Shown piece by piece: positions 1 through 64,000 of a DNA stretch of 64,000 bases. Location of the stretch: the NCBI RefSeq assembly GCF_044324875.1, contig NZ_CP172185.1; one strand, given 5' to 3'. The position numbers were made by a program, and so were the translations under genes. The notes under the pieces were generated by a model. The model saw nothing but the letters and a program-made list of their open reading frames with translations, was not told the origin of the DNA and did no database searches. Origin of the DNA: Escherichia coli (GTDB lineage: Bacteria > Pseudomonadota > Gammaproteobacteria > Enterobacterales > Enterobacteriaceae). Numbering within the stretch: the stretch's first letter is position 1; each line of letters starts with the position of its first letter.

Positions 1-122
1 CGCTGAAAAGCGTGCTGTGCATCGGTGGCTCCTGGCTGGTTCCGGCAGATGCGCTGGAAGCGGGCGATTACGACCGCATTACTAAGCTGGCGCGTGAAGC
101 TGTAGAAGGCGCTAAGCTGTAA
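1..122 (+). CDS. eda: KHG/KDPG aldolase, C-terminal fragment (5' end lies outside the window)
   Basis: Frame 3 reads ...[14 protein letters not shown] then TAA at 120-122; matches the Eda C-terminus and the expected eda-purT synteny. Confidence 0.7.
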
Positions 123-128
123 AAGTCA

Positions 129-158
129 AAATGCCCGATCCTCGATCGGGCATTTTGG
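129..158. terminator. Hairpin plus T-tract between convergent eda and purT; likely bidirectional intrinsic terminator
   Basis: atgcccgatc-ctc-gatcgggcat followed by tttt. Confidence 0.5.
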
Positions 159-176
159 TAGCGTTTTTCGCCGGGG

Positions 177-1355
177 CTAAGCTTGTACTTTTATCTGTGC
201 TGCGGCGTGCTTTGCGCGCTCAATCGCTTCATCAACACTCTCTGCAGTAGCCAGTGCCACCCCCAGACGACGGCTGCCATCAATTTCCGGCTTACCAAAT
301 AAACGAATCTGCAAACCTGCGCCTACGGCATTCTGCACATTATCAAACGTGACATTCTCACTGGTCAGTTGTGGCAGGATAACGGCAGAAGCTGCAGGAC
401 CATACTGACGGATCCCGCCAACCGGAAGTCCGAGAAAGGCTCGCACATGCAGGGCAAACTCCGAGAGATCCTGAGAAATTAACGTCACCATCCCGGTATC
501 ATGTGGGCGAGGGGAGACCTCACTGAAAATCACCTCATCACCACAGACAAACAGCTCGACACCAAACAGACCATAACCGCCCAGTGCCAGCACCACTTTA
601 CGGGCAATCTCCTGCGCACGTTCAAGGGCAAGCGGGCTCATTTGTTGTGGTTGCCAGGATTCACGATAGTCGCCATTTTCCTGGCGATGACCTACCGGTG
701 CACAGAAATGGACGCCATCCACCGCGCTGACGGTTAGCAGGGTAATTTCGAAGTCAAACTTAACGACGCCTTCAACAATTACGCGGCCCGCTCCGGCGCG
801 ACCGCCTTGCTGAGCGTACTCCCATGCTTGAGCAAGTTGCTCTGCAGAACGAATAAACGTCTGCCCTTTACCGGAAGAGCTCATCACCGGTTTAACAATG
901 CAGGGATAGCCGATGTCAGCAACCGCCTCGCGGAAAAGGCTTTCGCTATCGGCAAAACGATAAGTGGAAGTGGGCAGCTGCAGCTCTTCTGCCGCCAGGC
1001 GACGGATACCCTCGCGATTCATCGTTAATTTCGTTGCGCGCGCGCAGGGGACAACATTCAGCCCTTCCTCTTCAAGTTGGATCAGCATATCGGTGGCAAT
1101 AGCTTCGATCTCCGGCACGATATAATGTGGTTTTTCCAGTTCAACCACACGGCGTAATGCATCACCATCAAGCATATTAATGACATGGGAGCGATGCGCG
1201 ACATGCATAGCTGGCGCGTCGGCATAGCGATCGACGGCAATCACCTCTACGCCGAGACGCTGACACTCGATTGCCACTTCTTTACCCAGTTCACCGGAGC
1301 CTAATAACATCACGCGAGTTGCTGCCGGACGCAGCGCAGTGCCTAATAACGTCAT
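177..1355 (-). CDS. purT: Formate-dependent phosphoribosylglycinamide formyltransferase (GAR transformylase T)
   Basis: 392 aa ORF; ATP-grasp protein beginning [27 protein letters not shown]; length and sequence match PurT. Confidence 0.93.
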
Positions 1356-1392
1356 AACGAATATCCCCTGATTAATTCCGCGCGCAGTATAA

Positions 1393-1408
1393 ACGAAAAC
1401 GTTTGCGT
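1393..1408. promoter_or_regulatory. Candidate PurR operator upstream of purT
   Basis: acgaaaacgtttgcgt is a 16 bp palindrome matching the PurR box consensus ACGCAAACGTTTTCGT on the complementary strand; sits 38 bp upstream of the purT start. Confidence 0.6.
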
Positions 1409-1452
1409 GTGTCTTTATTGTTGATGTTGATTTCCCAACCGAGAAGAAATAT

Positions 1453-1472
1453 ACTGTATAAAATCACAGTTA
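1453..1472. promoter_or_regulatory. LexA (SOS) box upstream of yebG
   Basis: TACTGTATAAAATCACAGTT has the CTGT-N8-ACAG core of the LexA consensus; yebG is a known SOS gene. Confidence 0.7.
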
Positions 1473-1488
1473 TTATGAGAGGCTGCAA

Positions 1489-1779
1489 ATGGCGGTTGAA
1501 GTTAAATACGTAGTCATTCGTGAGGGCGAAGAGAAAATGTCGTTTACCAGCAAAAAGGAAGCCGATGCTTATGACAAAATGCTTGATACGGCGGATCTGC
1601 TTGACACCTGGCTGACAAATTCTCCAGTGCAAATGGAAGACGAGCAACGTGAAGCCCTTTCGCTATGGCTGGCAGAACAAAAAGATGTGCTGAGCACCAT
1701 TCTGAAAACCGGCAAATTACCGTCCCCACAGGTCGTCGGTGCTGAATCCGAAGAGGAAGATGCCTCACACGCGGCCTGA
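1489..1779 (+). CDS. yebG: DNA-damage-inducible protein YebG
   Basis: 96 aa ORF directly downstream of the LexA box; sequence and position match YebG. Confidence 0.85.
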   Translation: MAVEVKYVVIREGEEKMSFTSKKEADAYDKMLDTADLLDTWLTNSPVQMEDEQREALSLWLAEQKDVLSTILKTGKLPSPQVVGAESEEEDASHAA

Positions 1780-1797
1780 AGCAACTTGCGCTCCTGA

Positions 1798-2202
<405 letters not shown>

Positions 2203-2229
2203 TGGCTTCTGATAATTCGATTGACCGTT

Positions 2230-2314
2230 GGCGGATGCGGCGCGAATGCCTTGTCCGCCCCACAACGCACCACAATCGTAGGCCTGAGAAGACGCAACAG
2301 CGTCGCATCGGGCA
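2230..2314. repeat. BIME: two REP (repetitive extragenic palindromic) units in inverted orientation
   Basis: GGCGGATGCGGCGCGAATGCCTTGTCCGCC (2230-2263) and GTAGGCCTGAGAAGACGCAACAGCGTCGCATCGGGCA (2278-2314) resemble E. coli REP consensus sequences; located just after the yebF stop. Confidence 0.6.
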
Positions 2315-2528
2315 ATCAGCTTCAAACAGTGCCACTCAAAACGTCAAATTACTTTCACCTAAAATACCCTTATCACCTGATATACAGTGAATACCTTACC
2401 TGGCGCGAATTTCTTTGAATAACGGCCTACCGACCCGCTTATTTGCGCATCTTTTGTCTCGATATACATTTTCTGACATCCTCATCCGCTATGCTACAGG
2501 CACTAAAAATGGTTATTGAGGAGCAAAT

Positions 2529-3188
2529 ATGGCTAACTGGTTAAATCAACTGCAATCCTTGCTTGGGCAAAGCAGTTCTTCTGCCTCCTCGTCTGCGGAT
2601 CAGGGATTGGGCAAACTTTTAGTGCCAGGCGCATTAGGCGGACTGGCTGGGCTGCTGGTCGCAAATAAATCAGCACGTAAACTTCTTACGAAATATGGCA
2701 CCAACGCGTTACTGGTTGGCGGCGGAGCGGTCGCGGGTACGGTGCTGTGGAATAAATACAAAGATAAAATTCGCGCGGCGCATCAGGACGAACCGCAGTT
2801 TGGCGCGCAAAGTACGCCGCTGGATGAGCGTACGGAACGTTTGATCCTTGCGCTGGTCTTTGCCGCTAAAAGTGATGGTCATATTGATGCCAAAGAACGT
2901 GCGGCAATCGATCAGCAATTGCGTGAAGCCGGTGTGGAAGAACAGGGGCGTGTACTCATTGAGCAGGCAATCGAACAACCGCTGGATCCACAACGCCTGG
3001 CTACCGGGATTCGCAATGAAGAAGAGGCGCTGGAAATCTATTTCCTGAGCTGCGCGGCTATTGATATTGACCATTTTATGGAACGCAGTTACCTGAATGC
3101 ACTGGGTGACGCGCTGAAAATCCCCCAGGATGTTCGTGACGGCATTGAACGCGATCTCGAACAGCAAAAACGTACTTTGGCGGAATAA
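2529..3188 (+). CDS. yebE: Inner membrane protein YebE (DUF533)
   Basis: 219 aa ORF in the expected position after yebF. Confidence 0.85.
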
Positions 3189-3351
3189 TTCCGCTCTCAG
3201 GATAGCCTGAAGTTGACTATTTCGGGCTATCCAGAACCGCACAGCCATTTGAACAGGCTGATTTTCTCTGTCTGCATAACATTCGATATCCGCGCCATTA
3301 CCTGTCATCATGTGACTGCTCCCCGCCCTGTCGGGCAAGGCTTCCCACTTC

Positions 3352-4521
3352 TTAAGCCGCAACCGTCTGTGCTACGGATTTATGCTGGCCTCCATGGGCA
3401 GAAACGACGAGTCCCGCCGCTTGTAATTCCAGTATGCCCTTGCGTTTGATGTTGAGCGCCGCGTTGATATCGCGGTCATGTTCAACTCCACACTCTGGAC
3501 ACTGCCAGATGCGCTTATGTAATGGCATCTCCGACATTTTGTGACCGCAGCAGTGGCAGGTTTTCGAACTGGCGAACCATTGATCCAGTTTCACCAGATG
3601 CACACCTTTCTCTGTTGCTTTGTATTCCAGTTTTGTGATGAATCCAGACCATCCAGCATCGCCTATCGCACGAGCCAGATGGTGATTTTTCATCATATTT
3701 GCCGTTTTCAATGTCTCGACAATTACCGCTTGGTTTTCGTCAACAATTGCGCGAGATAACTTGTGCTGGAAATCGGCACGGGCACTGGCTACCCGTTCGT
3801 GAACGGCTGCAAGTTGTATTCTGGCTTTGCGCCTGTTTGCGTTCCCTTTTTTCTTACGGGACAGTGCTTTCTGCTTCCGGCGAAGGTTGCGACTTGCATT
3901 GATTAGGTGGCGGGGACTGGCAATTTTATTGCCGTCCGATTTGATGACAAAATGCGCCAGCCCCATATCCAGCCCTGTCACATTTGATATCAGTGCAGGC
4001 TTTGCCGGCGCTTCCATCCCGTCGTCACAAAGTAACGACGCGTAGTATTTCCCGGTTGCGCTGCGGCTCAACGTGATACTTTTCAGCATTCCCGTAATTT
4101 CACGATGTAAACGCGCTTCAATCGGCAAGATTTTCGGTATTTTTATCGCACCATCAAGGACTTTTATGCCAACACAATGATAGCTCGATTGTCTGCCGTG
4201 TTTACTTTTAAAGGTAGGTTTACCTGCTTTCAGTTTCGGATTGAAAAAGTTAGAAAAAGCCACGTCGAGGTTAATTACCGCCTGCTGCAACGCAATAGAA
4301 TCATATTCTTTAAGCCATCCATACCGGCGGGATTTCTTCGCCACTGCAAGCAGTGGTTTGAGGTCTTTACGCGGGTTTAAATTTACGCGGTGCCGCTGGT
4401 AAGAATGTTTCTTGATATGCAGAGCTTTGTTGTACGCAAAACGCACTGCACCGAACTGGGCGTTGATAAATTCAGCCTGTTCTGGTGTCGGGTAGATGCG
4501 TACTTTTGTTGCTCTTAACAT
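3352..4521 (-). CDS. tnpB: TnpB (IS605 OrfB family, RuvC-like RNA-guided nuclease)
   Basis: 389 aa; N-terminus MLRATKVRIYPTPEQAEFINAQFGAVRFAYNKAL typical of OrfB; putative RuvC triad residues in GLDMGLAHF, IVETLK and HDRDINAALNI; C-terminal zinc-finger cysteines CHCCGHK...CPECG. Confidence 0.85.
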   Translation of the reverse strand: MLRATKVRIYPTPEQAEFINAQFGAVRFAYNKALHIKKHSYQRHRVNLNPRKDLKPLLAVAKKSRRYGWLKEYDSIALQQAVINLDVAFSNFFNPKLKAGKPTFKSKHGRQSSYHCVGIKVLDGAIKIPKILPIEARLHREITGMLKSITLSRSATGKYYASLLCDDGMEAPAKPALISNVTGLDMGLAHFVIKSDGNKIASPRHLINASRNLRRKQKALSRKKKGNANRRKARIQLAAVHERVASARADFQHKLSRAIVDENQAVIVETLKTANMMKNHHLARAIGDAGWSGFITKLEYKATEKGVHLVKLDQWFASSKTCHCCGHKMSEMPLHKRIWQCPECGVEHDRDINAALNIKRKGILELQAAGLVVSAHGGQHKSVAQTVAA

Positions 4522-4577
4522 AATCAGCGCTCATTGATATAATGCTTTTATTTTAACACTTTAGGTAAATATATCAA

Positions 4578-5003
4578 TTGAGTAATCATGATGATTTACT
4601 GGCGGGATTTCTCCGCAAACGACACAGTGTCAGTAAGCTGGTTGTGCACCTTATTTTTACGACAAAGTATCGACGCAAACTATTCGACAGTCAGATGATC
4701 GCTCAGTTGCGTGAGGCTTTTGGCTCCGCTGCGGCAAAGCTTGAATGCGAAATTATTGAGATGGACGGGGAGCCAGACCATGTACACCTGCTGGTTGCCT
4801 ACCCGCCAAAACTGGCGGTCAGTGTGATGGTCAATAATTTAAAATCGGTATCATCACGTTTGCTACGCCAGCAGAACGCGCATTTACGTATGCAGAGTAA
4901 AACGGGGCTTTTGTGGTCGAGATCGTACTTTGTCTGTAGCACCGGAGAGGCAACGATTGAAACGCTCAGAGCCTACGTTCAGAGTCAGTCAACACCTGAT
5001 TGA
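4578..5003 (+). CDS. tnpA: IS200/IS605-family TnpA (HUH Y1 transposase); start codon uncertain
   Basis: 141 aa; motifs HLIFTTKYRRKLF, HUH HVHLL and catalytic-Tyr region SRSYFVCSTG; no in-frame ATG near the 5' end, so the ORF track used TTG at 4578. Confidence 0.75.
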   Translation: MSNHDDLLAGFLRKRHSVSKLVVHLIFTTKYRRKLFDSQMIAQLREAFGSAAAKLECEIIEMDGEPDHVHLLVAYPPKLAVSVMVNNLKSVSSRLLRQQNAHLRMQSKTGLLWSRSYFVCSTGEATIETLRAYVQSQSTPD

Positions 5004-5132
5004 TCTTTAAAGCCCTGCGGGCTTTTCGCCTTATATCCCCGCCCGCATTGGGCGAGGGTTTACGGCGTTTTTCGCTAAGCAATGACTACCCTGTTTCGCT
5101 TGCATCTCCGGTGAGTTTTGCCACCCTTATAA

Positions 5133-7879
<2,747 letters not shown>

Positions 7880-7902
7880 GGCATGCTCCAGGCCGAAAAA
7901 GC

Positions 7903-8559
7903 CTAGCGTAATGGAATGATATCGCCTTGCCAACCCTGTGATGAACGCTGACCGACTAACAATAATGAACCACGATCGGCGCGAACGATGAGACGACCAT
8001 GTTCATCCCATAGTGCACTGTTACCACGGGCATTTGCCATCAGCACGGCAATCGAGTACTGATGTGAAAAAAATTGTAAGCGACGGGCCGACGCCAGCAG
8101 GTCGGGTTCTCCCAGACATTGCCCTGTCGTAAACAGTGAACAGGTCGGGTCCATATCCATACCTTGCGGTTGTTCATCGACCACCGTGATGGTTCTGGAA
8201 CGACGGCCCAGACATGCACCATGACTCTGATGGTAGATCCCAGGCGTTTTTCGCCACGGTGCGAACACCGCAATTCCACGAATAAAGCGATCGTTATATT
8301 CAACGGGAAGGCCGGCAATGATGGTCATTCGCCAGGTCGTTGCAGCATAACAAAGCGGGTCTAACAGCGAGAGATCGGGTGGGGCAGGAAGGGCACGTCG
8401 CGAATAATCACACCCCAGTAAAGAAAGCGATGGAAAAACTAACAGCTGACATTGTTGCCTGGCGGCGGCCCTCACAAACTCCAGATGATGAGCTACCTGT
8501 TCGGTCAGTGAGGTTTTACGAGGCTCATATTGCGCTGCTGCAACTTTCCAGAACGACAT
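7903..8559 (-). CDS. yobB: Carbon-nitrogen hydrolase family protein YobB
   Basis: 218 aa ORF immediately upstream of exoX on the same strand. Confidence 0.8.
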   Translation of the reverse strand: MSFWKVAAAQYEPRKTSLTEQVAHHLEFVRAAARQQCQLLVFPSLSLLGCDYSRRALPAPPDLSLLDPLCYAATTWRMTIIAGLPVEYNDRFIRGIAVFAPWRKTPGIYHQSHGACLGRRSRTITVVDEQPQGMDMDPTCSLFTTGQCLGEPDLLASARRLQFFSHQYSIAVLMANARGNSALWDEHGRLIVRADRGSLLLVGQRSSQGWQGDIIPLR

Positions 8560-8660
8560 AATGACTTCCTTTTCAAAATGACTGCAAATTATGGGTGCGG
8601 TTTAGAAAATACTCATAATTTAGCAGGCGTTATGTAAGAAAGTGTAACTCTGTATAAGTT

Positions 8661-8891
8661 TTATTTAAGTTTGGGCTCGTAAGGTAAACGTGACAGATTG
8701 ACCGAAGCCAAACGGTGGGCGATAAGCCGCTCGCGAAACCAGCTGCGCAAATGTTCAGGCTGTTCACGTTCAACCGCTTCAGCGATCACCGGCATATTGT
8801 AGCGTTCTTTAAATGCCACCCCGGCCGCCGCCAAATCGACATTCACTTTATCCATTTCTGTTTGATCCAGTTTAGCCAGATTCTTCAGCAT
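8661..8891 (-). CDS. holE: DNA polymerase III theta subunit
   Basis: 76 aa from [40 protein letters not shown]; the ORF track shows a longer N-terminally extended frame. Confidence 0.85.
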
Positions 8892-9029
8892 TCTTAATCT
8901 CCTCATCATTCGCGGGCAAAAGTTACTAAGAGTGAGCCTGGATGGCAAGCCGGAATTGATGATCCTCGACTCAGACATTAGACAAGGTTATGCTCTGTAA
9001 AAAAGTTATTACAAAAAGGAATAGATAAT

Positions 9030-9404
9030 ATGGCTTCAACTGCACGCTCCCTTCGCTACGCGCTGGCAATCCTGACCACTTCGTTGGTGACACCTTCCGT
9101 CTGGGCACATGCGCATTTAACGCATCAGTATCCTGCGGCAAACGCGCAAGTGACAGCTGCCCCGCAGGCAATCACTTTAAACTTCTCGGAAGGCGTTGAA
9201 ACAGGATTCAGTGGTGCAAAAATCACGGGGCCAAAAAACGAAAATATTAAAACATTACCGGCGAAGCGGAATGAGCAGGACCCAAAGCAACTGATTGTTC
9301 CACTGGCCGATTCGCTGAAACCCGGAACCTACACCGTTGACTGGCATGTTGTTTCGGTGGACGGGCATAAAACGAAAGGACACTACACCTTTAGCGTGAA
9401 ATAA
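9030..9404 (+). CDS. yobA: Periplasmic copper-binding protein, CopC family
   Basis: 124 aa with signal peptide; HxxxH-containing CopC-like sequence. Confidence 0.85.
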   Translation: MASTARSLRYALAILTTSLVTPSVWAHAHLTHQYPAANAQVTAAPQAITLNFSEGVETGFSGAKITGPKNENIKTLPAKRNEQDPKQLIVPLADSLKPGTYTVDWHVVSVDGHKTKGHYTFSVK

Positions 9405-9407
9405 ATC

Positions 9408-10280
9408 ATGCTGGCGTTTACCTGGATCGCGCTGCGATTTATCCATTTCACCTCGCTGATGCTGGTCTTTGGCTTCGCAATGTACGGTGCCTGGCTGGCT
9501 CCCTTAACGATTCGTCGCTTGCTGACGAAGCGTTTTCTGCGTTTACAACAACACGCTGCCGTCTGGAGTTTGATCAGTGCCACGGCAATGCTCGCCGTTC
9601 AGGGCGGGTTAATGGGAACGGGATGGACAGATGTATTTTCGCCAAACATTTGGCAGGCTGTTTTGCAAACGCAGTTTGGTGGCGTCTGGTTATGGCAAAT
9701 TGTTCTCGCCCTCGTAACGTTGATCGTCGCCCTTATGCAACCGCGGAATATGCCACGTTTGCTGTTTATGCTCACTACCGCGCAATTTATTCTGCTGGCG
9801 GGAGTCGGCCATGCGACGCTGAATGAAGGGGTAACGGCGAAAATCCATCAGACTAATCACGCGATTCACCTGATTTGTGCGGCGGCGTGGTTTGGGGGAT
9901 TACTGCCGGTGCTCTGGTGTATGGAACTCATCAAAGGCCGTTGGCGACACCAGGCTATTCAGGCGCTGATGCGTTTTTCCTGGTGCGGGCATTTTGCGGT
10001 GATCGGCGTACTGGCAAGCGGCGTGCTTAATGCATTGTTGATTACCGGATTTCCCCCCACGCTTACGACTTACTGGGGCCAACTCTTATTGCTCAAAGCC
10101 ATCCTGGTGATGATTATGGTGGTCATTGCGCTGGCTAATCGTTATGTTCTTGTACCGCGCATGAGGCAGGATGAAGATCGTGCGGCACCCTGGTTTGTGT
10201 GGATGACTAAACTCGAATGGGCGATAGGTGCGGTAGTGCTGGTGATCATCAGCCTGCTTGCGACTCTCGAACCTTTTTGA
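9408..10280 (+). CDS. yebZ: CopD-family inner membrane copper protein
   Basis: 290 aa polytopic membrane protein 3 bp after yobA. Confidence 0.85.
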   Translation: MLAFTWIALRFIHFTSLMLVFGFAMYGAWLAPLTIRRLLTKRFLRLQQHAAVWSLISATAMLAVQGGLMGTGWTDVFSPNIWQAVLQTQFGGVWLWQIVLALVTLIVALMQPRNMPRLLFMLTTAQFILLAGVGHATLNEGVTAKIHQTNHAIHLICAAAWFGGLLPVLWCMELIKGRWRHQAIQALMRFSWCGHFAVIGVLASGVLNALLITGFPPTLTTYWGQLLLLKAILVMIMVVIALANRYVLVPRMRQDEDRAAPWFVWMTKLEWAIGAVVLVIISLLATLEPF

Positions 10281-10292
10281 TGGATTACGAAA

Positions 10293-10634
10293 ATGATGAA
10301 AAAAAGTATTCTGGCGTTTCTGTTACTCACCAGTTCTGCAGCGGCGCTGGCGGCACCGCAGGTGATTACCGTCAGCCGTTTTGAAGTGGGTAAAGACAAA
10401 TGGGCGTTTAATCGCGAAGAGGTGATGCTGACTTGCCGACCGGGTAATGCTTTGTATGTCATCAACCCAAGTACCCTCGTGCAGTATCCTTTAAACGATA
10501 TCGCACAAAAGGAAGTTACCAGTGGGAAGACTAAAGCCCAGCCCATTTCGGTGATTCAGATTGATGATCCTAACAATCGCGGCGAAAAAATGAGTCTGGC
10601 ACCGTTTATAGAACGAGCTGAAAAACTCTGTTAA
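10293..10634 (+). CDS. yebY: Periplasmic protein YebY (DUF2511)
   Basis: 113 aa with signal peptide; third gene of the yobA-yebZ-yebY cluster. Confidence 0.8.
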
Positions 10635-10663
10635 TTACCTAAAATAACCTTTTGATTTCCAAT

Positions 10664-10706
10664 AAAAAAACCGCCTCAGTTCTTTCACCAGAACGGGCGG
10701 TTTTTA
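10664..10706. terminator. Intrinsic terminator after yebY (may also terminate antisense RyeA)
   Basis: accgcctcagttctttcaccagaacgggcggt stem followed by ttttt. Confidence 0.5.
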
Positions 10707-10792
10707 ACATTTAAGCTGATGACCACCGCGCTTTTTATTGACCATTTTGCACGCAAACTGGAAAACCTGGCGTCGTCATCTATTCTTAAAGG

Positions 10793-10895
10793 GCAAGGCA
10801 ACTAAGCCTGCATTAATGCCAACTTTTAGCGCACGGCTCTCTCCCAAGAGCCATTTCCCTGGACCGAATACAGGAATCGTGTTCGGTCTCTTTTT
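10793..10895 (+). ncRNA. sdsR: SdsR (RyeB) Hfq-dependent sRNA; antisense RyeA/SraC expected on the opposite strand across the same locus
   Basis: Recognised sequence GCAAGGCAACTAAGCCTGCATTAATGCCAACTTTTAGCGCACGGCTCTCTCCCAAGAGCCATTTCCCTGGACCGAATACAGGAATCGTGTTCGGTCTCTTTTT, ending in a terminator hairpin plus U-tract; located in the yebY-pphA intergenic region as in K-12. Confidence 0.7.
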
Positions 10896-11029
10896 ATCTG
10901 TTAAAAGCCAGAAGCATTCCCTTCGCTGACTTTATAGTCAACCATAACACACACTCTACTGTCTGAGTCCAGCGTTTTTTAACATTCTTGTTAAGATTAT
11001 GTGATCTTTAGCGCGGGAGGAAAATATTG

Positions 11030-11686
11030 ATGAAACAGCCTGCGCCCGTTTATCAGAGAATTGCGGGTCATCAATGGCGACATATCTGGCTTTCAGGCGA
11101 TATACACGGTTGTCTTGAGCAGTTGCGCCGCAAATTATGGCATTGTGGTTTTGATCCGTGGCGAGATTTACTTATCTCAGTGGGAGACGTTATCGATCGT
11201 GGGCCGCAAAGTTTACGTTGCCTGCAGTTACTGGAACAACATTGGGTTCGTGCGGTAAGAGGCAATCATGAACAGATGGCGATGGATGCGCTGGCATCCC
11301 AGCAGATGTCTTTATGGTTGATGAATGGCGGCGACTGGTTTATTGCGCTGGCAGATAATCAACAGAAACAAGCGAAAACGACGCTGGAAAAATGTCAGCA
11401 TTTGCCCTTTATTCTTGAAGTACACAGTCGCACCGGCAAACATGTTATTGCTCATGCCGATTATCCAGATGATGTTTATGAATGGCAAAAGGACGTTGAT
11501 TTGCATCAGGTCTTGTGGAGCCGCTCGCGATTAGGTGAACGCCAAAAAGGGCAGGGAATTACAGGTGCTGATCATTTCTGGTTTGGTCATACACCGTTGC
11601 GCCATCGCGTGGATATTGGCAACCTGCATTATATTGATACAGGTGCTGTCTTTGGGGGCGAACTGACTGTTGTGCAATTGCAATAA
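11030..11686 (+). CDS. pphA: Serine/threonine protein phosphatase 1
   Basis: 218 aa from MKQPAPVYQRIAGHQWRHIWLSGDIHGC; GDxHG and GNHE metallophosphatase motifs. Confidence 0.85.
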   Translation: MKQPAPVYQRIAGHQWRHIWLSGDIHGCLEQLRRKLWHCGFDPWRDLLISVGDVIDRGPQSLRCLQLLEQHWVRAVRGNHEQMAMDALASQQMSLWLMNGGDWFIALADNQQKQAKTTLEKCQHLPFILEVHSRTGKHVIAHADYPDDVYEWQKDVDLHQVLWSRSRLGERQKGQGITGADHFWFGHTPLRHRVDIGNLHYIDTGAVFGGELTVVQLQ

Positions 11687-11878
11687 TTAAAAATCACCGT
11701 ACTCCTGTGCAGGTCGCCAGAAACCATCTATAAAATCCTCAATCGGAAAACAACCGCCATGGCGGATCCGTTGATCGCTCATAGAATAAAGACACTGCTG
11801 TTCCGTGTTGTAGACATCCACAACAATATCTTCACAACCGCCATCCAGGTAGCAAACAAAAAGTACCAGCGCGAACAT
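11687..11878 (-). CDS. yebW: Small protein YebW
   Basis: 63 aa from MFALVLFVCYLDGGCEDIVVDVY; the ORF track extends 28 codons upstream. Confidence 0.7.
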   Translation of the reverse strand: MFALVLFVCYLDGGCEDIVVDVYNTEQQCLYSMSDQRIRHGGCFPIEDFIDGFWRPAQEYGDF

Positions 11879-11982
11879 TTCATCCCCGAAGTGTGGTGCC
11901 GTACCGTTAAGTTTAGGAGAGATTTTACAACGGGGGAATAACCAGGACAAATAACCCGCCATGCCGACGGGTTCTTTTTGGA

Positions 11983-12219
11983 TTAGGCAAGACGCATAAT
12001 CCAGGCATCAGATTGTTGATCGTAACGGGTACGGTAAAGGACAGAGTGTTCGCCATTTAGCAGGGCAGGAATACTGGTTTCAGCATCCCAGGCATCCAGT
12101 TGCATACATAAATCGGGGTCTGATTTACAAGGAATGGTTAACGTTCGATCACCCGGCGATTCGCCGTGTAATTCGCCGTCGTCGATTTCAAAAGCGCCTA
12201 TGCGCACACTGGTTTTCAT
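11983..12219 (-). CDS. yebV: Small protein YebV
   Basis: 78 aa from MKTSVRIGAFEIDDGELHGESPGDRTL. Confidence 0.75.
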   Translation of the reverse strand: MKTSVRIGAFEIDDGELHGESPGDRTLTIPCKSDPDLCMQLDAWDAETSIPALLNGEHSVLYRTRYDQQSDAWIMRLA

Positions 12220-12336
12220 CTTCGTGCTCTCCATTTAGCTGCCGATTGTGGTACGACCAGTCCGATCGCACCATTTTTCAGCCTAGTTGAGGCAGCCGAA
12301 TGTGCCAGTCAAAAAGTGCGCTTTTTTTGTGCGCTG

Positions 12337-13776
12337 TCAGGCGTTACCGGTAAAAAGTTTCCCGTCTCGCACCAGTTCACGCGGGTAGCTGTTTTTCAGT
12401 CGCGAACCAATTCGTTTGGCTAAACCAATCGGCTGATGCTGGAAAGTAACCAATACATCATCCGCTACTGGCGCGGCTTGCGGGTAAACATCGCGCCCGC
12501 GATACCACTCTTCCGCTTCCTGCGGTGTCAGTTCAAAAGCGTTCACATTGTCGGGGGAGGCAAGGGCAATAACCGCTTCATGCTGCCAGCGATAACCTTT
12601 GTTGTGCGTTTCGGCAAGTTTAATCCCCAGGCGAGAAAATCGGACTTTACCGATCAGGGCTTCAATGTCTACCGGAAACAACCACACTTCTTTGTCGCGC
12701 TGCCAGAGTCGCAGGTTTTCATCCCAGTTTAAGCCAACACCTGCAGCCGCCTGACGAATTTGTCCAGCTTCGCGATCTTTCACCGGGCTGAACGGGAAAT
12801 TGCCCACTTTGTATTTTGGAGCGGGTAAGGCGGGAATCGCCTGAGTTTTACGCAGACGAGCAACGAAGAAGCCTTCGCAGTCGTAAATTTGTGGGAAAAC
12901 ATGCAAAAAGCCTTCCTCGGTCAGCGCCTTGTTTGCACCAGGGAAGAGATCGCCAAGCGGTAAAAACTCTACTGCGTCGGGGTAAGTCTCTTTCAGCCAC
13001 CGGCAGACGGCTTCATTTTCTTCCTGGTTTAAGGTACAGGTCGAGTAAACCAGCGTACCGCCAGGGCGTAATGCATGAAAGGCGCTGTCGATCAGTTCCC
13101 GTTGGGTAGCTGCGATTTCCTGATTGCTTTCGGGTGACCAGTTTTTTAGCGCATCGGGATCTTTACGCACCACGCCTTCGCCGGAGCAGGGAGCGTCCAG
13201 CAAAATGGCATCGAACATTTCTGGCAATGCCGCACCAAACACGCGGCCATCAAAATGTGTGAGCGCAACATTACGGATACCACAGCGGCTGATATTGGCA
13301 TGTAACACTTTTACCCGACTGGCGGAAAACTCATTGGCAAGGATAGCCCCTTCGTTATTCATCCGCGCGGCAATTTGCGTCGTTTTGGAGCCTGGCGCAG
13401 CAGCGACATCCATCACCCGCTGTGGTGCATTACCGTCAGCAAACAAGGCGGCGACGGGCAACATTGAACTGGCTTCCTGAATATAAAACAGGCCACTTAA
13501 ATGCTCGGCGGTACTACCCAACGGCAATGCATCTTCATCGTCGCGTTCAATCCAGAAACCTTCTTCACACCACGGAATTGGCGTAAGCGTCCAGCCATAA
13601 GGAGCGGTTAATTGCAGGAAATCAGCAACGGAGATTTTCAGCGTATTAACGCGAATGCTGCGGCGCAACGGGCGCTGACAGGCGGCAAGAAAATCATCAA
13701 AAGAGAGCGTCGAAGGCATCGCTTCGCGCATTTGCGTCAGAAAGGCGTCCGGGAAATAAACGGTGTGTTGGGCCAC
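12337..13776 (-). CDS. rsmF: 16S rRNA m5C1407 methyltransferase
   Basis: 479 aa from a GTG start ([21 protein letters not shown]); SAM-dependent NOL1/NOP2/Sun-family sequence. Confidence 0.9.
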
Positions 13777-13855
13777 GAGCATATACCACTGGCAAAAAAA
13801 CAGGCGCGCAGTTTAGCATAAACGCTCCGGCGCAGGCACGCCGGAGCAGTGGGCA

Positions 13856-16489
13856 TTATTTGGGAAGCGCAGTACCCCATTCACGCCACTCTTTCGGTTC
13901 ACTTTCCTGCAACAGGAAGTGCTTGCCTTCCTGGGCTTTCGGTGCCAGTGGCGTACCTGGAGGCGTGGCGAAGGCGATGCCGCCACGGATAAACTGGTTA
14001 AAGGTGCCGGTTTTCACGACGCCGCCCGTCAGACCAAAGTCCAGACTGTAACCCGATGCCAACCAGAAGACGGAATTGTTACGCACCAGGTGTTGATAGC
14101 GTTTACTGATGCGCATCGCAATCATCACGCGATCTGACAATGTCCCCAGCGTCATTCCGGTAACCGTACCGACTTCCAGACCACGGAACAGCACAGGCGT
14201 ACCGATGCCTAACGAACCGGCTTCCGGCGCTTCAACAATAATGCTTAAGCCATCCAGGTAACGCGAATCAGTTATGGTGGCCTCTTGTAATTCAAAGTCG
14301 CGGCGAGGATTGCCCCGGCCTGGTTCGACGTTGATATACGGCTGGAGGATAGTATCAAGATGCTCAACGCCAGCTGCCGAAATTTGCGGTGTGACCACTG
14401 AGAAGCGTGTACCACCGCGTGCAAAGGTCTGGACATATTCCGGGTAAAGTACCGCCTTTGCCTGTACTTCATTGCGCGCGGTAATCAGATCCAGCGTCTG
14501 GATTTGCCCGATATCAATACCGAGATAGCGAATTGGCATCCCGACCGCCAGTTTTCCGGCATCGAAAGCGTGAAGCGTAATTTGCCCTCCAACCGCACGG
14601 GCCGCTGTTTCGGAAGCATACAGAATACGCTTGTCGCCTTTACGCTGACTGGCGCTGGCACCGCTGAGGTTATCGAAGCTAATAGCCCCCTTTAATGCTC
14701 TGGAGAGCGGAGATGCCTGTACGGTTAGGCCGCTGCCATTCAGCTGAACTTTCGCCCCACCTTCTGCCCAGAACACGCTGTTGCTGGTCAGAAGGTTGCG
14801 ATACTCCGGCTTAATATGCAGATCGATATCAAACGCGTTAGCTCGCGGACGCACAGTAATAACTTCACCAACTTCAAATTTACGGTACAGCACTACCGAT
14901 CCTGCCTGCACATCCGGCAGCGTCTCTGCACTCAAACTCACGGTTGTGGTGGGTAAATCGCTAAGGCTGTTCTCCAGCGCTTTTTCCAGATTGGCATACA
15001 GTGGATAGCTGGCTTTCATCTCGCCTTTATCGCCTGGCAGAATACGTATCCCGCCGTTAATCCATTCTGAGGCGCTGGCACCGAGAAACTCAACGCCATC
15101 CAGCCCCACCTTCACGTCGACACGGCTGTTGACGACAAATTTGCTATCGCCTTTTACCAGTTCGCGATGCTGAGGCTCGATGGCGACGGTAAAGGTGACG
15201 CCTTTGCTGGTGAGTTTACGATCAATAACCTGGCCTACCTGCACGCCGTGAAGAATGAGCGGCTGACCAGCATCAATGCCGTAACTTTCCGGCGCGGTCA
15301 GGGTCAGCGTCAGAACATCCGGCTCATGGAGCAGGGCTTTTTCACCTGGCACAACAATAAACTCTTTACGTGGCTCGCCATCGCCGGGCACCAACTCAAA
15401 GGTTTTTCCGGTCAGCAGGGCACTGAGATTGGCATCGCTAAGGGATAATTTCGGGTTGCGTAATTCGATGCGGGTATTTTCACGAAGCAGGGTGACGACG
15501 CTGGGATCAACGGTCATTTCCCCAGTGACTTTACCACCAGGATTTAAATCCAGTTTAGTCAGCTGTCCGACTTCCAGCCCCTGATACATTAACGGCGTCG
15601 AGTCGGCGGTTAATCCGGCCCCACTCGGCAGTTCCAGTTTTATTATTACGCCACGCTGGCTGTGGGCGAGATCTTCATACAGACCAAAGGTATCTTCCGC
15701 CTCGGCAGGTTTCGACTCTTCAGGTGAATCGAAGGCAATCGCACCGTTAACCAGTGCCGCCAGACTTTCCAGTTTCACCTTCGCGCCACTGATACTGACG
15801 TTGGCATCAACGCCAGAAACGTTCCAGAAACGGCTACCTTTTTTCACCAGGTCGGTAAAACGCCGCTCGATCAGGACATCAATCACCACGCCTTGCTTGT
15901 TGGGATTGATGGCATAGTCGTAGACTTTTCCGACCGGGATCTTGCGGAAATAGACCAATGAACCGCTGTTCAGCGAACCGAGATCGGGGGCTTGCAGGTG
16001 GATCATCAGATCGCCGTTATCCAGCCGATACTTCGGTTGGGTATCGAGTGCGACAAAGTGATCCTGCTCCTTACCTTTACCTGGCATCATGCCGATATAG
16101 TTACCACCGACGAGGGCGTCCAGTCCGGAGACACCTGCCAACGAGGCCTTTGGCGTCACCAGCCAGAACTGTGTCTCTTCGCGCAGCGCATCTTTCATAT
16201 CGGACTTGATGCTGACCTTGACTTCAATCTTACGAAGATCGTCGCTCAGGCTGATATCCTGCACAGTTCCGACTTCAACGCCCTGATAACGAACAGGGGT
16301 GCGGCCCGGGACAATGCCATCCGCCGACATAAAGTCGATGGTGACGGTATTACCCCGGTCCTGATAACTATCCCAAATCAGCCAACCGGCAATCATTAGC
16401 GCGATGAACGGCAGCAGCCAGAAAGGTGAGATACGGCGTTTATTTTTAATCTGCGCTTCAGTCGTCGAAGCGGGCGTTTCCTGACTCAT
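13856..16489 (-). CDS. letB: Lipophilic envelope-spanning tunnel protein LetB (multi-MCE domain)
   Basis: 877 aa from [39 protein letters not shown]; single N-terminal TM segment followed by repeated MCE domains. Confidence 0.9.
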
Positions 16490-17741
16490 GTGCATCCCAA
16501 AGTAAGCGGCTGTCCAGCCATTCCACAGCAAGAATAGTCAAAATTACCGCTGCGCCGAAATAAAACGCAGCCGGTCCCATAGTAAAAGCGAGGATCTGAT
16601 CGCGATTAATCAGCGACATGGTTAAAGATATGACAAACAGGTCGAGCATCGACCAGCGACCAATCCAGGTCACCATCCGCAGTAACAGAATGCGTGTGCG
16701 TAAACCTTGCTGGCATTTAAAATGAATACTCAACAGTAAAGTGAACATGACGATCACTTTAGTAAACGGTACCAGAATACTGGCGATAAACACGATTCCC
16801 GCAACGGCAATGTTGCTACTTGCCAGCGACATAATTCCGGAAAGAATTGTATCTTCCTGCCGGCCACCATTCAGATAAATGATAGAAATAGGCAACAGGT
16901 TGGCAGGTAACAATAAAACGATTGACGCTAACAGCGCCGCCCAGCATTTTTGCAGACTATGACGGCGACGCAGGCGTAGCGGGATATGGCAACGCGGGCA
17001 GCGACCACGCTGATCAGGATAGCCGGTAAAATGGCACCCAAGACAGACACGGAGTTTCTCGTCTCTACGCGTAGCGGGGCGCTGTGGATAAAATCGCTCC
17101 CACAGTTCTTCGACATTGAGATGTGACAACGTCACCGTCGTTAAAATCACTAACGCCACAAAAGAGAACAAGCCGACACCCGCCTGGATATGGGCATAAT
17201 CCTGTACCTTTATAGAAGCAACGCCAATGCCGACCAGGTAGATATCGAGCATTACCCACTCTTTCAGTCGCTCAAGCATCAGCAATACCGGACGTAAATT
17301 CATTCCCAGTCGGTTACCAAACCATAAATAAGCTATGGAGGTCACCAGAATGAGGGGGGCACCAATAACGCAAAAAAAGACCATTGATCCCGTTATCGCA
17401 TCGCCCTGTTTGGTCATTTGCCAGATGCCTTGCATGACGTTGGCGTCAATACGAATGCCTAACAGCCAGATATGCAACAGCGGTTCGCCCCAGGCAAACG
17501 GCATAAGCAACAGCATAGCGAACGCCATTGCCGCCAGGCGCGTCAGCGACCAGTCGCGCCCGTCACGAATTTTTGCCTGACAGCGCGGACAATAGGCACT
17601 TTGATGAGAATTTATCTCAGGCAGGCTAAACAGCATGTCACATTGCGGGCAACGTTGGTAATCACCACGCGGCAGTTCCTCGCCCATTGCCCTCACTGTT
17701 ATCTTTTTTGTCGGCGTAATTTGTGGTGTGTTAAGAGCCAT
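16458..17741 (-). CDS. letA: PqiA-family inner membrane protein LetA
   Basis: 427 aa polytopic membrane protein with Cys-rich zinc-ribbon-like segments ([10 protein letters not shown]...[14 protein letters not shown]...CPRCHIPL); 3' end overlaps the letB start by 32 bp. Confidence 0.9.
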
Positions 17742-17870
17742 GACGTGCCAAATGTAATAAGAATTAACATTAATCTTAACCCATGATGGGAATGATCTTG
17801 AGCATTAACGCATTTAATGCTTATTTTAATAGGCTGGCAGTTCCAGGTAAGACAACCAAGTGATTATATA

Positions 17871-18368
17871 ATGAACAAAACAGAATTTTACGCGGATTTA
17901 AATCGCGACTTTAACGCGCTGATGGCAGGAGAAACCAGTTTTCTGGCAACGCTTGCTAACACCAGTGCGTTGTTATATGAGCGTCTCAGTGACGTTAACT
18001 GGGCAGGTTTTTATTTGCTTGAGGACGATACACTGGTGCTCGGACCATTTCAGGGCAAAATTGCCTGTGTCCGGATACCCGTCGGGCGCGGCGTGTGCGG
18101 CACTGCGGTTGCCCGCAATCAAGTGCAGCGTATCGAGGATGTTCATGCGTTTGACGGGCATATTGCCTGTGATGCGGCGAGTAATTCTGAAATTGTTCTG
18201 CCGCTGGTGGTGAAAAATCAGATTATTGGTGTTCTCGACATCGACAGTACCGTCTTCGGTCGCTTTACAGACGAGGACGAGCAAGGCTTACGTCAGCTTG
18301 TGGCACAGCTTGAAAAGGTGCTTGCAACGACGGATTACAAAAAATTCTTTGCGAGCGTCGCAGGATAA
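17871..18368 (+). CDS. msrC: Free methionine-(R)-sulfoxide reductase (GAF domain)
   Basis: 165 aa from MNKTEFYADLNRDFNALMAG; the ORF track starts 18 codons upstream. Confidence 0.85.
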   Translation: MNKTEFYADLNRDFNALMAGETSFLATLANTSALLYERLSDVNWAGFYLLEDDTLVLGPFQGKIACVRIPVGRGVCGTAVARNQVQRIEDVHAFDGHIACDAASNSEIVLPLVVKNQIIGVLDIDSTVFGRFTDEDEQGLRQLVAQLEKVLATTDYKKFFASVAG

Positions 18369-18464
18369 TCAACGGATAACGTAGCATTTACTGATAGCGT
18401 CATTATAATGACGCCTGTTCATGCCTGCGCTTGTTGGCTACGTCCGTTGTAATCAGGAAATTTC

Positions 18465-19163
18465 ATGGAAAATCAACCTAAGTTGAATAGCAGTAAAGAA
18501 GTAATCGCGTTTCTGGCCGAACGTTTTCCCCACTGTTTCAGTGCGGAAGGTGAAGCGCGTCCGCTGAAAATCGGTATTTTTCAGGATTTGGTCGATCGTG
18601 TTGCCGGGGAAATGAACCTGAGCAAAACGCAATTGCGATCCGCTTTACGTCTCTACACTTCTAGCTGGCGTTATCTTTACGGTGTTAAACCCGGCGCAAC
18701 GCGTGTCGATCTTGATGGCAACCCATGCGGTGAGCTGGACGAGCAACATGTAGAGCATGCTCGCAAGCAGCTTGAAGAAGCGAAAGCGCGTGTTCAGGCA
18801 CAGCGTGCTGAACAGCAAGCGAAAAAACGCGAAGCTGCCGCAGCTGCTGGTGAGAAAGAAGACGCACCGCGCCGTGAACGCAAGCCACGTCCGACCACGC
18901 CACGCCGCAAAGAAGGCGCAGAGCGTAAACCACGTGCGCAAAAGCCGGTAGAGAAAGCGCCAAAAACAGTAAAAGCACCTCGCGAAGAACAGCACACCCC
19001 GGTTTCTGACATTTCAGCTCTGACTGTCGGACAAGCCCTGAAGGTGAAAGCGGGTCAAAACGCGATGGATGCCACCGTATTAGAAATCACCAAAGACGGC
19101 GTCCGCGTCCAGCTGAATTCGGGTATGTCTTTGATTGTGCGCGCAGAACACCTGGTGTTCTGA
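18465..19163 (+). CDS. proQ: RNA chaperone ProQ
   Basis: 232 aa; FinO-like N-domain and Lys/Arg/Ala-rich linker. Confidence 0.92.
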
Positions 19164-19182
19164 AACGGAGGCCGGGCCAGGC

Positions 19183-21231
19183 ATGAACATGTTTTTTAGG
19201 CTTACCGCGTTAGCTGGCCTGCTTGCAATAGCAGGCCAGACCTTCGCTGTAGAAGATATCACGCGTGCTGATCAAATTCCGGTATTAAAGGAAGAGACGC
19301 AGCATGCGACGGTGAGTGAGCGCGTAACGTCGCGCTTCACCCGTTCTCATTATCGCCAGTTCGACCTCGATCAGGCATTTTCGGCCAAAATCTTTGACCG
19401 CTACCTGAATCTGCTCGATTACAGCCACAACGTGCTGCTGGCAAGCGATGTTGAACAGTTCGCGAAAAAGAAAACCGAGTTAGGCGATGAACTGCGTTCA
19501 GGAAAACTCGACGTTTTCTACGATCTCTACAATTTGGCGCAAAAGCGCCGTTTTGAGCGTTACCAGTACGCTTTGTCGGTACTGGAAAAGCCGATGGATT
19601 TTACCGGCAACGACACTTATAACCTTGACCGCAGCAAAGCGCCATGGCCGAAAAACGAGGCTGAGTTGAACGCGCTGTGGGACAGTAAAGTCAAATTCGA
19701 CGAGTTAAGCCTGAAGCTGACAGGAAAAACGGATAAAGAAATTCGTGAAACCCTGACTCGCCGCTACAAATTTGCCATTCGTCGTCTGGCGCAAACCAAC
19801 AGCGAAGATGTTTTCTCGCTGGCAATGACGGCGTTTGCACGTGAAATCGACCCGCATACCAACTATCTTTCCCCGCGTAATACCGAACAGTTCAACACTG
19901 AAATGAGTTTGTCGCTGGAAGGTATTGGCGCAGTGCTGCAAATGGATGATGACTACACCGTTATCAATTCGATGGTGGCAGGTGGCCCGGCAGCGAAGAG
20001 TAAAGCTATCAGCGTTGGTGACAAAATTGTCGGTGTTGGTCAAACAGGCAAGCCGATGGTTGACGTGATTGGCTGGCGTCTTGATGATGTGGTTGCCTTA
20101 ATTAAAGGGCCGAAGGGCAGTAAAGTTCGTCTGGAAATTTTACCTGCTGGTAAAGGGACCAAGACCCGTACTGTAACGTTGACCCGTGAACGTATTCGCC
20201 TCGAAGACCGCGCGGTTAAAATGTCGGTGAAGACCGTCGGTAAAGAAAAAGTCGGCGTGCTGGATATTCCGGGCTTCTATGTGGGTTTGACAGACGATGT
20301 CAAAGTGCAGTTGCAGAAACTGGAAAAACAGAATGTCAGCAGTGTCATCATCGACCTGCGTAGCAATGGCGGTGGGGCGTTGACCGAAGCGGTATCGCTC
20401 TCAGGTCTGTTCATTCCATCTGGTCCGATTGTTCAGGTCCGTGATAACAACGGTAAAGTTCGTGAAGACAGCGATACCGACGGGCAGGTTTTCTATAAAG
20501 GCCCGCTGGTGGTGCTGGTTGACCGCTTCAGTGCTTCGGCTTCAGAAATCTTTGCTGCTGCCATGCAGGATTACGGTCGTGCGCTGGTTGTGGGTGAACC
20601 GACGTTTGGTAAAGGCACCGTTCAGCAATACCGTTCATTGAACCGTATTTACGATCAGATGTTACGTCCTGAATGGCCAGCGCTGGGTTCTGTGCAGTAC
20701 ACGATCCAGAAATTCTATCGCGTTAACGGCGGCAGTACGCAACGTAAAGGCGTAACGCCAGACATCATCATGCCGACGGGTAATGAAGAAACGGAAACCG
20801 GTGAGAAATTCGAAGATAACGCGCTGCCGTGGGATAGCATCGATGCCGCGACCTATGTGAAATCGGGAGATTTGACGGCCTTTGGACTGGAGCTGCTGAA
20901 GGAACATAATGCGCGTATCGCGAAAGATCCTGAGTTCCAGAACATCATGAAGGATATCGCGCGCTTCAACGCTATGAAGGACAAGCGCAATATCGTTTCT
21001 CTGAATTACGCTGTGCGTGAGAAAGAGAATAATGAAGATGATGCGACGCGTCTGGCGCGTTTGAACGAACGCTTTAAACGCGAAGGTAAACCGGAGTTGA
21101 AGAAACTGGATGATCTACCGAAAGATTACCAGGAGCCGGATCCTTATCTGGATGAGACGGTGAATATCGCACTCGATCTGGCGAAGCTTGAAAAAGCCAG
21201 ACCCGCGGAACAACCCGCTCCCGTCAAGTAA
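19183..21231 (+). CDS. prc: Tail-specific (C-terminal processing) protease
   Basis: 682 aa from MNMFFRLTALAGLLAIAGQTFA; the ORF track starts at an upstream TTG. Confidence 0.92.
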   Translation: MNMFFRLTALAGLLAIAGQTFAVEDITRADQIPVLKEETQHATVSERVTSRFTRSHYRQFDLDQAFSAKIFDRYLNLLDYSHNVLLASDVEQFAKKKTELGDELRSGKLDVFYDLYNLAQKRRFERYQYALSVLEKPMDFTGNDTYNLDRSKAPWPKNEAELNALWDSKVKFDELSLKLTGKTDKEIRETLTRRYKFAIRRLAQTNSEDVFSLAMTAFAREIDPHTNYLSPRNTEQFNTEMSLSLEGIGAVLQMDDDYTVINSMVAGGPAAKSKAISVGDKIVGVGQTGKPMVDVIGWRLDDVVALIKGPKGSKVRLEILPAGKGTKTRTVTLTRERIRLEDRAVKMSVKTVGKEKVGVLDIPGFYVGLTDDVKVQLQKLEKQNVSSVIIDLRSNGGGALTEAVSLSGLFIPSGPIVQVRDNNGKVREDSDTDGQVFYKGPLVVLVDRFSASASEIFAAAMQDYGRALVVGEPTFGKGTVQQYRSLNRIYDQMLRPEWPALGSVQYTIQKFYRVNGGSTQRKGVTPDIIMPTGNEETETGEKFEDNALPWDSIDAATYVKSGDLTAFGLELLKEHNARIAKDPEFQNIMKDIARFNAMKDKRNIVSLNYAVREKENNEDDATRLARLNERFKREGKPELKKLDDLPKDYQEPDPYLDETVNIALDLAKLEKARPAEQPAPVK

Positions 21232-21236
21232 TATCA

Positions 21237-21267
21237 ATCAGGCACAAGAAATTGTGCCTGATTTTTT
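21237..21267 (+). terminator. Intrinsic terminator after prc
   Basis: atcaggcacaa-gaa-attgtgcctgat followed by ttttt. Confidence 0.5.
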
Positions 21268-21345
21268 AACAGCGGCAAGATGCCGTAAATCAGATGCTAC
21301 AAAATGTAAAGTTGTGTCTTTCTGGTGACTTACGCACTATCCAGA

Positions 21346-21372
21346 CTTGAAAATAGTCGCGTAACCCATACG
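21346..21372 (+). promoter_or_regulatory. Candidate sigma-32 heat-shock promoter of htpX
   Basis: CTTGAAA, a 12-13 bp spacer, then CCCATACGA; resembles the sigma-32 -35 CTTGAAA and -10 CCCCATnT consensus. Confidence 0.45.
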
Positions 21373-21422
21373 ATGTGGGTATCGCATATTGCGTTTTGTT
21401 AAACTGAGGTAAAAAGAAAATT

Positions 21423-22304
21423 ATGATGCGAATCGCGCTCTTCCTGCTAACGAACCTGGCCGTAATGGTCGTTTTCGGGCTGGTACTGAGCCTGACAGGG
21501 ATACAGTCGAGCAGCGTTCAGGGGCTGATGATCATGGCCTTGCTGTTCGGTTTTGGTGGTTCCTTCGTTTCGCTTCTGATGTCCAAATGGATGGCATTAC
21601 GATCTGTTGGCGGGGAAGTGATCGAGCAACCGCGTAACGAAAGGGAACGTTGGCTGGTCAATACTGTAGCAACCCAGGCTCGTCAGGCGGGGATCGCTAT
21701 GCCGCAAGTGGCTATCTACCATGCGCCGGACATCAACGCTTTTGCAACCGGTGCGCGCCGTGATGCCTCTCTGGTTGCTGTCAGCACCGGTTTGCTGCAG
21801 AACATGAGCCCGGATGAAGCCGAGGCGGTAATTGCTCACGAAATCAGCCACATCGCCAATGGTGATATGGTCACCATGACGCTGATTCAGGGCGTGGTGA
21901 ACACCTTCGTTATCTTTATTTCCCGTATTCTGGCGCAGCTTGCCGCGGGTTTTATGGGCGGAAATCGTGATGAAGGTGAAGAGAGCAACGGCAACCCGCT
22001 GATCTACTTTGCGGTTGCAACGGTTCTGGAACTGGTGTTTGGTATTCTGGCGAGCATTATCACCATGTGGTTCTCGCGTCATCGTGAATTCCACGCCGAT
22101 GCGGGTTCAGCAAAACTGGTTGGTCGCGAGAAAATGATTGCTGCATTGCAGCGCCTGAAAACCAGCTATGAACCGCAAGAAGCAACCAGCATGATGGCTT
22201 TCTGCATTAACGGTAAGTCGAAATCGCTCAGTGAGTTGTTCATGACTCACCCGCCGCTGGATAAACGTATTGAAGCTCTGCGTACGGGTGAATACCTGAA
22301 GTAA
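21423..22304 (+). CDS. htpX: Membrane zinc metalloprotease HtpX
   Basis: 293 aa; HEISH zinc-binding motif. Confidence 0.93.
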
Positions 22305-22317
22305 TATGAAGTAAATA

Positions 22318-22352
22318 CTAAAAAGCGCGTCCTGATCGACGCGCTTTTTTTG
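22318..22352 (+). terminator. Intrinsic terminator after htpX
   Basis: aaaaagcgcgtc-ctgat-cgacgcgc followed by ttttttt. Confidence 0.55.
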
Positions 22353-23068
22353 TGCACAGAAAACCCCCAGCTAGGCTGGGGGTTCCGGAAAGCTTTCAGC
22401 TTTGAGCCAGTTATTAAAACCCCTTTTGATTTGTTAAAACACCTTGCGGTCTGGCAACTGCAAGTGTCAAACAAGTGTCAAACAAGAAATCAAAAGGGGG
22501 TCCCAATGGGGAACGAAAAGAGCTTAGCGCACACCCGATGGAACTGTAAATATCACATAGTATTTGCGCCAAAATACCGAAGACAGGTGTTCTACAGAGA
22601 GAAGCGTAGAGCAATAGGCTGTATTTTGAGAAAGCTGTGTGAGTGGAAAAGTGTACGGATTCTGGAAGCTGAATGCTGTGCAGATCATATCCATATGCTT
22701 GTGGAGATCCCGCCCAAAATGAGCGTATCAGGCTTTATGGGATATCTGAAAGGGAAAAGCAGTCTGATGCTTTACGAGCAGTTTGGTGATTTGAAATTCA
22801 AATACAGGAACAGGGAGTTCTGGTGCAGAGGGTATTACGTCGATACGGTGGGTAAGAACACGGCGAAGATACAGGATTACATAAAGCACCAGCTTGAAGA
22901 GGATAAAATGGGAGAGCAGTTATCGATTCCCTATCCGGGCAGCCCGTTTACGGGCCGTAAGTAACGAAGTTGGATGCAAATGTCAGATCGTGTGCGCCTG
23001 TTAGGGCGCGGCTGGTAAGAGAGCCTTATAGGCGCATTTGAAAAACCTCCGGCTATGCCGGAGGATAT
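22353..23068 (+). mobile_element. IS200-like insertion sequence (about 0.7 kb; boundaries approximate)
   Basis: Contains an IS200-type tnpA; 5' region has a perfect hairpin (cccccagc-tagg-gctggggg, 22364-22382) and a long stem pairing ccccttttgatttgtt with aacaagaaatcaaaaggggg that would sequester the RBS; inserted between the htpX terminator and the yebQ stop. Confidence 0.6.
22506..22964 (+). CDS. tnpA: IS200 TnpA (HUH Y1 transposase)
   Basis: 152 aa from MGNEKSLAHTRWNCKYHIVFAPKYRRQVFY; HUH motif DHIHMLVEIPPK; near-identical to Salmonella IS200 TnpA as I recall it. Confidence 0.88.
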   Translation: MGNEKSLAHTRWNCKYHIVFAPKYRRQVFYREKRRAIGCILRKLCEWKSVRILEAECCADHIHMLVEIPPKMSVSGFMGYLKGKSSLMLYEQFGDLKFKYRNREFWCRGYYVDTVGKNTAKIQDYIKHQLEEDKMGEQLSIPYPGSPFTGRK

Positions 23069-23071
23069 TTA

Positions 23072-24445
23072 TTATGCCCAGGCTCGTGGCTGAGTGATAC
23101 GTAAACCACTGACACAGGCAGCAATTACTGCCAGAATAGCCGCAGCCATCAGCGAGACGTGCGTACCATTATCACCAAACTGATTTAGCATCAGCGCCAC
23201 CAGCGCCGCGCCACTACTCTGACCCAATAGACGAGCCGTCCCTAACATGCCACTGGCCCCACCGCTACGTTCGCGCGGAGCGGAGGTTATAATGGTGTGG
23301 TTATTGGGTGACTGGAATAAGCCAAATCCAGCGCCACATAAGATCATCGGCCAGATAATATTGATATCCGCAGGTGACGCGGGCAGCAGAACCAGGGAAA
23401 AAAGCCCCGCAGCCATGATGAACAACCCTAAAGCACCCAGCAATCCTGCATGTACGCGTTCAATCAAATAGCCTGCCAGCGGAGCCATCACCATCGTTGC
23501 TAACGGCCACGGTGTCAGAAGTAAACCTGTTTCGACTTCACTACGCCCGAGCACGGTTTGCAGGTAAAAGGGCAGGGAAACCATTGCCAGCATTTGTGCG
23601 CAGAAAGAGCAAACAGATGTGCAAATAGAAAGTGAAAACAGCGGGATACGCAGTAAATCCACCGGTAGCAGCGGTACGGGAAGAGAAAGCTGGCGGCGAA
23701 TAAAGAAAATACCAACGACAACCATTACCACCAGTTCCGCACCAATCAATGTCAGCGATTGCCCCTGAGCGAAACCACTCAACGCAGTGATAAGCAGGCC
23801 GAAGGTTAACGCGTTCATCACGGCGCTGGGCAGGTCGAAACGGGGTTTACTGGCGCGAGAACCATTGGGTGGCAGAAAACGCATTGCCAGAAGCAGGGCG
23901 ATAATACCCAACGGTACGTTGATTAAAAATAACCATTTCCAGGATGCGATGGAGAGGATTGCTGCAGCAATTGTCGGCCCGGCAGCAGAAGAAACGGCAA
24001 CAATAAACGAGTTTATGCCCATCCCTCTACCCAGAAAACGTTGTGGATAGATCAGGCGGATAAGTGCGGTATTAACGCTCATCAACGCTGCACCGCCGAA
24101 ACCTTGTATGACACGCGCAAGGGTGAGCATTTGCAGCGAATCAGAAAGGGCGCAGAACAGTGAAGACAACAGAAAAACGACCAGACCGCATTTATAAATA
24201 CGTCGATAGCCAAACATATCGCCCAGAAACGAAAACGAGAGCAGGGAGATGACAATGGCGATTTGATAGGCGTTCACTACCCAGATGGAACTGGCTGGCG
24301 TGGCATGAAGGTCCGTGGCGATTGTTGGCAGGGCGACGTTGGCGATTGCGCCGTCAAGGACAGCCATCGAAATACCAATCACAATGGTTAATATCGCACC
24401 GTATCGCTGGGGCAATGGCAGGCCGTCGGCCTGAACTTTTGGCAT
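23072..24445 (-). CDS. yebQ: MFS transporter YebQ
   Basis: 457 aa from MPKVQADGLPLPQRYGAILTIVIG; 14-TM drug/H+ antiporter-like. The ORF track extends 37 codons upstream. Confidence 0.85.
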   Translation of the reverse strand: MPKVQADGLPLPQRYGAILTIVIGISMAVLDGAIANVALPTIATDLHATPASSIWVVNAYQIAIVISLLSFSFLGDMFGYRRIYKCGLVVFLLSSLFCALSDSLQMLTLARVIQGFGGAALMSVNTALIRLIYPQRFLGRGMGINSFIVAVSSAAGPTIAAAILSIASWKWLFLINVPLGIIALLLAMRFLPPNGSRASKPRFDLPSAVMNALTFGLLITALSGFAQGQSLTLIGAELVVMVVVGIFFIRRQLSLPVPLLPVDLLRIPLFSLSICTSVCSFCAQMLAMVSLPFYLQTVLGRSEVETGLLLTPWPLATMVMAPLAGYLIERVHAGLLGALGLFIMAAGLFSLVLLPASPADINIIWPMILCGAGFGLFQSPNNHTIITSAPRERSGGASGMLGTARLLGQSSGAALVALMLNQFGDNGTHVSLMAAAILAVIAACVSGLRITQPRAWA

Positions 24446-24621
24446 AGGAATTTTATATCTTTGGTGAATAATCAACAGGGGTATGATTCTAGCACTGATA
24501 TTCACGGTGGATGTCGCAGAATTGTAACTAACCGGCAAAAGATGGATTGCGACCACCCAGGTGCGAAATTATAATAAAAAACAGTTCTGATTTTTATAAA
24601 ACACTCGCAATGAGGTGATAA

Positions 24622-25413
24622 ATGGCTAACGCAGATCTGGATAAACAGCCTGATTCTGTATCTTCCGTGCTAAAAGTTTTTGGCATTTTGCAGGCGCTGG
24701 GTGAAGAGCGCGAAATAGGGATAACCGAGCTGTCGCAGCGCGTCATGATGTCAAAAAGCACCGTTTATCGCTTTTTACAGACCATGAAAACCTTAGGTTA
24801 TGTGGCGCAGGAAGGGGAGTCGGAGAAATATTCCCTGACCCTGAAATTGTTTGAACTGGGCGCTCGCGCGTTACAAAACGTCGATTTAATTCGTAGCGCA
24901 GATATCCAGATGCGTGAGATCTCCCGCCTGACCAAAGAAACTATCCACCTCGGCGCACTGGACGAAGACAGTATTGTTTACATTCACAAAATTGACTCTA
25001 TGTACAATTTGCGCATGTATTCACGGATTGGGCGTCGTAATCCGCTGTACAGCACCGCGATTGGTAAGGTACTGCTGGCATGGCGCGATCGCGATGAAGT
25101 GAAGCAAATTCTTGAGGGCGTGGAGTATAAACGCAGTACCGAGCGGACCATCACCAGTACAGAAGCGTTATTACCCGTTCTGGACCAGGTGCGTGAGCAG
25201 GGGTATGGCGAAGATAACGAAGAGCAGGAAGAAGGACTGCGTTGCATTGCGGTTCCGGTATTTGATCGCTTTGGCGTGGTCATTGCCGGTCTTAGCATCT
25301 CCTTCCCGACGTTGCGTTTCTCTGAAGAGCGTTTACAGGAATATGTCGCAATGTTGCATACCGCGGCGCGCAAAATTTCTGCCCAAATGGGTTATCACGA
25401 CTATCCATTCTGA
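24622..25413 (+). CDS. kdgR: IclR-family repressor of 2-keto-3-deoxygluconate/pectin catabolism
   Basis: 263 aa; IclR helix-turn-helix near the N-terminus. Confidence 0.92.
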   Translation: MANADLDKQPDSVSSVLKVFGILQALGEEREIGITELSQRVMMSKSTVYRFLQTMKTLGYVAQEGESEKYSLTLKLFELGARALQNVDLIRSADIQMREISRLTKETIHLGALDEDSIVYIHKIDSMYNLRMYSRIGRRNPLYSTAIGKVLLAWRDRDEVKQILEGVEYKRSTERTITSTEALLPVLDQVREQGYGEDNEEQEEGLRCIAVPVFDRFGVVIAGLSISFPTLRFSEERLQEYVAMLHTAARKISAQMGYHDYPF

Positions 25414-25556
25414 TGAGAGTAAGAACCTGTCTGAATATCAAACAGACAGGTTCTTTATTGAGCATGAGAAAAATAAAGTTGAAGGTGGCGTTATATTAAA
25501 CGCACTTGCGATAAGAATATTTTACTCATGAGTGAGAATCTGGTTATTTATTACCC

Positions 25557-25796
25557 TTAACCATTATCGACCACAATATTGCTTTTACGTAACAACGGGC
25601 AATCTGTTATCCCCAGAAAACCACTTTTAGTGTGCAGGTATTGTACCGTGCTGGTGCCTCTGGCGGTCAGATAGGTACATTGCAAACCTAATCCCGCGGC
25701 ATTCTCTTTGCTTCCAATCAAAACGCCATATCCGCTGAGTAATAATCCTATCCATACCAGTGCTATCAGCATAACTGTGCGAATGATGAATCGCAT
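25557..25796 (-). CDS. yobH: Small membrane/exported protein YobH
   Basis: 79 aa beginning MRFIIRTVMLIALVWIGLLLSGYGVLIG. Confidence 0.75.
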   Translation of the reverse strand: MRFIIRTVMLIALVWIGLLLSGYGVLIGSKENAAGLGLQCTYLTARGTSTVQYLHTKSGFLGITDCPLLRKSNIVVDNG

Positions 25797-25954
25797 TACA
25801 ACCTCTTCTCTTTTTATGTTCGCTTAATCGTAGCGGCAATATGCGCTGAAGCAAGCGACTCATTCTGAAAAAGCACGAATATCGACATAGTTAGGCGCTG
25901 TTTAACTAACGCATGCTAGTTTAATGACATAAGGTAGGTGAAACGGAGATTGGA

Positions 25955-26098
25955 GTGAAAAAGTTTCGATGGGTCGTTCTGGTTGTCGTGGTGTTGGCTT
26001 GCTTGCTGCTTTGGGCGCAGGTATTCAACATGATGTGCGATCAGGATGTACAATTTTTCAGCGGAATTTGTGCCATTAACCAGTTTATCCCGTGGTGA
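25955..26098 (+). CDS. mgrB: PhoQ-inhibiting small membrane protein MgrB (47 aa; below the ORF-track length cutoff)
   Basis: GTG start preceded by GGAG; translation [47 protein letters not shown] read directly from the sequence. Confidence 0.8.
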
Positions 26099-26172
26099 TA
26101 TCATTTTTTCAGCACTAGATTTTCTTCCTCTCCAGCAGTGGTAGAATAGCGCCTCTACTCAGAGGTGGTGAA

Positions 26173-26460
26173 ATGAACGAAGTTGTAAATTCAGGCGTGA
26201 TGAACATTGCGTCTTTGGTTGTATCGGTGGTGGTTCTTTTTATCGGGCTTATCTTGTGGTTTTTTATCAATCGTGCCAGTTCACGGACTAACGAACAGAT
26301 TGAACTGCTTGAGGCGTTGCTGGATCAGCAAAAACGTCAAAATGCTCTGTTACGTCGTTTGTGCGAAGCAAACGAACCTGAGAAAGCAGATAAAAAGACC
26401 GTTGAGAGTCAAAAATCGGTTGAAGACGAAGATATTATTCGTCTGGTCGCCGAACGATAA
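26173..26460 (+). CDS. yebO: Small membrane protein YebO
   Basis: 95 aa beginning MNEVVNSGVMNIASLVVSVVVLFIGLILWFF; followed by terminator hairpin gagtaaccc...gggttactc at 26476-26503. Confidence 0.8.
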   Translation: MNEVVNSGVMNIASLVVSVVVLFIGLILWFFINRASSRTNEQIELLEALLDQQKRQNALLRRLCEANEPEKADKKTVESQKSVEDEDIIRLVAER

Positions 26461-27129
26461 TCCTTCCTCAATCTTGAGTAACCCCGTCGTTGAAGGGTTA
26501 CTCAATTCATCCTGATTATACGCACTGTCATGGTGCAACTGCTTCAAATTAAAACTCTGGTCTGACTTCAAATAATTATCATATTATTTATTTGCGTAAC
26601 GGGATATCAGAAAAAGATATTTAGCCCATTAATTTATTAGGATGTTTACATCGGATTTGTGATTAAGCGTGGTATTATTTATTAGCGAAACGTTTCTCTC
26701 TTGATTTTTTTGCGCATTTATCAATTTTTCTTATTTTAAATTTACAATACCTTTGGCGATTGACTTCTCTTTGGGGTGATCTATAGCCGTTAACTGACTG
26801 TTTTATGAGAAAAAGTGATATAACTTTTTATTCATTGCATAGCAGAAAATGTGATATTGCACGCACTATGTAATAACTTCTCCCACTGGCCTGGAACAAC
26901 TGAACTTATTGAACTATGTTAGAAAATACGTCAGTTTAAGTATCTGCCTGAACTGGCAAGGTTAAGCACAATGATATATCGGCGCGTATTCCGTTGCATA
27001 AGTGTGCAAAAAAAGTGGAAGACGTATCGAGATTTGTGCGTCTGATCGAGACATGTTTAAAAATGGCTTGCCATAATTAACGTTGTATGTGATAACAGAT
27101 TTCGGGTTAAACGAGGTACAGTTCTGTTT

Positions 27130-27273
27130 ATGTGTGGCATTTTCAGTAAAGAAGTCCTGAGTAAACACGTTGACGTTGAATACCGCTTCTCTGCCGAGCC
27201 TTATATTGGTGCCTCATGCAGTAATGTGTCAGTTTTATCTATGTTATGCCTGCGGGCGAAGAAAACAATCTAA
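27130..27273 (+). CDS. yobF: Small protein YobF (47 aa; missed by the ORF track)
   Basis: ATG at 27130; translation [47 protein letters not shown]; ends 12 bp before cspC. Confidence 0.75.
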
Positions 27274-27285
27274 GGAATTTTTCAA

Positions 27286-27495
27286 ATGGCAAAGATTAAA
27301 GGTCAGGTTAAGTGGTTCAACGAGTCTAAAGGTTTTGGCTTCATTACTCCGGCTGATGGCAGCAAAGACGTGTTCGTACACTTCTCTGCTATCCAGGGTA
27401 ATGGCTTCAAAACTCTGGCTGAAGGTCAGAACGTTGAGTTCGAAATTCAGGACGGTCAGAAAGGTCCGGCAGCTGTTAACGTAACAGCTATCTGA
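27286..27495 (+). CDS. cspC: Cold-shock-domain protein CspC
   Basis: 69 aa [40 protein letters not shown]1/RNP2 motifs. Confidence 0.93.
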
Positions 27496-27660
27496 TCGAA
27501 TCCACTGATCTGAAGTGTGAATACGCTTCAATCTCGCTATAAAGCCTCGTCGAATGCGAGGCTTTTTACTTTGCTTTATCTTCGCTCCAGTCGTTCGGAT
27601 ATTTGCCCGCCGCGTGATTCGCGTTACACTTGCGGCCTTTAGTGTCCTGCCGGAGTTGTC

Positions 27661-28470
27661 ATGTCGTTTTCCTGTCCACTTTGCCATCAGCCTCTTTCGC
27701 GTGAAAAAAACAGCTATATCTGTCCCCAGCGACATCAGTTTGATATGGCGAAAGAAGGGTATGTCAATCTGCTGCCCGTTCAGCATAAACGGTCTCGTGA
27801 TCCGGGGGACAGCGCGGAAATGATGCAAGCACGCCGCGCATTCTTAGATGCCGGACATTATCAGCCGCTGCGTGATGCAATTGTCGCTCAACTGCGGGAA
27901 CGGCTTGATGAAAAGGCCACAGCGGTGCTGGATATTGGCTGTGGTGAAGGGTATTACACACACGCATTTGCCGATGCGCTGCCCGAAATCACCACGTTTG
28001 GCCTGGATGTCTCGAAGGTAGCGATAAAAGCGGCGGCGAAACGCTATCCGCAGGTCACTTTTTGTGTTGCTTCCAGCCACCGTTTGCCGTTTTCCGATAC
28101 CAGTATGGACGCCATAATACGTATTTACGCGCCGTGTAAAGCAGAAGAATTAGCGCGAGTAGTGAAGCCTGGCGGTTGGGTCATTACTGCCACGCCGGGA
28201 CCGCGACATTTGATGGAGCTGAAGGGGCTGATTTACAATGAAGTACATCTTCATGCACCACATGCAGAACAACTGGAAGGTTTTACATTACAGCAGAGTG
28301 ATGAGTTGTGTTATCCGATGCGTCTTCGCGGTGATGAAGCCGTCGCATTATTGCAGATGACGCCGTTTGCCTGGCGTGCGAAGCCAGAAGTCTGGCAAAC
28401 ACTGGCAGCAAAAGAAGTGTTCGACTGCCAGACGGACTTTAATATTCACCTCTGGCAGCGTTCTTATTAA
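27661..28470 (+). CDS. rlmA: 23S rRNA m1G745 methyltransferase
   Basis: 269 aa; N-terminal Cys4 zinc-binding motif (CPLCHQ...CPQRH) and SAM-binding DIGCGEGYY. Confidence 0.9.
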
Positions 28471-29033
28471 CCGTGGAAGTGCGTCCAGAGGATCTGGACG
28501 CCGATGCCGATCAGCACCAGCCCGCCGAGAATTTCCGCTTTTTTCCCAATAATTGAGCCGATAAAGCGACCAACCATCATCCCTAATGTCGACATAATCA
28601 AGGTTGCACAACCAATGGCCAATGCGGTCGCGATAATGTTGACCTGAAGGAAAGCAAGACCAACACCCACAGCCATGGCATCCAGGCTGGTGGCAATCGC
28701 GGTGGTTACCAGTAGCCAGAAACCGTGCCGACGGCGCGGCTCTTCATCTTCATCATCAGCGCCACGAAAACCCTCAATAATCATTCGCCCGCCGAGGAAT
28801 ATCAGCAGCACAAACGCAATCCAGTGGTTCCATTCAAGGACAAACCGGCTGGCTAACATGCCCATTCCCCAGCCGATCAGCGGCGTCAGGGTTTCGACAG
28901 CACCAAAAATAAGGCCGGTTCGCAACGCTTCAGAAAATTTCGGTTTATGGAGGGTGGCACCTTTACCGATTGATGCAGCAAATGCATCCATCGACATACC
29001 AAACGCAAGAAGAATAGTAGCAGTGATATTCAT
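28467..29033 (-). CDS. mntP: Manganese efflux pump MntP
   Basis: 188 aa from [21 protein letters not shown]; the ORF track extends 18 codons upstream. Confidence 0.88.
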
Positions 29034-29089
29034 GACAACGTCCTGACCGGGGTATCCATAAAACACATCATCGCCCCCAGCAAACATGC

Positions 29090-29265
29090 ATACATGAACG
29101 ACAAACCGCGATGGTTTTCGCGTTCATGCAGGCATAGCGATTGATGTGCATATGGTCTCGCCTGACTGAAAGTGTTCAGTCCGTACGTGCCACGTTTTGC
29201 AACGAGTATGTTGACACGTACATTTCCGGAATCTGGAAATCGGCTACTCCCCAAATGAGGGCGCA
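29090..29265 (-). promoter_or_regulatory. Candidate yybP-ykoY Mn2+ riboswitch in the mntP 5' leader (boundaries approximate)
   Basis: Minus-strand leader contains GGGGAGUAGCC and other structured, GC-rich conserved-looking segments between a promoter-like region and the mntP start; a spurious 81 aa ORF in the track covers it. Confidence 0.55.
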
Positions 29266-29461
29266 ACCTTAACATATTTTGAGAATATAAAACAACTGTT
29301 GGAATATATTATTTCATTGCTTTATTGATAACGATTTTCATTTAGATTTATATATCAATGAAACGTTAAAATAAATAACAAATAAGGGAAGGGGTAATAT
29401 AGCCTAAGCTATGTCTGATTATTAAAAATACACTAAACATAGCTTTGGCTAAATTGATAAC

Positions 29462-29920
29462 TTATTGAGTTGAAACGAGAAGCTTATAAATTTTTTCCAG
29501 ATCGTCGATATTTCGAACGCGGATTAACAGCCGACGCTGTTCTAATTGCATCACCAACACGCCATCTTCCGACAAGTTCATCGCTTTGATTCGGCTATAT
29601 TCAATCCAGACATTGGCGAAGAAAAAACCTTTTTGTTTAAAGATGATCTTCGGAACGCGGATCCAGAATATATAAAAACCCATCAGAGCCAGTGCACTTA
29701 ATAACCATGTTGTTATTAGCGCGCCATGATTCGTGACGTTGTTATAGATAAGAATGACAATCAATCCGACGAAGATAACGCTATCGATGCGACCACGCCG
29801 GAGCAAAGGAATTGCCAGCAGAGTGAGGCCGTTACGGCGGGGCATGATGAACTGATCGTAGATCGCGAAGGCCAGGAGTGCGGCGATGAAAAGAATCAGT
29901 ACCAGGTCCGTGATTGTCAT
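29462..29920 (-). CDS. yobD: Inner membrane protein YobD
   Basis: 152 aa membrane protein in the expected position. Confidence 0.8.
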
Positions 29921-29974
29921 TAATCCTCCAGATAAAAAAACGGGGCCAAAAGGCCCCGGTAGTGTACAACAGTC

Positions 29975-30835
29975 TTACAGTCCCAGCAGGCCGCAAGCGT
30001 AACCAGCGATACCGATGACGAAGAAGCCAACGATGATCCACAGCGGGTTAACTTTTTTGCGCAGTAGCCACATACAAGCAAAGGTCAGCAGCAGTGGTAC
30101 CAGGCCTGGCATTAACTGGTCCAGAATAGTCTGGACAGTGGTAACGTGTTCTTTGCCCGTCTGGTCAGTAATGCGAGAGACCACCAGCGGGATGTTGACA
30201 TGTGTCCACTTGTTAACCAATGCCCCCATGACAAACAGGCCGAGGATAGACGCCCCTTCCGTCAGTTTTTGCAGGAAGCCACCACCCATATCTTTAACGA
30301 TATCGATACCTTTGGAGTAACCATACGCTACGCCGTAGTAACGGGTTGCCAGACGCACCAGGTTAAACAAGATGAAGAACAGCAGCGGACCTAACAGGCT
30401 GCCGCTCATTGCGATACCGGCACCCAGCGCTGCAAATACCGGACGTACGGTTCCCCAGAAGATCGGGTCGCCTACACCAGCCAGCGGCCCCATCAAACCG
30501 ACTTTGATACCGTTGATAGCACCGTCATCGATCTCTGCGCCATTAGCACGCTGTTCTTCCAGCGCCAGGGTTACGCCGAGAATCGGCGCAGCCACGAACG
30601 GCTGGGTGTTAAAGAACTCCAGGTGACGGCGAATAGCTTGTTTACGAGCTTCGTTGTTCTCAGGGTAGAGGCGACGAATTGCCGGTACCATAGAGAAGCA
30701 GAAACCCAGTGCCTGCATACGTTCGAAGTTCCATGAACCCTGGAAGAGGTTAGAACGCAGGAAGACGCCACGAATATCACTTTGAGTGAGTTTTTTCTCG
30801 GTGGTAGTTTGAGTTGTATCAACCATTTCGCTCAC
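29975..30835 (-). CDS. manZ: Mannose PTS enzyme IID
   Basis: 286 aa beginning MSEMVDTTQTTTEKKLTQSDIRGVFLRSNLFQGSWNFERMQA. Confidence 0.92.
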   Translation of the reverse strand: MSEMVDTTQTTTEKKLTQSDIRGVFLRSNLFQGSWNFERMQALGFCFSMVPAIRRLYPENNEARKQAIRRHLEFFNTQPFVAAPILGVTLALEEQRANGAEIDDGAINGIKVGLMGPLAGVGDPIFWGTVRPVFAALGAGIAMSGSLLGPLLFFILFNLVRLATRYYGVAYGYSKGIDIVKDMGGGFLQKLTEGASILGLFVMGALVNKWTHVNIPLVVSRITDQTGKEHVTTVQTILDQLMPGLVPLLLTFACMWLLRKKVNPLWIIVGFFVIGIAGYACGLLGL

Positions 30836-30838
30836 CTG

Positions 30839-31639
30839 TTAGTCCAGTTCGTTATCGAGATCGTTGTTACCAGCTGCCTGAGCAGGCGCACCGGCTACGC
30901 GGTTGTATTTCGGGCTAAGTTGGATGTAGAGGACTGCCATAACAGTACCAATCACACCCAGAGCAACCAGGTTAAAGTTGGTGAATGCTGCGGTTACGAA
31001 GCCGAGGTAGAAGAACGGCATCAGGTAGCCAGCACGCATCATGTTGATAACCATCGCATAACCAACCACCACGATCATGCCACCGGCGATATTCAGACCA
31101 TTGGTCACCACTTCCGGAATCGCGTTCAGCATGTTCTGTACTTCGCTGGTACCAACAGACAGCGCAACGATGACGGCCGGAATAGCCACACGCATTGCTT
31201 GCAGGAACAGAGAAGAAACGTGGATCCAGGAAATCGCTGTCAGGTTGCCGTTATCAGCAGCCTTATCCGCAGCGTGCTGGAAAGCAACGGTAATAGTACG
31301 AACGATGATGGTCAGTACCTGGCCCGCAGCGGCCAGAGGGATTGCCAGTGCAATACCTGCACCAATGCTCTGATGACCTGCGATAACCAGAATGGTAGAA
31401 ATGATGGAAGCCAGAGCGGCGTCAGGCGCAACTGCAGCACCGATGTTCATCCAGCCCAGCGCGATCATTTCCAGCGTACCACCGATAATAATACCGGTTT
31501 TCATATCGCCAAGAACGATACCCACCAGGGTACACGCGATTAGCGGACGGTGAAACTGAAATTCATCGAGGATTGATCCCATACCTGCGATACAGGCTAC
31601 GATAAATACCAGCACAATTTGAAGAGTGGTAATCTCCAT
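30839..31639 (-). CDS. manY: Mannose PTS enzyme IIC
   Basis: 266 aa polytopic membrane protein. Confidence 0.92.
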   Translation of the reverse strand: MEITTLQIVLVFIVACIAGMGSILDEFQFHRPLIACTLVGIVLGDMKTGIIIGGTLEMIALGWMNIGAAVAPDAALASIISTILVIAGHQSIGAGIALAIPLAAAGQVLTIIVRTITVAFQHAADKAADNGNLTAISWIHVSSLFLQAMRVAIPAVIVALSVGTSEVQNMLNAIPEVVTNGLNIAGGMIVVVGYAMVINMMRAGYLMPFFYLGFVTAAFTNFNLVALGVIGTVMAVLYIQLSPKYNRVAGAPAQAAGNNDLDNELD

Positions 31640-31701
31640 TGTACTTCTCCTGTTTACGTAAGACTAAAGTGTGAAAACTGAGTGATAATCAACACAATAC
31701 G

Positions 31702-32673
31702 TTACTTATCGATTTTGCTGATCAGATCCATCATTTTCAGTTTCGGATCGGTGGAAACCTTACGGACTTCCAGCTCAATACCGCGCGCATTCAGTTTCTT
31801 GAACGCCTCGATATCTTTTTCATCAACCGAAACCGCGTTATTCACCTGGGTTTTACCCTGACGGAATGCCATACCACCGACGTTAACAGAGGTGATTTTC
31901 ACGCCGCCTTCAACGAGACGCTCTACATCTGTTGGATTGGTAAATAACAGCATTACGCGTTCGCCAGCATATTTCGGGTTGTTGTAGACGCGAATCATTT
32001 TGGCAACATCAACTACGTGTGCTGTTACGCCCGGAGGTGCAACCTGGGTGAGCAGTGTCTTACGAACGGTATCCGCAGCCACTTCATCACTAACAACAAT
32101 AATACGGGAGACATTGGTTTCTTTGGTCCAGCGGGTGGCGACCTGACCGTGAATCAGACGGTCGTCGATACGCGCAAGGCCAATAACCATGTAGTCGTTT
32201 GGTCCCATTGGTTTTGCCGGAGTTGGAGCCGCTTTTGGTGCTGCGGCAGCGGGTGCTGGCGCGGCTTTTTCAACCGGTTTGGCTTTCAGTGCTTTCACGC
32301 CTTCACGGCCTGTTTCTACTGCCAGCGCCACCAGTTCATCAAAGCTTGGGTCATCATCACGGGCCATTAACGTTTCCACGAGCATTGGAATGTTAACGCC
32401 TGCAATGACTTCATAATGCTCTTTGTCGACGACAATGCGGCTGGCAGCATTGAACGGGCTGCCTCCCCATGTATCAACGAGAAACAGCACGCCTTTAGTG
32501 GTGTCGAGTTTTGCCAACTGAGCGTTGTACTTTTCAATCAGCGTTTCGGCATTTTCACCTGGAACGAAATCGATCCAGCCGACGTTTTCCTGCTCGCCTA
32601 ACAGCATTTCTGCGGTTTTAAGCAACTGCTCTGCAGCCCAACCATGTGTGCCTATAACAATAGCAATGGTCAC
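31702..32673 (-). CDS. manX: Mannose PTS enzyme IIAB
   Basis: 323 aa; IIA and IIB domains joined by an Ala/Pro-rich linker (KAAPAPAAAAPKAAPTPAKP). Confidence 0.92.
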   Translation of the reverse strand: MTIAIVIGTHGWAAEQLLKTAEMLLGEQENVGWIDFVPGENAETLIEKYNAQLAKLDTTKGVLFLVDTWGGSPFNAASRIVVDKEHYEVIAGVNIPMLVETLMARDDDPSFDELVALAVETGREGVKALKAKPVEKAAPAPAAAAPKAAPTPAKPMGPNDYMVIGLARIDDRLIHGQVATRWTKETNVSRIIVVSDEVAADTVRKTLLTQVAPPGVTAHVVDVAKMIRVYNNPKYAGERVMLLFTNPTDVERLVEGGVKITSVNVGGMAFRQGKTQVNNAVSVDEKDIEAFKKLNARGIELEVRKVSTDPKLKMMDLISKIDK

Positions 32674-33135
32674 TTGCTACCTCCTTTATTATCGTTAACA
32701 CCTCAACGTGCCAGATGTATTTTTGAATCGTCGTCCACAATCGAATCGATTCAGATAAGGGCTACAACCAAAAACCCCTGCGTTTCGCGATTTATTTTAG
32801 ATATCGAAAAAATTATTTTATGTGATGAAGATCCGTAATTTAACTTTCGATTAGCAGAAATTTCGAAAGGTAAAATATCCTTGTCACATTCGTTTGCAAA
32901 GGAAGGTAAATCTTTGCCAAATCAGAGGCGTCTCTGATATGTTTAACTCCCGTTTAACAACCATGGAGTATAGGGCAGTAGCCCGCAGTATGGATCGTCA
33001 CCGACGTCATTTCAGCATCAGGCCTTTTAACGCCTGCCTTTCTGGCACTCTATGCCGCACCTTTCGTTTGCATTTTGTCGTTACGCCTGCATTATTTCTG
33101 GCGTCGAATAGCTATTCCTTAAGCAGGAGCTTGTC

Positions 33136-34692
33136 ATGGAATTCTTAATGGACCCCTCAATTTGGGCGGGGCTACTCACGCTTGTTGTTCTCGAAATTGT
33201 GCTGGGTATCGATAACCTGGTCTTCATCGCCATTCTTGCTGACAAACTGCCGCCAAAACAACGCGATAAAGCGCGTTTGCTGGGATTATCACTGGCGCTG
33301 ATTATGCGTCTGGGGCTGCTGTCGCTGATTTCATGGATGGTCACGCTGACCAAACCGCTATTTACCGTCATGGATTTCTCCTTCTCCGGACGCGACCTGA
33401 TTATGTTGTTCGGGGGGATATTCTTGCTGTTCAAAGCAACAACCGAACTGCATGAACGGCTGGAAAACCGCGATCATGATTCCGGCCACGGTAAAGGCTA
33501 CGCCAGTTTCTGGGTGGTCGTCACACAGATTGTCATCCTTGACGCCGTCTTCTCATTGGATGCGGTAATTACGGCAGTAGGGATGGTTAACCATCTGCCA
33601 GTGATGATGGCGGCGGTAGTGATTGCGATGGCGGTTATGCTGCTGGCATCGAAACCGCTGACGCGATTTGTTAACCAGCATCCCACGGTGGTGGTGCTCT
33701 GTCTGAGCTTCCTGTTAATGATAGGTCTGAGTCTGGTGGCAGAAGGTTTCGGTTTCCACATTCCGAAAGGTTACCTGTATGCCGCGATTGGCTTCTCGAT
33801 CATCATCGAAGTGTTTAACCAGATTGCGCGTCGCAACTTTATTCGTCACCAGTCGACTTTGCCGCTGCGAGCGCGTACTGCCGATGCCATCCTGCGTTTG
33901 ATGGGCGGGAAACGTCAGGCCAATGTTCAGCACGATGCCGATAACCCGATGCCGATGCCGATCCCGGAAGGTGCGTTTGCCGAAGAAGAACGTTACATGA
34001 TTAACGGCGTACTCACGCTGGCGTCGCGTTCTCTGCGCGGGATCATGACGCCGCGCGGTGAAATAAGCTGGGTTGACGCTAATCTCGGGGTCGATGAAAT
34101 CCGCGAGCAGCTGCTCTCCTCACCGCACAGCCTGTTCCCGGTATGTCGCGGTGAACTGGATGAAATCATCGGAATCGTACGTGCTAAAGAACTGCTGGTG
34201 GCGCTGGAAGAGGGCGTTGATGTGGCGGCGATTGCTTCGGCGTCTCCGGCGATTATCGTCCCTGAAACCCTCGATCCGATCAACCTGCTGGGCGTGCTGC
34301 GTCGTGCTCGCGGGAGCTTTGTTATCGTGACCAACGAGTTTGGTGTGGTACAAGGCTTGGTCACGCCGCTGGATGTGCTGGAAGCCATTGCGGGTGAATT
34401 CCCGGACGCTGACGAAACGCCGGAAATCATTACTGATGGTGACGGCTGGCTGGTAAAAGGCGGTACAGATTTGCATGCCTTGCAGCAGGCGCTTGATGTT
34501 GAGCACCTTGCCGATGACGATGATATCGCGACGGTCGCGGGCCTCGTGATCTCGGCAAATGGTCACATTCCCCGTGTGGGCGATGTGATTGATGTAGGGC
34601 CACTGCATATCACCATCATTGAAGCCAATGATTATCGTGTTGATCTGGTTCGCATTGTTAAAGAGCAACCGGTGCACGATGAAGATGAGTAA
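33136..34692 (+). CDS. yoaE: TerC-family membrane protein with C-terminal CBS/CorC domains
   Basis: 518 aa; N-terminal TerC-like TM domain and C-terminal CBS pair plus CorC-type domain. Confidence 0.9.
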
Positions 34693-34695
34693 GCG

Positions 34696-36294
34696 TTAAC
34701 GTAACGGCATAATGGGTGTGATATGTCCATTATGCCGGGCGGGCGGCGGTTGGCTGCCCGCCAGCCATTTGGGAAAATCACATAGTGGCATCGGCTGTGC
34801 GTACAAATACCCTTGCAAAATATGGACGCCATGACGGCGCAAATATTTCGCCTGTTCTTGCGTTTCCACACCCTCCGCCACCAGTTCAATATTCAGTCTT
34901 TGCCCCAGTGCGATGATGATATCGGTCACCGTCGAGTTAACCGCGTCAGAACCTATAGCTGCGGTAAATGACTTATCAATTTTCAGCACGTCAGGACGTA
35001 ATGTTTCAAGCCAGGAAAACGAGCTGTTGCCGGTGCCGAAGTCATCAATCGCCAGTTTGACGTTTTTACGATGCAGCTCGCGGGCAATCCGATAATCAAC
35101 ATCCAGTAAGGCATCGCGTTCGGTGATTTCGAGGATCAGTTGCTGAATCGGGTGAGCGCTAAACCAGTACTGATTGAGATCTTTTATCAGCACACCACGG
35201 CGAAAATGGCTGGGTGCGACGTTAATGCCAACATGAAACTGACTACTCATTGGGAAAACATGCCGCTGACGGATGGTTTCTGCCATCACATAGCGGGTCA
35301 GTGGCACAATTAAATGATGTTCTTCCGCGATAGGAATAAACACATCCGGTGAAATCCAGCCCTGACGTGGATTGTTCCAGCGCAGCAAAATCTCTACACC
35401 AATACATTGCTGGCTGCGCGCATTAAGCAAAGGCTGGCAGAACAATTCGAACTCATGTTGCGCCAGGCCCAGATTGATCTCGCGGGAAAAGCTCATTCGG
35501 TAAGCGGTCGCCAGCCAGGCGATGTAGCCCACCAGTAAACTTAGCAGTACCGCCAGCGGTAATTGTGTTGGAAGATAGTGCCATGCCAGCGCCGTAGCCC
35601 CCGGGCCATTAACGTTAATGGTAAAAGGAAAGCGTTGCGAAGAAACCTGATAGTTTTCATTGTTTTCAGGTTGCGGAAGGGAATCTACCAGCCCATTACC
35701 ATAGAGCAAATGCCGACTGTCCACCGTCAGGCTGGCGCTACTGATTTGCGGCAGTTGTGGCTCAAGCAGCATTGCCGTCAGTAAGTCGATGTTAATCATC
35801 TCCATGACCCCAGCATTGCTACTGCTCGCTGCAGGCGTCCATTGAATCAAAACCGGACTGCCTTTAATCAGGACACGGTCGATCGTCAGGCGTAAAAGTG
35901 GTTGCGGTGCAGGAAGTTCAGCCAGAATGTCCACGACGGGCACATTGCGATAACCAAAAATGCTGGAGCAATAAAGTGTGCCGTCTTGCACCAGGCCAAT
36001 GGATCGCACAGTTTGGAGTTTTGCCGCCTGTTTACGTAATGGCAAATGGGCGACAGAGCAGGGCAGACCAATCAGCGGAAGCAAGACTTCGCTACCTGCC
36101 TGTAGGGGAAGCAGTACTTTATCTAATTCCTCTACAGCGTGATTAGCGAATTGTACTACCCGTTGTTGATTTAAGTTACGCTGTGAAATAAATCGCACGC
36201 TCAGGGTCGAAGCGAGCGTAACGAGTGCGCAAATCGTACAAACAATCATTCGATTACGGCGATAGGTTTTAATGATCCGTTGTGCTTTTTGCAT
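34696..36294 (-). CDS. pdeD: c-di-GMP phosphodiesterase (CSS periplasmic domain + EAL)
   Basis: About 532 aa from MQKAQRIIKTYRRNRMIV; EAL domain motifs at the C-terminus; the track starts 10 codons upstream. Confidence 0.85.
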   Translation of the reverse strand: MQKAQRIIKTYRRNRMIVCTICALVTLASTLSVRFISQRNLNQQRVVQFANHAVEELDKVLLPLQAGSEVLLPLIGLPCSVAHLPLRKQAAKLQTVRSIGLVQDGTLYCSSIFGYRNVPVVDILAELPAPQPLLRLTIDRVLIKGSPVLIQWTPAASSSNAGVMEMINIDLLTAMLLEPQLPQISSASLTVDSRHLLYGNGLVDSLPQPENNENYQVSSQRFPFTINVNGPGATALAWHYLPTQLPLAVLLSLLVGYIAWLATAYRMSFSREINLGLAQHEFELFCQPLLNARSQQCIGVEILLRWNNPRQGWISPDVFIPIAEEHHLIVPLTRYVMAETIRQRHVFPMSSQFHVGINVAPSHFRRGVLIKDLNQYWFSAHPIQQLILEITERDALLDVDYRIARELHRKNVKLAIDDFGTGNSSFSWLETLRPDVLKIDKSFTAAIGSDAVNSTVTDIIIALGQRLNIELVAEGVETQEQAKYLRRHGVHILQGYLYAQPMPLCDFPKWLAGSQPPPARHNGHITPIMPLR

Positions 36295-36424
36295 GCGGGC
36301 CACCCTGTAAGCGTATGGCGACAAACGCCTGACGCAACAGTGGAAGTGTAGTGGGGAAAATTACAGCAGACGAGAAAGCGGGGATAAATTCGCCCATCCG
36401 TTGCAGATGGGCGAGTAAGAAGTA

Positions 36425-37789
36425 TTAGTCACACTGGACTTTGATTGCCAGACCACCGCGTGAGGTTTCGCGGTATTTGGCGTTCATGTCCTTACCGGTT
36501 TCGTACATCGTTTCGATGACCTTATCCAGCGAGACGCGCGGTGCACTGGTGCGGCGCAGAGCCATCCGTGCGGCGTTAATCGCCTTCACAGAGGCAATGG
36601 CATTACGCTCAATGCACGGCACCTGAACCTGCCCTGCAACCGGGTCGCAGGTTAAACCAAGGTTGTGTTCCATGCCAATTTCCGCCGCCACGCAAACCTG
36701 TTCCGGGCTACCGCCCAGCAGTTCTGCAAGACCCGCAGCAGCCATTGAACAGGCAACACCCACTTCGCCCTGGCAACCAACTTCCGCACCGGAAATAGAG
36801 GCGTTCATTTTATACAATGCACCAATCGCGCCCGCTGCCATAACGTAACGGGTATAGATGTCCGGGCTGACCGATTCAATAAAGTGGTCATAGTAAGCCA
36901 GCACTGCCGGAACGATACCGCAGGCACCGTTGGTTGGCGCAGTTACCACACGACCACCGGCGGCGTTTTCTTCGTTAACTGCCAGCGCAAACATGTTTAC
37001 CCAGTCAATGACATTCATCGGATCGTTAGACAGTTTATCGCTGGAAACCAGCATCCGGCGCAGGGCAGACGCACGACGTGGCACGCGCAGCGGGCCTGGC
37101 AGTACACCTTCGGTGTTCATCCCGCGATCGATACATGCCTGCATGGTTTGCCAGACATGAGCGAAATACTCGTCGATCTCTTTCTTGCTGTGCAGCGCCA
37201 GTTCGTTCTGCATGGCGAGACCAGACAGCGAATAGCCGGTTTCATTACAGTACGCGAGCAGTTCGGTGGCAGATTTGAACGGATACGGCACGCTCACTTC
37301 GTTGGCGGCATCCTGACCAAAGTGTTCTTCATCGACGATAAAACCGCCGCCGATGGAATAATAAGTTTTGCTGTAGACGACTTCATCGCCATTATAGGCG
37401 TGGATTTGCATACCGTTTTCATGCAGCGGCAGGTTGCCGTTATGAAAACGCATCCCGTTGTCGCGCGGGAAATCCACTTCATGCCGTCCCTGTGCCAGCA
37501 GCAGACGTTCGCGCTCTTCTACGTCGCGAATAAAACCGGGAATACTGTCGATATCCACGGTGGCAGGTTCGTTACCTGCAAGACCCATAATAATGGCGAT
37601 ATCGGTGTGGTGGCCTTTACCCGTCAGCGACAGTGAACCATAAACGTCCACGGCAACGCGAGTAACGCTATCCAGTAAGCCTTTTTCGACCAGATCATCG
37701 ACGAACTGTTTACCCGCCTTCATAGGCCCTACGGTATGGGAAGATGAGGGACCAATCCCCACCTTAAACATGTCGAATAGACTAATCAC
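36425..37789 (-). CDS. sdaA: L-serine dehydratase 1 (Fe-S)
   Basis: 454 aa beginning [26 protein letters not shown]. Confidence 0.93.
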
Positions 37790-37972
37790 GATAATACTCC
37801 TGACAAGGTGACTGGACTTCCAGTAACGAACTAATAACAGCGCATAGTGTAAGAGGGAACGCGGCGACTGGCTTAACTATTCACATGAATTAAACTAATC
37901 AAAAACCGCGATTTAACTAATATTGCGATGATTGTCTCAAGTAGTGTTTTGTAGATGTAAAGATAAGTATAG

Positions 37973-38551
37973 TCAGGGTTTCACACCAATTTGCAGCGCC
38001 AGCTCACGAATTATGCCTGCGGTCATTCCCCATACAAAATACTGTTCGTACCAGGACAGCCATACCCGATGTGAATCGCCACGGCGGTAGATATCTAAAG
38101 GGTGATAACGACCCAGATGTAATGCCTGGGCGAGCGGCATTTCAAACACCGCCGAGACTTCATCTTCACTGGCGCGATACGGCAGATCGGGCGGGATAAT
38201 GCCGACCACTGGGGTTACCTGGTAGCCAGTTACGCTATCGACGGGCGGCAGCACGCCGATAACTTCAACGGCGGAAGGCGGTATAGCGACCTCTTCTTCA
38301 GCTTCGCGCAGCGCGGCGGCGATAACTGATGCATCCGTGTCATCGACTGCGCCTCCAGGGAATGCCACTTGTCCAGCGTGTTTACGCAGATGAATTGAAC
38401 GCTGAGTCAGCAACAACCCCGGTTGCGGTCGACGGACGATGGGGATTAACACGGCAGCCTGACGATGATTTAGGGTTTCCCGGTTAATTTGCGGGCGCAA
38501 AAGTTGAAAGCGCGATAAAAAATCATCAAGCGTCAGGCTACGGTATTCCAC
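37973..38551 (-). CDS. nudL: Nudix CoA pyrophosphohydrolase
   Basis: 192 aa; Nudix box [26 protein letters not shown]. Confidence 0.85.
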
Positions 38552-38554
38552 GTA

Positions 38555-39916
38555 TTACTTCTCCAGTTGGCGTAATATCTTATTAACTTTATCAAAAGTT
38601 TCCTGATATTCCGCTTCTTCCTGGCTATCGGCGACAATTCCACCGCCCGCAGAGCAGTATATTTGTCCGTTAATGGCAGTCAGAGTGCGGATAGTAATGC
38701 TGGTATCCATGTTGCCGCAAAAGCTCAAATAGCCAATGCTGCCGCACCAGGCATTGCGTCGCTGCGGTTCCAGTTCGTCGATAATTTCCATAGCCCGTAC
38801 TTTCGGAGCCCCGGTTATTGAGCCACCAGGAAAAGCTGCGCGCAGCAGATCGCTGGTGTGTAACTGTTCTGGTAGCCGCGCCGTTATGGTGCTGACCAGA
38901 TGATGCACGGCAGGGAAAGGTTCGACCACGAACAGCTCTGGTACTTTTACCGAACCGGCTACGGCAACGCGACCGATATCATTACGCATTAAATCGACAA
39001 TCATCAGATTTTCAGCGCGATCTTTGGGGGAGTTCGCCAGTTTCTCTGCTTGTTTGCTATCTTCCTGAGGATCGGGCAGGCGTGGTAGCGTGCCTTTAAT
39101 CGGGCGGGTCTGGATTTCACTATTATCACAAAGGATAAACCGCTCTGGCGAAAGGCTTAAAATCGCGCCCTGTTCAAGGCGTAAAAAAGCGCTAAACGGC
39201 GCGCGGTTGGCCTGATTAAGCTGAAGGAATGCCTGCCATTCATCGCCAGAATAGGCCGCTTGAAAACGCTGGGCGAGATTCACCTGATAGCAATCACCAC
39301 TGTGCAGATATTCCTGTACCTGGCGAAATTTTTCGCCGTACTGCTCGCGGGTCATATTGGATTGCCAGTCGGAAGTGAGCGCGAAATCTTCCTGAGGGGA
39401 GAATTGCTGGCTTTCCAGCCAGGCCAGACGGGTATTGACATCATTATGACTCAGCAAAGAAACTGTTTGACGCTGGTGGTCAACAACCAGCGCCCAGTCG
39501 TAGATACCCACTGCCATATCAGGCAGAACGATATCTTGCTGCGCAATTTCTGGCAGTGACTCAAAACGGCGGCCCAGATCGTAGCCAAACAACCCCAGTG
39601 CGCCGCCCTGAAATGGCAAATCTTCGTTATGCGTTGGGCGAATGTCTGCGCGATCCAGCACCTGCTGGAGCACCTGTAGCGGGTCATCAGTGGTCGTTGT
39701 GCGTTTTTCGCTTTCACTAACAACGGTTTCTTTACCGAAAGTGGTTAAAGTGCAAATCGGCTCGGCGACCACAATATCAAAGCGGCTATATGGATGATCG
39801 GCATAGCCGGAGTGTAAAAGCATCGCCCACGGCAGGTGGCTTAAGCGGGAGAAATAAAATTCAGCGGCGTCCTGACGCCAGGGTAAAGTAATCACAGCGG
39901 GAGATAACGTCTTCAT
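38555..39916 (-). CDS. pabB: Aminodeoxychorismate synthase component I
   Basis: 453 aa; chorismate-binding family protein. Confidence 0.92.
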   Translation of the reverse strand: MKTLSPAVITLPWRQDAAEFYFSRLSHLPWAMLLHSGYADHPYSRFDIVVAEPICTLTTFGKETVVSESEKRTTTTDDPLQVLQQVLDRADIRPTHNEDLPFQGGALGLFGYDLGRRFESLPEIAQQDIVLPDMAVGIYDWALVVDHQRQTVSLLSHNDVNTRLAWLESQQFSPQEDFALTSDWQSNMTREQYGEKFRQVQEYLHSGDCYQVNLAQRFQAAYSGDEWQAFLQLNQANRAPFSAFLRLEQGAILSLSPERFILCDNSEIQTRPIKGTLPRLPDPQEDSKQAEKLANSPKDRAENLMIVDLMRNDIGRVAVAGSVKVPELFVVEPFPAVHHLVSTITARLPEQLHTSDLLRAAFPGGSITGAPKVRAMEIIDELEPQRRNAWCGSIGYLSFCGNMDTSITIRTLTAINGQIYCSAGGGIVADSQEEAEYQETFDKVNKILRQLEK

Positions 39917-39989
39917 CAGTCCTGACTCTACTGGCTATGTGCCGGGTAGCATGAAATAATTAGCGCCAACAATTTAGCAGGAGTTAACA

Positions 39990-40169
39990 ATGTTTGCAGG
40001 TTTACCTTCACTCACCCATGAACAGCAGCAAAAAGCCGTCGAGCGGATCCAGGAACTGATGGCACAAGGGATGAGCAGCGGCCAGGCAATCGCGTTGGTG
40101 GCAGAAGAGCTGCGTGCCAACCATTCCGGCGAGCGAATCGTGGCGCGTTTTGAGGATGAAGACGAGTAA
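39990..40169 (+). CDS. yoaH: UPF0181 small protein YoaH (59 aa; below ORF-track cutoff)
   Basis: ATG at 39990 preceded by GGAG; translation [59 protein letters not shown]. Confidence 0.7.
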
Positions 40170-40221
40170 CACACTAACCCGTATCGCTTTCGTTATACAA
40201 GCCGATGGTTATTTGATTGTG

Positions 40222-40260
40222 AGAAAAAGGACGCTTTTCATATGTGATTAAAAGCGTCCT
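40222..40260. terminator. Hairpin between convergent yoaH and yoaC; likely bidirectional terminator
   Basis: aggacgctttt-catatgtgatt-aaaagcgtcct. Confidence 0.45.
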
Positions 40261-40288
40261 GACCCATTTATGCTGATGTAAATTTTAC

Positions 40289-40588
40289 TCAGACCAGTGC
40301 TTTTAGTTCTTCCTGCATATATGTTGAAAAGTATTCAGGATTTTTAATCACAGAGCGTTCACCAGACTCCATTTTTTTTGCCCATCCAACCATTTTTTCC
40401 GTGAATCCAGGGTTCCAGCCTTCCTGGTCAGCTCGCGCCGTAATATCAGCGGCACTCGCGGGTACTCCCAGTTCTTTTAAATATTTAAAGATTCCCTTCG
40501 CCGTGCTTTCATTCATCGAACTTGGTGTTGGCGCTGATACATCCATGGCACCAATGAAATCCAGGGCTTTATCTATTACAGCAGGCAT
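40289..40588 (-). CDS. yoaC: DUF1889 protein YoaC
   Basis: 99 aa from MPAVIDKALDFIGAMDVSAPTP; the ORF track extends 20 codons upstream. Confidence 0.75.
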   Translation of the reverse strand: MPAVIDKALDFIGAMDVSAPTPSSMNESTAKGIFKYLKELGVPASAADITARADQEGWNPGFTEKMVGWAKKMESGERSVIKNPEYFSTYMQEELKALV

Positions 40589-41009
40589 ATTCTTATCCTT
40601 AAATTTAACCATGTTATCGATAAGGCTATATATGACCTTAATTTGCATCTAATATCAAAGGGATTATAACGATATGGCACGAGTTAACCTGTTGACATTC
40701 AGGTGTTTTAAAGGTAGCAGCTCATGGTGTGTTATCCAGTAAGAGGGAGAAAATTAACGGTCAGTCCGCACGCTATAACCAGATTGTTCAGCTAAGAAAG
40801 AAAACCAGAGTTGCTAATCAAAGGGCGAACACAACGGCATGGTTATGTTTATTTATATAGCTAGTTTTATAGATGAAATTGAAATTATAAAAATAAATAA
40901 TGAATTAGCAGGAGCATCAACAGTAATAACTTAATCTCTGGTCGATTTATGTAAAACCGACCAGTATTATCGATAAATTATCGTCTGACTTATTTTGCTT
41001 CGATAAAGC

Positions 41010-41354
41010 TTACACCGCAGCCACAATCTTAATTTCAACTTTATACTTCGGGTTCATCAAACCCGCTTGTACCGTGCAGCGCACCGGCGCATGACCCGCG
41101 ACAACCCAGGCATCCCACGCTTTATTCATCGCCGCGAAGTCGTTTTTATCGGCCAGGAAAATGGTGGCATCCAGAATGCTCGATTTATTGCTGCCCTGTT
41201 TTTCCAGCACGGCGTCAATCTGCGCCAGCGTGTTGGCAGTTTGCTCGAAAGCATCGGCGTCGAGGTTTTCCGGTACACCAGTGTAGTAGAGCGTGTTGTT
41301 GTGGATCACCACATCAGACCAGCGGGCTTCAGCATCGATACGAACGATAGTCAT
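41010..41354 (-). CDS. yoaB: RidA/YjgF-family protein YoaB
   Basis: 114 aa from MTIVRIDAEARWSDVVIHNNTLYYTGV. Confidence 0.8.
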   Translation of the reverse strand: MTIVRIDAEARWSDVVIHNNTLYYTGVPENLDADAFEQTANTLAQIDAVLEKQGSNKSSILDATIFLADKNDFAAMNKAWDAWVVAGHAPVRCTVQAGLMNPKYKVEIKIVAAV

Positions 41355-41459
41355 CATTTTGTCCTCATTATACTTCCATTTTCGTGCTGCAAAGACTGCC
41401 ACAATGTGAGGTCGCCGTCATCACTTCAACTGGCGAAAGCGCCCTCATCCTGACATAAT

Positions 41460-41479
41460 CCCTGTTCAAATCAACAGGG
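41460..41479. promoter_or_regulatory. Candidate LexA box immediately upstream of yoaA
   Basis: CCCTGTTCAAATCAACAGGG contains CTGT-N8-ACAG; yoaA (DinG-like helicase) is an SOS gene. Confidence 0.5.
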
Positions 41480-41485
41480 GGTAGT

Positions 41486-43396
41486 GTGACGGACGATTTT
41501 GCACCAGACGGTCAGCTGGCGAAAGCGATACCAGGCTTTAAGCCGCGAGAACCACAGCGACAGATGGCGGTAGCCGTCACCCAGGCGATAGAAAAAGGCC
41601 AGCCGCTGGTGGTGGAAGCCGGAACCGGTACGGGCAAAACCTACGCTTACCTGGCCCCTGCGCTGCGGGCGAAAAAGAAAGTTATTATCTCGACCGGTTC
41701 AAAAGCGTTGCAGGATCAGCTCTACAGCCGCGATTTGCCAACAGTCTCAAAGGCATTGAAATATACGGGCAACGTGGCGCTGCTGAAAGGGCGCTCAAAC
41801 TACCTCTGCCTCGAGCGTCTCGAACAGCAGGCGCTGGCGGGGGGCGATCTGCCGGTACAAATCTTAAGCGATGTGATCCTGCTGCGCTCCTGGTCTAATC
41901 AAACAGTCGATGGTGATATCAGCACCTGCGTCAGCGTGGCGGAAGATTCACAGGCGTGGCCGCTGGTCACCAGCACCAACGACAACTGTCTTGGCAGCGA
42001 CTGCCCGATGTATAAAGATTGCTTTGTGGTCAAAGCACGCAAAAAAGCGATGGACGCCGATGTGGTGGTGGTAAACCATCATCTCTTTCTGGCGGATATG
42101 GTGGTGAAAGAGAGTGGATTTGGCGAACTGATCCCGGAAGCTGACGTGATGATCTTCGACGAAGCCCACCAACTGCCCGACATTGCCAGCCAGTATTTTG
42201 GTCAGTCACTCTCCAGTCGACAACTGCTCGACCTGGCAAAAGACATCACCATCGCCTATCGCACCGAATTAAAAGATACTCAGCAGTTACAAAAGTGCGC
42301 CGACCGCCTTGCCCAGAGCGCGCAGGATTTTCGTCTGCAACTCGGTGAGCCTGGTTATCGTGGCAACCTGCGCGAACTGTTAGCTAATCCGCAAATTCAA
42401 CGGGCGTTTTTACTGCTCGATGACACCCTGGAACTTTGTTATGACGTGGCGAAACTGTCGCTGGGGCGTTCCGCCTTGCTGGATGCGGCATTTGAGCGCG
42501 CCACGTTGTATCGTACGCGGCTGAAACGGCTAAAAGAGATCAATCAGCCGGGCTACAGCTACTGGTACGAATGCACTTCGCGCCATTTTACTCTGGCACT
42601 CACGCCGCTCAGCGTGGCGGATAAATTCAAAGAGTTAATGGCGCAAAAGCCAGGTAGCTGGATTTTTACCTCGGCAACGCTGTCGGTGAATGACGATCTG
42701 CATCATTTCACCTCGCGGCTTGGCATTGAACAGGCAGAGTCGTTGCTGTTACCCAGCCCGTTTGATTACAGCCGCCAGGCGTTACTCTGTGTGCCGCGCA
42801 ACCTGCCGCAAACCAATCAACCGGGCTCCGCAAGGCAACTGGCGGCAATGTTGCGACCGATCATCGAGGCTAACAACGGTCGTTGTTTTATGCTTTGTAC
42901 CTCGCACGCCATGATGCGCGATCTGGCCGAGCAGTTCCGCGCTACCATGACGCTTCCCGTTTTGTTGCAGGGAGAAACCAGCAAAGGGCAACTGTTGCAG
43001 CAATTTGTCAGCGCCGGTAACGCGCTTCTTGTGGCAACCAGTAGTTTCTGGGAGGGGGTGGACGTGCGTGGCGATACATTGTCATTGGTGATTATCGACA
43101 AGTTGCCGTTTACCTCACCGGATGATCCACTATTAAAAGCGCGCATGGAAGATTGCCGTTTGCGTGGTGGTGACCCGTTCGATGAAGTACAGCTGCCGGA
43201 TGCGGTGATTACTCTCAAGCAGGGAGTAGGGCGACTGATTCGCGACGCCGACGATCGCGGCGTGCTGGTGATTTGCGATAATCGGCTGGTGATGCGCCCT
43301 TACGGCGCGACGTTTCTCGCCAGTCTGCCGCCAGCGCCGCGCACCCGTGACATTGCCCGTGCGGTTCGTTTCCTTGCGATACCATCCTCCAGGTAA
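41486..43396 (+). CDS. yoaA: DinG-family ATP-dependent helicase YoaA
   Basis: 636 aa from a GTG start; Walker A AGTGTGKT, DEAH box (DEAH) and Fe-S Cys cluster. Confidence 0.9.
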   Translation: MTDDFAPDGQLAKAIPGFKPREPQRQMAVAVTQAIEKGQPLVVEAGTGTGKTYAYLAPALRAKKKVIISTGSKALQDQLYSRDLPTVSKALKYTGNVALLKGRSNYLCLERLEQQALAGGDLPVQILSDVILLRSWSNQTVDGDISTCVSVAEDSQAWPLVTSTNDNCLGSDCPMYKDCFVVKARKKAMDADVVVVNHHLFLADMVVKESGFGELIPEADVMIFDEAHQLPDIASQYFGQSLSSRQLLDLAKDITIAYRTELKDTQQLQKCADRLAQSAQDFRLQLGEPGYRGNLRELLANPQIQRAFLLLDDTLELCYDVAKLSLGRSALLDAAFERATLYRTRLKRLKEINQPGYSYWYECTSRHFTLALTPLSVADKFKELMAQKPGSWIFTSATLSVNDDLHHFTSRLGIEQAESLLLPSPFDYSRQALLCVPRNLPQTNQPGSARQLAAMLRPIIEANNGRCFMLCTSHAMMRDLAEQFRATMTLPVLLQGETSKGQLLQQFVSAGNALLVATSSFWEGVDVRGDTLSLVIIDKLPFTSPDDPLLKARMEDCRLRGGDPFDEVQLPDAVITLKQGVGRLIRDADDRGVLVICDNRLVMRPYGATFLASLPPAPRTRDIARAVRFLAIPSSR

Positions 43397-43453
43397 TTTG
43401 TTACGGAGTATGGTATGATGCGCGCCTTTTTATTGATCTAAGCACGAAGACCC

Positions 43454-44149
43454 ATGCGAATTCTGGCTATCGATACCGCGACAGAGGCCTGCTCTGTCGC
43501 CCTGTGGAACGACGGTACTGTCAACGCTCATTTTGAGCTTTGCCCTCGTGAACATACTCAACGAATCTTACCGATGGTGCAGGATATCCTGACCACCAGC
43601 GGAACTTCCCTGACTGATATTAACGCTCTGGCTTACGGGCGCGGCCCTGGTAGCTTTACCGGCGTGCGCATTGGTATTGGTATTGCGCAGGGGCTGGCGC
43701 TTGGCGCGGATCTGCCGATGATTGGCGTTTCCACGCTCATGACCATGGCGCAAGGGGCGTGGCGCAAAAACGGCGTAACCCGCGTGCTGGCAGCCATTGA
43801 CGCGCGAATGGGGGAAGTTTACTGGGCCGAATATCAGCGCGATGAAAACGGCGTCTGGCACGGCGAAGAAACAGAAGCCGTACTGAAACCAGAACTCGTT
43901 CATGAACGGTTGCAACAGCTTTCCGGCGAATGGGTAACCGTGGGTACGGGCTGGCAAGCCTGGCCGGATCTCGGTAAAGAGAGCGGGTTGGCCCTGCGCG
44001 ATGGCGATGTGTTACTGCCTGCCGCCGAAGATATGCTGCCGATTGCCTGCCAGATGTTTGCCGAGGGAAAAACCGTCGCGGTAGAACATGCCGAACCGGT
44101 TTATTTACGTAACAACGTCGCGTGGAAGAAACTTCCTGGCAAAGAATGA
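43454..44149 (+). CDS. tsaB: tRNA t6A37 threonylcarbamoyladenosine biosynthesis protein TsaB
   Basis: 231 aa beginning [18 protein letters not shown]. Confidence 0.9.
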
Positions 44150-44187
44150 ATCTTAAGAGTATGCCCTGAGAAAAAAGGAGTCGCATC

Positions 44188-44769
44188 ATGGCGGTTCAAA
44201 AGAATGTTATCAAAGGCATACTGGCAGGTACGTTTGCGCTAATGCTGAGCGGTTGTGTTACTGTGCCGGACGCCATTAAAGGCAGCAGTCCCACGCCGCA
44301 ACAAGATTTAGTTCGGGTGATGAGTGCGCCGCAGCTGTACGTTGGTCAGGAGGCTCGCTTTGGTGGCAAAGTGGTTGCGGTACAAAACCAGCAAGGGAAA
44401 ACCCGCCTGGAAATTGCCACCGTACCACTGGACAGCGGAGCCAGACCGACGCTGGGAGAACCTTCTCGCGGTCGCATTTATGCTGATGTGAACGGTTTTC
44501 TGGACCCGGTAGATTTCCGTGGACAACTGGTTACGGTAGTCGGGCCAATCACCGGTGCGATTGACGGCAAAATCGGCAACACGCCCTATAAATTTATGGT
44601 GATGCAGGTAACGGGTTACAAACGTTGGCATTTAACCCAGCAGGTGATTATGCCGCCTCAGCCGATTGATCCATGGTTTTATGGCGGTCGTGGCTGGCCC
44701 TATGGCTACGGCGGATGGGGCTGGTATAATCCCGGCCCCGCGAGAGTACAAACAGTTGTAACTGAATAA
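44188..44769 (+). CDS. yeaY: Slp-family outer membrane lipoprotein YeaY
   Basis: 193 aa; lipobox LSGC. Confidence 0.8.
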
Positions 44770-44798
44770 TTGCTTGTTTTTAAAGAAAAAGAAACAGC

Positions 44799-44815
44799 GG
44801 CTGGTCCGCTGTTTC
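44799..44815. promoter_or_regulatory. Candidate distal FadR operator of fadD (overlaps the yeaY terminator hairpin)
   Basis: ggCTGGTCCGCTGTTtc resembles the FadR consensus AnCTGGTCnGACCnGTT; also sits within hairpin aaacagcgg-ctggtc-cgctgttt. Confidence 0.4.
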
Positions 44816-44884
44816 TGCATTCTTACGGTAAAGATAAAAATAAATAGTGACGCGCTTCGCAACCTTTTCGTTGGGTAATTATCA

Positions 44885-44901
44885 AGCTGGTATGATGAGT
44901 T
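44885..44901. promoter_or_regulatory. Candidate proximal FadR operator of fadD
   Basis: AGCTGGTATGATGAGTT; about 86 bp from the distal site, matching the spacing I recall for the two fadD FadR sites. Confidence 0.45.
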
Positions 44902-44973
44902 AATATTATGTTAACGGCATGTATATCATTTGGGGTTGCGATGACGACGAACACGCATTTTAGAGGTGAAGAA

Positions 44974-46659
44974 TTGAAGAAGGTTTGGCTTAACCGTTAT
45001 CCCGCGGACGTTCCGACGGAGATCAACCCTGACCGTTATCAATCTCTGGTAGATATGTTTGAGCAGTCGGTCGCGCGCTACGCCGATCAGCCTGCGTTTG
45101 TGAATATGGGGGAGGTGATGACCTTCCGCAAGCTGGAAGAACGCAGTCGCGCGTTTGCCGCTTATTTGCAACAAGGGTTGGGGCTGAAGAAAGGCGATCG
45201 CGTTGCGTTGATGATGCCTAATTTATTGCAATATCCGGTGGCGCTGTTTGGCATTTTGCGTGCCGGGATGATTGTCGTAAACGTTAACCCGTTGTATACC
45301 CCGCGTGAACTTGAGCATCAGCTTAACGATAGCGGCGCATCGGCGATTGTTATCGTGTCTAACTTTGCCCACACTCTGGAAAAAGTGGTTGATAAAACCG
45401 CCGTTCAGCACGTAATTCTGACCCGTATGGGCGATCAGCTATCTACGGCAAAAGGCACGGTAGTCAATTTCGTTGTTAAATACATCAAGCGTCTGGTGCC
45501 GAAATACCATCTGCCAGATGCCATTTCATTTCGTAGCGCCCTGCACAACGGCTACCGGATGCAGTACGTCAAACCCGAACTGGTGCCGGAAGATTTAGCT
45601 TTCCTGCAATACACCGGCGGCACCACAGGTGTGGCGAAAGGCGCGATGCTGACTCACCGCAATATGCTGGCGAACCTGGAACAGGTTAACGCGACCTATG
45701 GTCCGCTGTTGCATCCGGGCAAAGAGCTGGTGGTGACGGCGCTGCCGCTGTATCACATTTTTGCACTGACCATTAACTGCCTGCTGTTTATCGAACTGGG
45801 TGGGCAGAACCTGCTTATCACTAACCCGCGCGATATTCCAGGGTTGGTAAAAGAGTTAGCGAAATATCCGTTTACCGCTATCACTGGCGTTAACACCTTG
45901 TTCAATGCGTTGCTGAACAATAAAGAGTTCCAGCAGCTGGATTTCTCCAGTCTGCATCTTTCCGCAGGCGGAGGGATGCCTGTTCAGCAAGTGGTGGCAG
46001 AACGTTGGGTGAAACTGACTGGACAGTATCTGCTGGAAGGTTATGGCCTGACCGAGTGTGCGCCGCTGGTCAGCGTTAACCCGTATGATATTGATTATCA
46101 TAGTGGTAGCATCGGTTTGCCGGTGCCGTCGACGGAAGCCAAACTGGTGGATGACGACGACAACGAAGTACCACCGGGTCAACCGGGTGAGCTTTGTGTC
46201 AAAGGACCGCAGGTGATGCTGGGTTACTGGCAGCGTCCGGATGCTACCGATGAGATCATCAAAAATGGCTGGTTACACACCGGCGACATCGCGGTGATGG
46301 ATGAAGAAGGATTCCTGCGCATTGTCGATCGTAAAAAAGACATGATTCTGGTTTCCGGTTTTAACGTCTATCCCAACGAGATTGAAGATGTCGTCATGCA
46401 GCATCCTGGAGTACAGGAAGTCGCGGCTGTTGGCGTACCTTCCGGCTCCAGTGGTGAAGCGGTGAAAATCTTCGTAGTGAAAAAAGATCCATCGCTTACC
46501 GAAGAGTCACTGGTGACTTTTTGCCGCCGTCAGCTCACGGGCTACAAAGTACCGAAGCTGGTGGAGTTTCGTGATGAGTTACCGAAATCTAACGTCGGAA
46601 AAATTTTGCGACGAGAATTACGTGACGAAGCGCGCGGCAAAGTGGACAATAAAGCCTGA
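44974..46659 (+). CDS. fadD: Long-chain fatty acyl-CoA synthetase
   Basis: 561 aa from a TTG start ([25 protein letters not shown]); AMP-binding motif [11 protein letters not shown]. Confidence 0.92.
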
Positions 46660-46678
46660 GCGTTAAGTCAGTCGTCAG

Positions 46679-46704
46679 ACGCCGGTTAATCCGGCGTTTT
46701 TTTT
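46679..46704 (+). terminator. Intrinsic terminator after fadD
   Basis: cgccgg-ttaat-ccggcg followed by tttttttt. Confidence 0.55.
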
Positions 46705-46728
46705 GACGCCCACTAAAGAGAATACAAT

Positions 46729-47856
46729 TTGAATTACCAAATGATTACCACGGACGATGCGCTGGCTTCTTTGTGTGAAGCCGTCCGTGCCTTTCCGGCG
46801 ATAGCCCTGGATACTGAATTTGTTCGTACGCGCACCTATTACCCGCAACTGGGTCTAATTCAACTTTTTGATGGTGAGCATCTGGCGCTAATTGATCCTC
46901 TCGGGATCTCCGACTGGTCACCGCTGAAAGCGATCCTGCGCGATCCGTCCATCACAAAATTTCTCCATGCGGGCAGTGAAGATCTGGAAGTGTTCCTCAA
47001 TGTCTTTGGCGAATTACCACAACCCTTGATTGACACGCAAATCCTTGCTGCCTTCTGCGGACGCCCGATGTCATGGGGTTTCGCTTCCATGGTGGAAGAG
47101 TATTCCGGCGTTACGCTGGACAAGAGTGAATCGCGCACCGACTGGCTGGCCAGACCGCTGACCGAACGTCAGTGTGAATACGCAGCGGCGGATGTCTGGT
47201 ATCTGTTACCGATCACCGCAAAGCTTATGGTAGAAACGGAGGCCTCCGGCTGGCTACCTGCGGCGCTGGATGAATGCCGCCTGATGCAAATGCGTCGTCA
47301 GGAAGTCGTTGCACCGGAAGATGCCTGGCGTGATATCACCAATGCCTGGCAGTTACGCACACGCCAACTGGCCTGTCTGCAACTGTTAGCCGACTGGCGA
47401 CTGCGCAAGGCGCGGGAGCGCGATCTGGCGGTGAACTTTGTCGTGCGTGAAGAGCATTTGTGGTCGGTAGCGCGTTATATGCCGGGAAGTTTAGGCGAAC
47501 TGGACAGCCTGGGCTTATCCGGTAGCGAAATCCGCTTTCACGGTAAAACGCTGCTGGCGCTGGTGGAAAAAGCGCAGACATTGCCGGAAGAGGCCTTACC
47601 GCAGCCGATGCTTAACCTGATGGACATGCCGGGTTATCGTAAAGCGTTTAAAGCGATTAAGTCGCTGATTACTGACGTGAGCGAAACGCACAAGATCAGC
47701 GCCGAATTGCTGGCATCGCGTCGGCAAATCAACCAACTGCTGAACTGGCACTGGAAACTGAAACCGCAGAACAATTTGCCGGAGCTGATTTCCGGCTGGC
47801 GTGGTGAGCTGATGGCGGAAGCATTACACAATTTATTGCAGGAATATCCGCAGTAA
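46729..47856 (+). CDS. rnd: Ribonuclease D
   Basis: 375 aa with a TTG start (MNYQMITTDDALASLCEAV); DEDDy exonuclease, HRDC domain. Confidence 0.92.
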   Translation: MNYQMITTDDALASLCEAVRAFPAIALDTEFVRTRTYYPQLGLIQLFDGEHLALIDPLGISDWSPLKAILRDPSITKFLHAGSEDLEVFLNVFGELPQPLIDTQILAAFCGRPMSWGFASMVEEYSGVTLDKSESRTDWLARPLTERQCEYAAADVWYLLPITAKLMVETEASGWLPAALDECRLMQMRRQEVVAPEDAWRDITNAWQLRTRQLACLQLLADWRLRKARERDLAVNFVVREEHLWSVARYMPGSLGELDSLGLSGSEIRFHGKTLLALVEKAQTLPEEALPQPMLNLMDMPGYRKAFKAIKSLITDVSETHKISAELLASRRQINQLLNWHWKLKPQNNLPELISGWRGELMAEALHNLLQEYPQ

Positions 47857-47862
47857 AATCTT

Positions 47863-47898
47863 CCGAAGCCGGACTGGGCGTGCTCAGTCCGGCTTCGG
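47863..47898. terminator. Hairpin between convergent rnd and yeaX; likely bidirectional terminator
   Basis: ccgaagccggactg-ggcgtgct-cagtccggcttcgg. Confidence 0.5.
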
Positions 47899-47902
47899 CA
47901 AA

Positions 47903-48868
47903 CTACAAATCCAACACCAGGCGTTTACCTTTCGCACGCGAACAACAGATCAACATACTTTGCTGGCTGGCACGCTCTTCATCGCTAAAATACTGATCCC
48001 GATGGTCAGCTTCACCTTCCAGTATTGCCGTTTCGCAGGTTCCGCATACCCCTTCACGACATAAACATTCCACTTTCGCTGCTTTATTATTTTCAATAAC
48101 CTGCAAAATAGTCATCTCTTCCGGCACCACAAACTCTTTACCGGAACGGGCAAGCACCAGGGTAAATGCATCGCCGGTTTTGTCTTCGATAGCAAATTGC
48201 TCAAAGTGCAGCGTATCGGCGGCGATGTCCAGACGCGCAGCTTCACTTCTTACCGCTTCATTTAGCGCCTCGGGGCCACAGGTATAAACATGTGTGCCAG
48301 GTTCGATATCCGCCAATAATCGCGCTAATTCCAGTCGTGTTCCGGTTGATGAATGATGCAAATGGACTTTCTCAGCCTGCGGATGCTGGACTAGCTCATC
48401 ACGAAATGCGCAACTTTCTGGATTTCGCGTGCAGTAATGTAGCTGCCAGTCGACGTCGCTGTGTTGCAACTCTGCCATGTGCGACAGGAAAGGGGTGATA
48501 CCAATGCCGCCCGCGATAAACAGATGCTTTCTGGCCGAGGGAATTAGCGCAAACAGGTTATTAGGCGTTGAAATCGTTAACCGATCGCCCACTTTTACCT
48601 GCTGATGTAAAAAGCGTGAACCGCCGCGCGAGTTTTCTTCCAGCCGAACGGCAATCTGATAACTAGAGGTGTCATGCGGCGAGCTCAGGAGTGAATAAGC
48701 ATTGCTGTACTGGTTATCACCATCGCTCATCTGCACAATGATGTGACTTCCTCCGGTAAACGCAGGTAATGGTTTGCCATCGGTTGCCACCAGCGTGAAG
48801 CGTTTCACCTGTTCGGTAAGCGGTTCAACCTGGCTCACCTGTACTTCAAACATTTGATAGTCTGACAT
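47903..48868 (-). CDS. yeaX: Carnitine monooxygenase reductase subunit (ferredoxin-NAD reductase with 2Fe-2S)
   Basis: 321 aa; FMN/NAD-binding and C-terminal CxxxxCxxC...C ferredoxin motif. Confidence 0.85.
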   Translation of the reverse strand: MSDYQMFEVQVSQVEPLTEQVKRFTLVATDGKPLPAFTGGSHIIVQMSDGDNQYSNAYSLLSSPHDTSSYQIAVRLEENSRGGSRFLHQQVKVGDRLTISTPNNLFALIPSARKHLFIAGGIGITPFLSHMAELQHSDVDWQLHYCTRNPESCAFRDELVQHPQAEKVHLHHSSTGTRLELARLLADIEPGTHVYTCGPEALNEAVRSEAARLDIAADTLHFEQFAIEDKTGDAFTLVLARSGKEFVVPEEMTILQVIENNKAAKVECLCREGVCGTCETAILEGEADHRDQYFSDEERASQQSMLICCSRAKGKRLVLDL

Positions 48869-48923
48869 TGCTGTACTCCATCAAAAATCAGCCCAGCGGC
48901 GGAAAATACCGCCGCCGATGTCA

Positions 48924-50048
48924 TTAGTCCTTAAACACCTGCGCCAGCAGATTATGGAAATGGGCGATACCATGTTCGGAAATTCCGCTACCGCTACTGT
49001 CGGCCATGATGCGCCCCTGACCACGATAGCCACGCGATTTCAGCCCTTTCTGTACGCTTTCAACCAGACGTAAATCTTCCGGACGGAACACATCGCGATA
49101 CCATTCAATCAGCGATTTTTGCTCGTCGGTTAACTCTTCATTGGTGAAGTAAATATCGTAGTTTTGCAGGGTAGTTTCAGAATCCACCGGGAATTCATAA
49201 ATGACCGTCATCATCCCTTTGATTGGGGTGACGTTCAGCATCGTGCACGGCCACAGCCAGAAACCGTGGAATGCCGCATCCGTGCCCTCTTCGAATTTGA
49301 AAGACTGTTCTGACGGTTTGGCGAAACCGTATTGCAGCGTCCAGTTACCGTGCATGGTGTGCCAGTAACGATCAACCTGAACGGAGTCGGAGAAACCTGG
49401 ATGCGCCGGACCACAGTGATAGCACTCGAGATAGTTATCGACAATGTTCTTCCAGTTGGCAGGCGTGCGGGTGGTAAAGCGGGCCGCCAGTTTCAGATCG
49501 TGGACTTCCGGGCAGGCTTCCAGCACTTTCGCGCCCAGACCGGGTAACTGATCTTCTACGCTGGTGGCGTTAGGGTCCATGTTGATGAAGACGAATCCGG
49601 CATATTCTTCCAGACGCACCGGAACCAGTTGCGCTTTGTCGCTATCGAAATTGGCGACGTTTTCGCAGTTACGTGCATGGGCCAGGTTGCCATCGAGTTT
49701 GAATGCCCATGCGTGATACGGGCAGGTAATCACATTTTTCGCTTTCCCTTCGCCGCTCAACAACTGATGACCACGGTGCGGACACACGTTATAGAACGCG
49801 CGCAAAACCTTATCACGACCGCGTACCAGCACAATGCTTTCGCCAATGATCTCACGCGTCACATAATCATTGGCATTCGCCAGTTCGCTGCTGTGAGCGA
49901 CGCAAATCCAGCTTTTGGCGAAGACGTTCTCTTTTTCGTGTTCAAAGGCGTTCTGATCGGTATAAAAACGGGCAGGAATGGTCCACGCCTCTTGCGGGTT
50001 AGCGCAAAAATTTTCGGGTAGTACAAAGTCAGGGCTCAGATTGCTCAT
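48924..50048 (-). CDS. yeaW: Carnitine monooxygenase oxygenase subunit (Rieske non-heme iron)
   Basis: 374 aa from MSNLSPDFVLPENF; Rieske motif CPHRGH...CPYHAW. Confidence 0.88.
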   Translation of the reverse strand: MSNLSPDFVLPENFCANPQEAWTIPARFYTDQNAFEHEKENVFAKSWICVAHSSELANANDYVTREIIGESIVLVRGRDKVLRAFYNVCPHRGHQLLSGEGKAKNVITCPYHAWAFKLDGNLAHARNCENVANFDSDKAQLVPVRLEEYAGFVFINMDPNATSVEDQLPGLGAKVLEACPEVHDLKLAARFTTRTPANWKNIVDNYLECYHCGPAHPGFSDSVQVDRYWHTMHGNWTLQYGFAKPSEQSFKFEEGTDAAFHGFWLWPCTMLNVTPIKGMMTVIYEFPVDSETTLQNYDIYFTNEELTDEQKSLIEWYRDVFRPEDLRLVESVQKGLKSRGYRGQGRIMADSSGSGISEHGIAHFHNLLAQVFKD

Positions 50049-50079
50049 AGGGATACCTTTATCGTTAGGATGATGGCGC

Positions 50080-51690
50080 TCAGTTGTCGCCTTTGAATAC
50101 GGTTCCCGCAGGGAGCACTGGCGTTTTTTCCAGGACTTCAACCGGTGTCTGCGGGAGATAATGTTCAACTTGATGAGCCGGAATGTCGGCGTAATCCTGT
50201 TTCAGCCAGCGAATAAATCCGCCGACTTTCACCAGTAAAATGACGAGGAACGGAAGGGCTGTGAGTACGACGGTGGTTTTCATCGTTTCCAGCGACGCGC
50301 CAGTGAAAAGAATTGAAAGCGGGATCAGGGTAATTACCACGCACCAGAAAAGACGCAGCCCACGGTCAGGATCGTCACCTTCCTGGAGATTACGCGTACT
50401 GGTTGCCGCCATGGTGTAGGCCACCGCATCCATATGCGAGGCAAGGAAAATAATCATCACGCCCAGGTATGCGGCGAGGAACAATTTACCGGCTGGCAAC
50501 GACATCAGAACTTGCTGCACAGCTGTCTCGCCGCCCAGTGTTTCCAGCACCTGTGGGACGTTGATTACACCATTGATAAACTGGTGAATGGCATAGCTTT
50601 CCATTACGCCGAAGAAGAACCAGCAACCGACGGTGCTGCCGAGGATCAGTCCCCAGATAACTTCTTTAATCTTACGACCGCGGGAAACGCGGGTGACAAA
50701 CATTGCTACGCCAGGCGTGTATGAGATCCACCACAGCCAGTAGAAAACGGTCCAGTTGCGGGTAAATGAACCATCGCCAAGCGGATCGGTGAATAAGCTC
50801 ATTTGCAGGAAGTTTTGCGTGGTCAGGCCGATGGCATTGATGATGCTGTTGGTAATAAATTCGGTTGGACCGACAATCAGCACCAGTAATGGCAGCAGGA
50901 ACGCGCCCCAGCCAACCATTTTGCTCAGACGTTGCAAACCGTTGTTGATACCAATCCACGAGCTTAGGCAAAAAATGCCGCCGGAAAGCAGTATCACAAA
51001 TGCCTGCACGGTGAAGTTATCGGGTAAACCGGTCAGCGCGGAAAGCCCACGAGTAAAGGTTGCTGCGGTAACAACAAGGGAAATGGTCAGCGCACCGACA
51101 GTGGCGATCAGGAACATCAAATCGACCAGTTTTCCCCACGGGCCTTGCGGGCGAACGCCGGTAATCGCGGCAATAATGCCGGAAAGGCTCAGACCTTTGT
51201 TTTTCCGCACATGAAAGTGATAAGCCATGATTAATGAGGCCAGCGTATAAGTTGCCCAGGCGCTGATGCCCCAGTGGAAGAAGGAGTAAGGGACGCTAAA
51301 TTCGAGTGCCTGTTGTGAACGCGGTGCGATATTTAATCCAGGTGTTTGATAATAATAGGCCCATTCAGCAACCCCCCAATAAAGCGTAGAAGAACCTAAA
51401 CCGGCACAAATAAACATAAACAGCCAGGAGAGCGTGCTGTATTCCGGTTTTCCTTCGCCAAGACGAATATTGCCGTATTTACTGGTGGCTAAATAAATCA
51501 CCAGTCCCATTGCCAGCAAAACCAATACCTGTACGGCGGAACCTAACGTACGCGTAACAAAAGTGTATATAGCGTTGGCCGCGTCGGCCGATTGTTGTGG
51601 GAAAAGGCTTAATGCAGCTGCGATGAAAAGAATGGCCACCAGGCTGATGCTTATCAACGGCACATCTTTTTTCTTAACATTGCTCATCAT
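50080..51690 (-). CDS. yeaV: BCCT-family transporter (carnitine/betaine type); start codon uncertain
   Basis: 536 aa ORF, 12-TM BCCT-like; I recall the K-12 annotation as shorter, so the start may lie downstream. Confidence 0.8.
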
Positions 51691-51897
51691 GAGTCATCTC
51701 CTGGGCATAAAAGCCCGTCTCTGGCTTTTGCCAGTTGTAATTATTTGCAGGGTATGAGTTGTATGTTGTGTTTAACAAATTTATTATTTACATGTTACAT
51801 AAATTAAACAATTAAGAATACGGAAAGCCATAAAACACGAAACGGAAACAATAAAAGGTGAAATGACGCAGGTTATTTACTGCAAAGAACGAATAAA

Positions 51898-51925
51898 AAA
51901 ACCGCGTCAGTGACGCGGTTCAAAT
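51898..51925 (-). terminator. Intrinsic terminator after dmlA (minus strand)
   Basis: ccgcgtca-g-tgacgcgg palindrome with a U-tract on the minus strand. Confidence 0.5.
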
Positions 51926-51939
51926 AAACTGGTTTGACC

Positions 51940-53025
51940 TTAACGCAAAATAATTTTGCAAATCGCGTCGGCAACCTGTGGCGTGGTGGCATTGCCTTTC
52001 ATATCAGGTGTTTTCGGCCCGTGAGCAATCACTTCTTCAATCGCGGCCAGAATACCGTTATGCGCTTGCTGGAAACGCTCATCGCCATTGCCGAGAAAAT
52101 CGAGCATCATTGCACCAGCCCAAATTGTGGCGATAGGGTTAGCAATGTTTTTCCCGTAGATATCCGGCGCGGAACCGTGGACTGGCTCGAAGAGCGACGG
52201 GAAAGTGCGTTCCGGATTCAGGTTGGCGGATGGGGCAATGCCAATGGTGCCGGTGCAGGCCGGGCCAAGATCGGAAAGGATATCGCCAAACAAATTGGAC
52301 GCCACTACCACATCGAAGCGTTCCGGCTGCATCACAAAACGTGCGCAAAGAATGTCAATATGCTGCTTGTCCCAGCGGATCTCCGGGTAATTCTCAGCCA
52401 TTGCTTCCACTCGCTCATCCCAGTACGGCATGCTGATGGCTAAACCGTTCGATTTAGTGGCAGAAGTTAGCGTCTTACGTGGGCGGCTTTGCGCAAGTTC
52501 AAAGGCATAGCGCAAAATGCGATCGACACCACGACGCGTAAATACCGATTCCTGAATGACGACTTCATGCTCTGTACCTTCATTCACTCTGCCGCCGAGC
52601 GAGGAATATTCGCCTTCGGTGTTTTCCCTGACCACGTAAAAATCGATGTCGCCAGGCTGTTTTCCCGCCAGCGGGCAGGGAACGCCAGGAAAGAGACGAA
52701 CCGGGCGCAGGTTGACGTACTGGTCGAATTCACGACGAAATTTCAGCAGCGAACCCCACAACGAAATATGGTCCGGAACGGTATCCGGCCAGCCGACGGC
52801 ACCAAAATAGATGGCGTCGAAACGGCTAAGTTGCTCATGCCAGTCGTCCGGCATCATTTTACCGTGATGGCTGTAATACTCGCAGCTCGCCCACTCCACT
52901 TGCTCAAAACTCAAGGCGAAGCCCCAGCGCTCAGCGGCAGCCTGTAACACGCGAATCCCTTCAGGAAGGACTTCTTTGCCAATCCCGTCTCCCGGGATCG
53001 CAGCAATACGCATCGTTTTCATCAT
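51940..53025 (-). CDS. dmlA: D-malate/3-isopropylmalate dehydrogenase (decarboxylating)
   Basis: 361 aa; isocitrate/isopropylmalate dehydrogenase family. Confidence 0.9.
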   Translation of the reverse strand: MMKTMRIAAIPGDGIGKEVLPEGIRVLQAAAERWGFALSFEQVEWASCEYYSHHGKMMPDDWHEQLSRFDAIYFGAVGWPDTVPDHISLWGSLLKFRREFDQYVNLRPVRLFPGVPCPLAGKQPGDIDFYVVRENTEGEYSSLGGRVNEGTEHEVVIQESVFTRRGVDRILRYAFELAQSRPRKTLTSATKSNGLAISMPYWDERVEAMAENYPEIRWDKQHIDILCARFVMQPERFDVVVASNLFGDILSDLGPACTGTIGIAPSANLNPERTFPSLFEPVHGSAPDIYGKNIANPIATIWAGAMMLDFLGNGDERFQQAHNGILAAIEEVIAHGPKTPDMKGNATTPQVADAICKIILR

Positions 53026-53127
53026 TGGGTTCTCACTTCCTGACCATCAAAATTGACAATACCCTCATCCTATAATTGACTGAAAAGGAATTAATCCCCG
53101 TAACTGGTGAAACATAAAACACGAATC

Positions 53128-54051
53128 ATGAATAATTTACCGCTGCTGAACGATTTGCGCGTCTTTATGCTGGTAGCTCGCCGGGCTGGTTTTGCCGCCG
53201 TGGCGGAAGAACTGGGCGTTTCACCGGCGTTCGTCAGCAAGCGCATCGCCTTGCTGGAGCAAACGCTAAACGTGGTGTTGTTACACCGCACCACCCGCCG
53301 CGTCACCATTACCGAAGAAGGAGAGCGGATTTATGAATGGGCGCAGCGGATTTTGCAGGATGTCGGTCAAATGATGGACGAACTTTCTGACGTGCGTCAG
53401 GTGCCGCAGGGGATGCTGCGTATTATCAGCAGCTTTGGTTTTGGACGACAGGTAGTGGCTCCGGCGTTATCAGCGCTGGTGAAGGCGTATCCGCAACTGG
53501 AATTACGTTTTGATGTGGAAGACCGGTTGGTCGATTTGGTCAATGAAGGTGTCGATCTCGATATTCGCATTGGCGATGATATCGCCCCTAATTTAATCGC
53601 CCGCAAACTGGCGACTAATTACCGCATTCTCTGCGCGTCGCCGGAATTTATTGCGCAACATGGCGCGCCGAAACATTTAACCGATCTTTCTGCATTGCCG
53701 TGCCTGGTCATTAAAGAGCGCGATCATCCTTTTGGTGTCTGGCAATTACGCAATAAAGAAGGCCACCATGCGATTAAAGTTACCGGCCCACTGTCGTCTA
53801 ATCATGGAGAAATTGTCCATCAGTGGTGTCTCGATGGGCAGGGGATTGCTCTGCGCTCCTGGTGGGATGTTAGCGAAAACATTGCCAGTGGTCATTTAGT
53901 ACAAGTGCTACCGGAATATTACCAGCCAGCGAACGTCTGGGCCGTTTATGTTTCAAGGCTGGCGACGTCAGCGAAAGTGCGGATAACGGTAGAATTTTTA
54001 CGCCAGTATTTTGCCGAGCACTACCCGAATTTTTCACTGGAGCATGCCTGA
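53128..54051 (+). CDS. dmlR: LysR-family regulator of dmlA
   Basis: 307 aa from MNNLPLLNDLRVFMLVARRAGFAAVAEELGVSPAFVSKRI; divergent from dmlA. Confidence 0.85.
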   Translation: MNNLPLLNDLRVFMLVARRAGFAAVAEELGVSPAFVSKRIALLEQTLNVVLLHRTTRRVTITEEGERIYEWAQRILQDVGQMMDELSDVRQVPQGMLRIISSFGFGRQVVAPALSALVKAYPQLELRFDVEDRLVDLVNEGVDLDIRIGDDIAPNLIARKLATNYRILCASPEFIAQHGAPKHLTDLSALPCLVIKERDHPFGVWQLRNKEGHHAIKVTGPLSSNHGEIVHQWCLDGQGIALRSWWDVSENIASGHLVQVLPEYYQPANVWAVYVSRLATSAKVRITVEFLRQYFAEHYPNFSLEHA

Positions 54052-54108
54052 TTAATGATTCAATTATCGGGTTGATATCGGGTTAAAACCTGATTTTCTC
54101 CTTTCTAA

Positions 54109-54816
<708 letters not shown>

Positions 54817-55037
54817 TACTTTCAGCCCGCGTTGTCGCGGGCTTCCCATCTGTAATCCTCCCTGATTCTTCTCTGATATGGTGCTAAAAAGTAACCAATA
54901 AATGGTATTTAAAATGCAAATTATCAGGCGTACCCTGAAACGGCTGGAATAAACCATTTTCAGCGCATTCACCGAAGGAGGGAAAAGGATGCTGCAAATC
55001 CCACAGAATTATATTCATACGCGCTCAACGCCTTTCT

Positions 55038-55045
55038 GGAATAAA
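55038..55045. repeat. Target-site duplication (GAATAAAC), left copy
   Basis: Identical 8 bp directly flanking both IS66 ends (55038-55045 and 57489-57496). Confidence 0.75.
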
Positions 55046-55083
55046 CGTAAGCGTACAGCGAGGGCCGTATTGACGGGGATGTG

Positions 55084-56622
55084 TTATTCAGCTGGCAGTG
55101 CTATGCGCCACGGAAGCAGTTCGCTGACCCGGTTGACCGGCCAGTCTGCTATGACGCCAAGCACATGGCGAAGGTAGCTTTCTGGATCCACGTCATTCAG
55201 TTTGCACGTCCCTATCAGGCTGTACAGTAGCGCTCCCCGCTCACCACCATGGCCAGAGCCGAAGAACAGGAAGTTTTTACGACCCAGACTTACCGCCCGC
55301 AGGGCATTTTCAGCGATGTTGTTGTCGATTTCCACCCAGCCATCGTTCGCATAGTACGTCAGTGCCGGCCACTGGTTAAGTGCGTACGCGAACGCCTTCG
55401 CCAACTCTGAGTGTCGCGACAGGGTCTTCATCTTTTCACGCAACCAGCTTTCCAGGGATTTCAACAGCGGTTTCGTTTTTCGCTGACGTTCAGCAAGCCG
55501 CTGCTCTGCCGGCATTCCCCTTATATCCGCCTCTATGGCGTACAACTGACCGATCTGCTCCAGGGCTTCTTCCGTCAGTGCTGACGGGATGCGGACGTGC
55601 ACATCGTGGATCTTTCGGCGGGCATGAGCCCAGCAGGCAGCTTCCGTTATCCCACCATTGCGATACAGCTCGTTGAACCCGGCGTACGCATCCGCTTGCA
55701 GCACACCGCTGAAGCAAGCAAGATGAGTCTGCGGATGGATGCCTTTTCTGTCCGGGCTGTAAGCGAACCACACTGCAGGTGCCAACGCTGACCCGGCATT
55801 GCGGTCATCACGAACATACGCCCACAACCGCCCGGTCTTCGTCTTCTTATTACCCGGCATCAGTACCTGGACCGGGGTATCATCGGCATGGAGTTTGCCG
55901 TCAGTCATGACATAGCCATGAAGCGCCTCTTCCAGCGGAGACAGCAGCCGGCAGCATGCATCCACCCAGCCCGACAGCAGTGAACGGCTCAGCTCCACAC
56001 CTTGCCGGCCGTATATTTCTGACTGGCGATACAGCGGGGTGTGCTCTGCATACTTCGAGGTCAGCACGCGGGCCAGCAGCCCCGGTCCGGCGATACCCCG
56101 CTCGATGGGCCGCGAAGGTGCAGGTGCCTGCACGATGGCATCGCACTGAGTACAGGCATGTTTTTCCCGTACCGTCCGGATAACCCGGAAGGCGCTACGC
56201 ATCAACTCCAGCTGTTCGGCGGTATCCTCGCCCAGATAGCTCAGTGAACCGCCGCAGTTCGGGCAGCACGGCGCCGCAGGCAACAGTCGCTTTTCGTCAC
56301 GGGGTAGTGATTCAGGGAACGGCTTACGGATGCGGGTCTGACGCAACGGACGCTGTACTGCCGGGTCATACACCCTACCAGTCAGCGTATCGCTCTCTTT
56401 CTGAAGCTGGTTCAGATCGGCTTCCATTTGTGCGATACGGCGGGAGACTTTTTCGGAACGACTGCCGAAGTTCATCCGGCGGAGTTTATCCAGCTGCGCC
56501 TGCAGATGGTCTATTTCGCGCTCCCGGTTGCTCAGCTTTTCCTGCAGGGCGTGGATCAGCGCTTCCTGTTCGGCCAGGCGCTGTTTCAGCAGGAAGATGT
56601 CGTCAGAAGAGATGTCGTTCAT
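55084..56622 (-). CDS. IS66-family transposase (TnpC/Orf3)
   Basis: 512 aa; leucine-zipper-like N-terminus, CPNCGG zinc motif and conserved DDE-type core typical of IS66 transposases. Confidence 0.88.
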
Positions 56623-56671
56623 AAGCCCGTATTTTACCGGGCTTATTCTGTGACAACCAGGATAAAGAGAT

Positions 56672-57019
56672 TTACAGCATGGTCAGGGAGGTCAGCAGCC
56701 GCTTAGGCTGTCGCCAGTCGATACCTTCCAGCAGCATCGCCAGCTGCGCCTGTGTAAGGAACACTTTGCCATCACGGGCTGACGGCCAGGCGAAGCGCCC
56801 ACGCTCCAGCCGTTTGGTCAGGAGGCACAGTCCGTCACCGGTGGACCACAGCAGTTTAACCTGACTGCCGCTGCGGCCCCGGAAAATGAAAACATGGCCG
56901 GACATGGGATCGTCTTTCAGCGCCGTCTGTACTTTCGCAGCCAGGCCGTTGAAGCCATTTCTCATATCGGTGATACCGGCAACCAGCCAAATTTTGGTCC
57001 CGGAAGGTAAAGGGATCAT
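56672..57019 (-). CDS. IS66 Orf2 (TnpB-named accessory protein; unrelated to IS605 TnpB)
   Basis: 115 aa beginning [31 protein letters not shown]; overlaps orf1 by 4 bp. Confidence 0.85.
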
Positions 57020-57417
57020 CGCTTCAGTTCCTGTATCAGCAGAGTCAGGAGCTTTTCGCTGACATTGCCATTGAAGCGGAGCGTCCCGTGCCGGAACGTT
57101 ACCTCACAGCTGATACTGAGGGTTTCCGGGTCCTCTGCGAGCGATTCTGGCTGTTCGGCAGCTGCATCGAGAGTCACAGGAAGTAGCTGGGGGCTCTCTG
57201 AAGAAGGTAATAGCAGCTTTCCCTCGCGCCATTGTTGTCGCCATTTGAACAACAGATTGGCGTTAATGCCATTTTCAAGAGCAAGTTTTGAGATGGATAT
57301 CCCGGGTTCACAGGAGGCAGCAACGAGCTGCTGTTTAAATTCGGGAGGATAATTAGGGCAGCCTTTTCGCCTGCCGGGAGTCACATTTTTCTGCATATCT
57401 GACACTTTGGTTCCCAC
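57016..57417 (-). CDS. IS66 Orf1 (TnpA-named accessory protein, helix-turn-helix)
   Basis: 133 aa; first ORF of the IS66 operon. Confidence 0.8.
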   Translation of the reverse strand: MGTKVSDMQKNVTPGRRKGCPNYPPEFKQQLVAASCEPGISISKLALENGINANLLFKWRQQWREGKLLLPSSESPQLLPVTLDAAAEQPESLAEDPETLSISCEVTFRHGTLRFNGNVSEKLLTLLIQELKR

Positions 57418-57488
57418 TACTTATTTGGTGGACACCACTTTGTCTAATTCGTCAGATTCTGACCAGACGGTTCAGGCTGTACGCTTAC

Positions 57489-57496
57489 GAATAAAC
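57489..57496. repeat. Target-site duplication (GAATAAAC), right copy
   Basis: See left copy. Confidence 0.75.
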
Positions 57497-57801
57497 AAAC
57501 TGCGCCTGCCGGAATATTCGAACGTCATCTTGATAAAGGAACGCGCCCGGGAGTTTACCCACGCCTTTCCGTTATGCATGGGGCGGTCAAATATCTCGGC
57601 TACCCTGATGAACACAGTGCAGAGCCTGATCAAGTGATCCTTATCGAAGCGGGGCAGTTTGCGGTGTTCCCTCCAGAAAAGTGGCACAACATTGAAGCCA
57701 TGACTGACGATACTTATTTCAACATTGACTTCTTCGTTGCTCCTGAAGTCCTGATGGAAGGCGCGCAACAACGGAAAGTCATTCATAACGGGAAATGAAT
57801 C

Positions 57802-57984
57802 ATGGGCAAAGCAACGTATACCGTGACCGTCACCAATAACAGCAATGGCGTTTCTGTCGATTATGAAACAGAGACGCCGATGACTTTGCTGGTGCCAGAA
57901 GTGGCGGCTGAAGTGATAAAAGATCTGGTGAATACCGTGCGTTCTTATGACACGGAAAACGAACATGATGTTTGTGGTTGGTAA
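57802..57984 (+). CDS. yoaG: Small protein YoaG (DUF1869)
   Basis: 60 aa ORF 3 bp after the yeaR stop; forms the yeaR-yoaG operon in K-12. Confidence 0.8.
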   Translation: MGKATYTVTVTNNSNGVSVDYETETPMTLLVPEVAAEVIKDLVNTVRSYDTENEHDVCGW

Positions 57985-58131
57985 TTATCTCTGATCGTTG
58001 ATGGCGCAATTTCTGCGCCATCGCAAAAAAATCCTCCGTGATGCTCGTCACAAATCTTGCCCTCCCGATGTTGTGCTATGCTTTTTATCAGCGACTAACC
58101 CGCTAATGCAAAACAGATAAGTGAGGAAACA

Positions 58132-58380
58132 ATGGGCATTCTGTCATGGATTATTTTTGGGCTTATTGCCGGTATTCTGGCGAAGTGGATCATGCCAGGT
58201 AAAGATGGTGGTGGATTCTTTATGACTATCCTGCTGGGGATAGTCGGTGCCGTAGTCGGCGGATGGATCAGCACGCTGTTTGGCTTTGGTAAAGTCGATG
58301 GCTTCAATTTTGGCAGCTTCGTGGTTGCCGTTATTGGCGCGATTGTCGTGCTGTTTATCTACAGAAAGATTAAAAGTTAA
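58132..58380 (+). CDS. yeaQ: GlsB/YeaQ/YmgE-family small membrane protein
   Basis: 82 aa; two glycine-rich TM helices. Confidence 0.8.
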   Translation: MGILSWIIFGLIAGILAKWIMPGKDGGGFFMTILLGIVGAVVGGWISTLFGFGKVDGFNFGSFVVAVIGAIVVLFIYRKIKS

Positions 58381-58438
58381 CGCGTAAATTGCACAAAGGC
58401 TGCACACAGGCAGCCTTTGCTATTTTCTAGATGTGACG

Positions 58439-58513
58439 TTACCACCATCCCAGCTCAGTGCCGAGTACGACAATAATAGCCACACCCATCATAATAATCG
58501 TTGTTTTTTTCAT
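58439..58513 (-). CDS. yoaJ: Small membrane protein YoaJ (24 aa)
   Basis: Minus-strand translation MKKTTIIMMGVAIIVVLGTELGWW read directly; too short for the ORF track. Confidence 0.6.
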   Translation of the reverse strand: MKKTTIIMMGVAIIVVLGTELGWW

Positions 58514-58515
58514 CT

Positions 58516-58614
58516 TTATGCTCCCGGGGCAGCATAGCCGCCAATAAAAAACCATGCTAAAAATACGACCGCTGTAATAAAGATTACAACCGGAAAAATA
58601 ATACCGATTCGCAT
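58516..58614 (-). CDS. yoaK: Small membrane protein YoaK (32 aa)
   Basis: Minus-strand translation MRIGIIFPVVIFITAVVFLAWFFIGGYAAPGA; stop lies 2 bp from the yoaJ start. Confidence 0.6.
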   Translation of the reverse strand: MRIGIIFPVVIFITAVVFLAWFFIGGYAAPGA

Positions 58615-58646
58615 GTTATCACCAATCAAAAGGATGTGAATACGCC

Positions 58647-59672
58647 TCAGGAATGTAGCGCTGGATGCGCGACAAAAGGTGTTTTCTGTTTGTGTTTTTT
58701 CTCCTGATACATCGCGATATCGGCAGCATGCAGGGCACTGTCTGCATCGGTCGTTTCAGGATCGACTTCTACTATGCCAAGACTGGCACCGGGATAATAC
58801 AAATCAACATCACCTAAGTGATATTCTCCGCGTATTTGCTGCTGAATACGTTCTCGCAGAGACGAAATATCCGCATTCTCGTTGTTCAGTGAAACAACCA
58901 AAAACTCATCACCGCCGAGACGACCAATAACTTCGCCATTTTGCTGGAGCGTATTAAGGCGCTCGCCAACCTGAATGAGGAACAAATCACCACTATTATG
59001 ACCAAAACGATCGTTGATTAATTTGAAGTTATCCAGATCGATAAACGCGATCATTATCTTATGGTTAAGATGTCGGGCGAGAGAAAACAGCGTCGTCAGG
59101 TTTTCAAAAATCGCCCGCCGATTCGGTAGCCCGGTTAACGAGTCGGTATACGATTGCGCAATCAGCGCAGCATTGGCTTCGCGCAGCTGTTCAACCAGTG
59201 CCTCTTTTTGAATATATTGTGCAATCAGTCCGGCGAATAACTGTAAAACCTGTTCCGCGCGTTCACTCCACTGGCGCTTCTCACTACTGGCGGCGCAAAG
59301 CGTGCCATAGAATGATCCATCCGGTAAGTGAATTGGCGTGCTCAGAAATGTGGTGATGCCAAGATTGCGTGCCGCAATACAGTCGCCCCAACGGTCAGGG
59401 ACTTCATCGCTGAAAAAGCAGTTTTCATCAATGGCGCGTTTGCATAACGAGTAATCCCACGAGACGGTAAAATTCTCCGGGATGTGCATTTTCTGGCTGT
59501 TACGGGCAAACATAATATGCTGCAGGCGCGCTTCGACATCCACTTTGGTCAGGTAGGTTGATTCCATATCAGTGACCATTTCCAGCATCTCCAGAAGCTG
59601 TCGGACCAGACTTTCCAGTGACTGTTCTTTGGCAAGGGATTGTGAGACGCGGGCGATAATCTGATCTGACAC
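58647..59672 (-). CDS. dgcP: Diguanylate cyclase (GAF + GGDEF)
   Basis: 341 aa from a GTG start (VSDQIIARVSQSLAKEQ); GGDEF motif RLGGDEF; the ORF track extends 43 codons upstream. Confidence 0.85.
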   Translation of the reverse strand: MSDQIIARVSQSLAKEQSLESLVRQLLEMLEMVTDMESTYLTKVDVEARLQHIMFARNSQKMHIPENFTVSWDYSLCKRAIDENCFFSDEVPDRWGDCIAARNLGITTFLSTPIHLPDGSFYGTLCAASSEKRQWSERAEQVLQLFAGLIAQYIQKEALVEQLREANAALIAQSYTDSLTGLPNRRAIFENLTTLFSLARHLNHKIMIAFIDLDNFKLINDRFGHNSGDLFLIQVGERLNTLQQNGEVIGRLGGDEFLVVSLNNENADISSLRERIQQQIRGEYHLGDVDLYYPGASLGIVEVDPETTDADSALHAADIAMYQEKKHKQKTPFVAHPALHS

Positions 59673-59854
59673 GAAACAACTCCAGGATACGGCGGGTAAA
59701 TGCTGATTATTTAATCTTTGCAGGCATGATAAAACATCATCAACAAAGATGAAACAAGGCGTAATATGATTTGAGTGAATGTAATAAAAATAGTGCTGCA
59801 AAACAAAACGATACCGCGATACTCTAAGTCTGGATAAATATGTGAGATCAATAA

Positions 59855-60109
59855 ATGAAAATTATCAGTTTTGTTCTGCCTTGCTTGCTGGTCCTGGCTG
59901 GTTGTTCAACCCCTTCTCAGCCAGAAGCACCCAAACCGCCGCAGATTGGTATGGCAAATCCGGCGTCGGTCTATTGCCAGCAGAAGGGCGGGACGCTCAT
60001 TCCAGTGCAGACAGCGCAAGGGGTCAGCAACAATTGCAAATTACCGGGCGGTGAAACGATTGATGAATGGGCATTGTGGCGACGGGACCATCCGGCTGGT
60101 GAAAAATAA
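59855..60109 (+). CDS. yoaF: Lipoprotein YoaF (DUF333)
   Basis: 84 aa; lipobox LAGC. Confidence 0.8.
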   Translation: MKIISFVLPCLLVLAGCSTPSQPEAPKPPQIGMANPASVYCQQKGGTLIPVQTAQGVSNNCKLPGGETIDEWALWRRDHPAGEK

Positions 60110-60130
60110 CCGCCGGATGCTGTACTAAAA

Positions 60131-60478
60131 TCATAAGCTACGTAGCCAGTCGGCCAGCACCAGCGCATGGTTCTGCGTGGTGTTTTTGGCTGAGTAGAGC
60201 AGGGTCAGCGGCTGTTTTTTGGCGATGTCCGCCAGCCGCTTTCCTTCTTGCTCGTGTTGCGCCAGTTCTGCAAGATATTGCTCGCGAAAGGTTGCAAAAT
60301 CGACGACTTCGCCGTGAAAGGCTTTGCGCAGTTCCGTTGACGGCGTGATTTCTTTATCCCACTCATCAAGGGCTAAATCGGTTTTTTTGATACCGCGCGG
60401 CCAGAGGCGGTCGACCAGTACGCGATATCCATCGCTCTGTTCAGCCGGATCATAAACGCGTTTGCACTGAATATTCAT
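60131..60478 (-). CDS. yeaO: DUF488 protein YeaO
   Basis: 115 aa from MNIQCKRVYDPAEQSDGYRVLVDRLWPRG. Confidence 0.75.
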   Translation of the reverse strand: MNIQCKRVYDPAEQSDGYRVLVDRLWPRGIKKTDLALDEWDKEITPSTELRKAFHGEVVDFATFREQYLAELAQHEQEGKRLADIAKKQPLTLLYSAKNTTQNHALVLADWLRSL

Positions 60479-60532
60479 CGTGTTTGTTCTCCCTTCCACG
60501 CATGATTGGTCACGTCACTATAGCACCGGATA

Positions 60533-61714
60533 TTAGCGAATTTCTTTGTCTCTCCCGGCGCAAAGTCCGAAAATCGCCATCAGTAGTGAAAGTATGGCAA
60601 CACCCATCAATGGTATGGACCAGTCACCGTTAGTATCGTGTATTTTACCCATCAGCGGCGGCCCACAGGCTGCCAGCAAATACCCGACGGATTGTGCCAT
60701 CCCCGAGAGTGCCGCCGCCTGATGCGCAGAACTTGCCCGAAGACCAATGAACGTCAATCCCAGTATCATTGTTGCGCCGGAACCAAAGCCGAAAAGCAGA
60801 GTCCAGGTGATCGCGTGCGCTGGCATAAAGCAGAGCCCAACCGCGCCCACTGCGCACATCAAGGCAACGAACGCTGCAATACCACGCTGATCTTTCACAT
60901 GATGTAAGAAAAGTGGGATCAGCAAACCGGGAGCTGCTGTGGCTAGTTGCAGCAAACCATGCAGTGAACCCGCCTGTGCTTCGCTATAGCCGTGACTGAT
61001 GAGGATCGCCGGAAGCCAGCCAATAATCACGTAATAGACCAGTGAGTTGATCCCAAGAAACAATGTTACCTGCCAGGCAAGCGGAGAACGCCAGATACCC
61101 CGAGTATGTAAGGCGCGTGAGGTACTCAAATTTTCATGTTGTTGACTTCGCCACTGTGGCAGCCATAAAAAAAGAGCCAGCAGAGGAAAACACATCAGCA
61201 TGAGCAACGCGCCTTGCCAGCCAAAACCGTTCAAAGCCAGCGGCACGACCATAGCCGATCCCAGTGCCGCTGCAGCTCCCATTGTCAGGGAATATGCGCC
61301 GGTAAGTCTGGCGACGGAATGAGGGAAATCGCTTTTAATTAATCCTGGCAGTAAGACATTGCCTAATGCAATCCCACCGCCAATGACCGCTGTACCGCCA
61401 AATAAGAAGTAAGGCGAAGGGAGAGAGCGAATTGCGATGCCAGCACAGATCAAAAGTAACGCGGCAAACAGGCTACGTTCCATACCAAAACGTCGCGCCA
61501 CCGGGGCAGCCAGAGGTGAGATTAGCGCAAAGGCTAATAATGGCAGGGTGGTCAATAAGCCGGTTTGCGCCGTCGTCAGCGAGTAAGCGGAACGAATCGT
61601 ATCCAGTAACGGTGCTGCGCCGGTAAAGGTGACGCGTAATGTTGTGGCAATCATCAGAATACCAGCGATAAGGACAATCCTGTTTTTGCCGCTTAATGAA
61701 GTTGAACAGGTCAT
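60533..61714 (-). CDS. yeaN: MFS transporter YeaN
   Basis: 393 aa, 12-TM MFS-like. Confidence 0.85.
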   Translation of the reverse strand: MTCSTSLSGKNRIVLIAGILMIATTLRVTFTGAAPLLDTIRSAYSLTTAQTGLLTTLPLLAFALISPLAAPVARRFGMERSLFAALLLICAGIAIRSLPSPYFLFGGTAVIGGGIALGNVLLPGLIKSDFPHSVARLTGAYSLTMGAAAALGSAMVVPLALNGFGWQGALLMLMCFPLLALFLWLPQWRSQQHENLSTSRALHTRGIWRSPLAWQVTLFLGINSLVYYVIIGWLPAILISHGYSEAQAGSLHGLLQLATAAPGLLIPLFLHHVKDQRGIAAFVALMCAVGAVGLCFMPAHAITWTLLFGFGSGATMILGLTFIGLRASSAHQAAALSGMAQSVGYLLAACGPPLMGKIHDTNGDWSIPLMGVAILSLLMAIFGLCAGRDKEIR

Positions 61715-61810
61715 ATGCTTCTCATTGTTACAAACGAGGCTGTACCTTACCGTTTTTATTGTTATGTTGAATCAAGCTAAAATGACAAATTATCGCTAAA
61801 TTCGGACAAA

Positions 61811-62632
61811 ATGATGCACAGGTTGAATCTCAATGGCTATGAACCCGACCGACACCATGAAGCCGCGGTCGCATTTTGTATTCACGCCGGAACGGATGAG
61901 TTAACCAGTCCTGTACATCAGCACCGCAAAGGACAGCTGATACTGGCGCTACATGGTGCAATTACCTGTACGGTGGAAAATGCTTTGTGGATGGTGCCAC
62001 CGCAATATGCGGTTTGGATACCGGGCGGGGTGGAACATAGCAATCAAGTGACAGCTAACGCTGAACTCTGTTTTCTGTTTATCGAACCCAGCGCAGTGAC
62101 AATGCCGACAACCTGTTGCACATTGAAAATATCGCCCTTATGCCGGGAATTAATTTTAACCCTGGCAAACAGAACGTCGACTCAGCGTGCTGAGCCGATG
62201 ACCCGCAGATTAATTCAGGTCCTGTTTGATGAACTCCCTCAGCAGCCACAACAACAGCTGCACCTACCCGTTTCTTCTCATCCTAAAATTCGCGCGATGG
62301 TGGAGATGATGGCGAAAGAGCCCGTCGAGTGGGGGTCATTGGGGCAATGGGCTCGCTTTTTTGCGATGAGTGAACGCAATCTTGCCCGACTGATAGTGAA
62401 AGAGACGGGGTTGAGTTTTCGCCAGTGGCGTCAGCAGTTACAGCTGATTATGGCGCTTCAGGGATTAGTGAAAGGCGATACTGTACAGAAAGTTGCTCAT
62501 ACGCTGGGGTATGATTCAACAACGGCCTTTATTACTATGTTTAAGAAAGGCCTGGGGCAAACGCCAGGCCGATATATTGCGGGATTAACTACTGTTTCCC
62601 CACAATCAGCGAAACCAGACCCGCGGCAATAA
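61811..62632 (+). CDS. yeaM: AraC-family transcriptional regulator (NimR/YeaM)
   Basis: 273 aa; cupin-like N-domain plus AraC helix-turn-helix; divergent from yeaN. Confidence 0.85.
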
Positions 62633-63035
62633 GCGGGCCAACCGGTACGCCGCGAAACAGCGCCACGCCCAAAACAGTGCCCACCAGCAGCCCGGCGACC
62701 AGTTGCGGCTGGCTGCCCATTAACGTCACGCCGCGCCCACCTAGCCAGGAGACAATAACGCCTACTGCAATTGCCACCAGCGATTTCCAGTTCAGAAACG
62801 AGTGAATCAGGGTTGAGGGCGGTAGCGTGCCGCTGGCGATGGGGGCCATAACGCCAATCGTCAGAATGATTATCCCGATACTTAGCCCCTGTTTTTCAAT
62901 CCACGGGAAAAAGGTGCTTAACGGTGTGACGCGGACAATGATTAACACCAGAATTGAAACGGCGACAGTGGTGTTATGACTGATAAAGCCCAGCGCAGCT
63001 AACCCGAGCAGGATCAGCAAAGTGACATCAAACAT
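62589..63035 (-). CDS. yeaL: UPF0756 membrane protein YeaL
   Basis: 148 aa, 4 TM; 3' end overlaps the yeaM 3' end by 44 bp (convergent). Confidence 0.8.
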
Positions 63036-63204
63036 CGTGGTTTCCTTGCCAAAAAATAATAAGCCTGCTTACTTTACGCTTGCTGCAGGAAGGAAGTAGA
63101 AAATCTTTACGTTTTTTGCATAAAAAATCAGGCGAACTGTCATCAAACTGCAATTTGTGCACGCTAACAATAACGTGAAAACAGCTATCTCCCGGGGGCA
63201 TACT

Positions 63205-63309
63205 ATGAACGATCAAATGTTCGTCGAGACACTGATTATCACGTCATCGTTTTTTGCCATTGCTGTTGTGCTGGTTTTGTCCGTTCTTCTTATCGAACGG
63301 ACAGGCTAG
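63205..63309 (+). CDS. yoaI: Small membrane protein YoaI (34 aa)
   Basis: Translation [34 protein letters not shown] read directly; too short for the ORF track. Confidence 0.55.
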
Positions 63310-63813
63310 TTACGCAGTGCGGCGGAAATTGACCAGTTCTGGTTGCGCAATGCGCAAATAATCCGCGGTTTTCAAAATAACGGATTTATCCAGCATGCCT
63401 GCATTGAAGGCGATTTCATCAAATCGTTCGAAGAGTAGGGGATCGGCAACCAGTTTGAGTTTTGGATGGAAGCTGAAAGGGGTGATCGCGCCGAAGACAC
63501 AGCCTGTGAGTTCATCGACTTCCGCCGGGCTGGCCAACGAAGCGCGTAATCCGCCTATATGGCTGGCGAGTTGGCTCAGATCGGCCTGTTGATCGGCCGC
63601 GAGGATCGCCAGAACATGTTGATTTACACCATTGCCTTTGACTTTACATACCAGTGCCTTAGCCCCCTGGCCTAAAGCGGTGCCACGAATTTCTGACACC
63701 GCTTCACATTTACCTACCGCTTCATGGGTAACGACGCGGAAGTCAGCACCTTCTTGTGATAATAAAGCGATTAACCGCTGATGCGTCACGCTTCCTTTAG
63801 CCATTTCAGTCAT
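63310..63813 (-). CDS. yeaK: YbaK/ProX-family aminoacyl-tRNA deacylase YeaK
   Basis: 167 aa; YbaK-like deacylase domain. Confidence 0.85.
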   Translation of the reverse strand: MTEMAKGSVTHQRLIALLSQEGADFRVVTHEAVGKCEAVSEIRGTALGQGAKALVCKVKGNGVNQHVLAILAADQQADLSQLASHIGGLRASLASPAEVDELTGCVFGAITPFSFHPKLKLVADPLLFERFDEIAFNAGMLDKSVILKTADYLRIAQPELVNFRRTA

Positions 63814-63855
63814 TTCATGCTCCTGAGATTACAAGCAAACAACCACAGAAGGTTA

Positions 63856-64000
63856 TCATGAACGGCTGTTTTTGTTCTGCTTATTGACATATAAACGCTC
63901 ATCGGAAGCTTTATACGCATCATGTAACGTATCGTTTTCTTTCATCGCGTAAATACCGGAAGAGAAGCCGATCTCTTTCTGCGGCGCGATATGTTGCAGA
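63856..64000 (-). CDS. dgcJ: Diguanylate cyclase DgcJ, C-terminal fragment (5' end lies outside the window)
   Basis: Minus-strand translation ends ...LQHIAPQKEIGFSSGIYAMKENDTLHDAYKASDERLYVNKQNKNSRS; GGDEF-protein C-terminus in the expected position. Confidence 0.6.
   Translation of the reverse strand, partial: LQHIAPQKEIGFSSGIYAMKENDTLHDAYKASDERLYVNKQNKNSRS

Follow-up and report, generated by a model that had tools for sequence, protein, structure and literature searches.

The conserved element in the spacer between yeaY and fadD of Escherichia coli is probably the terminator of yeaY, and the distal FadR operator described at the same place is probably a by-product of the palindrome of this terminator, with little or no conserved regulatory role. 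Since the loop bases of the terminator hairpin vary among relatives while its stem covaries, the pattern argues for selection on the hairpin rather than on the FadR site. The selection that can be seen in these sequences seems to be for the RNA hairpin and not for recognition by FadR, and from the same conservation pattern we infer that the distal site is without function.

In the proposed explanation, the yeaY terminator hairpin would be the element kept by evolution, with a U-tract that has eroded in E. coli. The constant 3' arm CCGCTG resembles the right half of fadD-type operators, and a freely drifting loop that reads CTGGT by chance, as in K-12, would then give a FadR half-site with weak binding in vitro. 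The proximal operator is the working operator; there, RNA polymerase is kept out by bound FadR until FadR is released by long-chain acyl-CoA. This offers a simple explanation for an acknowledged loose end, the FadR site at -100, which is a probable accident of a palindrome and not a second operator.

The yeaY-fadD spacer and its published FadR sites

The window is the whole stretch of DNA that was analysed, 64,000 nt of the E. coli contig NZ_CP172185.1 (NCBI RefSeq assembly GCF_044324875.1). Both the list of open reading frames and the RefSeq annotation give the gene order yoaA, tsaB, yeaY, fadD and rnd on its plus strand, and the features discussed below are collected in Table 1. The yeaY-fadD spacer (44770-44973, 204 nt) is the sequence of K-12 MG1655 with no differences, and K-12 coordinates are obtained as 1,934,720 minus the window coordinate. 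An Rfam search over 44000-45300 returned no RNA family at E<=1. The comparative set was drawn from a species-representative genome collection by a FadD search and comprises 80 Enterobacterales loci, with no Salmonella or Klebsiella and no Escherichia species other than E. coli among them; wherever the flank is long enough, yeaY is found upstream of fadD. Alignment A1 holds the yeaY-fadD spacers of 53 Enterobacteriaceae.

Table 1. Features in and around the yeaY-fadD spacer, in window coordinates
Feature	Position	Strand	Basis
SigmaE-type promoter-like element GAAACTT-N16-TCTTA, 3' end of tsaB (putative)	44128-44155	+	Motif match
yeaY CDS, Slp-family lipoprotein, 193 aa	44188-44769	+	ORF list, RefSeq annotation of identical DNA
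yeaY intrinsic-terminator hairpin with degenerate U-tract, GCATTCTTACGG	44790-44828	+	Inverted repeat, folding, covariation
Distal FadR site OD2 ("site 2" of Feng and Cronan, 2012), GGCTGGTCCGCTGTTTC	44799-44815		Inside published probe fadD-FadR-site2, which maps to 44791-44823
			
CRP class I site AGTGAcgcgctTCGCA	44846-44861		Inside published fadD CRP probe, which maps to 44828-44875; almost invariant in A1
-35-like hexamer TTATCA of the fadD promoter (putative)	44879-44884	+	Spacing to the -10-like element and published start site
Proximal FadR operator OD1 ("site 1" of Feng and Cronan, 2012), AGCTGGTATGATGAGTT	44885-44901		Published probe fadD-FadR-site1, which maps to 44875-44910
-10-like TAATAT (44901-44906) and transcription start A44914	44901-44914	+	Start 60 nt before TTG; start site ascribed to Black et al. 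(1992)
fadD CDS, long-chain-fatty-acid--CoA ligase, 561 aa, TTG start	44974-46659	+	RefSeq annotation, ORF list

Two FadR-like sites upstream of fadD had been proposed in the earlier note, and its coordinates are exact: the two 17-mers lie 86 bp apart from start to start and leave a gap of 69 bp between them. Both operators are already published. The FadR gel-shift probes listed for fadD (Feng and Cronan, 2012; PMC3460868, Table 2) cover the proximal and the distal site, none maps elsewhere, and the CRP probe of the same table covers the CRP site. In that work, fadD carries two FadR sites with a separation of 68 bp, the affinity of FadR for the distal probe is more than 10-fold below that for the proximal one in vitro, and binding to both probes is abolished upon addition of oleoyl-CoA (PMC3460868). 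The authors state that their sites agree with the DNase I footprints of Black et al. (1992), and they place an ArcA site that abuts FadR site 2, the distal one. Repression of fadD by FadR was just 2-3-fold overall (PMC3460868), with a reporter that spans 44374-44965 and so includes both FadR sites. A later paper by the same author swaps the site numbering, keeps the sequences and calls the proximal probe relatively high-affinity, and a 2022 review finds the -100 position surprising for a repressor and notes the lack of in vivo experiments on the distal site (PMC9329746). The words yeaY, terminator and hairpin are absent from the accessible papers on the fadD FadR operators, and the overlap of the distal site with the yeaY terminator, together with its evolutionary pattern, appears to be undiscussed in them.

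Transcription of fadD reportedly starts 60 bp before the translation start, with OD1 at -13 to -29 and OD2 at -99 to -115, figures that are ascribed to Black and colleagues in 1992. With the TTG codon at 44974 they lead to A44914, which we take to be +1. Put on window coordinates, these numbers reproduce both 17-mers exactly. At -29 to -13 relative to A44914, the proximal operator fills the spacer between the -35-like and -10-like elements, the classical arrangement for repression by steric hindrance; the distal site, at -115 to -99, lies outside the -35/-10/+1 region that defines such a position. The hexamer TTATCA was missed by the consensus promoter scan, with matches at 8 of 12 positions only. 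A hit of the scan, TTAATA-18-TATCAT (44900-44929), was rejected as the fadD promoter because it clashes with the published start site. The CRP site is centred at about -60.5 from that start.

Further sequence features were noted around this promoter. At 44899-44915, GTTAATATTATGTTAAC holds two GTTAA repeats 11 bp apart and resembles an ArcA box lying over the -10 element and the start site; it is nearly invariant in the 53 Enterobacteriaceae, and its position contrasts with that of the ArcA site beside the distal FadR site (Feng and Cronan, 2012). A perfect 8-nt inverted repeat, TCGCAACC (44857-44864) and GGTTGCGA (44934-44941), connects the right half of the CRP site with a strongly conserved block in the 5' UTR of fadD. 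This block, GGGGTTGyGATGACGAC, is near-invariant in the 53 genera.

The FadR matrix used for scanning was derived from sites of other genes, five in all and thus few (fadBA, two of fadL, fabA and fabB), with sequences taken from the later paper of the same author. It ranks the proximal operator second among the 63,984 positions of the window, with a score of 13.1, while the distal site comes 91st with the asymmetric and 253rd with the symmetrised matrix. FadR likeness is borne out by the scan for the proximal site, and the match of the distal one is inseparable from chance by sequence alone. Given these ranks, the evidence for FadR binding at the distal site is the published experiments and not the sequence match. 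Compared with the 17-bp palindromic consensus aaCTGGTCnGACC(T/A)Gtt, as quoted in PMC9329746, the left half of the distal site, CTGGTC, is perfect, and the right half has 2 matches of 6 at positions 10-15. With a matrix that includes fadD-type sites, the distal site reaches a shuffle p of about 0.02 within its own 112-nt region. Its core CTGGTcCGCTG agrees at 10 of 11 positions with CTGGTaCGCTG, the form of the proximal operator that is conserved in enterobacteria, and a matrix derived from other genes may therefore score it too low.

The top match to the FadR matrix in the 64-kb window is CTCTGGTCTGACTTCAA at 26555-26571, with a score of 15.5, above the fadD proximal operator. It follows directly on the yebO terminator hairpin and precedes yobF-cspC; to our knowledge, this site is no known FadR target.

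Nearly all of the 80 Enterobacterales loci have the proximal operator about 89 nt upstream of the fadD start, mostly as AACTGGTACGCTGAGTT, and its CTGGTA core is invariant in the 53 Enterobacteriaceae (53/53). The E. coli operator AGCTGGTATGATGAGTT differs at three positions from AACTGGTACGCTGAGTT, which is common to 47 of the 53 (compared at loci L003-L054), and its central base is polymorphic within E. coli, being T or A. No recognisable FadR site was found upstream of fadD at loci L075, L080 (Edwardsiella) and L055, where the best matrix scores are 1.7, -1.7 and 2.9; these loci retain the yeaY-fadD synteny despite the missing site.

Structure and conservation of the yeaY hairpin

The hairpin begins 21 nt past the yeaY stop codon (TAA, 44767-44769). 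It is a perfect 11-bp inverted repeat of AGAAACAGCGG (44790-44800) and CCGCTGTTTCT (44806-44816) around the loop CTGGT (44801-44805), and with 6 GC pairs among the 11 its stem is that of a terminator hairpin. The RNA folds with -17.2 kcal/mol on the plus strand (z = -4.2) and with -17.5 kcal/mol on the minus strand. The distal FadR site had been described as the stem of this terminator, which is accurate in part: the site lies within the hairpin, but the 17-mer is made up of the complete loop, with 2 nt of the 5' arm on one side and 10 of the 11 nt of the 3' arm on the other.

Across the 53 spacers of alignment A1, 98.5% of the cells of the hairpin are paired. Compensatory changes have occurred in 4 of the 11 pairs, with 28 such cells, from A-U to G-C at two positions and from G-C to C-G or U-A at another. 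The covariation score, the percentage of cells paired and the number of cells changed on both sides were reached by none of 500 shuffles, and the observed count of pairs or of pair types changed on both sides by 3-4 of 500. Sliding the partner columns lowers the pairing to about 39-69%. Compensatory stem changes are also seen within the Escherichia/Citrobacter clade.

In Serratia, Yersinia, Pectobacterium, Erwinia and others, an unrelated hairpin with a T-run occupies the same position. A canonical terminator, taken as at least 5 T in the 8 nt after the hairpin with trimmed stems allowed, is present at the hairpin position in 63 of the 80 Enterobacterales loci. Because the position is conserved while the sequence turns over, the hairpin is regarded as the yeaY terminator, an assignment that is well supported by position, covariation and the replacement by unrelated terminators.

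Some E. coli strains carry changes next to the hairpin. In 356 E. coli genomes AAAAAG is changed to AATGCAG (44785-44795), and the upstream flank is now complementary to the downstream TGCATTC, so that the perfect stem grows from 11 to 17 bp and the upstream A-run is lost (E. coli B-2207, locus L083, at about 165-175). This variant resembles a hairpin-templated (quasipalindrome) mutation. In E. coli APEC E12049 (locus L084), an IS200C element with annotated tnpA lies directly 5' of the hairpin, left of position 151 (about 44785 in the window), and this insertion between yeaY and fadD leaves the hairpin and both FadR sites intact.

Termination of yeaY transcripts in E. coli

Most of the U-tract of the yeaY terminator is gone in Escherichia and in Citrobacter amalonaticus. 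The plus-strand U-tract of E. coli has 4 T in 8 nt, under the scan threshold of 5, compared with 6-7 T of 8 in most relatives; that of Enterobacter reads GTTTTTTT. The erosion is found in the Escherichia/Citrobacter clade (UUUCUGCAUUCUU, 4 T of 8), and in E. coli the first bases UUUCU remain. With 4 T of 8 on the plus strand, the terminator scan therefore called the hairpin on the minus strand only, with the tail TTTTCTTTAA that derives from the upstream A-run. A link between the eroded U-tract and the CTGGT loop was also considered and dropped; it is seen in two lineages only (E. coli and C. amalonaticus), against CTCGT in the C. youngae group, and these are too few.

The minus-strand call and the short plus-strand tail are what would be seen if the hairpin were no working yeaY terminator in E. 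coli and were instead a decayed relic through which transcripts of yeaY pass into fadD-rnd, an element acting mainly on the opposite strand or an RNA-stability element of the yeaY 3' end. Expression data agree with such a reading. yeaY is a listed member of the sigmaE regulon, and sigmaE overexpression raised yeaY 2.8x, fadD 2.2x and rnd 1.5x, the three being listed as one putative operon (PMC2731931); yeaY and fadD were co-induced by sigmaE in a second data set as well. The sole sigmaE-like promoter found, the only match in 43400-44980 to GGAACTT (at most 2 mismatches)-N15-17-TCNNA, lies upstream of yeaY, in the last codons of tsaB and about 35 nt before the yeaY start, and is likely the source of transcripts that reach the hairpin. 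In the curated Term-seq supplements of Adams et al. (2021) there is no yeaY entry and no coordinate 18898xx/18899xx that would mark a yeaY 3' end, and the TERMITe paper holds no yeaY 3' end, with one irrelevant match only.

Several points stand against this reading. Compensatory changes, some of them within the Escherichia/Citrobacter clade, have kept the stem intact, and the initial U-tract bases are still in place. Binding of the RpoE holoenzyme within the yeaY-fadD spacer was reported by genomic SELEX, so the co-induction need not mean read-through, and the absence from a thresholded Term-seq list may reflect low expression of yeaY. A minus-strand terminator as the main function was rejected, as neither a minus-strand promoter-like site nor a convergent gene was found and the A-run is lost in the 356 E. 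coli genomes. A hairpin that no longer serves yeaY as a terminator is quite unlikely in our judgement. As for the terminator itself, the co-induction and the lone upstream sigmaE-like promoter suggest that it leaks in E. coli, and the hairpin probably terminates transcription there, though probably incompletely.

The distal FadR site and its comparison with known systems

The TGGT core of the distal site is the hairpin loop, and its fate can be followed among the relatives. CTGGT forms the loop in 9 of the 53 Enterobacteriaceae spacers and is lost in the other 44, where CTCAG, CTCGT, CTTGT, CCGGT, CTAGC, CATGT, CCTGG and more are found. All seven verified FadR sites have G at loop position 3, which is essentially random among the 53 genera (G13/C16/T16/A8). 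The loop columns are 30-72% conserved, so that conservation of the site, found for the proximal operator in 53/53, is not found here. The variable columns of the 17-mer are loop bases and stem columns, and most of these stem columns covary with their partners. Upstream of the proximal site, a further FadR-like site reaches a shuffle p<0.05 in 14 of the 80 loci, nine of them with a CTGGT loop.

The site also varies within the species. Of 5,425 complete E. coli genomes, 4,007 (74%) carry the exact K-12 81-mer, and in 1017 (19%) the change T44802C turns the loop CTGGT into CCGGT with the stem intact, which alters a T that is invariant among verified FadR sites. E. coli K-15KW01 (locus L082) is one such strain, and these strains are ready-made material for tests of the distal site.

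According to the earlier note, one sequence may serve as both terminator and operator. The overlap is physical, but conservation lends the double use no support, given the rarity of CTGGT (9/53), the covarying stem and the CCGGT variant in E. coli; dual use is real in the physical sense and hypothetical in the functional one. In E. coli the same DNA would then be the yeaY terminator in RNA and a functional auxiliary FadR operator for fadD, which might act by a higher local FadR concentration, by cooperation with the proximal site 86 bp away or by interference with CRP, the RNA polymerase alpha C-terminal domain or ArcA. The binding in vitro, its loss with oleoyl-CoA and the stated match to the DNase I footprint count against a mere by-product, as does the loop CTGGT itself, which is more frequent than any other and reappears in several genera. 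The distal gel-shift probe can moreover fold into a hairpin, which could lower its apparent affinity in gel shifts. Also in keeping with an auxiliary operator are the distance of 86 bp to the proximal site, which is the same in all loci with a CTGGT loop, the adjoining ArcA site (Feng and Cronan, 2012), the 10/11 likeness to the conserved fadD-type operator core and the exact K-12 sequence in most E. coli genomes. On the other side, the half-site is gone in 44 of 53 genera while the proximal operator is invariant, a T that is otherwise invariant is polymorphic in 19% of E. coli, and binding of the distal site is more than 10-fold weaker. Repression remains 2-3-fold even with both sites in the reporter, and the 2022 review notes the lack of an in vivo test of the distal site (PMC9329746). 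Furthermore, we know of no DNA looping by FadR, a dimer with one DNA-binding surface, and this likewise counts against an auxiliary operator. We therefore hold a functional dual use to be unlikely, and consider the distal operator most likely a weak and lineage-sporadic by-product of the terminator.

For Escherichia and Citrobacter amalonaticus, a more specific role is conceivable. There, FadR at the distal site could form an acyl-CoA-sensitive roadblock to transcripts that run from the yeaY sigmaE promoter toward fadD-rnd, an idea that we consider highly improbable. If true, the -100 site would gain a job apart from the fadD promoter, and envelope stress would be linked to fatty-acid activation. 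Transcription-factor roadblocks inside transcription units are known for LacI, CodY and CcpA. In these systems a DNA-bound repressor faces RNA polymerase coming from an upstream promoter, which is also the geometry of the distal site for yeaY transcripts; however, their sites are of high affinity, whereas the fadD distal site is weak and unconserved and its roadblock is hypothetical. An auxiliary role of the distal site in E. coli, the roadblock included, may exist but is disfavoured, since the site is weak, has been lost in most genera and is polymorphic within the species.

A distal operator that arose as a by-product of the terminator leaves the established regulation of fadD through the proximal operator, CRP and ArcA unchanged. 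It also calls for caution, in that terminator hairpins can yield footprintable matches to palindromic transcription-factor motifs, which then reach regulon databases.

Compared with canonical Rho-independent bidirectional terminators, the yeaY hairpin shares the GC-rich stem, the short loop, the 5' A-run, the 3' T-containing run and the position just after a stop codon. It differs in that the 3' U-tract of E. coli yeaY is eroded on the strand on which it is needed, while it is canonical in most relatives. OD1 and OD2 of E. coli fadD (Black, DiRusso et al., 1992; Feng and Cronan, 2012) are the same DNA as that of the window and the sites show no difference; the gap, the weaker distal site and the intervening CRP class I site of the literature all agree with the window. 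The fadL promoter is the only other promoter of the fad regulon with two FadR sites, both of which are bound in vitro. The two fadL sites, however, lie 8 bp from each other, are equal in affinity and both overlap the core promoter, whereas the distal site of fadD lies about 100 bp upstream, is weak and sits within the terminator of another gene.

Follow-up and report, generated by a model that had tools for sequence, protein, structure and literature searches.

In Escherichia coli K-12 MG1655, yeaV is annotated with 481 residues (1446 nt), whereas its longest frame in the window analyzed here, a 64,000-nt stretch of E. coli contig NZ_CP172185.1, encodes 536. A preliminary description of this DNA had noted that the frame exceeds the K-12 annotation, which is correct, and had regarded the true start as ambiguous. 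Which of the two forms represents the gene, and what does the difference mean for the yeaV-yeaW-yeaX carnitine operon? As detailed below, the two lengths do not reflect alternative codons on the same DNA; K-12 is without 225 bp that hold the real start. The operon assignment of the preliminary description stands, and its ambiguous start is reduced to a single codon (ATG 51690 versus ATG 51687).

Gene content and identity of the operon

The region 47903–51690 (minus strand) comprises yeaX, yeaW and the yeaV ORF and is delimited exactly by the yeaX stop (47903) and the yeaV start (51690); its reported coordinates and gene content were reproduced by the ORF list and Pfam. The yeaV gene (50080–51690, minus strand, 536 aa) encodes an intact BCCT-family transporter and begins at ATG 51690, with a second ATG one codon on, at 51687. 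It is followed by yeaW (cntA; 48924–50048, minus strand, 374 aa from ATG 50048), the oxygenase subunit of carnitine monooxygenase, with Pfam domains Rieske and Ring_hydroxyl_A, and by yeaX (cntB; 47903–48868, minus strand, 321 aa), the reductase subunit, with FAD_binding_6, NAD_binding_1 and Fer2. The Pfam E-values (BCCT 1.9e-121, Rieske 1e-23, Fer2 2e-14) show that the three ORFs are not due to chance. The longest frame of the Rieske ORF has 414 codons, from TTG 50168 to 48924; it was rejected because it overlaps the 3′ end of yeaV and because, in the 374-residue form, the alignment with the CntA structure already begins at residue 4.

The proposed identities as a BCCT transporter and a Rieske carnitine oxygenase with its reductase are well supported, and the RefSeq product names agree. 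YeaW matches the CntA structures 6Y8J and 6Y9D with 657 bits (E = 9e-197 to 6Y8J over residues 4–371) and has the Rieske [2Fe-2S] domain and the catalytic mononuclear-iron domain expected of the CntA/CntB oxygenase (EC 1.14.13.239). YeaX, encoded 55 nt downstream of yeaW, has the flavin, NAD and plant-type [2Fe-2S] domains of the reductase and belongs to the class of phthalate dioxygenase reductase (2PIA, 196 bits). YeaW and YeaX are 100% and 99% identical to their K-12 counterparts, of which YeaW has been characterized biochemically (PMC9508527), and YeaV is 100% identical to a cluster of 10,327 proteins named ‘BCCT family transporter YeaV’. According to the literature, YeaW/YeaX convert L-carnitine, O2 and NAD(P)H to trimethylamine (TMA) and malic semialdehyde, and the neighboring DmlA converts D-malate to pyruvate.

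The locus is that of K-12 yeaV-yeaW-yeaX (b1801–b1803), with dmlR and dmlA upstream and rnd and fadD downstream. Some 70 genomes from Acinetobacter to Enterobacterales keep the order LysR, Iso_dh, BCCT, Rieske, (Aldedh), reductase. In Acinetobacter baumannii (carR, mdh, bcct/aci01347, hyd, cntA, msadh, cntB), the regulator, D-malate dehydrogenase, transporter, oxygenase and reductase share order and orientation with the window, and the proteins are 45–74% identical; the transporter and enzymes of that cluster have been characterized experimentally (PMC6562126, PMC11353897, PMC9508527). Its hyd and msadh genes are missing from Escherichia (PMC11353897). Between cntA and cntB the window has only the 55-nt spacer. 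None of the four Escherichia species sampled has msadh, whereas Klebsiella, many Citrobacter, Serratia, Pseudomonas and Acinetobacter do. The Escherichia yeaW-yeaX spacer resembles the spacer between the aldehyde dehydrogenase gene and yeaX of Citrobacter, which argues that msadh was lost by deletion.

The region is very probably the E. coli operon for conversion of carnitine to TMA, with all of its genes intact. The operon and its function, with YeaW/YeaX as CntA/CntB and YeaV as an orthologue of the Acinetobacter carnitine importer, are already published, and the region is overall ordinary and known. It is textbook material in the field of gut microbes, carnitine and TMAO, and the useful part lies in the alleles.

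The segment missing from K-12 and its consequences

The segment deleted in K-12 MG1655, BL21(DE3) and ~26% of E. coli corresponds to 51563–51786 (minus strand; its length is 224 nt in the window and 225 nt in the majority of intact strains). Alignment with K-12 shows that it consists of 96 nt of leader, including the Shine-Dalgarno (SD) sequence, and yeaV codons 1–42 plus 2 nt. The protein loses TM1 and the loop before TM2, and the first codon of the 481-residue frame is a TTG within TM2; the K-12 gene is annotated at 481 aa because this is the longest frame left. The deletion has the same layout in K-12, ECCHD184 and BL21(DE3), and PGAP flags the allele as a pseudogene ‘missing N-terminus’ in the latter two. 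The junction shows microhomology of only 1 nt; direct repeats at the deletion ends were sought and none were found, copies of TTTGTTA lying nearby but out of register. The left edge falls inside the putative -10 element of yeaV (see below), leaving a hybrid -10, AATTTT.

The deletion could be functionally neutral if TM1 and TM2 lie outside the ten-helix core, the 481-residue product works and yeaW and yeaX are still expressed, a reading that we consider possible but improbable. Loss of both N-terminal helices would preserve the topology of TM3–12, but 14 hydrophobic residues of TM2 are left, unlikely to span the membrane. The upstream box and the -35 element are kept and the hybrid -10 retains A2 and T6; however, the SD is gone and the sole remaining start is a TTG with poor spacing. 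The K-12 gene has not decayed further, with a single substitution relative to the window over residues 43–536, although a recent deletion would look the same. Overexpression of the K-12 ORF altered extracellular carnitine among other compounds (PMC10971958), whereas monooxygenase activity was undetectable in BL21 extracts (PMC11353897), and PGAP treats the allele as a pseudogene.

Of 5426 complete E. coli genomes, ~54% carry the intact allele, ~26% the 225-bp deletion, and ~19% are without the whole dmlR-to-yeaX cluster. These frequencies are differences between BLAST counts rather than per-genome genotypes: the segment itself was found in 2930 genomes, the flanks of the deletion site in 4369, and neither in ~1057. 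A BLAST query spanning the junction cannot count the deletion allele directly; its halves are joined in intact genomes. The genomes without the cluster retain dmlR and dmlA fragments beside rnd. The cluster appears to be eroding in Escherichia, with msadh lost genus-wide, the yeaV 5′ end from roughly one in four E. coli genomes and the entire cluster from roughly one in five.

Relation to carnitine physiology

Carnitine does not support growth of E. coli K12, B or BL21, and no monooxygenase activity was detected in extracts of BL21 (PMC11353897); the E. coli operon may be poorly expressed whichever allele is present. No E. coli strain is known to grow on carnitine. K12 and BL21 are tabulated as carnitine-positive in PMC6200775, but K12 was used only as a qPCR DNA standard in the source cited there, and the entry was not counted as native activity. 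The E. coli tested for growth are laboratory strains only, and the two that we checked, K-12 MG1655 and BL21(DE3), both carry the truncated allele. This restriction of the growth tests may not have been noticed before: the truncation is mentioned neither in the tests with K12, B and BL21 (PMC11353897) nor in a Keio/ASKA-based study of YeaV transport (PMC10971958).

It is conceivable, though on balance doubtful, that natural E. coli with the intact allele converts carnitine to TMA and D-malate to pyruvate by a route under DmlR control, in which another aldehyde dehydrogenase, for example GabD, replaces the lost msadh, and that K-12, BL21(DE3) and probably B, the parent of BL21, are crippled by the deletion. 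If so, the published ‘E. coli’ negatives would be a laboratory-strain artefact, and the intact/5′-deleted/absent polymorphism, not the presence of cntA, would explain the poor correlation of cntA abundance with TMA/TMAO. The reference strains K-12 and BL21(DE3) carry yeaV minus its ribosome-binding site, start codon and first transmembrane helix; studies of YeaV, or of TMA potential based on cntA/yeaW, should genotype this site or use intact strains (O157:H7, O104:H4, E. coli W).

Fold, family and likely substrate of YeaV

The AF2 model of YeaV (pTM 0.77) has helices at residues 7–29 and 31–69. Foldseek matched it to CaiT (4M8J) with TM-scores of 0.83 (query) and 0.90 (target), and to BetP, BetT and TmaT with TM-scores of 0.81–0.83. 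As modeled, the 536-residue YeaV is a full 12-helix BCCT transporter with a LeuT-type core. Solved BCCT structures align from YeaV residue 16 (DddT) or 26 (CaiT). The closest of them by sequence is the DMSP importer DddT (PDB 21fh and related; 339 bits over residues 16–498), a likeness that does not go beyond the BCCT subfamily; genomic context and substrate differ.

Carnitine is among the substrates of the BCCT family. CaiT, the L-carnitine/γ-butyrobetaine antiporter encoded in the E. coli cai operon (2WSX, 3HFX), shares with YeaV the fold and the conserved TM8 Trp motif that forms the quaternary-ammonium box (residues 313–324 of YeaV, aligned to WTVFYWAWWVIY of CaiT and invariant in the homologue alignment), in which W320, W321 and Y324 of YeaV pair with W323, W324 and Y327. 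The two proteins are, however, only 28% identical, and Met331 and Arg262 of CaiT align to Val328 and Val259 of YeaV. In CaiT, Met331 and Arg262 replace the Na2 and Na1 sites and make the transporter ion-independent. YeaV also scores below the cutoff of the NCBIfam CaiT equivalog NF002887 (346 versus 541 bits) and thus does not classify as a CaiT-type antiporter. Moreover, the role of CaiT is in anaerobic carnitine respiration; YeaV is encoded together with an O2-dependent oxygenase. Nor is YeaV of the osmosensing BetP/BetT type, which has an extended cytoplasmic C-terminal osmosensor domain: only ~38 residues, of low confidence and poorly conserved, follow TM12, and the score against the BetT subfamily model NF007399 is 227 bits (cutoff 695).

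With Acinetobacter relatives of Aci01347, among them the A. calcoaceticus and A. nosocomialis loci, YeaV shares 54–56% identity and strict synteny. Aci01347 imports carnitine, is required for growth on carnitine and is not osmo-activated (PMC6562126). By analogy, YeaV would import L-carnitine, possibly also choline or γ-butyrobetaine, by ion-coupled uptake rather than by CaiT-type exchange.

YeaV may instead serve mainly another or a broader purpose, as a TMA exporter, a carnitine:product exchanger, or an importer of γ-butyrobetaine, choline or unrelated metabolites, which we judge unlikely. The TMA transporter (8ZW8) and the exchanger CaiT are structurally close to the model (TM-scores 0.82–0.83), but the exchange hallmarks of CaiT, M331 and R262, are missing from YeaV. 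By sequence, YeaV matches a DMSP transporter best of all solved structures, and γ-butyrobetaine is also accepted by YeaW/X (PMC5433236); synteny and identity nevertheless tie YeaV to relatives of a carnitine importer. Untargeted metabolomics of K-12 yeaV knockout and overexpression strains reported that carnitine shifted, but so did pantothenate, kynurenate and several amino acids (PMC10971958), implicating several non-quaternary compounds, but was done on the truncated allele. Those shifts hint that truncated YeaV may retain some activity, or they may be indirect. Ion-coupled carnitine import is the function that we favor.

Translation start of yeaV and polarity of the length difference

The 536-codon frame matches the NCBIfam YeaV equivalog NF007412 (536 positions) end to end, residues 1–536 to positions 1–536, with 1031 bits against a cutoff of 647, whereas K-12 YeaV covers only positions 56–536. 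Pfam BCCT (PF02028, TC 2.A.15) is likewise matched almost completely (residues 14–499 to profile positions 3–485 of 485; 406 bits, cutoff 27). An N-terminus of the form M-x-S-N-x-K-K-D-V-P-L-I is common to homologues from Klebsiella to Pseudomonas and Helicobacter, and 14 homologues of 532–548 aa share it in the alignment. The preliminary description would have abandoned the upstream start had homologues consistently begun at the downstream methionine; those of 532–550 aa, from at least 10 genera, use the upstream one. Over codons 1–55, dN/dS is 0.07–0.13 at dS 0.7–1.5, indicating that this part of the gene is under purifying selection. An SD sequence, AGGAG (51698–51702, minus strand), lies 7 nt before ATG 51690 and is kept as (A/G)GGAG in Escherichia, Citrobacter, Klebsiella and other Enterobacterales. 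Inspection of the downstream candidates showed no SD before Met61, and only AGG, at 2–3 nt, before TTG56.

That the first 55 codons are untranslated, the true start being the TTG of codon 56 or Met61 and the long ORF an accident of frame, is therefore highly improbable. K-12 is annotated in this way, and the TIGR00842 ‘bcct’ match begins at residue 55; however, the upstream ATG is absent from K-12 DNA altogether, and the full-length equivalog match, the Pfam match from residue 14, the N-terminus conserved across distant genera, a dN/dS of ~0.1 at saturating dS and the strong upstream SD together refute it on comparative grounds. The 536-codon frame is, as read from these comparisons, the real yeaV gene, starting at ATG 51690 or 51687.

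E. albertii, E. whittamii, Escherichia sp. E1V33, Citrobacter and Klebsiella all carry the segment, and since they are outgroups, the length difference reflects a deletion. The opposite polarity, with the 225 bp a derived insertion in the lineage of the window strain and the K-12 form ancestral, has the bare length difference and nothing more in its favor and is the least credible reading of all, refuted by outgroup sequences that are colinear, with conserved leader and coding parts, also in distant genera, and by the need for the inserted DNA to have brought in precisely the TM1 that the BCCT fold requires.

Regulatory elements

An intrinsic terminator of dmlA (51899–51921, minus strand; 10-bp stem and T7), conserved in Escherichia and Citrobacter, separates dmlA from yeaVWX. 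The gap between the malate dehydrogenase and transporter genes is 21–59 nt in Acinetobacter, whereas Enterobacterales have a terminator and a regulatory region of 250–600 nt. A conserved non-coding block at 51821–51860 (minus strand) contains tandem boxes, CACCTTTTATTGTTTCCGT and CGTGTTTTATGGCTTTCCG, and is a candidate LysR/DmlR operator of a yeaV promoter. The 13-mer TTCGTGTTTTATG occurs only at 51829–51841 and 53113–53125 within the 64 kb (expected 0.08), the second copy (minus strand) being in the dmlR leader. The box YGTGTTTTAT-N4-5-TTCAC is kept across Enterobacterales both upstream of yeaV and ~98 nt before the dmlA ATG; throughout Escherichia, the yeaV box has a degenerate right half-site. 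This shared LysR-type box, which may be new, suggests control of both genes by the LysR regulator DmlR and offers a testable handle on operon induction. Literature searches for DmlR binding sites gave mostly noise. The yeaVWX genes would thus form their own transcription unit past the dmlA terminator, probably under DmlR through the conserved box.

A putative promoter at 51783–51811 (minus strand) has a -35 TTGTTT (51806–51811), a 17-nt spacer and a -10 AATAAT (51783–51788), both hexamers lying within blocks conserved across genera. A consensus σ70 scan of the dmlA-yeaV spacer called no promoter; this one was missed because its -35 matches only 3 of 6 positions. Although yeaV is listed as a genomic-SELEX CRP target in K-12 (PMC3105977), a search for TGTGA-N6-TCACA with up to 3 mismatches gave 201 matches, where 225 were expected, and no convincing site upstream of yeaV.

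The yeaV leader contains two small hairpins (51703–51734, minus strand; fold z = -2.7), CTGGCAAAAGCCAG at 51721–51734 and GGGCTTTTATGCCC at 51703–51716, the latter abutting the SD. GGGC...GCCC arms are kept in Citrobacter and Klebsiella, with a variable loop. Rfam assigned the leader to no RNA family; the sole match was a weak one to anti-hemB (E = 0.15) on the dmlA terminator.

In the yeaW-yeaX spacer, the terminator-like scan found a GC-rich hairpin with a T-run (48893–48918, minus strand) just upstream of the yeaX SD. A hairpin occurs at the same site upstream of yeaX in Citrobacter, Klebsiella and Serratia, with stems that differ by compensating changes; there it follows the aldehyde dehydrogenase gene that is absent in Escherichia. 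Finally, a 14-bp hairpin (CCGAAGCCGGACTG/CAGTCCGGCTTCGG; 47863–47898) between the convergent rnd and yeaX genes is probably a bidirectional terminator that ends the operon, and its region is retained in genomes without the operon.

Operon organization

The yeaV-yeaW-yeaX operon, which is already known, is encoded on the minus strand at 47903-51690, as the preliminary description had placed it, and both the ORF list and the Pfam domains agree with this assignment. The yeaV gene (50080-51690) is a 536-aa ATG frame with a BCCT domain (Pfam, E=1.9e-121), yeaW (start ATG 50048, Rieske frame end 48924) encodes 374 aa with Rieske and Ring_hydroxyl_A domains (Pfam), and yeaX (47903-48868) encodes 321 aa with FAD, NAD and Fer2 reductase domains (Pfam). 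The operon is flanked by rnd and fadD on one side and by dmlA and dmlR on the other, and the gene order equals that of K-12 (leuE-dmlR-dmlA-yeaV-yeaW-yeaX-rnd-fadD). A yeaW start at the TTG of the longest frame was rejected: the CntA crystal structure aligns to the 374-aa form from its fourth residue onward, and the RefSeq annotation of 1125 nt also contradicts it. The added value of the analysis over the known operon is modest. It consists of the explicit finding of a damaged yeaV in the laboratory reference strains K-12 MG1655 and BL21(DE3), an estimate of three allele states across E. coli, and a candidate DmlR operator common to dmlA and yeaV.

Translation start of YeaV

The start of the transporter had been called ambiguous in the preliminary description; every test, by models, homologues, dN/dS and Shine-Dalgarno (SD) sequence, supports translation of the long frame. 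The start is thereby resolved, and the frame of 536 aa represents the intact yeaV gene. The NCBIfam equivalog NF007412 (536 positions) is matched by the YeaV of the window over positions 1-536 with 1031 bits against a cutoff of 647; K-12 YeaV, which is annotated with 481 aa and is thus shorter, as the preliminary description had stated, covers only positions 56-536. The Pfam BCCT profile begins, at its position 3, at YeaV residue 14, and solved BCCT structures align from YeaV residue 16 (DddT) and residue 26 (CaiT). Database homologues are 532-550 aa long with 95-100% query coverage, and do not consistently start at the downstream methionine.

A set of 15 homologues was aligned (A2), drawn from Escherichia, Klebsiella, [Enterobacter] lignolyticus, Citrobacter/Salmonella, Shimwellia, Serratia, Yersinia, Xenorhabdus, Crenobacter, Pseudomonas, Aeromonas, Cupriavidus, Achromobacter and Helicobacter. 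This alignment shows a conserved N-terminus, M-x-S-N-x-K-K-D-V-P-L-I...F-P. An AlphaFold model computed on A2 (pTM 0.77) contains helices at residues 7-29 and 31-69, and superposes on CaiT, TmaT, BetT and BetP with TM-scores of 0.80-0.90 over ~485-500 columns, covering the full 12-helix fold. The dN/dS ratio of codons 1-55 is 0.10 versus E. albertii, 0.07 versus Citrobacter and 0.13 versus Klebsiella (dS 0.7-1.5). An AGGAG is located 7 nt upstream of the ATG at 51690; inspection of the sequence upstream of Met61 revealed no comparable site, and the TTG of codon 56 is preceded only by an AGG, 2-3 nt upstream. The first two codons are ATG-ATG in E. coli, ATA-ATG in E. albertii and ATG-TTG in Citrobacter and Klebsiella, and initiation could occur at the first or the second codon, an uncertainty of one codon.

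Deletion in the K-12 allele

The dmlA-yeaV junction of the window was aligned with those of K-12, ECCHD184 (a second strain with the K-12-type allele) and AF40 (the closest complete genome). A single 225-bp block is missing from both K-12 and ECCHD184. In the window the block measures 224 bp (51563-51786), with the 1-nt difference located in the leader, and it comprises the 96 nt directly 5' of the start codon, including the SD sequence, plus the initial 128 nt of the reading frame. In K-12 the remnant frame is open only downstream of a TAA that lies three codons before the junction. Its first usable start is a TTG, equivalent to Leu56 of the long frame, and this is where the K-12 annotation begins.

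The block, with colinear leader and N-terminus, is present in E. albertii, E. whittamii, Escherichia sp. E1V33, several Citrobacter, Klebsiella and another enterobacterium. Because these outgroup genomes carry it colinearly, the K-12 state is a derived deletion rather than ancestral. The 481-aa annotation of K-12 reflects this lineage-specific deletion; elsewhere RefSeq already calls the allele a pseudogene, since the NCBI pipeline labels it 'incomplete; missing N-terminus' in ECCHD184 and BL21(DE3) and lists the 536-aa form under the name 'BCCT family transporter YeaV'. No paper describing the 225-bp deletion was found in the literature searched.

Two other loci differ in yeaV. At the E. whittamii locus L035 (6001-7519), the yeaV match falls into two pieces (1-190 and 214-536, in residues) in a locus ~90 nt shorter than its E. 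coli counterpart, which suggests an internal yeaV deletion of ~90 nt and a further sign of yeaV erosion in Escherichia. In strain HS-02 (NZ_CP172818.1, match H37), the match stops after the initial 124 nt of the 224-nt block and no gene is annotated there, which may represent another lesion, of a different kind, at the 5' end of yeaV.

Allele frequencies in E. coli

Among 5426 complete E. coli genomes, the flanks of the deletion site are present in 4369, at least 80% of the operon is covered in 4367, and the 224-nt block is present in 2930. Subtraction of these BLAST counts gives estimates of ~54% intact alleles, ~26% K-12-type deletions and ~19% genomes without the operon. The intact allele was found, among the matches listed, in O157:H7, O104:H4, KO11FL (a derivative of E. 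coli W) and others; Nissle-type and O2:K2:H1 strains are examples without the operon. In one such genome (L088, NZ_CP076689.1, 4655-5067), fragments of dmlR and dmlA (168 nt and 156 nt), annotated as LysR regulator and tartrate dehydrogenase, adjoin rnd, and the last ~65 nt of the yeaX-rnd region are kept. Because of these remnants, the operon-less state is a ~5.4-kb deletion from dmlR to yeaX.

Function of the oxygenase and transporter

The functional reading of the operon as a BCCT transporter with a Rieske carnitine oxygenase, also advanced earlier, is right. YeaW and YeaX are 100% and 99% identical to their K-12 counterparts, which, when purified, form a two-component carnitine monooxygenase that yields trimethylamine and malic semialdehyde (PMC9508527). 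YeaW matches the A. baumannii CntA structures with E=9e-197.

For YeaV, orthology and synteny provide the best evidence for function. Most of 80 loci sampled from a species-level genome collection share a divergent LysR regulator, an isocitrate/isopropylmalate-type dehydrogenase, a BCCT transporter, a Rieske oxygenase, an optional aldehyde dehydrogenase and a reductase, an arrangement that spans Acinetobacter (including A. calcoaceticus and A. nosocomialis), Pseudomonas, Neisseriaceae and Enterobacterales. A few of the 80 loci, for example three from Achromobacter (L043, L052 and L053), have no recognizable dmlR or dmlA match.

The ion-independent exchange of CaiT is owed to residues M331 and R262, which align to V328 and V259 of YeaV; the structure matches of YeaV include entry 4M8J, 'CaiT R262E'. 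YeaV also scores under the cutoff of the CaiT equivalog model. The Acinetobacter transporter Aci01347 is needed for growth on carnitine, and its import of carnitine and choline is protonophore-sensitive and osmolarity-independent (PMC6562126). From the replaced exchange residues, the orthology with Aci01347 and the sub-cutoff CaiT score, we infer that YeaV would mediate ion-coupled carnitine uptake rather than exchange.

In the Acinetobacter pathway, malic semialdehyde dehydrogenase produces D-malate, which is converted to pyruvate by a decarboxylating D-malate dehydrogenase (PMC11353897); E. coli DmlA is orthologous to this second enzyme, with 72% identity. Carnitine is reported not to support growth of strains K12, B or BL21, and BL21 extracts to lack activity (PMC11353897); that paper is silent on the truncated transporter allele in K-12 and BL21(DE3). 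Untargeted metabolomics of yeaV used knockout and overexpression strains of K-12 (PMC10971958) and, because of this background, concerned the 481-aa ORF, with no comment on the truncation.

Loss of the dehydrogenase gene

In Klebsiella, many Citrobacter, Serratia, Pseudomonas and Acinetobacter, the oxygenase and reductase genes are separated by an aldehyde dehydrogenase gene. It was not found between yeaW and yeaX in the loci compared from E. coli, E. albertii, E. whittamii and Escherichia sp. E1V33, and is independently missing in some Citrobacter, some Serratia, some Xenorhabdus, Shimwellia and Yersinia. These observations concern loci L004, L006, L009, L012 and L016 and the 55-nt yeaW-yeaX spacer of the window (48869-48923). 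The spacer resembles the one that follows the dehydrogenase gene in Citrobacter and shares with it the placement of the hairpin, the T-run and the ribosome-binding site of yeaX; the position of the hairpin and T-run 5' of yeaX is conserved and the stem changes are compensating. One Citrobacter lineage without the gene retains its last ~12 nt as a scar. The losses are deletions. The absence from the E. coli cluster of msadh (the malic semialdehyde dehydrogenase gene) and hyd (a further gene of the Acinetobacter carnitine cluster) is already published (PMC11353897).

Regulatory region

Since a strong, conserved intrinsic terminator follows dmlA on its 3' side (51899-51921, terminator scan), yeaVWX probably has its own promoter. 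A block of ~110 nt, located between this terminator and yeaV, hardly varies between Escherichia and Klebsiella. It contains one of the two copies of the 13-mer TTCGTGTTTTATG present in the 64-kb window (expected 0.08); this copy lies 5' of yeaV (51829-51841, inside conserved 51821-51860), and the other is in the dmlR leader, ~98 nt upstream of the dmlA start (53113-53125). The corresponding box, (C/T)GTGTTTTAT-N4-5-TTCAC, is an interrupted GTG...CAC dyad (GTG-N11-CAC type), and LysR-type regulators bind such dyads. Escherichia, Citrobacter, Klebsiella, Serratia, Shimwellia, Yersinia and Xenorhabdus carry the box both 5' of yeaV and ~98 nt ahead of dmlA. In Serratia it is a perfect CTGTG-N11-CACAG; in all Escherichia the yeaV copy has a degenerate right half-site. 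A -10-like hexamer is located ~40 nt downstream of each box. As a candidate DmlR (LysR) operator, the box would link the D-malate and carnitine genes, which suggests that DmlR may control both the dmlA and yeaV units.

The putative yeaV promoter (51783-51811) consists of TTGTTT, a 17-nt spacer and AATAAT; a consensus promoter scan called no promoter at this site, and a CRP-site search gave nothing above chance. Because the left edge of the K-12 deletion lies inside the AATAAT hexamer, the deletion may weaken this promoter as well; the candidate box survives in K-12. A microarray study of O157:H7 Sakai lists yeaV and yeaW as induced ~2-fold when cells enter stationary phase (PMC2241611), and O157:H7 genomes carry the intact yeaV allele. 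The yeaV leader contains two small hairpins, one abutting the SD sequence, with conserved arms and variable loops; an Rfam search of the leader matched no family.

A CA-rich motif in the yeaV leader, (T)AACAAC...ACAGGC (51735-51760), can be recognized from E. coli and Citrobacter to Xenorhabdus (L026, L028, L029 and L037). For dmlR, the longest frame opens with a GTG, seven codons 5' of the ATG that K-12 and PGAP annotations take as the start (314 versus 307 aa); the extra 21 nt (53107-53127) coincide with the conserved box, and their conservation may be regulatory rather than coding.

Other features of the window

Relative to AF40, three insertions were observed. A 2442-nt IS66-family element (55047-57488; ORFs of 133, 115 and 512 aa) sits inside yeaR, a gene that carries a different element, the IS4-like IS421, in BL21(DE3). 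A 1763-nt insertion between ptrB and yebE (3312-5074) encodes a 389-aa TnpB-like protein and a divergent 141-aa Y1 (IS200-type) transposase and, because of these ORFs, is an IS200/IS605-family element. A 712-nt IS200-like insertion lies between htpX and yebQ (22356-23067), with an Rfam STnc490 match (22362-22496) at its 5' end. Further Rfam matches above the gathering threshold (10755-10899, 27110-27570 and 46618-46703) are SraC/RyeA and SdsR/RyeB, which overlap on opposite strands, a cspA-type thermoregulator, and sroD between fadD and rnd, all expected in this region of E. coli.

Follow-up and report, generated by a model that had tools for sequence, protein, structure and literature searches.

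In Escherichia coli, the yeaR-yoaG operon is described as being under positive control by NarL and negative control by NsrR (Lin et al., 2007, as cited in PMC5320621 and PMC4959519), a mode of regulation that the preliminary description of the locus analyzed here had also put forward. Both genes are induced about 160-fold in nitrate-grown CFT073 (PMC5320621), and deletion of yeaR in UTI89 leads to lower H2O2 resistance, type 1 piliation and early bladder colonisation (PMC4959519). In addition, insertions of IS186 in yeaR recur in laboratory-evolved antibiotic-resistant E. coli lines (PMC6307192), and mutations in the gene arose in parallel during the evolution of E. coli in the gut of wild-type mice (PMC4674774). 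A further allele, yeaR::IS421, interrupted by an element of the IS4 family, is carried by 251 of 5426 complete E. coli genomes, including the B/BL21-type strains BLR(DE3), C2566 and C3029 as well as strain C; these laboratory strains, which are in wide use, are therefore natural yeaR mutants. In E. coli INSC1002, taken as an example (L003, 2163-3500), the inserted IS421 is 1338 bp long and is accompanied by a 12-bp duplication at codons ~37-41. The yeaR::IS4-type junction of the IS421 genomes is also present in E. coli ECO3183 (L004, 3793-4320), where a truncated IS comes after it, together with a deletion that takes the 3' end of yeaR, yoaG, yeaQ, dgcP, yoaF, yeaO and part of nimT.

With respect to the mobile element, members of the IS66 family have imperfect terminal inverted repeats of ~20-30 bp that start with GTAAGCG. 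Target duplications of 8 bp have been reported for them (PMC6778807). ISEc8 belongs to this family, isoforms being assigned to it at a nucleotide identity of at least 95% to the reference element (ISfinder convention). Near full-length ISEc8 is found in 3334 of the 5426 complete E. coli genomes, at a median of 4 places per genome.

Our analysis shows that, in the window (the whole 64,000-nucleotide stretch of E. coli DNA that was analyzed), the coding sequence of yeaR runs from an ATG at 54989 to a stop at 57796-57798 and is interrupted by a complete element of this kind (Table 1). The repeats computed from the sequence delimit an element of 2442 bp, which bears exact 13-nt terminal inverted repeats, GTAAGCGTACAGC, at 55047-55059 and, as the reverse complement, at 57476-57488; when extended, the repeat is imperfect, with 18 of 22 positions paired. 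The two termini are the only exact occurrences of GTAAGCGTACAGC in the 64-kb window. A perfect 8-bp direct repeat, GAATAAAC, abuts both ends of the element. Such an arrangement is not plausibly due to chance, given that what lies between the repeats is a three-gene unit of IS66 type with 100% identity to other copies of ISEc8. The terminal repeats, the 8-bp duplication and the assignment to the IS66 family, all proposed in the preliminary description, are thus borne out, the last of them by NCBIfam and Pfam matches; the length given there, 2443 bp, exceeds the actual one by 1 bp.

Table 1. Position of the features of the yeaR-yoaG locus and of the inserted element in the window.
Feature	Coordinates	Strand	Basis
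Intact NsrR operator, AAATGGTATTTAAAATGCAAATT, in the yeaR promoter, upstream of the insertion	54900..54922	+	match to published site
yeaR 5' fragment: codons 1-19 and first base of codon 20	54989..55046	+	sequence, excision
Residual 62-aa ORF: YeaR residues 1-19 and 43 IS-encoded residues, stop inside the IS	54989..55177	+	
Target-site duplication, copy 1, GAATAAAC	55039..55046	.	computed
ISEc8 (IS66 family), complete, 2442 bp	55047..57488	-	100% identity to many RefSeq copies
Terminal inverted repeat IRR, transposase-distal end of the gene array	55047..55068	.	13/13 exact, 18/22 extended
tnpC, IS66-family DDE transposase, 512 aa	55084..56622	-	NF033517 457 bits; = WP_000997962.1
TnpB, IS66 accessory protein, 115 aa	56672..57019	-	NF033819 120 bits; = WP_000612591.1
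TnpA, IS66 accessory protein, 126 aa	57016..57396	-	NF047595 97.6 bits; = WP_001171554.1
Terminal inverted repeat IRL, adjoining tnpA	57467..57488	.	computed repeats
Target-site duplication, copy 2, GAATAAAC	57489..57496	.	computed
yeaR 3' fragment: remainder of codon 20 through stop, without promoter or start codon	57497..57798	+	
yoaG, 60 aa, intact	57802..57984	+	= WP_000513737.1; PDB 1nei

The gene content of the element agrees with this assignment. The order is that of the IS66 family, tnpA-tnpB-tnpC on the minus strand, the start of tnpB and the stop of tnpA overlapping as ATGA and tnpC coming after a gap of 49 nt from tnpB. TnpA, TnpB and the transposase all score above the NCBIfam equivalog cut-offs for their IS66 counterparts, and tnpC carries the Pfam domains LZ_Tnp_IS66, zf-IS66, DDE_Tnp_IS66 and DDE_Tnp_IS66_C. 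Together with tnpA and tnpB, a DDE transposase with IS66 domains, an 8-bp duplication and termini that start with GTAAGCG place the element in the IS66 family. As had been anticipated, its three genes lie antisense to yeaR.

Over its whole length of 2442 bp, the element matches, at 100% identity, many copies found in complete E. coli genomes and plasmids of RefSeq; the transposase of these copies bears the name 'IS66-like element ISEc8 family transposase'. A comparison copy (L002) differs from it by 1 nt, and the identity to the copies of O157:H7 is 99.3%. Using the identical copies named by RefSeq/PGAP as a proxy for the reference, the isoform threshold is exceeded, in support of what had at first been a guess from element size. 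The element is ISEc8, a name that rests on the RefSeq/PGAP naming of its identical copies; it is an already known and ordinary element, which represents neither a new kind of element nor a new mechanism. At all nine further ISEc8 copies sampled in other genomes, the termini were the same and the 8-bp duplication was perfect, and no target consensus was evident among the 10 ISEc8 duplications beyond a mild AT bias (4-7 of 8). A target shared with the ISEc8 copy of H26, for which the Megablast alignment exceeded the IS ends by a few bases, was considered and rejected as a chance resemblance; that copy adjoins rspB and is flanked by a different duplication, CAATAGAA.

The insertion splits codon 20 (Q20) of yeaR between its first and second bases, within one base of the position after codon 19 that had been proposed. 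In silico excision of 55047-57496 or, equivalently, 55039-57488 (2450 bp in both cases) yields a 119-aa ORF ending at 57798, whose product is identical to the RefSeq YeaR protein WP_000939323.1. The precise reconstruction that had been predicted is therefore achieved, although not with the interval originally suggested for removal: excision of 55046-57496 (2451 bp) disrupts the reading frame and leaves a 65-aa product. The reconstructed YeaR has a Pfam DUF1971 domain at residues 12-96 and matches PDB 3bb6. Since the break after residue 19 falls within these residues, the domain is destroyed, and since translation from the native start can yield no more than a 62-aa chimera, yeaR is a null allele and YeaR is lost in this strain. 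The tandem arrangement of YeaR (DUF1971) and YoaG (DUF1869) downstream of leuE identifies the locus as yeaR-yoaG. It is syntenic with that of strain AF40, from which the excised locus departs by five substitutions with no internal gaps; the two strains encode identical YeaR, YoaG and YeaQ proteins. The 11-mer CTGGAATAAAC occurs twice in the native leader and coding sequence of yeaR, at 54944-54954 and 55036-55046, 92 bp apart, and its second copy contains the 8-bp target of ISEc8; this recurrence near the target is probably a coincidence.

The occupied locus seems to be restricted to the strain under study. The 4.2-kb occupied locus and a 200-bp junction probe were both without a match among the 5426 complete E. 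coli genomes, and the 36-mer junction CCTTTCTGGAATAAACGTAAGCGTACAGCGAGGGCC had no exact match in GTDB representative genomes or in JGI metagenome contigs. The 4-kb left flank reaches a best identity of 99.1% among the same complete genomes, most of which lie at 95-99%. The source strain is therefore not part of this collection, and the yeaR::ISEc8 allele appears to be private to it.

Taken as a whole, we hold it to be very likely that an intact ISEc8 transposed into chromosomal yeaR with the 8-bp target duplication that is usual for the family. Given that the duplication is perfect, that the three ORFs are intact and that copies with 100% identity to the element exist in other strains, we infer that the insertion would be evolutionarily recent, and the copy may possibly still be active. 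In its consequences, the event is a routine, strain-specific IS knock-out of a dispensable stress gene of unknown function. For annotation purposes, yeaR of this strain should be recorded as a pseudogene interrupted by ISEc8.

A neutral loss is not the sole way to read this knock-out. The loss of yeaR could instead be adaptive, this insertion being one among several independent knock-outs and having been favored by selection in the host gut or under stress, a view that the 251 genomes with yeaR::IS421, the recurrent IS186 insertions of the antibiotic-resistant lines and the parallel mutations in the mouse gut all support. However, the 251 IS421 genomes may stem from few events and would then reflect inheritance rather than repeated selection, a contiguous yeaR-yoaG is kept in 4964 of the 5426 complete genomes, and the phenotypes of the UTI89 deletion mutant described above count against this view. 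With this evidence on both sides, we consider adaptive loss rather unlikely. A broader proposal, that yeaR is a recurrent and selection-favored IS target, hit by at least three IS elements of different families (ISEc8, IS421 and IS186) in addition to the mouse-gut mutations, seems to us quite doubtful; if it were true, yeaR::ISEc8 would be another independent adaptive loss of a gene induced by nitrosative stress. Together with the IS421 and IS186 alleles, yeaR::ISEc8 adds one observation to the question of whether the gene is lost neutrally or through selection.

Beyond yeaR itself, the insertion bears on the expression of yoaG. The 23-nt NsrR site upstream of yeaR is an exact match to the yeaR site of CFT073 (PMC5320621, Table 4). 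The insertion adds 2450 bp between the yeaR promoter and yoaG, so that the native promoter is separated from an intact downstream gene, as had been described. The start of yoaG lies 3 nt past the yeaR stop, a spacing that suggests that translation of yoaG is coupled to that of yeaR. Long untranslated RNA is a classic substrate for Rho-dependent termination. Beyond the stop at 55177, transcripts initiated at the yeaR promoter would run through ~2.3 kb of IS sequence that is antisense and untranslated, and would thereby be subject to Rho-dependent polarity, while the putative coupling of yoaG to yeaR would be lost. As a consequence of the exposure of this RNA to Rho and of the broken coupling, yoaG is expected to have lost its proper induction by nitrate or NO in this strain, where, judging from the sequence, it is probably silent.

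Alternatively, the insertion may have inactivated yeaR with no polar effect, yoaG being expressed by read-through or from a promoter located in or near the IS end or in the yeaR 3' fragment. The very strong induction of the yeaR promoter, as reported for CFT073, would favor read-through, and so would the finding that a terminator scan of low power detected a single weak terminator-like hairpin (57316-57332) on the plus strand within the IS. Conversely, no sigma-70-like plus-strand promoter was found near 57400-57800, in a scan of low power that also misses the known, activator-dependent yeaR promoter, and both the length of the untranslated RNA, which suits Rho-dependent termination, and the 3-nt spacing between the two genes speak against unimpaired expression of yoaG. 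We therefore regard non-polar inactivation as unlikely. An Rfam scan of the window returned nothing in or beside the yeaR/IS region.

Finally, the placement of a repeat-collapsed ISEc8 copy inside yeaR by mistake during assembly is extremely improbable: the element is multicopy in many strains, where assemblers can err, and the junction is present in no other genome or metagenome contig of the collections searched, but a perfect 8-bp duplication of yeaR sequence flanking complete IS termini is not what a misassembly would generate; it is the signature of real transposition, found also at the nine sampled copies. On the reading that we prefer, a transposition of ISEc8 into yeaR, it can be proposed more speculatively that the NO- and nitrate-inducible yeaR promoter might drive antisense transcription through the ISEc8 transposase gene, in which case the activity of the IS would be coupled to nitrosative stress.

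The ISEc8 copy is one of three insertions by which the window, otherwise collinear with strain AF40, differs from it. A 1763-bp insertion of IS200/IS605 type occupies the ptrB-yebE intergenic region (3312-5074); it encodes a Y1 transposase TnpA (4578-5003, plus strand) and a 389-aa TnpB of the RNA-guided-endonuclease type (3352-4521, minus strand), and it is without target duplication, as expected for the IS200/IS605 family. The remaining one, an IS200 of ~0.7 kb (22356-23067), lies between htpX and the end of yebQ, and contains a TnpA ORF (22503-22964) and an Rfam match to STnc490, the IS200 leader (22362-22496). Elsewhere in the window, Rfam matches correspond to the SraC/RyeA-SdsR/RyeB pair (10755-10899), a cspA-type thermoregulator leader upstream of a csp gene (27110-27570) and sroD (46618-46703), which are expected RNA features of the core genome and in no way unusual.

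When compared to known systems, the element in yeaR shares with ISEc8 its length, the tnpA-tnpB-tnpC order, identical proteins, the GTAAGCG termini and the 8-bp duplication; the element itself shows no difference, and its location in yeaR alone is new with respect to the collections searched. The closest counterpart as an allele is yeaR::IS421, in which an IS in the same gene likewise inactivates YeaR and parts the promoter from yoaG, whereas the inserted element belongs to the IS4 family, is shorter (1338 bp), generates a 12-bp duplication and lies ~52 bp further into yeaR. Moreover, yeaR::IS421 is widespread, while the ISEc8 allele was seen only here. The IS186 insertions (PMC6307192) involve another IS and arose under laboratory antibiotic selection, and they have in common with yeaR::ISEc8 the intragenic disruption of yeaR by an insertion sequence.

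What the first reader, a model, noticed from the sequence alone, without database searches (positions are those of the whole stretch)
54897..54924. Candidate NsrR operator in the yeaR promoter region
AATAAATGGTATTTAAAATGCAAATTAT is an AT-rich partial palindrome resembling the NsrR site class (AAGATGCATTTAAAATACATCTT-like) and lies about 65-90 bp upstream of the yeaR start. If the promoter is intact it would now drive transcription into the IS66 element.
Basis: partly seen in the sequence, partly recalled or inferred. Interest (0 to 1): 0.25.

Follow-up and report, generated by a model that had tools for sequence, protein, structure and literature searches.

The report
Known NsrR operator of yeaR promoter
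The flagged AT-rich palindrome is the already described nitric-oxide-repressor (NsrR) binding site inside the nitrate-activated yeaR promoter of E. coli, fully intact here, but the gene it controls has been split by an ISEc8 insertion sequence.

Summary
The 28-mer is present exactly as quoted. Its core, 54900-54922 (AAATGGTATTTAAAATGCAAATT), is letter-for-letter the 11-1-11 NsrR site published for yeaR in E. coli CFT073. A position-weight matrix built from the 25 other published sites scores it 22.6 bits. The next best hit in the 64-kb window scores 11.5 bits, and the per-position P is 1.2e-8.

The site overlaps the NarL 7-2-7 activator site (54892-54907, centred at -43.5) that was resolved by cryo-EM on this same promoter. 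It covers -43 to -21, including the weak -35 hexamer.

The NarL-to-(-10) block is identical to K-12 and to 90% of 5,417 E. coli records. An NsrR-type palindrome sits at the same place upstream of yeaR in all 26 Escherichia, Citrobacter, Salmonella and Silvania loci examined.

The only local peculiarity is a 2,442-bp ISEc8 (55047-57488, 8-bp target duplication) inserted after yeaR codon 19. No complete E. coli genome searched has this junction. The intact nitrate/NO-controlled promoter therefore fires antisense into the IS. Interest is low.

The parts
54900..54922 (.). NsrR operator, an 11-1-11 inverted repeat AAATGGTATTT-A-AAATGCAAATT, spanning -43 to -21 relative to the inferred start site
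   Evidence: It is identical to the published yeaR site of CFT073. The leave-one-out matrix scores it 22.57 bits with P 1.2e-8. It is the top matrix hit at the same place in all 26 orthologous loci.
54892..54907 (.). NarL 7-2-7 activator site TAACCAATAAATGGTA, centred at -43.5; it overlaps the left NsrR half-site by 8 bp
   Evidence: The same 16-mer is named as the NarL site of the yeaR promoter in the cryo-EM study PMC10853779. Its coordinates were located.
54908..54913 (+). Weak -35 hexamer TTTAAA (inferred, 17-bp spacer), lying entirely inside the NsrR site
   Evidence: The position follows from NarL being centred at -43.5. PMC10853779 calls the -35 element 'intrinsically weak'. The consensus promoter scan finds nothing here, as expected for an activator-dependent promoter.
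54931..54936 (+). -10 hexamer TACCCT (inferred)
   Evidence: The position is derived from the -43.5 anchor. The hexamer is conserved as TAaCCT or TACCCT across genera.
54943..54943 (+). Inferred transcription start (G)
   Evidence: The centre of the NarL site (54899/54900) plus 43.5 gives 54943. That base is G, consistent with the G-initiated transcript described in PMC10853779.
54989..55046 (+). yeaR 5' fragment (codons 1-19 plus 1 nt). It continues as a 62-aa fusion ORF into the IS, ending at 55177.
   Evidence: The ORF list is, the K-12 YeaR translation and the junction mapping.
55039..55046 (.). Left copy of the 8-bp target-site duplication GAATAAAC
   Evidence: Junction comparison with the uninterrupted E. 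coli locus L001.
55047..57488 (-). ISEc8 (IS66 family), 2,442 bp. Its tnpA (57417-57016), tnpB (57019-56672) and tnpC (56622-55084) are on the minus strand. The terminal inverted repeats are 55047-55068 and 57467-57488.
   Evidence: It is 100% identical over 2,442 bp to elements annotated 'IS66-like element ISEc8 family transposase'. The inverted repeats are and the ORFs.
57489..57496 (.). Right copy of the target-site duplication GAATAAAC
57497..57798 (+). yeaR 3' fragment, from within codon 20 to the stop codon
57802..57984 (+). yoaG, the second gene of the yeaR-yoaG operon, now 2.4 kb further from its promoter
   Evidence: The 60-aa ORF is and the annotation of the syntenic loci.
54178..54816 (+). 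leuE, the upstream neighbour that defines the 172-bp intergenic region

Best explanation
Bases 54900-54922 are the NsrR operator of the yeaR-yoaG promoter. NsrR is the [4Fe-4S] Rrf2-family repressor that is inactivated by nitric oxide. The operator spans -43 to -21. It covers the whole weak -35 hexamer, the upstream half of the spacer and the promoter-proximal heptamer of the NarL 7-2-7 site (54892-54907, centred at -43.5).

The likely mechanism, which is inferred, is as follows. Holo-NsrR bound here blocks sigma region 4 from the -35 hexamer and competes with phospho-NarL. The promoter then fires only when nitrate or nitrite signalling supplies phospho-NarL and NO removes NsrR.

In this strain the control region is intact. 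ISEc8, however, has inserted after yeaR codon 19 in the opposite orientation. The regulated transcript now encodes a 62-aa YeaR'-IS fusion peptide and then runs antisense into tnpC. Expression of the yeaR 3' part and of yoaG from this promoter is probably lost through polarity (inferred).
For: Shown here:
- The 23-mer is identical to the published yeaR NsrR site.
- The leave-one-out matrix gives 22.57 bits against 11.47 for the next best hit in 64 kb. P is 1.2e-8, and each half-site scores about 11.2 bits.
- The 16-mer TAACCAATAAATGGTA is identical to the NarL site resolved on the yeaR promoter at -43.5. This fixes all positions.
- The region is identical to K-12 across 54892-54936, and 4,856 of 5,417 E. 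coli records are identical over these 45 bp.
- In all 26 orthologous yeaR loci from four genera, the best matrix hit of the whole 3.3-kb locus lies 73-84 bp upstream of the ATG. It scores 19-24 bits in 24 of them.
- In Silvania the NarL site and -10 region have diverged, but a better NsrR palindrome, AAGTCGCATTTTAAATGCATTTT (23.0 bits), sits at the same place.
- The outer TT and the ATG of the right half, which lie in the promoter spacer, are invariant or nearly so across genera.

From the literature:
- yeaR is regulated by NsrR and NarL (Lin et al. 2007, as cited in PMC5320621 and PMC4959519).
- yeaR is induced 160-fold by nitrate in CFT073.
- The Salmonella homologue STM1808 and yoaG are listed in the NsrR regulon.

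Against: - NsrR ChIP-seq in CFT073 did not give a peak at yeaR. The authors regard this as a false negative.
- I could not read the primary mapping paper (Lin et al. 2007) or Squire et al. 2009. The exact experimentally defined operator limits, and the start site, therefore rest on the -43.5 anchor given in PMC10853779.
- The whole NarL-to-(-10) block is conserved (0.80-0.91 majority fraction). Conservation within Escherichia and Citrobacter therefore does not separate NsrR constraint from promoter and NarL constraint.
- The two Salmonella subspecies score only 14.1 and 9.7 bits.
- Nothing here shows that the source strain has a functional nsrR or narL, or that the promoter is transcribed.
Confidence: 0.9

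Rival explanations
1. The palindrome is only the by-product of the NarL 7-2-7 site abutting an A+T-rich -35 hexamer, and the likeness to NsrR sites is coincidental.
For: Eight of the 23 bases belong to the NarL site, and six more form the -35 hexamer. Core-promoter conservation alone could explain much of the footprint. No NsrR ChIP-seq peak was seen at yeaR in CFT073.
Against: The right half-site lies outside the NarL site and scores 11.2 bits on its own. Spacer positions that match high-information NsrR positions are invariant across genera. Silvania keeps, and improves, the NsrR palindrome while its NarL site and -10 region diverge. NsrR-dependent regulation of yeaR is reported in the literature.
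Confidence: 0.04
2. The A+T-rich element serves mainly as a Fis (nucleoid-associated protein) target that represses the promoter by competing with NarL.
For: Squire et al. 2009, known to me here only by its title as cited, reports that Fis-dependent repression competes with NarL activation at the yeaR promoter. The region is A+T-rich.
Against: I could not read the paper to place the Fis site. I found no clear G-N13-C Fis core by eye within 54897-54924. Fis binding would not explain the 22.6-bit match to the NsrR matrix. The two proteins may simply both act here.
Confidence: 0.04
3. The sequence is a chance A+T-rich match with no function.
For: None beyond the general A+T-richness of intergenic DNA.
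Against: Only 0.0008 matches are expected per 64 kb (0.014 with an A+T-rich background), and simulated maxima reach at most 16.8 bits. The site is conserved in position across four genera.
Confidence: 0.01

Closest known systems
NsrR operator of the E. coli K-12 / CFT073 yeaR-yoaG promoter (Lin, Bledsoe & Stewart 2007; Mehta et al. 2015, PMC5320621 Table 4)
   Same: The 23-mer is identical and lies at the same distance from the yeaR ATG. The flanking NarL site, -35 and -10 are also identical.
   Different: Nothing differs in the site itself. Downstream, yeaR is disrupted by ISEc8 in this strain, and none of 5,426 complete E. coli genomes shares that junction.
ytfE and hcp NsrR operators (the strongest 11-1-11 sites, AAGATGCATTTAAAATGCATCTT and AAGTTATATTTAATATACATGTT)
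   Same: They share the 11-1-11 geometry, the central TTTAAAA core and the outer AA/TT.
   Different: The yeaR site is less symmetric (8 of 11) and scores 22.6 bits against 31.7 for ytfE and 26.2 for hcp. Its left half doubles as a NarL heptamer.
NarL-dependent, Fnr-independent promoters (yeaR, ogt)
   Same: A single 7-2-7 site centred at -43.5 abuts a weak -35 hexamer, as in the cryo-EM NarL transcription activation complex.
   Different: The ogt promoter needs two NarL sites, at -44.5 and -77.5. The papers read here describe no NsrR site at ogt.
ISEc8 (IS66 family)
   Same: The element is 2,442 bp and 100% identical to annotated copies. It has the tnpA-tnpB-tnpC arrangement, GTAAGCG... terminal repeats and an 8-bp target duplication.
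   Different: The insertion site inside yeaR was not seen in the complete genomes searched.

Membership tests
NsrR 11-1-11 operator class | [quoted passage not shown] | tested here: met
   The site scores 22.57 bits with the leave-one-out matrix. The 25 training sites score 11.7-31.7, so this site would rank about 6th. The two halves score 11.19 and 11.24 bits and are symmetric at 8 of 11 positions.
NsrR 11-1-11 operator class | Statistical excess over background | tested here: met
   P is 1.2e-8 per position. The next best hit in the window scores 11.47 bits, and simulated 64-kb maxima reach at most 16.8 bits.
NsrR 11-1-11 operator class | Placement within or overlapping the core promoter of the regulated gene | tested here: met
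   The site spans -43 to -21 and covers the -35 hexamer, given the published NarL centre at -43.5. The start site itself was not seen in a primary source.
NsrR 11-1-11 operator class | Conservation at orthologous promoters | tested here: met
   It is the best matrix hit of every one of 26 yeaR loci at the same position. The score is 19-24 bits in 24 loci and weaker (14.1 and 9.7 bits) in two Salmonella subspecies.
NsrR 11-1-11 operator class | Direct NsrR binding, in vivo or in vitro | not testable with these tools
   ChIP-seq in CFT073 gave no peak at yeaR, which the authors call a probable false negative.
NsrR 11-1-11 operator class | NsrR- and NO-dependent expression of the downstream gene | not testable with these tools
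   This is reported in the literature for the identical promoter in K-12 and CFT073 and for Salmonella STM1808/yoaG. It has not been tested for this strain.
NarL 7-2-7 site | Inverted heptamer pair with 2-bp spacing that is bound by a NarL dimer | tested here: met
   The 16-mer is identical to the site modelled with a NarL dimer in the cryo-EM complex. A degenerate-consensus scan is uninformative: it gives 31 hits against 30.8 expected and misses this site, which has 4 mismatches.
ISEc8 / IS66 family | Full-length element with terminal inverted repeats, 8-bp target duplication and tnpA-tnpB-tnpC | tested here: met

The most novel reading that the evidence does not exclude
An intact nitrate-activated, NO-derepressed promoter now fires antisense through all three ISEc8 genes. 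Nitrosative or nitrate conditions could therefore modulate ISEc8 transposase expression in this strain through transcriptional interference or antisense RNA. Alternatively, read-through could still deliver regulated yoaG expression. No strong intrinsic terminator was found on the + strand inside the IS, but Rho-dependent termination of the untranslated antisense RNA is the default expectation.
Probability: 0.1. Interest if true: 0.3.

Novelty: already known. Interest (0 to 1): 0.1.

Why it matters
The result confirms that a sequence-only reader correctly recognised a real, published regulatory site, so nothing new about NsrR follows from it. The local value is annotation. In this strain yeaR is a pseudogene split by ISEc8, while its dual nitrate/NO control region is untouched. 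yeaR is linked in UPEC to type 1 pilus levels, and its Salmonella homologue STM1808 is linked to virulence. The strain is therefore a natural yeaR knockout that may also be polar on yoaG. It also carries a conditional promoter aimed at an insertion sequence. The cross-genus comparison adds modest support that the NsrR site is selected independently of the NarL site.

Tried and rejected
- The sigma-70 consensus scan found no promoter in 54700-55200. I set this aside because PyeaR is activator-dependent with a weak -35 hexamer.
- The NarL degenerate-consensus scan (TACYYMTNNAKRRGTA, up to 3 mismatches) gave 31 hits against 30.8 expected and missed the true site. Consensus matching is not a usable test for NarL here, so identity to the structurally characterised 16-mer was used instead.
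- I tried to read Lin et al. 2007, Squire et al. 2009 and Karlinsey et al. 2012. None is held, and the supplement of PMC10853779 with the scaffold sequence is not held either. The operator limits and the start site are therefore derived, not quoted.
- I looked for a Fis G-N13-C core inside the span by eye and found none that was convincing. This is not a formal test.
- I considered whether the insertion is a common lineage marker. None of 5,426 complete E. coli genomes covers the left junction, so the source strain or lineage could not be identified.
- The contrast between the 45-bp core and the adjacent 45 bp (4,856 against 249 identical records) partly reflects minority alleles in the window's upstream segment. 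It is only a crude indicator of constraint.

Full report
**Observation**

It lies in the 172-bp gap between leuE (54178-54816) and an ATG at 54989. That ATG opens MLQIPQNYIHTRSTPFWNK, the N-terminus of YeaR. BLAST against 5,426 complete E. coli genomes places the segment at leuE-yeaR in essentially all of them, and syntenic annotation confirms dmlA-dmlR-leuE-yeaR-yoaG-yeaQ.

**Is it more than chance?**

Table 4 of Mehta et al. 2015 (PMC5320621) lists 27 NsrR sites of the 11-1-11 inverted-repeat type in CFT073. The entry for yeaR is AAATGGTATTTAAAATGCAAATT (PatSer ln P -17.05). This is letter-for-letter window 54900-54922.

To avoid circularity I built a palindromic log-odds matrix from the other 25 distinct sites.
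- The window site scores 22.57 bits.
- The next best of about 64,000 positions scores 11.47 bits.
- The exact tail probability is 1.2e-8 per position, or 0.0008 expected per window (0.014 under a 64% A+T background).
- Thirty first-order-Markov simulated windows reached at most 16.8 bits.
- The two half-sites contribute equally (11.19 and 11.24 bits) and are symmetric at 8 of 11 positions.

**Anatomy of the promoter**

The cryo-EM study of the NarL transcription activation complex on the yeaR promoter (PMC10853779) names the NarL 7-2-7 site as TAACCAATAAATGGTA, centred at -43.5 just upstream of an intrinsically weak -35 element. That 16-mer is window 54892-54907. Anchoring on it gives the following positions:
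- the transcription start at 54943, a G, consistent with the G-initiated transcript of that study
- the -10 hexamer TACCCT at 54931-54936
- the -35 hexamer TTTAAA at 54908-54913
- the NsrR site at -43 to -21
- the yeaR ATG at +47

These positions are derived, not read from the primary mapping paper, which is not held. The generic sigma-70 scan finds no promoter here, as expected for an activator-dependent promoter.

The geometry suggests a mechanism, which is inferred. The NsrR site covers the entire -35 hexamer and 8 bp of the NarL site, including all of its promoter-proximal heptamer. Bound NsrR should therefore exclude both sigma region 4 and phospho-NarL. Expression would then need both nitrate or nitrite signalling and NO-mediated loss of NsrR binding.

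The literature agrees that yeaR-yoaG is controlled by NarL and NsrR (Lin et al. 2007 as cited). It also reports that yeaR and yoaG are among the most nitrate-induced genes in CFT073, at 160- and 168-fold. One contrary datum is that NsrR ChIP-seq gave no peak at yeaR in CFT073. The authors judged this a false negative.

**Integrity and conservation**

Over the 175-bp intergenic region the window differs from K-12 MG1655 at four positions: 54818, 54852, 54872 and 54956. All lie outside the NarL site, the NsrR site, the -35 and the -10. Seven divergent E. coli sequences are invariant from 54892 to 54933. Across the collection, the 45 bp at 54892-54936 are identical in 4,856 of 5,417 records and carry one mismatch in the other 561.

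A scan of species-representative genomes with K-12 YeaR returned 26 usable loci from Escherichia, Citrobacter, Salmonella and Silvania.
- In every one, the best matrix hit of the whole 3.3-kb locus lies 73-84 bp upstream of the yeaR ATG.
- It scores 19-24 bits in 24 loci, and 14.1 and 9.7 bits in S. enterica subsp. arizonae and diarizonae.
- In the alignment, sequence upstream of the NarL site is unalignable (majority fraction 0.47), whereas the NarL-to-(-10) block is conserved (0.80-0.91).
- That block conservation cannot by itself separate NsrR constraint from promoter constraint. Two details can.
- First, the spacer positions matching the high-information ATG and outer TT of the NsrR right half are invariant or nearly so.
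- Second, in Silvania the NarL site and -10 region have diverged, yet a more perfect NsrR palindrome, AAGTCGCATTTTAAATGCATTTT (23.0 bits), occupies the same place.

**The insertion**

Comparison with an uninterrupted locus shows that collinearity ends after 55046 and resumes at 57489. The 8-bp sequence GAATAAAC is duplicated at 55039-55046 and 57489-57496. The intervening 2,442 bp have 22-bp imperfect terminal inverted repeats beginning GTAAGCGTACAGC. They are 100% identical to elements annotated as ISEc8 of the IS66 family. The element's tnpA, tnpB and tnpC lie on the minus strand.

The insertion follows yeaR codon 19, at about +105. It creates a 62-aa fusion ORF (54989-55177) and leaves the yeaR 3' part (57497-57798) and yoaG (57802-57984) 2.4 kb downstream. 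No record among 5,426 complete E. coli genomes spans the junction.

Transcripts from PyeaR would be antisense to tnpC, tnpB and tnpA. On the + strand inside the IS, the scan finds only one weak terminator-like hairpin, at 57316-57332. Once translation stops at 55177, however, Rho-dependent polarity is the expected outcome (inference).

**Comparison with what is known, and verdict**

This is the known NsrR operator of the known NarL-activated yeaR-yoaG promoter, unchanged. The membership features that can be tested in silico are all met: motif geometry and score, statistical excess, core-promoter placement and orthologous conservation. Direct binding and NsrR-dependent expression cannot be tested with these tools and rest on the literature.

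Rival readings are a NarL/-35 by-product, a Fis target and chance. The first and the last are disfavoured by the independent right half-site, the Silvania case and the statistics. Fis may well act here in addition (title of Squire et al. 2009), but I could not place its site.

The finding is correct but not novel, and interest is low. The most novel reading the evidence does not exclude is nitrate/NO-conditional antisense transcription of ISEc8, or read-through to yoaG. I rate that as unlikely to matter (about 0.1).

Noticed in passing
window 55039-57496: The ISEc8 insertion after yeaR codon 19, with GAATAAAC duplicated, is not present in any of 5,426 complete RefSeq E. coli genomes (0 records cover the junction). 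The same IS at 100% identity is common elsewhere, at up to 46 places per genome.
   Followed up: partly
window 54915; L035 (E. coli O157:H7 F8797) position 84: A natural T-to-A variant in the NsrR right half-site (AAATGCA to AAAAGCA) lowers the matrix score from 22.6 to 18.7 bits. Citrobacter sp. Awk4 carries the same substitution. In all, 561 of 5,417 E. coli records have one mismatch somewhere in the 45-bp core; another example is C54935T in the -10 hexamer (L036).
   Followed up: partly
L013, L021, L030 (C. sedlakii, Citrobacter MAG, C. amalonaticus AUH), about 1400-1431: In these lineages the NarL site and left NsrR half read TGCCCCTTTTGGTGTATTT instead of TAACCAATAAATGGTATTT. This is a wholesale replacement that still scores about 21 bits for NsrR and still loosely resembles a 7-2-7 pair.
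   Followed up: no
L022, L024 (Salmonella enterica subsp. arizonae and diarizonae), about 1410-1432: The Salmonella sites (AAATGGTATTTGAAATGCTGTTT and AAATGGTATTTAAGATGCTGTTT) score only 14.1 and 9.7 bits, although STM1808/yoaG are listed as NsrR-regulon genes. The right half-site has drifted.
   Followed up: no
L034 (234-bp contig in an Alkalicoccobacillus porphyridii assembly, coverage 0.8): A tiny, low-coverage contig encodes a 95% match to E. coli YeaR residues 38-77. This is almost certainly enterobacterial contamination of a Bacillales assembly.
   Followed up: no
window 63715-63730: TACCGCTTCATGGGTA matches the NarL 7-2-7 degenerate consensus with 1 mismatch, the best match in the window. 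It lies inside a 167-aa ORF on the minus strand (63310-63813) and is probably a chance match.
   Followed up: partly
window about 57604-57606 (yeaR 3' fragment): The disrupted YeaR reads LGYPDEH where K-12 has LGYADEH (Ala to Pro). This could be an ordinary polymorphism or a change acquired after inactivation.
   Followed up: no
window 54820-54845: The GC-rich hairpin CAGCCCGCGTTGTCGCGGGCT lies just after the leuE stop codon and looks like the leuE terminator. The terminator scan did not call it because it lacks a T-run. It insulates PyeaR from leuE read-through only if it is functional.
   Followed up: no
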